Positions 1-6,513 of a stretch of DNA of 6,513 bases are shown here, piece by piece. The stretch is taken from IMG/VR virus record IMGVR_UViG_3300045988_000319, positions 1-6,513 of that record. The stretch is one strand, 5' to 3'. Numbering within the stretch: position 1 is the stretch's first letter; every line of letters begins with the position of its first letter. The notes below the pieces were generated by a model that made no database searches, was not told where the DNA came from, and saw only the letters and a program-made list of their open reading frames with translations. The translations under genes were made by a program, and so were the position numbers. This stretch comes from a virus.

Positions 1-55
1 CTGTTTCTGCTCGTCAGTCTATGGTTGCCCGGATTAATAATGCTGATGTTGCTTC
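1..55. repeat. Terminal overlap copy 1, identical to 6459-6513. This is the circularisation signature of an assembled circular genome.
   Basis: Base-by-base comparison: ctgtttctgctcgtcagtctatggttgcccggattaataatgctgatgttgcttc occurs at both ends. Confidence 0.95.
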
Positions 56-839
56 CTTCTCTATTCTTGCCCTTCGTCAAGCTGAAGCTCTTCAGAAATG
101 GAAAGAGATTACTCAATCTGTAGATACTAATTATCGCGACCAAATCAAGGCCCATTTTGGTATTAATACCCCTGCTTCTATGTCTCATATGGCACAATAT
201 ATTGGCGGTGTTGCTCGTAACCTTGACATTTCTGAAGTTGTAAACAACAATCTTTATGAAGACGGTTCTGAAGCTGTTATCTACGGCAAAGGTGTTGGTT
301 CTGGTTCCGGTAAGATGCGTTATCATACTGGTTCACAGTATTGTATTATCATGTGTATTTATCATGCTATGCCGCTTTTGGATTATGCGATTTCAGGTCA
401 AGATCCTCAATTGCTTTGTACTTCTGTAGAAGATCTCCCTATTCCTGAATTTGACAATATTGGTATGGAAGCTGTTCCGGCTACTACCCTCTTTAATTCT
501 AATCGCTTTAATGGTACGTCTACTGCCGATTTCGTTGGTTACAATCCTCGTTATTGGCCTTGGAAATCTAAGATCGATCGTGTCCACGGTGCGTTTATTA
601 CCACTCTTAAAGATTGGGTTGCTCCTATTGATGATGATTATTTGTATAAATGGTTTACTCCTAAGCAGGGCAAGTCTTCTTCTATTTCTTGGCCATTCTT
701 CAAAGTAAATCCGAATACTTTGGATTCTATCTTTGCTGTCGCTGCTAATTCTATTTGGGAGACTGATCAGCTTTTAGTTAATTGTGATGTTTCATGTAAG
801 GTTGTTCGTCCTCTTTCTCAGGATGGTATGCCTTATTAA
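1..839 (+). CDS. VP1: Major capsid protein VP1 (phiX174 F-like), C-terminal portion. Continues from 5429..6513 across the circular junction. The first complete codon in this window starts at nt 3.
   Basis: The reading frame is open from nt 3 to the TAA at 837-839. It is in phase with the ORF starting at 5429 once the 55-nt terminal overlap is collapsed (6479 = 21, and 6479-5429 = 1050, divisible by 3). The joined product is 622 aa. Its N-terminus, MAHFTGLKELQNHPHKAGFDIGSKNLFTAKVGELLPVYW, resembles the conserved start of microvirus capsid proteins as I remember them. Codon use is strongly NNT-biased, as in the other structural genes. Confidence 0.92.
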   Translation, partial: VSARQSMVARINNADVASFSILALRQAEALQKWKEITQSVDTNYRDQIKAHFGINTPASMSHMAQYIGGVARNLDISEVVNNNLYEDGSEAVIYGKGVGSGSGKMRYHTGSQYCIIMCIYHAMPLLDYAISGQDPQLLCTSVEDLPIPEFDNIGMEAVPATTLFNSNRFNGTSTADFVGYNPRYWPWKSKIDRVHGAFITTLKDWVAPIDDDYLYKWFTPKQGKSSSISWPFFKVNPNTLDSIFAVAANSIWETDQLLVNCDVSCKVVRPLSQDGMPY

Positions 840-850
840 TATTATTCGTT

Positions 851-1372
851 ATGGAAAAAAGAAATTCAAATAAAGTTTGTTTTGGTTGTGGGTTCCGTAA
901 GGTAGACCTTTCTATTTCTGCTGTTGGATTTAATCCTGCTCTTTGTGAAAAGGAAATAGCTGTTGAAATCGATCCTGTTTCTAAGTTTTGCATTGAAACG
1001 ATTGGTGAAGCTGAGGATAAATATTATCGTTATCGTTCCGATATCTCTATGTTACTCCATGCTAAGGATACTGCTAATAAGATTGGTGTTGAAGGATTAC
1101 GTTATCTTTCCGAGTCTCGTAGGACAAAAACGTCTGCTATTCAATCTCAGTTGGATCAAATGGATGATCAGCTTCTTTTGGATACTGTTAAGTCTCGTCA
1201 TTTGCAGTCCCCTGCTGAAATTCTTGCTTGGTCTGAAAGTTTAACTCAGGTAGCTCACGATCTTGAAACTCGTGCTGGTGCCGAAGCTCGTAAAAAATAT
1301 GATGAGGAAATTGCTGCCGCTGCTGCTGCTAGTAGTAGTTCTTCTTCTGGATCATCTGATTCAGTTGAATGA
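851..1372 (+). CDS. Hypothetical 173-aa acidic protein with an Ala6-Ser6 low-complexity tail. Its position between VP1 and VP2 suggests an internal scaffolding (VP3-like) role, which is unproven.
   Basis: An ATG lies 12 nt after the VP1 stop, and the ORF fills the whole VP1-VP2 gap. It shares the NNT codon bias of its neighbours. The start context GTTATGGAAAAA is shared with the ORF at 3385. I recognise no catalytic motif. The function is inferred from gene order only. Confidence 0.7.
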   Translation: MEKRNSNKVCFGCGFRKVDLSISAVGFNPALCEKEIAVEIDPVSKFCIETIGEAEDKYYRYRSDISMLLHAKDTANKIGVEGLRYLSESRRTKTSAIQSQLDQMDDQLLLDTVKSRHLQSPAEILAWSESLTQVAHDLETRAGAEARKKYDEEIAAAAAASSSSSSGSSDSVE

Positions 1373-2495
1373 TAATTTTTTGATTCTGTCTGGTCCTTCA
1401 GATATTTTAAATTCTGTTGGTCTCGGTCTTGGCGCTGTTTCAGGTATTGGTAATATTTTTAGTTCTATTCATTCTAATTCTCAGAATATGAAGATTAATA
1501 GGATGAATAATGAGTTTAATGCTCGTGAAGCAGAGAAAGCTCGTCAATATCAGACTGAAATGTGGAATAAGACTAATGAGTGGAATTCTCCTAAGAATGT
1601 TCGTAAGCGTCTTGAAGATGCTGGATATAATTCTTATTTAGGATTGGATTCTTCTAATGTTGGTACAGCTCAGAGTGCTGGATCTTCTTCTCCTGCTTCG
1701 GCTTCTCCTCCTATTCAGAATAATCCTGTTCAGTTTGATGGCTTTCAGAATGCGATTTCGACCGCTGTTCAGATGAGTAATTCTACAAAGGTATCTAATG
1801 CAGAAGCTAATAATCTTCAAGGTCAAAAAGGTTTAGCTGATGCCCAAGCTGCCGCTACTCTTTCTGGTATTGATTGGTATAAATTTTCTCCTGAGTATCG
1901 TAATTGGTTACAAACTACCGGTATGGCTCGTGCTCAATTGTCTTTCAATACTGATCAGCAGAATCTTGAGAATATGAAATGGATTAATAAAATTCAACGT
2001 GCTCAACGCACTGATATTCTTTTATCTAATGAGGCTAAACGTACTATTAATAAGTATCTGGATAATTCTCAATCCTTACAGTTGAAATTGATGGCTAATC
2101 AGGCTTTTCAGGCTTTTGCTTCTGGTCGTTTGTCTCTTCAGCAGGCTAAGACTGAAGTCACTAAACAGTTTATGAATATGGTTGAAACCGAAGGTAAGAA
2201 GATCTATAATAGAATTGCTTCTGAGACGGCTGATCAATTGATTGGTGCTCTTCAATGGCAGTATTCCTCTGATGAAATGTATTCTCGTGGTTATGCTGGC
2301 TATGCTCGTCAAGCTGGCCAATCTCGTGGAAAAGGAGATATTGCTAAAGGTCAACTTGATGAGTATGATTATGGTGCTCGTTATTGGAATACTGGTATAG
2401 AGTCTATTGGTCATATTGGTAATGGTATTGGTCTTCCTTTATTGTTTGGTCGTGGTCTTCGTGGTCCACAGTCTATAAAAGGTTTCCGTCGCTAA
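1299..2495 (+). CDS. VP2: Minor capsid / DNA pilot protein VP2 (phiX174 H-like). The start is uncertain: ATG 1299 or 1302, or TTG 1263 or 1380.
   Basis: A Gly-rich N-terminal segment (GLGLGAVSGIGNIF) is followed by NEFNAREAEKARQYQTEMWNKTNEWNSPKNVRKRLEDAGYNSYLG. This resembles the conserved VP2 block of goku- and alpa-type microviruses as I remember it. A long heptad-like, Q/N/K-rich central region fits a coiled-coil tube. The stop TAA is at 2493-2495. The track ORF begins at TTG 1263, and the first ATG is at 1299. Confidence 0.88.
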   Translation: MMRKLLPLLLLVVVLLLDHLIQLNDNFLILSGPSDILNSVGLGLGAVSGIGNIFSSIHSNSQNMKINRMNNEFNAREAEKARQYQTEMWNKTNEWNSPKNVRKRLEDAGYNSYLGLDSSNVGTAQSAGSSSPASASPPIQNNPVQFDGFQNAISTAVQMSNSTKVSNAEANNLQGQKGLADAQAAATLSGIDWYKFSPEYRNWLQTTGMARAQLSFNTDQQNLENMKWINKIQRAQRTDILLSNEAKRTINKYLDNSQSLQLKLMANQAFQAFASGRLSLQQAKTEVTKQFMNMVETEGKKIYNRIASETADQLIGALQWQYSSDEMYSRGYAGYARQAGQSRGKGDIAKGQLDEYDYGARYWNTGIESIGHIGNGIGLPLLFGRGLRGPQSIKGFRR

Positions 2496-2516
2496 TATTT
2501 GTCATATTATTAATTT

Positions 2517-2580
2517 GCTCCGCGTGGATGTTTCTATAATCGTCCAGATTATAGAGATTTCCCACCGGAGCTTTTTTATT
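2517..2580 (+). terminator. Compound stem-loop followed by a T6 tract: a likely intrinsic terminator or mRNA-stabilising hairpin after the structural gene block.
   Basis: The outer stem pairs gctccg (2517-2522) with cggagc (2566-2571). The middle stem pairs gtgg (2524-2527) with ccac (2562-2565). The apical 8-bp stem pairs tctataat (2533-2540) with attataga (2548-2555) around the loop cgtccag. A TTTTTT run follows at 2572-2577, 22 nt downstream of the VP2 stop. Confidence 0.6.
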
Positions 2581-2660
2581 GTTATTCATTATTCTATTAA
2601 TATTGTCTTATATATTGTATTCCTATACTTCTGTTATACATTTTTGTTTTCATTTCCTTC

Positions 2661-3067
2661 CCGGGACGTCTTGTCAACTTTGTTGACGTTTGTCACCTTC
2701 CCCTTTATTGCCGGTAGCAATGAAATTGCGTTTATAGCGCGAGCGACAAAAAAGGGTTCTAGGGCTTTGCCCTAGAGCGTTAGCACCTTGATATCGCCAA
2801 AGGCGCATTCGCTTTAGCGAACACTTCTGTCCTTAATCGGTTTCTTAAGGTTGCTGTCCGTTTGTCTTATCGCAGAGTTCACTCCCTGTAAAATTAAAAA
2901 AAAAATAGCGGCGAGTCCGCCAGATGTTTTACGAAGTAAAACTAATCTATGATAGCTTCATAGTCGGATGGTTTATTCTTGGCGAAGCCTATTTCATTTT
3001 TCCCGAAGGGTAATTACTTTATCTTAGTAATTACTCTCTATCCTTGTCATATATACGAAAAATGACA
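2661..3067 (+). other. GC-enriched, hairpin-dense noncoding island: a candidate ssDNA complementary-strand origin or structured RNA. Its function is unknown.
   Basis: No plausible ORF lies on either strand. About 13 local inverted repeats are present. (1) 2673-2687 gtcaac/ttt/gttgac. (2) 2717-2729 gcaat/gaa/attgc. (3) 2756-2778, core ctagggc/ttt/gccctag. (4) 2795-2805 cgcc/aaa/ggcg. (5) 2808-2821 ttcgc/ttta/gcgaa. (6) 2831-2850 ccttaa/tcggtttc/ttaagg. (7) 2910-2921 ggcg/agtc/cgcc. (8) 2926-2942 gttttac/gaa/gtaaaac. (9) 2947-2963 ctatga/tagct/tcatag. (10) 2981-2989 ggc/gaa/gcc. (11) 3002-3010 ccc/gaa/ggg. (12) 3010-3034 gtaattac/tttatctta/gtaattac. (13) 3045-3067 tgtcat/11-nt loop/atgaca. A hand count of 2761-2820 gives 32/60 G+C, well above the AT-rich coding sequence. 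Confidence 0.6.
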
Positions 3068-3108
3068 CACCCCCCCTAATACATAACTTTATTCATAATA
3101 TAAGTTAA

Positions 3109-3116
3109 TAAATTTG
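3109..3116 (+). promoter_or_regulatory. Bacteroidetes-type -7 promoter element TAAATTTG (consensus TAnnTTTG), upstream of the 3147 / 3385 / VP4 gene block.
   Basis: An exact TAnnTTTG match sits 31 nt upstream of ATG 3147, in an AT-rich stretch at the end of the noncoding region. There is no exact TTTG -33 box; only CTTTA lies near 3087-3091. The motif is short, and several chance matches are expected in a T-rich 6.5-kb genome (one at 728-735 lies inside VP1). Support therefore comes mainly from position. Confidence 0.4.
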
Positions 3117-3146
3117 CTAGTTACGATTATTTTCCACTAGTTTTAC

Positions 3147-3368
3147 ATGTCTAAAAAAAAAGTTATGAAAATTACAGCTACTCAGTGGATTGAAATCGTT
3201 AAATTGATTGCCACATTTGTTATTGGTGTTATTACCACATTGTTTGTTCATTCTTGCACCCTTTCTTTGTCTGTTGCTAAGAATAATACTAACTCTACTC
3301 AAAAAACTGAGCAGACATCTACTTCATCTGTGGATTCTACTCATATCAATATTAATCCCAAGTACTAA
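3147..3368 (+). CDS. Small (73 aa) membrane-anchored or lipoprotein-like protein. Function unknown.
   Basis: It is the first ORF after the candidate promoter. The N-terminus is basic (MSKKKVMK) and is followed by a hydrophobic segment, IEIVKLIATFVIGVITTLFV. This is followed by HSC (Cys37, a weak lipobox) and a 36-aa Ser/Thr/Asn-rich tail. A second in-frame ATG lies at 3165. I recognise no homology. Confidence 0.6.
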   Translation: MSKKKVMKITATQWIEIVKLIATFVIGVITTLFVHSCTLSLSVAKNNTNSTQKTEQTSTSSVDSTHININPKY

Positions 3369-3384
3369 TTTAAATTTTATTGTT

Positions 3385-3576
3385 ATGGAAAAACAAGTAT
3401 TGAAGAAAGAAGAAAAAACTTTTGTGAATGGTTTTATCGTTTCGGTTCAGTTGCCCGGTATTCCACCGAAACAGTCCTTTGTGCACACTTCTGATGCTTT
3501 AGCAAGAACTATTTCTTCTGTTCTTGACTCTACCCCTCATGCTATTATTTTGGTTCAAGCTTCTGTAAATCTCTAA
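3385..3576 (+). CDS. Hypothetical 63-aa protein (MEKQVLKKEEKTF...).
   Basis: The ATG at 3385 lies 16 nt after the previous stop. It has the same GTTATGGAAAAA start context as the 851 gene. The ORF ends in a tandem TAA TAG (3574-3579), 1 nt before the VP4 ATG. The upstream part of the 3208-3576 track ORF overlaps gene 3147-3368 and translates as a Leu-rich off-frame artefact. Confidence 0.55.
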   Translation: MEKQVLKKEEKTFVNGFIVSVQLPGIPPKQSFVHTSDALARTISSVLDSTPHAIILVQASVNL

Positions 3577-3580
3577 TAGC

Positions 3581-5416
3581 ATGATACCTAAGGAAGAATT
3601 ATTAACGAAATACCTTTTTACTGAGTGTCTTAGGCCTCAGAGAATTGTGAATCCTTATTCTCATGATGTGATATTTGCTCCGTGTGGACATTGTAAATCA
3701 TGTATTATGAATAAGTCGAATTTTGCTACGGCTTATGCCATGAACATGGCTACACATTTTAAGTATTGTTATTTCGTTACTCTTACATATAAGGACATAT
3801 TTCTTCCTTACTTGTCCGTCGAGGTTGTTCGGAGGTCTGGTAATCGTTACCTCTTTGATGAAAACTTTGAGACAATGGTTTCCACTTCCGACCCTCGACT
3901 TTTAACTCCTGAATATTATCATGATCGCGACCTTTCCCTCGATCCTGCTCAGAATGAAGTTGAGCAAGTTTTTGATATAGGTTTTCAATCTATTCCTAGA
4001 GATGTTTCCGTAAAATCAAAAGGATCATTTCGTTTTCGTTCCTTTGATGATGACCCCCTAAAGTTTTGCATACCTATGAAACTTACTGAACTTCAGGATA
4101 TTTTGATTAAGGCTAATGGTCGTTATGATTATGGTAAGAATAAAGTAGTTTATCCTTCTCTTGCTGATTGTAAGCTACAGATACCTGTTCTTCAATCTCG
4201 TGATATTGAATTGTTTTTTAAGCGTTTACGAAGAAATTTAGATTCTCATGGATTCACTTCCTCGAAAATATGTTACTACGTTGTATCAGAATACGGACCC
4301 CAAACTTACCGTCCGCATTGGCATTGTTTATTATTCTTTGACTCGGAAGAGATCACCAAAACACTTCGAGAAGATATATCTAAGGCTTGGTCCTACGGTC
4401 GTATCGATTACTCTCTCTCCCGTGGAGCGGCTGCTTCCTATGTTGCGTCATATGTTAATAGTGCTGCTTGTTTACCATTCCTTTATGTTGGACAAAAAGA
4501 AATCCGCCCTCGATCCTTCCATTCCAAGGGATTTGGCTCGAATAAAATCTTTCCTAAATCGTCCGACGTTTCAGAAATTTCAAAGATATCCGATCTCTAC
4601 TTTGATGGCGTTAACGTCGATTCTAATGGGAAGACTGTCAACATCAGGCCTGTACGGCAGAGTGAGCTTACGGTATTCCCCCGATTCTCTAATGATTTTT
4701 TCTCAGATTGTGATACTTGTTGCAAGTTATTTCAGTCTGTCATTGAAACACCCAAACGCCTCGTTTCGCGCGGCTATCTTGGAATAGACACTCTTGATTT
4801 TGGTTCCGATGGTTTTCGATTATCTGATCTCGTACGTGCTTATTCTGAATACTATGAGCGGAATTTTACCGACTTTTCATTTAGCCTTCGTTTCCTTAGA
4901 GGTTATCGAACTCGTGATTATGCTGATGAATTGATATTTCGTGAGGCACGTCTTTTTGATGGTTATGTATTCAATAAAGATATGATTTTTGGTAGATTGT
5001 ATCGTTTATTTGCTAAAGTCCTTCGTTGTTTTAAGTTTTGGAATTTGAAACAATATACTGATTCTTGGTCTTTAAAGGCTGCTATTAAGAAAATTTGGTC
5101 GCATGGATGGGAATATTGGAAAAAGAAAGAATATCGTTTCTTAACTACCTATTTTGAGTATCTCGAAGGCTGTAACGACGACGAACGCTTGTTCCTTTTG
5201 GTTCGTACTTCAGGTTCTGGTCTTGCTACTGATTCTCCTCATTCCTGGACTTATACTCAGCGTGAAGATTATGTAAATTGTCTTCCTGATGATCTTTATA
5301 AGCGTTATATGAATACTCTTAAATGGTTGACCGCCCGCACGGAGAAGGTCTTGAAGGATAAGGTCAAACATAAAGAGTTTAATGATATGCAAGGTGTTTT
5401 ATTATTTTCTGATTAA
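3581..5416 (+). CDS. VP4: Replication initiation protein VP4 (phiX174 gpA-like HUH rolling-circle endonuclease), 611 aa.
   Basis: An N-terminal Cys cluster reads PCGHCKSC (aa 34-41). Motif I is FVTLTY (aa 65-70, nt 3773-3790). The basic block FFKRLRR spans aa 212-218. The HUH motif is RPHWHCLLF (H246/H248, nt 4316-4324). The catalytic tyrosine pair is YVASY (Y287/Y291, nt 4439-4453). Confidence 0.95.
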   Translation: MIPKEELLTKYLFTECLRPQRIVNPYSHDVIFAPCGHCKSCIMNKSNFATAYAMNMATHFKYCYFVTLTYKDIFLPYLSVEVVRRSGNRYLFDENFETMVSTSDPRLLTPEYYHDRDLSLDPAQNEVEQVFDIGFQSIPRDVSVKSKGSFRFRSFDDDPLKFCIPMKLTELQDILIKANGRYDYGKNKVVYPSLADCKLQIPVLQSRDIELFFKRLRRNLDSHGFTSSKICYYVVSEYGPQTYRPHWHCLLFFDSEEITKTLREDISKAWSYGRIDYSLSRGAAASYVASYVNSAACLPFLYVGQKEIRPRSFHSKGFGSNKIFPKSSDVSEISKISDLYFDGVNVDSNGKTVNIRPVRQSELTVFPRFSNDFFSDCDTCCKLFQSVIETPKRLVSRGYLGIDTLDFGSDGFRLSDLVRAYSEYYERNFTDFSFSLRFLRGYRTRDYADELIFREARLFDGYVFNKDMIFGRLYRLFAKVLRCFKFWNLKQYTDSWSLKAAIKKIWSHGWEYWKKKEYRFLTTYFEYLEGCNDDERLFLLVRTSGSGLATDSPHSWTYTQREDYVNCLPDDLYKRYMNTLKWLTARTEKVLKDKVKHKEFNDMQGVLLFSD

Positions 5417-5428
5417 CTAATTTAATTT

Positions 5429-6513
5429 ATGGCACATTTTACTGGTTTAAAAGAACTTCAAAATCATCCCCATAAGGCTGGTTTTGATATTGGTAGTAAA
5501 AATTTGTTTACTGCTAAGGTAGGTGAATTGCTTCCTGTCTATTGGGATATGGCAATTCCTAATTGCGATTATGATATTGATTTGGCTTATTTTACTCGTA
5601 CTCGTCCCGTTCAGTCTGCTGCTTATACTCGTATTCGTGAGTATTTTGACTTTTATTCCGTTCCTTGTGATCTTCTTTGGAAATCATTTGATTCTGCTGT
5701 GATTCAGATGGGACAAATTGCCCCTGTTCAATCTAAGACTTTACTTGACCCTCTTACTGTTGGAACTGATATTCCTTGGTGTTCTCTTTTGGACCTTGGT
5801 AGAGCTATCTATTATTCTTCTGGTTCTGCTCCGTTAGGTTCTACTGTTTCAGTTACTTCTAAATTTGGTAACATTTTTGATTATAATAGAGGTGATACTT
5901 CTCATAAGTTACTTTCTTATCTTAATTATGGTAATTTAGTAAATCCCTCCGCTTCTGAGGTTGGCTCTTCAGCAAATCGTTGGTGGAACACTTCTTTTAC
6001 AACTTCTGGCGTTCAAAACTATTCTCAGAAGTATTTGAATAACAATGCTGTTTCTCTTTTCCCGCTTTTGGCTTATCAGAAGATTTATCAGGACTTCTTC
6101 CGTTGGTCGCAATGGGAAAATGCTGATCCTACGGCTTATAATGTAGATTATTACGCTGGTTCTGGTAATTTATTTGGATCTTCTGGTATTTCTGTTTCTA
6201 TTCCTAGTGGTAATGATTATTGGAAACGTGATAATATGTTTTCTCTTCGTTATTGTAATTGGAATAAGGACATGTTTATGGGTCTCCTTCCTAATTCCCA
6301 GTTTGGTGATGTAGCAGTCGTAAATTTAGGCGATTCTGGTTCCGGCACAATTCCTGTTGGATTCCTTTCTGATACGGATGTATTTACCCAAGCATTTAAT
6401 GCTACTGCTATGAAGACCGCTTCGGATACGTCTCCTATGGGTATTTCTGGTTCTACTACTGTTTCTGCTCGTCAGTCTATGGTTGCCCGGATTAATAATG
6501 CTGATGTTGCTTC
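5429..6513 (+). CDS. VP1: Major capsid protein VP1, N-terminal portion. It runs off the right edge and continues at nt 1 after the 55-nt overlap is removed.
   Basis: The ATG at 5429 lies 12 nt after the VP4 stop. I translated the frame by hand to the window end and found no stop. It is absent from the ORF track only because it lacks an in-window stop. It joins in phase to 3..839. Confidence 0.92.
   Translation, partial: MAHFTGLKELQNHPHKAGFDIGSKNLFTAKVGELLPVYWDMAIPNCDYDIDLAYFTRTRPVQSAAYTRIREYFDFYSVPCDLLWKSFDSAVIQMGQIAPVQSKTLLDPLTVGTDIPWCSLLDLGRAIYYSSGSAPLGSTVSVTSKFGNIFDYNRGDTSHKLLSYLNYGNLVNPSASEVGSSANRWWNTSFTTSGVQNYSQKYLNNNAVSLFPLLAYQKIYQDFFRWSQWENADPTAYNVDYYAGSGNLFGSSGISVSIPSGNDYWKRDNMFSLRYCNWNKDMFMGLLPNSQFGDVAVVNLGDSGSGTIPVGFLSDTDVFTQAFNATAMKTASDTSPMGISGSTTVSARQSMVARINNADVA
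6459..6513. repeat. Terminal overlap copy 2, identical to 1-55.
   Basis: The same 55-mer as at 1-55. It lies inside the VP1 coding sequence, so it is not a biological terminal repeat. Confidence 0.95.

Follow-up and report, generated by a model that had tools for sequence, protein, structure and literature searches.

A conserved multi-hairpin module of gut microviruses as a candidate portable complementary-strand origin

The gene-free gap at positions 2496 to 3146 of the window (the whole 6,513-nt stretch of microvirus DNA analyzed here) contains a multi-hairpin module at 2734 to 2895 that, together with its flanking hairpins, we propose to be a portable complementary-strand (second-strand) origin, i.e., an ssDNA initiation signal in the packaged strand. 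We put the probability of this reading at roughly 50%. The module is conserved, pairs in a strand-specific manner, follows an orientation rule, carries known mini-hairpin motifs, and has a modular and dispensable distribution. The preliminary description had considered such an element uncharacterized in this phage group, which holds for the family; the kind is known in Microviridae from the origins of G4, St-1, phiK, and alpha3. Its occurrence across Bacteroides microviruses and the implications of its orientation are new as well, and literature searches on the module sequence and on microvirus structured RNAs found nothing relevant. The features of the gap, all on the plus strand, are the following.

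2517-2577: compound hairpin plus T6, read from the sequence, outside the conserved module
2578-2733: AT-rich tract, three copies of TATTGT plus small hairpins at three places (GTCAAC-TTT-GTTGAC, 2673-2687; GCAAT-GAA-ATTGC, 2717-2729; TTGCG..CGCGA, 2726-2742), conserved only within a sub-lineage
2734-2895: multi-hairpin module (covariance model R1, 171 bits, E = 8e-39), proposed complementary-strand origin cassette
2758-2776: H1, TCTAGGGC-TTT-GCCCTAGA, top pair varying as C-G, T-A, A-T, and T.G
2777-2794: invariant segment, mini-hairpin GCGTTAGC (2777-2784) and then unpaired ACCTTGATAT
2795-2805: H2, CGCC-AAA-GGCG, 100% paired (n = 52 sequences)
2808-2821: H3, in the window in its short form TTCGC-TTTA-GCGAA; in the alignments, 98% paired, 7/9 pairs covarying
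2831-2850: H4, CCTTAA-TCGGTTTC-TTAAGG, 83 to 89% paired in a column-wise count
2884-2905: 3' flank CCCTGTAAAATT and then an A10 run, near-invariant in class A, containing CTG
2906-2963: flanking hairpins at 2906-2922, 2926-2942 (GTTTTAC-GAA-GTAAAAC), and 2947-2963 (CTATGA..TCATAG)
2979-3146: lineage block, almost identical in the relatives L011, L017, and L026 and duplicated in L142
2981-2989 and 3002-3010: mini-hairpins GGCGAAGCC and CCCGAAGGG, within the lineage block
3010-3034: inverted repeat GTAATTACT/AGTAATTAC, within the lineage block
3045-3067: hairpin TGTCAT..ATGACA, within the lineage block
3070-3146: C7 run (3070-3076) and then an AT-rich stretch up to the ATG at 3147, within the lineage block

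Layout of the gene-free gap

The gap runs from the end of the pilot gene (2495) to the next ATG ORF (3147) and, as had been claimed, its 651 nt carry no credible ORF. The only two found, an 86-aa ORF starting with TTG (2515-2775) and a 44-aa ORF on the minus strand, did not match any PHROG family, both frames are disrupted by one-base indels in relatives, and the gap lacks codon periodicity. No decayed gene was found. The compound hairpin with its T6 could be seen directly, GCTCCG (2517-2522) pairing with CGGAGC (2566-2571) and enclosing TCTATAAT (2533-2540) and ATTATAGA (2548-2555), with the T6 next at 2572-2577. Judged by its sequence, it likely ends transcription of the capsid-scaffold-pilot operon as an intrinsic terminator; L142 has it as well, and L011 and L017 have an unrelated hairpin plus T8 at the equivalent position. 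The TATTGT copies at 2577, 2601, and 2613 and the C7 run are likewise where they had been reported.

Conservation across lineages was restricted to 2734-2895. The left part (2496-2733) is common to one close relative only (L142), the AT-rich tract being missing in L011, L017, and L026, while the right part (2979-3146) is kept only within the lineage of the window phage. The GGCGA(A)AGCC...CCCG(N)AAGGG pair of this block is found again 3' of the module in L004, L149, L154, L160, and L173. The block may be a candidate plus-strand (Rep) origin plus early promoter, i.e., a lineage-specific control, and the gap outside the module and its flanking hairpins appears to be ordinary phage housekeeping (operon terminator and control block). 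The original idea of the region as one conserved unit was correct for ca. 165 nt (2734-2895) and the flanking hairpins and did not hold for the remainder of the 651 nt.

Folds of 2661-3067 beat all of their shuffles (0/100 as good in each case), with RNA as well as DNA parameters and z values of ca. -4, in agreement with the claim of a hairpin density above chance. With RNA parameters, the minimum free energy was -118.3 kcal/mol on the plus strand (shuffles, -94.8, sd 5.6; z = -4.19) and -113.6 kcal/mol on the minus strand (shuffles, -91.6, sd 5.7; z = -3.83), and with DNA parameters it was -56.8 kcal/mol on the plus strand (shuffles, -40.5, sd 3.8; z = -4.25). The existence of homologues, the plentiful compensatory changes, and this better folding support the proposal of a conserved structured element. 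The long-range pairing suggested between 2701-2709 and 2748-2756 was not seen in L011, L017, or L026, the closest relatives, which are unrelated in sequence upstream of 2734, and the multi-branch closing helix that it would form around the 2717-2729 hairpin is not conserved. With Rfam 15 covariance models, the gap had no match at E ≤ 10 in a search of the whole window, the element alone had chance-level matches only (13 to 14 bits versus gathering scores of 50 to 70), and ARAGORN detected no tRNA or tmRNA.

Structure and covariation of the module

We collected 139 class A copies of the module (106 to 113 of them distinct, depending on the stretch compared), class B copies being additional. The segment 2777-2794 was invariant in 98 distinct class A copies, with five single variants among all matches, and we propose it as a candidate recognition and priming site. 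In contrast to this invariance, the helices vary. H1 has wholly different paired sequences in class B (e.g., GAGGGC..GCCCTC or GGACG..CGTCC), H2 occurs with the stems CGCC/GGCG, CGGC/GCCG, CGAC/GTCG, CTCC/GGAG, and CGGTC/GACCG, often with GAA, GGA, or GTA as loop, and H3 has in most relatives a long form, TACC-A-CGACC..GGTCG-GGTA. H4 is kept as a hairpin in class B with other sequences (e.g., GAAC..GTTC or CTTC..GAAG). The CTG of the 3' flank matches the start triplet of the E. coli primase and might have that role here. The flanking hairpins also change sequence in other lineages (GTCCGT..ACGGAC and GTTTTCG..CGAAAAC), with eight compensatory changes, and changes to G.T numbered five on the element strand versus none on the other.

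Among 41 sequences, 94% of the cells were paired and the covariation score was 0.101, versus 0.050 ± 0.004 when shuffled (0/500). With 52 sequences from both classes, 17 of the 29 pairs were altered on both sides, compensated cells numbered 143 versus 38 ± 4.7 in shuffles, and the covariation score rose to 0.262, versus 0.095 shuffled and at most 0.061 in slid controls. The four hairpins H1 to H4 are a real, selected structure with strong covariation. We also counted wobbles by strand at the reference Watson-Crick pairs of H1, H2, H3, and two downstream hairpins, finding 34 double changes, 18 single changes leading to G.T on the element strand, none on the other, and no other mismatches. Base pairing is thus strand specific, with one functional strand, although G.T and G.U wobbles do not discriminate between ssDNA and RNA. 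DNA folding of single sequences gave equal energies for both strands and did not tell them apart. Two long-range pairings suggested by RNAalifold (ACCTT/AAGGT and TAGC/GCTG) are doubtful: their one-sided variants are uncompensated and L149 lacks AAGGT. We do not claim a closing helix, CAGGG/CCCTG, that is only 82 to 86% paired without clean covariation and clashes with a 14-bp hairpin in L028.

Distribution and exchange among microviruses

The core module was found in about 190 microvirus contigs of 5.5 to 6.6 kb from gut, oral, and vaginal samples, with a 60-nt stretch invariant between genomes that are otherwise unalignable. Its location varies: 3' of the pilot gene, 3' of the capsid gene, between ORFs of 153 and 361 aa, or 3' of Rep. 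Nearly identical copies accompany Rep proteins of about 325, 497, 551, and 611 aa. L026 and the window phage have Reps 95.7% identical and modules only 77.4% identical, while module identity reaches 93.6% between L026 and L069, a genome in which the module lies antisense to the genes (see below). The module is exchanged between lineages with different Rep proteins. It can also be lost: in the near-isogenic L142, whose Rep is 95.4% identical to that of the window phage and which shares the upstream region, the core is deleted, as read from a single contig that could be defective. Two further relatives, L147 and L148, lack the module. Other origins must exist, because most microviruses lack the module.

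Outside phages, scanning 185,579 bacterial species with 20-mers returned a single match, in Azomonas, attributable to chance. A scan with the pattern TCCTTAAN{60,88}CCCTGTAAAATTAAAA, which had a wrong gap length, yielded a chance match only. A host origin or attP was discarded, given that no bacterial match exceeds chance and that the prophage copy (L085) is integrated elsewhere in the phage genome.

Orientation and genome polarity

Relative to the genes, the module was sense in 30 and antisense in 86 of 116 genomes (24 and 86, respectively, with a narrower search pattern). It lies, in contrast, on the T-rich strand in all 116, a rule weaker than this count suggests because the module was placed independently only a few times (roughly 4 to 6). 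Its orientation tracks strand composition (T-rich) and not gene direction. At four-fold sites of the coding strand, the sense group had T.661, A.130, G.090, and C.119, and the antisense group had A.635, T.138, C.104, and G.123; the two groups mirror each other, with ranges that do not overlap, and CDSs annotated in GenBank gave the same mirrored result. Alpha3, which is positive-sense, had T.60. ssDNA phages show a T bias on the viral strand (PMC3278643), and on this basis we take the T-rich strand to be the one packaged.

In the 86 antisense carriers, all genes are opposite to the module strand and codon-site composition is the complement of that of normal microviruses. If the module is a strand marker, a large gut, oral, and vaginal clade (e.g., Tortoise microvirus 13, Dulem virus 218, PV067927, OP549868, OM869569, and relatives) would be negative-sense, its packaged strand being complementary to the mRNAs, a proposal on which we would give even odds. 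We know of no microvirus that packages its non-coding strand, and a literature search for negative-sense microviruses found none. The need for the antisense clade to package its non-coding strand counts against the second-strand origin reading.

Comparison with known origins

The module resembles the complementary-strand origins of G4, St-1, phiK, and alpha3 in being non-coding, intergenic in every context, and on the inferred viral strand, and in forming a cluster of adjacent, evolutionarily kept stem-loops (H1 to H4). The G4 origin is recognized by host, not phage, enzymes. The module also carries, exact and invariant in class A at 2777-2784, the octamer GCGTTAGC, which is present at position 5048 of alpha3, in the G-H intergenic origin; the coliphages have this hairpin (St-1 and alpha3) or the GCGAAAGC type at the presumed recognition site. 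GCGTTAGC is described as a DNA mini-hairpin at the St-1/alpha3 primase site, with GCGAAAGC as its G4 counterpart (PMC13037366). H2 variants include CGGCGAAGCCG, CGCCGAAGGCG, and CGGCGGAGCCG, to be compared with the mini-hairpins CGGCGAAAGCCG of G4, CCGAAGG of RSF1010 ssiA, and GCGGAGC of the N4 promoter (PMC13037366); the ssiA heptamer itself occurs in H2 variants and at window positions 3003-3009. Counted on the T-rich strand, C-GNA-G triloops numbered 122 versus 9 of the complementary type, and the window has three such hairpins in the gap versus one in the other 5.9 kb. However, nothing beyond the 8-mer can be aligned to the coliphage origins, and model R1 found nothing significant in alpha3 (best score 9.9 bits, E = 0.096, outside the origin). 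Lacking further homology, the module is not a member of these origins by descent, and the claim is that it would work alike. It also differs in architecture (four to five hairpins), in host (Bacteroides instead of E. coli), and in being exchanged among distant lineages and absent from close relatives.

Plasmid single-strand origins (ssoA, ssoU, and others) and the M13/fd minus origin are structured non-coding cassettes of 150 to 300 nt that have one working orientation with respect to the displaced strand, are host specific and interchangeable across unrelated Reps, and are not strictly essential, since viable M13 minus-origin deletions exist. They are read by RNA polymerase as a folded promoter. 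By its sequence distribution, the module shares four of their properties: cassette nature, orientation, exchangeability, and dispensability. Class B has TAGCGT or TAGCGA beside the invariant stretch, a 6-mer only that resembles the ssoA CS-6 consensus (TAGCGT/A); it is not in a terminal loop, where ssoA origins, which also have an RSB site, carry CS-6. RSF1010 ssiA/ssiB and the phiX174 n' (PriA) site are hairpins through which a priming system is recruited to ssDNA, as the module would be. However, ssiA is read by a plasmid-encoded primase and has no sequence relationship to the module, and the n' site, also unrelated in sequence, consists of one hairpin of ca. 55 nt.

Alternative explanations

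The strong covariation and strand-specific wobbles would fit RNA equally well, and variable helices around invariant junction bases are the usual pattern of functional RNAs, among them the orphan structured RNAs that Rfam holds from phages and gut bacteria. The module could then be a free-standing non-coding RNA gene that is exchanged horizontally. Its structured transcript of ca. 170 to 300 nt would come from the element strand, which in most carriers runs opposite to the phage genes, and would offer the invariant 16-nt segment to a protein or RNA of the host, e.g., as a decoy or in counter-defense. We had initially held an antisense-RNA-gene reading, from the orientation relative to the genes, and revised it after the codon-site analysis; we now regard an RNA gene as unlikely. 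It suits an accessory module swapped among lineages, which in the window lies 3' of the operon terminator with hairpins and U-rich stretches downstream, and in each class B lineage inspected the structured part begins after an AT-rich stretch that contains weak -10-like hexamers. However, it leaves unexplained both the T-rich-strand orientation in 116/116 genomes and the mirror-image codon bias seen in the antisense clade. The loops are mainly DNA-stable GNA triloops rather than GNRA or UNCG tetraloops, the GCGTTAGC mini-hairpin is a motif of DNA, and Rfam had no match, even for the element alone; loop types and orientation rule thus point to DNA, setting the module apart from the orphan RNAs. 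There is also little room for transcription signals, with ca. 23 nt between the upstream terminator T-run and the module in L011 and, in L028, a module squeezed between two genes where signals of its own would not fit.

More specific RNA roles fared no better. Complementarity to phage mRNAs was at chance level, and an antisense regulator of phage genes was rejected because genomes with sense orientation show only 7 to 9 nt of it. A CRISPR-repeat mimic (RNA anti-CRISPR) was rejected as well, as the module does not resemble B. fragilis CRISPR repeats, local alignments to three of them being no better than to shuffled repeats. AAGGTAGC(C/T)GT resembles the rRNA linker, but mimicry of the 16S rRNA 3' end was dropped because class B does not conserve this block.

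A second alternative, which we find improbable, places the plus-strand origin in the invariant segment. Rolling-circle replication would begin and terminate at a nick made by Rep, a HUH endonuclease, in CACCTTG/ATATCG, a sequence kept unpaired between H1 and H2, with TAGCACCTTGATATCG as the candidate cleavage sequence. CACCTTGATA agrees at 9 of 10 positions with CAACTTGATA, the gpA cleavage decamer common to phiX174 and alpha3 (alpha3 position 1002). The orientation rule is compatible, since a nick site would likewise have to be on the packaged strand, and the module of the antisense clade adjoins Rep. On the other hand, L142 and L144, with Reps about 95% identical, lack the 13-mer within three mismatches anywhere in the genome, as do the relatives L147 and L148, and near-identical modules occur with Reps of very different lengths (see above). 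The similarity to phiX ends after the decamer, the remainder of the 30-nt origin being unmatched, and at the plus origin of alpha3 R1 scores no more than 3 bits.

That the region is just terminators, promoters, chance hairpins, or a decayed gene, as the terminator-like compound hairpin plus T6, the hairpins near T-runs, and the poorly conserved left 240 nt might suggest, is most improbable and already contradicted by the covariation in four helices and the cross-lineage conservation, with a 60-nt stretch invariant among unalignable genomes and no ORF, PHROG match, codon periodicity, or intact frame.

Proposed function and implications

In the second-strand origin reading, host SSB would coat the viral strand after entry while the H1 to H4 cluster and the GCGTTAGC mini-hairpin remain folded. 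The invariant ACCTTGATAT would thereby be exposed to a host priming enzyme, Bacteroides primase or RNA polymerase, which would make the primer for complementary-strand synthesis; both the priming function and the identity of this enzyme are inferred. The partner would be a host protein rather than the phage Rep, and therefore one module could serve phages with unrelated Reps, be exchanged and be lost, and would always lie on the packaged strand.

Microviruses rank among the most abundant human gut phages. Their second-strand conversion signals are known essentially only from the coliphages, and the module provides a testable candidate for those infecting Bacteroides, as well as a non-coding function able to move between lineages of 6-kb genomes. 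As a practical marker, its 16-nt invariant tag is available on about 190 known contigs. If the module is a marker of the packaged strand, the rule of positive-sense Microviridae would be overturned, and second-strand origins would be cassettes passed between phages that share a host. Annotation and codon-usage studies of ssDNA phages now presume positive polarity, which module orientation and mirrored codon bias make directly testable.

Genome organization and anatomy of the gap

The 6,513 bases of the window are a circular microvirus genome, with ends that repeat (1-53 and 6461-6513, ca. 53 bases), as they should when assembly of a circle leaves an overlap at the termini. All the genes are on the plus strand:

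5429 wrapping round to 839, plus: major capsid protein (ORF call)
851-1372, plus: 173-aa protein (ORF call)
ending at 2495, plus: pilot protein (PHROG match)
3147-3576, plus: 73-aa and 63-aa ORFs (ORF call)
3581-5416, plus: 611-aa Rep (PHROG match)

A 179-aa ORF (4248-4787) lies in the +1 frame within the Rep gene, and three IMG/VR genomes (L011, L017, and L026) have an ORF of the same length at the matching position. It could be an overprinted gene, the relatives being too similar to discriminate.

The gap at 2496-3146 had been described as gene-free, and its sole ORFs (TTG-started, 86 aa; minus strand, 44 aa) indeed match no PHROG family. The compound hairpin with T6 (2517-2577), three TATTGT motifs, and C7 run of the preliminary description were read in the sequence where it had placed them. 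The hairpin density reported for 2661-3067 was borne out by folding better than every shuffle (z = -4.19 and -3.83 for RNA, plus and minus strands; z = -4.25 for DNA, plus strand). Alignment with L011, L017, and L026, whose Rep is 96% identical to that of the window, subdivided the gap:

2496-2733: absent from these three genomes, present in L142
2734-2895: conserved core (the module)
2904-2975: hairpins, swapped for other hairpins in relatives
2979-3146: near-identical within the lineage

Since 2496-2733 has no counterpart in the three genomes, the long-range pairing proposed between 2701-2709 and 2748-2756 is not conserved there. The simplest reading of segment 2517-2577 is a terminator for the structural operon, and relatives have a different hairpin and T-run in its place. 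Segment 2979-3146 holds a pair of GAA mini-hairpins, an inverted repeat (9 bp, spacer of 7 nt), the hairpin TGTCAT..ATGACA, a C7-8 run, and an AT-rich stretch ahead of the first early ORF. It is near-identical in relatives with the 611-aa Rep and, being conserved only with this Rep lineage, better qualifies as a candidate Rep origin and early promoter. On the minus strand, 2894-2922 (hairpin 2906-2922, then an A10 run) resembles a strong intrinsic terminator, the hairpin being followed by T10; no minus-strand gene is known.

Distribution of the module

Among GenBank phages, blastn matches were confined to window positions 2729-2903 (77 to 79% identity). They fell in gaps without annotation in Tortoise microvirus 13, Dulem virus 218, and rat microviruses; the rest of these genomes does not align with the window. 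Pattern scans located the module in 37 contigs from IMG/VR and 96 from metagenomes, almost all of them 5.5 to 6.5 kb long, for a total of 139 copies, with 106 to 113 distinct according to the stretch compared. A covariance model, R1, uncovered copies diverged from this first set (class B), including Dulem viruses 244/245, MT837631, PV067927, OP549868 (vaginal), OM869569, and ON840045, and an additional scan provided 20 more class B contigs. The module was not found in Rfam, in the searchable literature, or, save for one chance match, in 185,579 bacterial species genomes.

In L085 (1-10369), a relative of locus L028 with the module adjoins a TPR gene and the bacterial gyrA; it has the appearance of a microvirus integrated as a prophage, or the contig may be a chimera. 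In two longer contigs (L051 and L102), capsid-pilot-Rep genes are joined to unrelated DNA, with the module after them and within ca. 250 nt of the contig end. A common module may break or mis-join assemblies.

Structure and covariation

The core consists of four hairpins, H1 to H4, around the invariant stretch GA-GCGTTAGC-ACCTTGATAT, with GCGTTAGC exact at window positions 2777-2784. H2 occurs with five different stems, every one perfectly paired. For H3 there are over 40 paired versions, in which a bulged A is conserved, and class B keeps hairpins H1 and H4 with unrelated sequences. The check by homologue alignment suggested in the preliminary description gave compensatory changes well above shuffles. 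In 41 MAFFT-aligned sequences, 94% of cells were paired, 32 had changed on both sides (6.3 ± 2.2 in shuffles), and the covariation score was 0.101 versus 0.050 ± 0.004 (0/500 shuffles as high). With 52 sequences of both classes, in an alignment fitted to the model and hence favoring structure, the values were 91.6% paired, 143 cells changed on both sides (38 ± 4.7 in shuffles), and a score of 0.262 versus 0.095 ± 0.006 (0/500), with both-sided change in 17 of 29 pairs and slid controls at or below 0.061. An independent count over reference Watson-Crick pairs in gap-free length classes found 34 double changes and 18 single changes giving G.T on the strand on which the module is read, with zero G.T-producing changes on the other strand and zero other mismatches. 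The fold is thus selected on one strand only.

DNA-type mini-hairpins

According to a 2026 review of DNA mini-hairpins, G4 has GCGAAAGC where primase synthesizes the primer for the complementary strand, and St-1 and alpha3 have GCGTTAGC in that position; RSF1010 ssiA has CCGAAGG and the N4 single-strand promoters GCGGAGC-type hairpins (PMC13037366). The octamer GCGTTAGC, which we located within the G-H intergenic origin hairpin of alpha3, is thus common to the module and the complementary-strand origin (oric) of St-1/alpha3. Variants of H2 are CGGCGAAGCCG, CGCCGAAGGCG, and CGGCGGAGCCG; the window further carries GTTTTAC-GAA-GTAAAAC, GGCGAAGCC, and CCCGAAGGG, and loci L004 and L173 carry GGCGAAAGCC. 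In a set of 146 distinct regions of 450 nt, there were 122 triloop hairpins of the C-GNA-G type versus 9 of the complementary C-TNC-G, despite the T-rich strand; in the window, three are in the gap versus one in the remaining 5.9 kb. R1 gave no significant match on alpha3, so the module does not belong to the coliphage origin family by descent. Its known analogues are the G4/St-1/alpha3 oric, the M13 minus origin, and plasmid sso cassettes, with the CS-6 consensus of ssoA, the CTG start of primase, and the results on M13 deletions as general background.

Exchange, loss, and host

In the window lineage, where Rep is at least 95% identical, identity between module cores is only 74 to 96%. The L026 core shares 93.6% identity with the core of L069, a member of the clade with the module antisense to its genes, and only 77.4% with the core of the window, indicating that the module was exchanged between lineages with its orientation on the T-rich strand kept. 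L142 (Rep 95.4% identical) keeps the upstream region of the window; in place of the core it has ca. 45 unrelated bases, and it carries the 2979-3146 block in duplicate. Positions 5860-6486 of this locus, near-isogenic with the window, hold two tandem copies of the GGCGCAGCC..CCCGAAGG..GTAATTAC block. Nothing within three mismatches of CACCTTGATATCG was found in L142, L144, L147, or L148.

A single Bacteroides-type CRISPR array has spacers against the window and many other loci of the set. It lies in L012 (IMGVR_UViG_3300008060_000094, 4290-9250), a type II-C locus that has Cas9 and Cas1 together with 66 repeats, each 47 nt long and one base off the B. fragilis BfragL47 repeat. Of its 65 spacers, at least 25 match microviruses of the set, 8 hit the window, and 2 are directed at the conserved module itself; the host is therefore Bacteroides.

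Orientation and strand composition

Antisense orientation relative to the genes is seen in 108 of 139 copies of the module and 86 of 110 unique complete genomes, counts that reflect few independent placements. The microvirus virion strand is taken to be the coding strand, and for this reason antisense orientation alone argues for an independently transcribed RNA. Composition at 4-fold degenerate sites pointed to another reading.

Base composition at 4-fold degenerate sites, coding strand
Module in sense (n = 30): T.661, A.130, G.090, C.119
Module in antisense (n = 86): T.138, A.635, G.123, C.104

The antisense group is the base-for-base complement of the sense group, with ranges that do not overlap. 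GenBank-annotated coding sequences agree (alpha3, T.60; window, T.66; PV067927, OP549868, and OM869569, A.63-.72). Ordinary microviruses have 60 to 71% T at these sites, and the clade with the A-rich coding strand (L001, L003, L150, L152, L153, and more than 80 other loci; 63 to 72% A) is their exact complement. Host codon preference cannot explain this mirroring because both groups infect the same host. In single-stranded DNA phages, C-to-T pressure on the single strand produces T bias at third codon positions (PMC3278643). On the simplest reading, both groups package the T-rich strand; the module would then always be on the packaged strand, and the A-rich clade would package the strand complementary to its genes.

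Function of the module

An RNA gene would fit the covariation, but it leaves unexplained the orientation rule, the mirrored codon bias, and the DNA-type loops, and we consider it unlikely. Still less probable is that the invariant segment is a Rep nick site. Here CACCTTGATA (window 2784-2793) equals the gpA cleavage decamer of phiX174/alpha3, CAACTTGATA, at 9 of 10 positions, a near-match that may be chance or functional; however, the motif is missing in phages whose Rep is almost identical, and the module serves unrelated Reps. That the gap is only bare terminators or a decayed gene, the latter allowed for in the preliminary description, is contradicted by the conservation data and very improbable.

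On computational grounds, we give a probability of about one-half to the module being a complementary-strand origin read by host enzymes. This reading brings together the strand-specific folding, the packaged-strand orientation, the origin-type mini-hairpins, and the invariant unpaired stretch, together with the dispensability of the module and its presence in phages with Rep proteins of ca. 325 to 611 aa.

Follow-up and report, generated by a model that had tools for sequence, protein, structure and literature searches.

The noncoding region downstream of the pilot gene of this microvirus harbors a composite element of about 350 nt (positions 2734-3076), in which a widely shared cassette is joined by an accessory module and a lineage-specific block. 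The three C-GAA-G hairpins for which the region was originally singled out would thereby be parts of one cis-acting element that functions when the T-rich strand is single-stranded and folded. That the element acts strand-specifically and in single-stranded DNA form is highly probable, and an origin region of some kind is the function we consider likely. Initiation of the complementary strand in particular, as proposed in the earlier note, is a plausible but tentative assignment that we place somewhat short of probable.

Genomic setting of the element

The window, by which we denote the entire 6,513-nt stretch analysed, represents a circular microvirus genome of 6,458 nt. Positions 2496-3146 are without a credible open reading frame and are flanked by the pilot gene and small early ORFs, a gene order that is found around the noncoding region in annotated relatives as well. 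The upstream border of the element is formed by a terminator-like inverted repeat (arms 2517-2541 and 2547-2571, followed by TTTTTTATT), and a hairpin with a T-run of differing sequence is located at this position in each close relative. At the downstream border, the motif TAAATTTG, which fits the -7 motif of Bacteroidetes promoters, is situated 31 nt upstream of the ATG at 3147 and is kept in relatives. Being placed between the terminator-like hairpin and this promoter, the hairpin region is thus probably untranscribed. A scan for sigma-70-type promoters, with a model ill-suited to Bacteroidetes, yielded no enrichment, and a search of the window for tRNA and tmRNA returned none.

A CRISPR spacer that matches the cassette exactly (Table 1; matching spacer at L064 1417-1446) speaks for a Bacteroides host of the phage, the repeat of the array being identified through PMC9367070.

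Table 1. Features of the noncoding region and its borders, in window coordinates
Feature	Position	Strand	Remarks
Long imperfect hairpin and T-run	2517..2580	+	Terminator-like; 3' of the pilot (VP2-like) gene; upstream border of the element
Hairpin GCAAT-GAA-ATTGC	2717..2729	+	Lineage-specific; common only to L045
Noncoding cassette, ~170 nt	2734..2905	+	Found in >180 microvirus genomes; parts in order: P2, mini-hairpin 1, linker, mini-hairpin 2, variable hairpin, pyrimidine-rich stretch, CCCTGTAAAATT, A-tract
P2 hairpin, TCTAGGGC-TTT-GCCCTAGA	2758..2776	+	Pairing kept in relatives
Protospacer	2775..2804		Exact match to a spacer of a Bacteroides fragilis-type II-C CRISPR array
Mini-hairpin 1, GCGTTAGC	2777..2784	+	GC-G..A-GC form
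Unpaired linker, ACCTTGATAT	2785..2794	+	Nearly invariant; consensus ACC(T/A)T-RR-TAT
Mini-hairpin 2, CGCC-AAA-GGCG	2795..2805	+	C-GAA-G or C-GGA-G mini-hairpin in most divergent versions
Accessory module	2906..2975	+	Optional, two-hairpin; carries hairpin 1
Hairpin A, GGCG-AGTC-CGCC	2910..2921	+	First in the accessory module; predicted in DNA fold
Hairpin 1 (hairpin B), GTTTTAC-GAA-GTAAAAC	2926..2942	+	Stem covaries
Hairpin CTATGA-TAGCT-TCATAG	2947..2963	+	Lineage-specific; predicted in DNA fold; common only to L046
Block IV	2979..3076	+	Lineage-specific, nearly invariant; C7 run at the 3' end, shortly before the promoter
Hairpin 2, GGC-GAA-GCC	2981..2989	+	Contains GCGAAGC; essentially invariant in the family
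Hairpin 3, CCC-GAA-GGG	3002..3010	+	Essentially invariant in the family
Hairpin 4, TAATTACT-TTATCTT-AGTAATTA	3011..3033	+	Compensatory change
Hairpin 5, TGTCAT-ATATACGAAAA-ATGACA	3045..3067	+	Invariant in the family
Promoter-like motif, TAAATTTG	3109..3116	+	Fits TAnnTTTG; downstream border of the element

Enrichment of C-GAA-G hairpins

The letters and coordinates of the three C-GAA-G hairpins described in the earlier note (hairpins 1 to 3) are exact, as are those of the GCGAAGC heptamer within hairpin 2 (2982-2988) and of the fourth GAA triloop upstream of the cassette. ACCGAAGGT, given there as lying at 2177-2185, is located at 2187-2195. Counting stems of at least 3 bp throughout the genome, the + strand carries four C-GAA-G hairpins and the - strand none, against a mean expectation of 0.23. 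None of 2,000 dinucleotide-preserving shuffles of the whole genome reached four such hairpins, and none placed three of them within 85 nt; in the noncoding region alone, three were observed where 0.027 are expected. Both the number and the clustering of these hairpins are thus far above chance. The signal is confined to the noncoding element rather than being genome-wide: C-GNA-G hairpins counted across entire genomes (171 genomes) are not generally more numerous on the T-rich strand (186 versus 232).

The 85-nt cluster does not represent the unit, the most conserved part of the region being the cassette at 2734-2905, which had previously gone unflagged.

A cassette shared by otherwise unrelated microviruses

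The cassette is 77-96% identical to unannotated DNA of otherwise unrelated microviruses. Its core was recovered from 37 contigs of IMG/VR, 95 stretches of metagenome DNA and 4 records in GenBank; among 80 genomes retrieved through the similarity of their Rep, 38 contain divergent versions. Since the core sequence served as the query for most loci, these prevalence figures are biased, and the unbiased sets are small, comprising 6 close relatives and the 80 Rep relatives. A host-derived cassette was considered and ruled out, the core being essentially absent from 185,579 bacterial genomes.

RNAalifold applied to the whole cassette produced only a poor consensus on either strand. With little variation in the 5' half and a 3' half rich in pyrimidines, helices were instead proposed by eye and tested by pair counts. 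The P2 hairpin retains its pairing in the variants GGGGCATACCCC and GGGTGTTACCC, and in remote versions as GGGACGGTTAGTCCC. Mini-hairpin 1 is paired in 100% of cases, with a compensatory G-C to A-T exchange in L160 and L169. Analogously, mini-hairpin 2 is always paired (100%) despite four different stems (CGCC/GGCG, CGAC/GTCG, CGGC/GCCG and CTGC/GCAG) and four different loops (GAA, GGA, AAA and AGA). Taken together, the two mini-hairpins exhibit 100% pairing with compensatory changes at 3 of 6 pairs, a covariation score matched by none of 500 shuffles. The linker that separates them tolerates GA, AG, AA or GG as its purine pair among the 37 unique core variants.

The carriers of the cassette differ considerably in their Rep proteins. 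The window encodes a Rep of 611 aa, versus about 325 aa in the others; the latter fall into three types, which are 38-60% identical to each other and show no BLAST similarity to the Rep of the window, and all Rep proteins concerned belong to Pfam PF23343. That the canonical cassette is common to phages with such different Reps fits recognition by host machinery. It is moreover dispensable: it has been deleted in L045, the Rep of which is 95% identical, and is absent from L048 and L049 as judged by alignment and covariance-model search.

Conservation of the accessory module and Block IV

The hairpins flagged earlier are conserved in relatives in a non-random manner, with the stems kept and the G-N-A loops maintained. 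In 103 of the 142 cassette-bearing genomes, hairpin 1 is present with a triloop and a perfectly paired stem (loops GAA 97, GTA 2, GCA 2 and GAG 2), and this stem exists in the types GTTATCGT, GTTTTCGT, GTTATTGT, GTTTTCAT and GTTATTGC, each with the matching 3' arm. A counterpart of hairpin A found elsewhere, GTCCGT-TCGTT-ACGGAC, shows compensatory changes at 3 of 6 pairs. For hairpins A and B combined, 99.3% of cells are paired and 8 of 16 pairs are compensatory, again with a score that none of 500 shuffles matched. The accessory module, to which hairpin 1 belongs, is missing from L043, L045, L029 and Dulem virus 245. Overall, the interpretation given in the earlier note is borne out in part.

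Block IV is nearly identical in 18 of 18 copies of the window's close family, and is 94-98% identical among relatives as compared to 81-93% for the adjacent coding DNA. Its architecture is kept in Dulem virus 245, Dipodfec virus 499, L048 and L049. The loop of hairpin 2 reads GAA in 15 copies, AAA in L115 and GCA in both L045 copies, and the hairpin takes the form GCTGGC-GAA-GCCAGC in L048 and L049 (Rep about 30% identical) and GGC-GAA-GCC in Dulem virus 245 (GGCGAAGCC). Hairpin 3 has GAA in 16 copies and GGA in L132, and becomes CCC-GTA-GGG in Dulem virus 245; in the latter virus, with a Rep 38% identical, hairpins 2 and 3 are separated by the identical 12-nt spacing. A compensatory A-T to G-C change is observed in hairpin 4 of L132, L142 and L044, and its place is taken by another stem in Dulem virus 245 and Dipodfec virus 499. 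More distant relatives contain a form related to hairpin 5, ..TTGCCTTAT...GTGACA.

Orientation and strand composition

The strand that carries the cassette has more T than A in 141 of 142 loci, with one exception. Where the coding strand is T-rich (26 loci, representing at least 5 capsid lineages), the cassette points in the same direction as the genes, and where the coding strand is A-rich (106 loci), it is antisense to them. It is likewise antisense in 38 of 38 further A-rich genomes fetched by Rep similarity, while Dulem virus 245 and Dipodfec virus 499 carry it in sense orientation. The A-rich loci represent a large clade of gut gokushovirus-like microviruses with A-rich, G-poor third codon positions, in which the cassette is antisense to every gene. 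Third-position frequencies are T.56, C.12, G.16 and A.16 in the window, and about T.48, C.13, G.20 and A.19 on the complement of the A-rich clade, so that the two groups are nearly the same when read on the T-rich strand. As both groups appear to infect Bacteroides, this mirror-image composition is not due to host codon usage. The cultured Bdellovibrio phage phiMH2K also possesses A-rich, G-poor third positions; no cassette was detectable in it.

Read on the cassette strand, the non-Watson-Crick pairs among the unique stem variants amount to 10 G·T and 0 A·C. A C-to-T mutation bias on the cassette strand, instead of selection for folding, could partly account for this G·T excess. Folding energy was uninformative as a discriminator of the strands, as z-scores are near -3 for both and nearest-neighbour energies are the same.

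A bias towards T is known for single-stranded DNA phages (PMC3278643), and given its T-rich, C-poor composition, the encapsidated strand in this phage is presumably the T-rich coding strand. For the A-rich clade, where the cassette is antisense to all genes, a single-stranded DNA function requires that the strand complementary to mRNA be exposed or packaged. It is possible, if doubtful, that the orientation of the cassette marks the single-stranded strand in general and that the A-rich clade consists of negative-sense single-stranded DNA phages, packaging the complement of their mRNA. To our knowledge, such packaging has never been reported for the Microviridae, and a literature search for negative-sense or A-rich microviruses, for the element and for its sequence found nothing relevant.

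Comparison with known origins

The closest parallels are offered by the primase-dependent complementary-strand origins of G4 and its allies. The sequence GCGAAAGC is present in the G4 origin and GCGTTAGC in those of St-1 and alpha3, and the hairpins of the G4, St-1, alpha3 and phiK origins have been proposed to stay free of single-strand-binding protein, as reviewed by Hirao (PMC13037366). Like the element described here, these origins are positioned between genes in noncoding DNA, comprise several hairpins and reside in the single-stranded DNA genome of a microvirus. They share with it mini-hairpins of the GCGNNAGC or GCGNAGC type, represented in the window by GCGTTAGC at 2777 and GCGAAGC at 2982; with St-1 and alpha3 an identical 8-mer, GCGTTAGC, is held in common as reported in the review, a likeness of short motifs. 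On the other hand, the G4-type origins function in Escherichia hosts, while the element belongs to a phage of Bacteroides, is larger (about 350 nt) and is modular. Hairpins with GAA or GGA triloops also serve as initiation signals in single-stranded DNA in RSF1010 ssiA (CCGAAGG) and the N4 virion RNA polymerase promoters (GCGGAGC) (PMC13037366). Those are however read by enzymes of their own, the RepB' primase and the N4 RNA polymerase, and the genome in the window encodes none such.

The statement in the earlier note that GCGAAGC occurs in or near a phiX174 origin region proved accurate. The heptamer is found at position 2358 of phiX174, in a small hairpin (nt 2353-2373) of the F-G intergenic region that adjoins the PriA-binding hairpin of ori(-), and this small hairpin is sensitive to mutation on both stems. 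The F-G region and the element are both situated between a terminator and the next gene, and no other sequence similarity between them was seen.

The single-strand origins (sso) of rolling-circle plasmids are folded noncoding cassettes of about 150-300 nt, which have a set orientation with respect to the displaced strand, are specific to a host, can be dispensed with and pass between replicons whose Reps are unrelated. The element matches this description in several respects, despite belonging to a phage rather than a plasmid: it is a noncoding cassette with extensive intrastrand pairing, is host-specific, can be exchanged between different Rep types and is dispensable, with modules lost in relatives. 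Its orientation is fixed relative to the T-rich strand, which may be the displaced one. Dispensability is a known property of complementary-strand origins, both in M13 and among plasmid sso. In M13, f1 and fd, the intergenic region consists of consecutive hairpins with both origins side by side. The element is likewise one long noncoding hairpin region, and the same side-by-side arrangement of origins may apply here; the two regions are not homologous and belong to different virus families and Rep contexts.

The element might operate as follows. The two very stable mini-hairpins would hold the 10-nt linker of the cassette unpaired between them. Short G+C stems closed by G-N-A triloops would stay folded on the incoming DNA in the presence of the host single-strand-binding protein, and the folded hairpins would mark and expose a start for a priming enzyme of the Bacteroides host, either primase or RNA polymerase. 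The complementary strand would then be started there, as in the origins of G4, St-1, alpha3 and M13 and in the sso of rolling-circle plasmids.

Alternative functions

The invariant linker resembles the phiX174 nick site, which makes a viral-strand (+) origin a real alternative or an additional function, even if we regard it as unlikely that this is the main role. Here, Rep, an HUH enzyme, would nick the linker at ACCTTG/ATAT, held open by the mini-hairpins, with the rest of the array providing Rep-binding and termination context and the orientation defining the strand that is displaced and packaged. The orientation rule is explained equally well in this manner. Furthermore, 10 of 11 positions of CACCTTGATAT agree with phiX174 CAACTTG^ATAT (CAACTTG^ATATTAATAACACTATAGACCAC; rep_origin annotated at 4306), this agreement lies where the cassette varies least, the cassette of the A-rich clade is always located just downstream of the Rep gene, and a single Pfam family covers all Reps concerned. 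Yet the putative cleavage bases vary freely among purines (GA, AG, AA, GG), with ACCTTAGAC or ACCTTAGAT in remote versions, and one cassette sequence serves Reps that are 38% identical or unalignable. In L045, L048 and L049, which lack the cassette, no motif was found to take its place, and a loosely defined nick motif sought in the cassette-less genomes was too common to be meaningful. The phiX174 viral-strand origin is also embedded in gene A, whereas the cassette is noncoding, and the nucleotide-level constraint in phiX174 ends at the 30-nt origin, of which the remaining 19 nt are unmatched, the AT-rich spacer and the right-hand part being without counterpart. Accordingly, neither the 30-nt origin sequence, nor an invariant cleavage dinucleotide, nor presence with every cognate Rep, as expected of a phiX174-type origin, was found.

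A wider homology to the phiX174 viral-strand origin was also considered, as CTTGATAT, the CCCGAAGGG hairpin and then ACGAAAAATG follow in the same order in both. This was rejected, the collinear likeness being at chance (27, versus 26 for the best unrelated control window), which leaves the 10/11 linker match as the only lead. As for the complementary-strand origin envisaged at the outset, the conserved hairpins of single-stranded DNA type are congruent with it, but the observations as a whole do not separate a complementary-strand from a viral-strand or a combined origin.

We find it improbable that the element represents the gene of a structured noncoding RNA, transcribed in the same direction as the other genes in this phage and opposite to them in the A-rich clade. 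Covariation and wobbles of the G·U type are equally expected of a structured RNA, and the sharing by unrelated phages could reflect a useful RNA cargo. However, no Rfam 15 covariance model matched the element on either strand even at E<=1, no consistent promoter was seen upstream, and in the window the element comes after a terminator-like hairpin. A self-contained gene would moreover be free to adopt either orientation, yet the orientation tracks strand composition (141/142). The stems of 2-8 bp, the triloops closed by C-G and the GC-G..A-GC form are weak in RNA and exceptionally stable in DNA (PMC13037366). C-G-closed triloops thus represent a stability motif of DNA, not RNA, which together with the strand rule and the G·T pairs argues for a function in single-stranded DNA.

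We attach equally little credence to a function in double-stranded DNA, with Block IV as an operator or upstream promoter region of the early genes and the inverted repeats as protein-binding palindromes or bidirectional terminators. The 3' end of Block IV is indeed about 10 nt upstream of the promoter region, 8-bp and 6-bp inverted repeats are present in the block, and on the - strand hairpin A with a T10 run and P2 with a T6 run score as terminator-like. Nevertheless, compensatory changes in both arms are more readily explained by base pairing than by a half-site for a protein, and relatives have different stems of the same geometry at the same position. The conservation of the G-N-A loops and the lack of such hairpins on the other strand would be left unexplained, and the strict strand rule is unexpected for a duplex site.

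Finally, a role in recombination or integration, for instance as a dif-like attP on which host XerC/XerD would act, is hardly credible and largely refuted: dif motifs do occur in noncoding regions of some gokushoviruses (PMC7062461), and the element is noncoding and exchanged between phages, but no resemblance to the 28-bp dif layout was seen, a 350-nt array of covarying hairpins far exceeds the needs of a Xer site, and integrated copies were not found, since the sole bacterial match to the core, in 1 of 185,579 species-representative genomes, covers 21-23 nt of a G+C-rich Sneathiella contig with unaligned flanks.

Implications for microvirus replication

We know of no replication origin mapped for the Microviridae outside phiX174 and the G4 group, and a literature search for such mapped origins found none. 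Microviruses of the sort studied here rank with the most frequent phages in the guts of humans and animals, and the element provides a concrete, conserved origin candidate for them, confined to a few hundred bases with defined hairpins and an invariant linker. The invariant core, which host CRISPR systems target, could serve as a metagenome marker for the group. Moreover, the link between cassette orientation and strand composition bears on which strand the large A-rich clade packages.

Clustered hairpins in a noncoding gap

The window represents a circular genome (6,458 nt) with a 55-nt terminal redundancy (1-55 = 6459-6513), opened inside the capsid gene, and its + strand carries all long ORFs. 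The pilot-like ORF and two small ORFs are separated by a gap of 650 nt that holds no credible gene, and gene order and gap position are the same in the annotated relatives Dulem virus 245, Dipodfec virus 499 and Dulem virus 257. The ORF directly following the gap (3147-3368, 73 aa) includes a hydrophobic stretch, IATFVIGVITTLFV, and lacks a Pfam match; judged from its sequence, the product may be a small membrane protein.

An earlier note had proposed three C-GAA-G hairpins in this gap as a candidate complementary-strand origin. These, and a fourth hairpin at 2717, have exactly the sequences and places described, while a comparison site, ACCGAAGGT, assigned to 2177-2185, actually lies at 2187-2195. 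The enrichment is not due to chance: with stems of at least 3 bp, the + strand holds four C-GAA-G hairpins and the - strand none, against a mean of 0.23 in 2,000 dinucleotide-preserving shuffles, none of which reached four or placed three within 85 nt. For the gap alone, three are observed and 0.027 expected. The clustering is hence confirmed, and extends to a larger array.

Features of the genome and of the array (window positions)
Feature	Position	Strand	Remark
Capsid gene		+	Pfam Phage_F
Scaffold-like ORF		+	
Pilot-like ORF	end at 2495	+	
Noncoding gap	2496-3146		
Cassette	2734-2905		
P2 hairpin	2758-2776		inside cassette
First mini-hairpin of core	2777-2784	+	GCGTTAGC
Accessory module	2906-2975		hairpin A and hairpin 1
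Hairpin A	2910-2921		
Hairpin 1	2926-2942		
Block IV	2979-3076		
Hairpin 2	2981-2989		
Hairpin 3	3002-3010		
Two small ORFs	from 3147	+	
Rep, 611 aa	3581-5416	+	Pfam PF23343

Conservation of Block IV and the accessory module

All six complete close relatives, obtained through their similar Rep (94-96% amino-acid identity), carry Block IV with its hairpins 2 and 3. Block IV is nearly invariant across 18 copies in the window's family, with 94-98% identity versus 81-93% for the adjoining coding DNA. The few changes preserve the motif, the loop being GAA, AAA or GCA in hairpin 2 and GAA or GGA in hairpin 3, and the hairpin after hairpin 3 shows a compensatory A-T to G-C change in three genomes. 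Dulem virus 245, with a Rep 38% identical, has the same array in the form GGC-GAA-GCC, a 12-nt spacer, CCC-GTA-GGG, a different-stem hairpin, a C-run and ..GTGACA, and Dipodfec virus 499 has the same geometry with other loops. Two genomes with a Rep ~30% identical (L048, L049) carry GCTGGC-GAA-GCCAGC and then a covarying second hairpin, and the gap of Dulem virus 257 contains four C-GNA-G hairpins, all on the + strand. Conservation in relatives, a check suggested for all three hairpins, thus bears out the proposed motif as a deep feature of the lineage. The close relative L045 (5956-6486) retains no more than the initial 17 nt of the cassette. Its Block IV is duplicated with a GCA loop in hairpin 2 of both copies, and the ends of the contig lie inside Block IV, beside a poly-T run.

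At the place of hairpin 1, a perfect hairpin of at least 6 bp is found in 103 of 142 cassette-bearing genomes, with stems GTTATCGT, GTTTTCGT, GTTATTGT, GTTTTCAT, GTTATTGC or GTTTTAC, the 3' arm matching in each, and loops GAA (97), GTA (2), GCA (2) or GAG (2). It is the second of two hairpins in the accessory module, the three helices of which are 99.3% paired across 27 distinct sequences, with changes on both sides in 8 of 16 pairs and a covariation score equalled in 0 of 500 shuffles. The module occurs in four of the six complete close relatives. L043, L045, L029 and Dulem virus 245 lack it, and there Block IV follows immediately on the cassette's A-tract. Considering this covariation and the absences, hairpin 1 is a selected structure within an optional module. 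In another genome (L144), a 20-bp perfect hairpin (CTGCCGCATGGTATAGACCG..CGGTCTATACCATGCGGCAG) stands downstream of the cassette in place of the usual module. Two stretches score as intrinsic terminators when read on the - strand, hairpin A with a T10 run after it (2906-2922) and P2 with a T6 run after it (2758-2776), and might stop antisense transcription.

A cassette shared among unrelated genomes

In a search of deposited phage genomes, 2734-2903, directly upstream of the hairpins, was 77-96% identical to unannotated DNA of microviruses that otherwise have no detectable DNA-level similarity to the window. The invariant core of this cassette was found in 37 IMG/VR contigs of microvirus size and in 95 stretches of metagenome DNA, and among 185,579 bacterial genomes gave one short match only, in G+C-rich DNA with non-aligning flanks. 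This match, 21-23 nt long and exact, lies in a Sneathiella MAG (L042 5795-5817; 61% G+C, flanks unlike the cassette) and is probably coincidental, inside a gene. Among the six close relatives the gap is mosaic: five have the cassette, and in L045 it is deleted.

Divergent versions, taken from 80 genomes fetched via Rep protein alignment, reveal the layout of the core: a mini-hairpin GC-G(TT/TCT/ACT)A-GC, a 10-nt linker ACC(T/A)T-RR-TAT and a mini-hairpin CGNC-(GAA/GGA/AAA/AGA)-GNCG. Both mini-hairpins are 100% paired, with compensatory changes in 3 of 6 pairs and a covariation score equalled in 0 of 500 shuffles. The second is a C-GAA-G or C-GGA-G hairpin in most versions, and the AAA loop of the window is a derived state. 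Remote versions in more distant genomes, recovered by covariance-model search, keep the P2 hairpin, GCGTTAGC, ACCTTAGA and ..CGTAAAATTAT. St-1 and alpha3 are reported to have the 8-mer GCGTTAGC in their complementary-strand origins (PMC13037366).

A proposed origin: complementary-strand or viral-strand

Several findings argue that the element is recognised by the host, and hence for a complementary-strand origin. The array is much longer than nicking would require. The same cassette accompanies Reps that are 38-60% identical mutually, or unalignable to that of the window; it can be lost (L045, L048, L049), and sub-modules are swapped between the window's family and the A-rich clade, a large gokushovirus-like capsid clade (A-rich type of variable hairpin in L027, of accessory module in L013, L027 and L044). 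A viral-strand origin is favoured by one point, CACCTTGATAT in the invariant linker, which matches phiX174 CAACTTG^ATAT at 10 of 11 positions. However, the two bases at the putative cleavage point vary among purines, broader collinear likeness to the phiX174 origin region is at chance level, and nucleotide-level constraint in phiX174 ends with the 30-nt origin. Tested as a viral-strand origin of that 30-nt type, the element fails. A combined region with both origins, as in filamentous phages, is possible by analogy.

In its working, the element would resemble the hairpin origins of G4, St-1, alpha3 and M13 and plasmid single-strand origins, with shared motifs of 7-8 nt. What the note says of phiX174 is right: GCGAAGC lies at phiX174 2358, within the small hairpin beside the PriA-binding complementary-strand origin. 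The proposal is supported in part, and membership in any one of these families would be tentative. The element would be a signal of a known type, in a novel form that is widely distributed.

Host

One metagenome hit (L064 1-2218; contig OCAI01000024.1, 245,703 nt) is a CRISPR array with 26 copies of a 47-nt repeat, which is one position off that of Bacteroides fragilis type II-C (PMC9367070, PMC6390457). Of the 25 spacers, at least 9 match the A-rich clade, and one reproduces the cassette core exactly, being identical to window 2775-2804. Together with a Bacteroidetes-type promoter motif at the end of the array of hairpins, this supports a predicted Bacteroides host for both groups, and a common host would explain how the cassette could be exchanged. 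Natural core variants within the protospacer (L044/L070, L046, L043, L152), namely TTAGTATC, CACTTT, CCCCTT and loops AGA or GAA, could be CRISPR escape mutations.

The element follows the T-rich strand

The cassette is sense to the genes in the window and 25 other loci of at least five capsid lineages, with third codon positions ~54% T. One large capsid clade, with 106 loci, has it antisense to all genes, with third positions ~48% A and 13% G; the contigs are metagenomic, most loci were retrieved using the core itself, and independent acquisitions are few, roughly six. Further cassette-bearing genomes fetched via Rep were A-rich with an antisense cassette in 38 of 38 cases, and a T-rich composition goes with a sense cassette in Dulem virus 245 and Dipodfec virus 499. 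Irrespective of gene direction, the element is thus always found on the T-rich, C-poor strand.

A self-contained RNA gene is not expected to obey such a rule, and no Rfam family matches the element. Its stems are short, with triloops closed by C-G or sheared G·A. Such triloops are unremarkable in RNA. In DNA, they are exceptionally stable (PMC13037366). In the window, a long hairpin and T-run precede the array, and a TAnnTTTG-type motif, which we take to be the Bacteroidetes-type promoter motif, ends it 31 nt before the next ATG, so the array is probably not transcribed. Aggregated, these points make a structured RNA very unlikely.

The non-Watson-Crick pairs in unique stem variants of three helices, read on the T-rich strand, are ten G·T and no A·C. 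This excess fits folding of that strand, and would equally be expected from C-to-T bias on it; both readings point to the T-rich strand as the exposed one. Single-stranded DNA phages favour NNT codons, a preference that has been explained by deamination, C to T, on the single strand (PMC3278643).

Two metagenome contigs (L084 ~6000-6400, L110 ~7000) join 60-65% G+C DNA to A-rich microvirus-type DNA (36-40% G+C), which could reflect assembly chimera or an integration junction. A locus from an 18,383-nt contig (L058), one half of it T-rich and the other A-rich, looks like two head-to-head microvirus genomes or a chimeric assembly.

Across L001-L226, the fetched comparison loci, third positions are mirror images: T ~.55 and C ~.12 in the window's group, A ~.48 and G ~.13 in the gokushovirus-like clade, a composition type shared by the cultured phage phiMH2K (A.39, G.09). 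Under the strand rule, phages of the A-rich clade could be packaging the strand that is complementary to their mRNAs.
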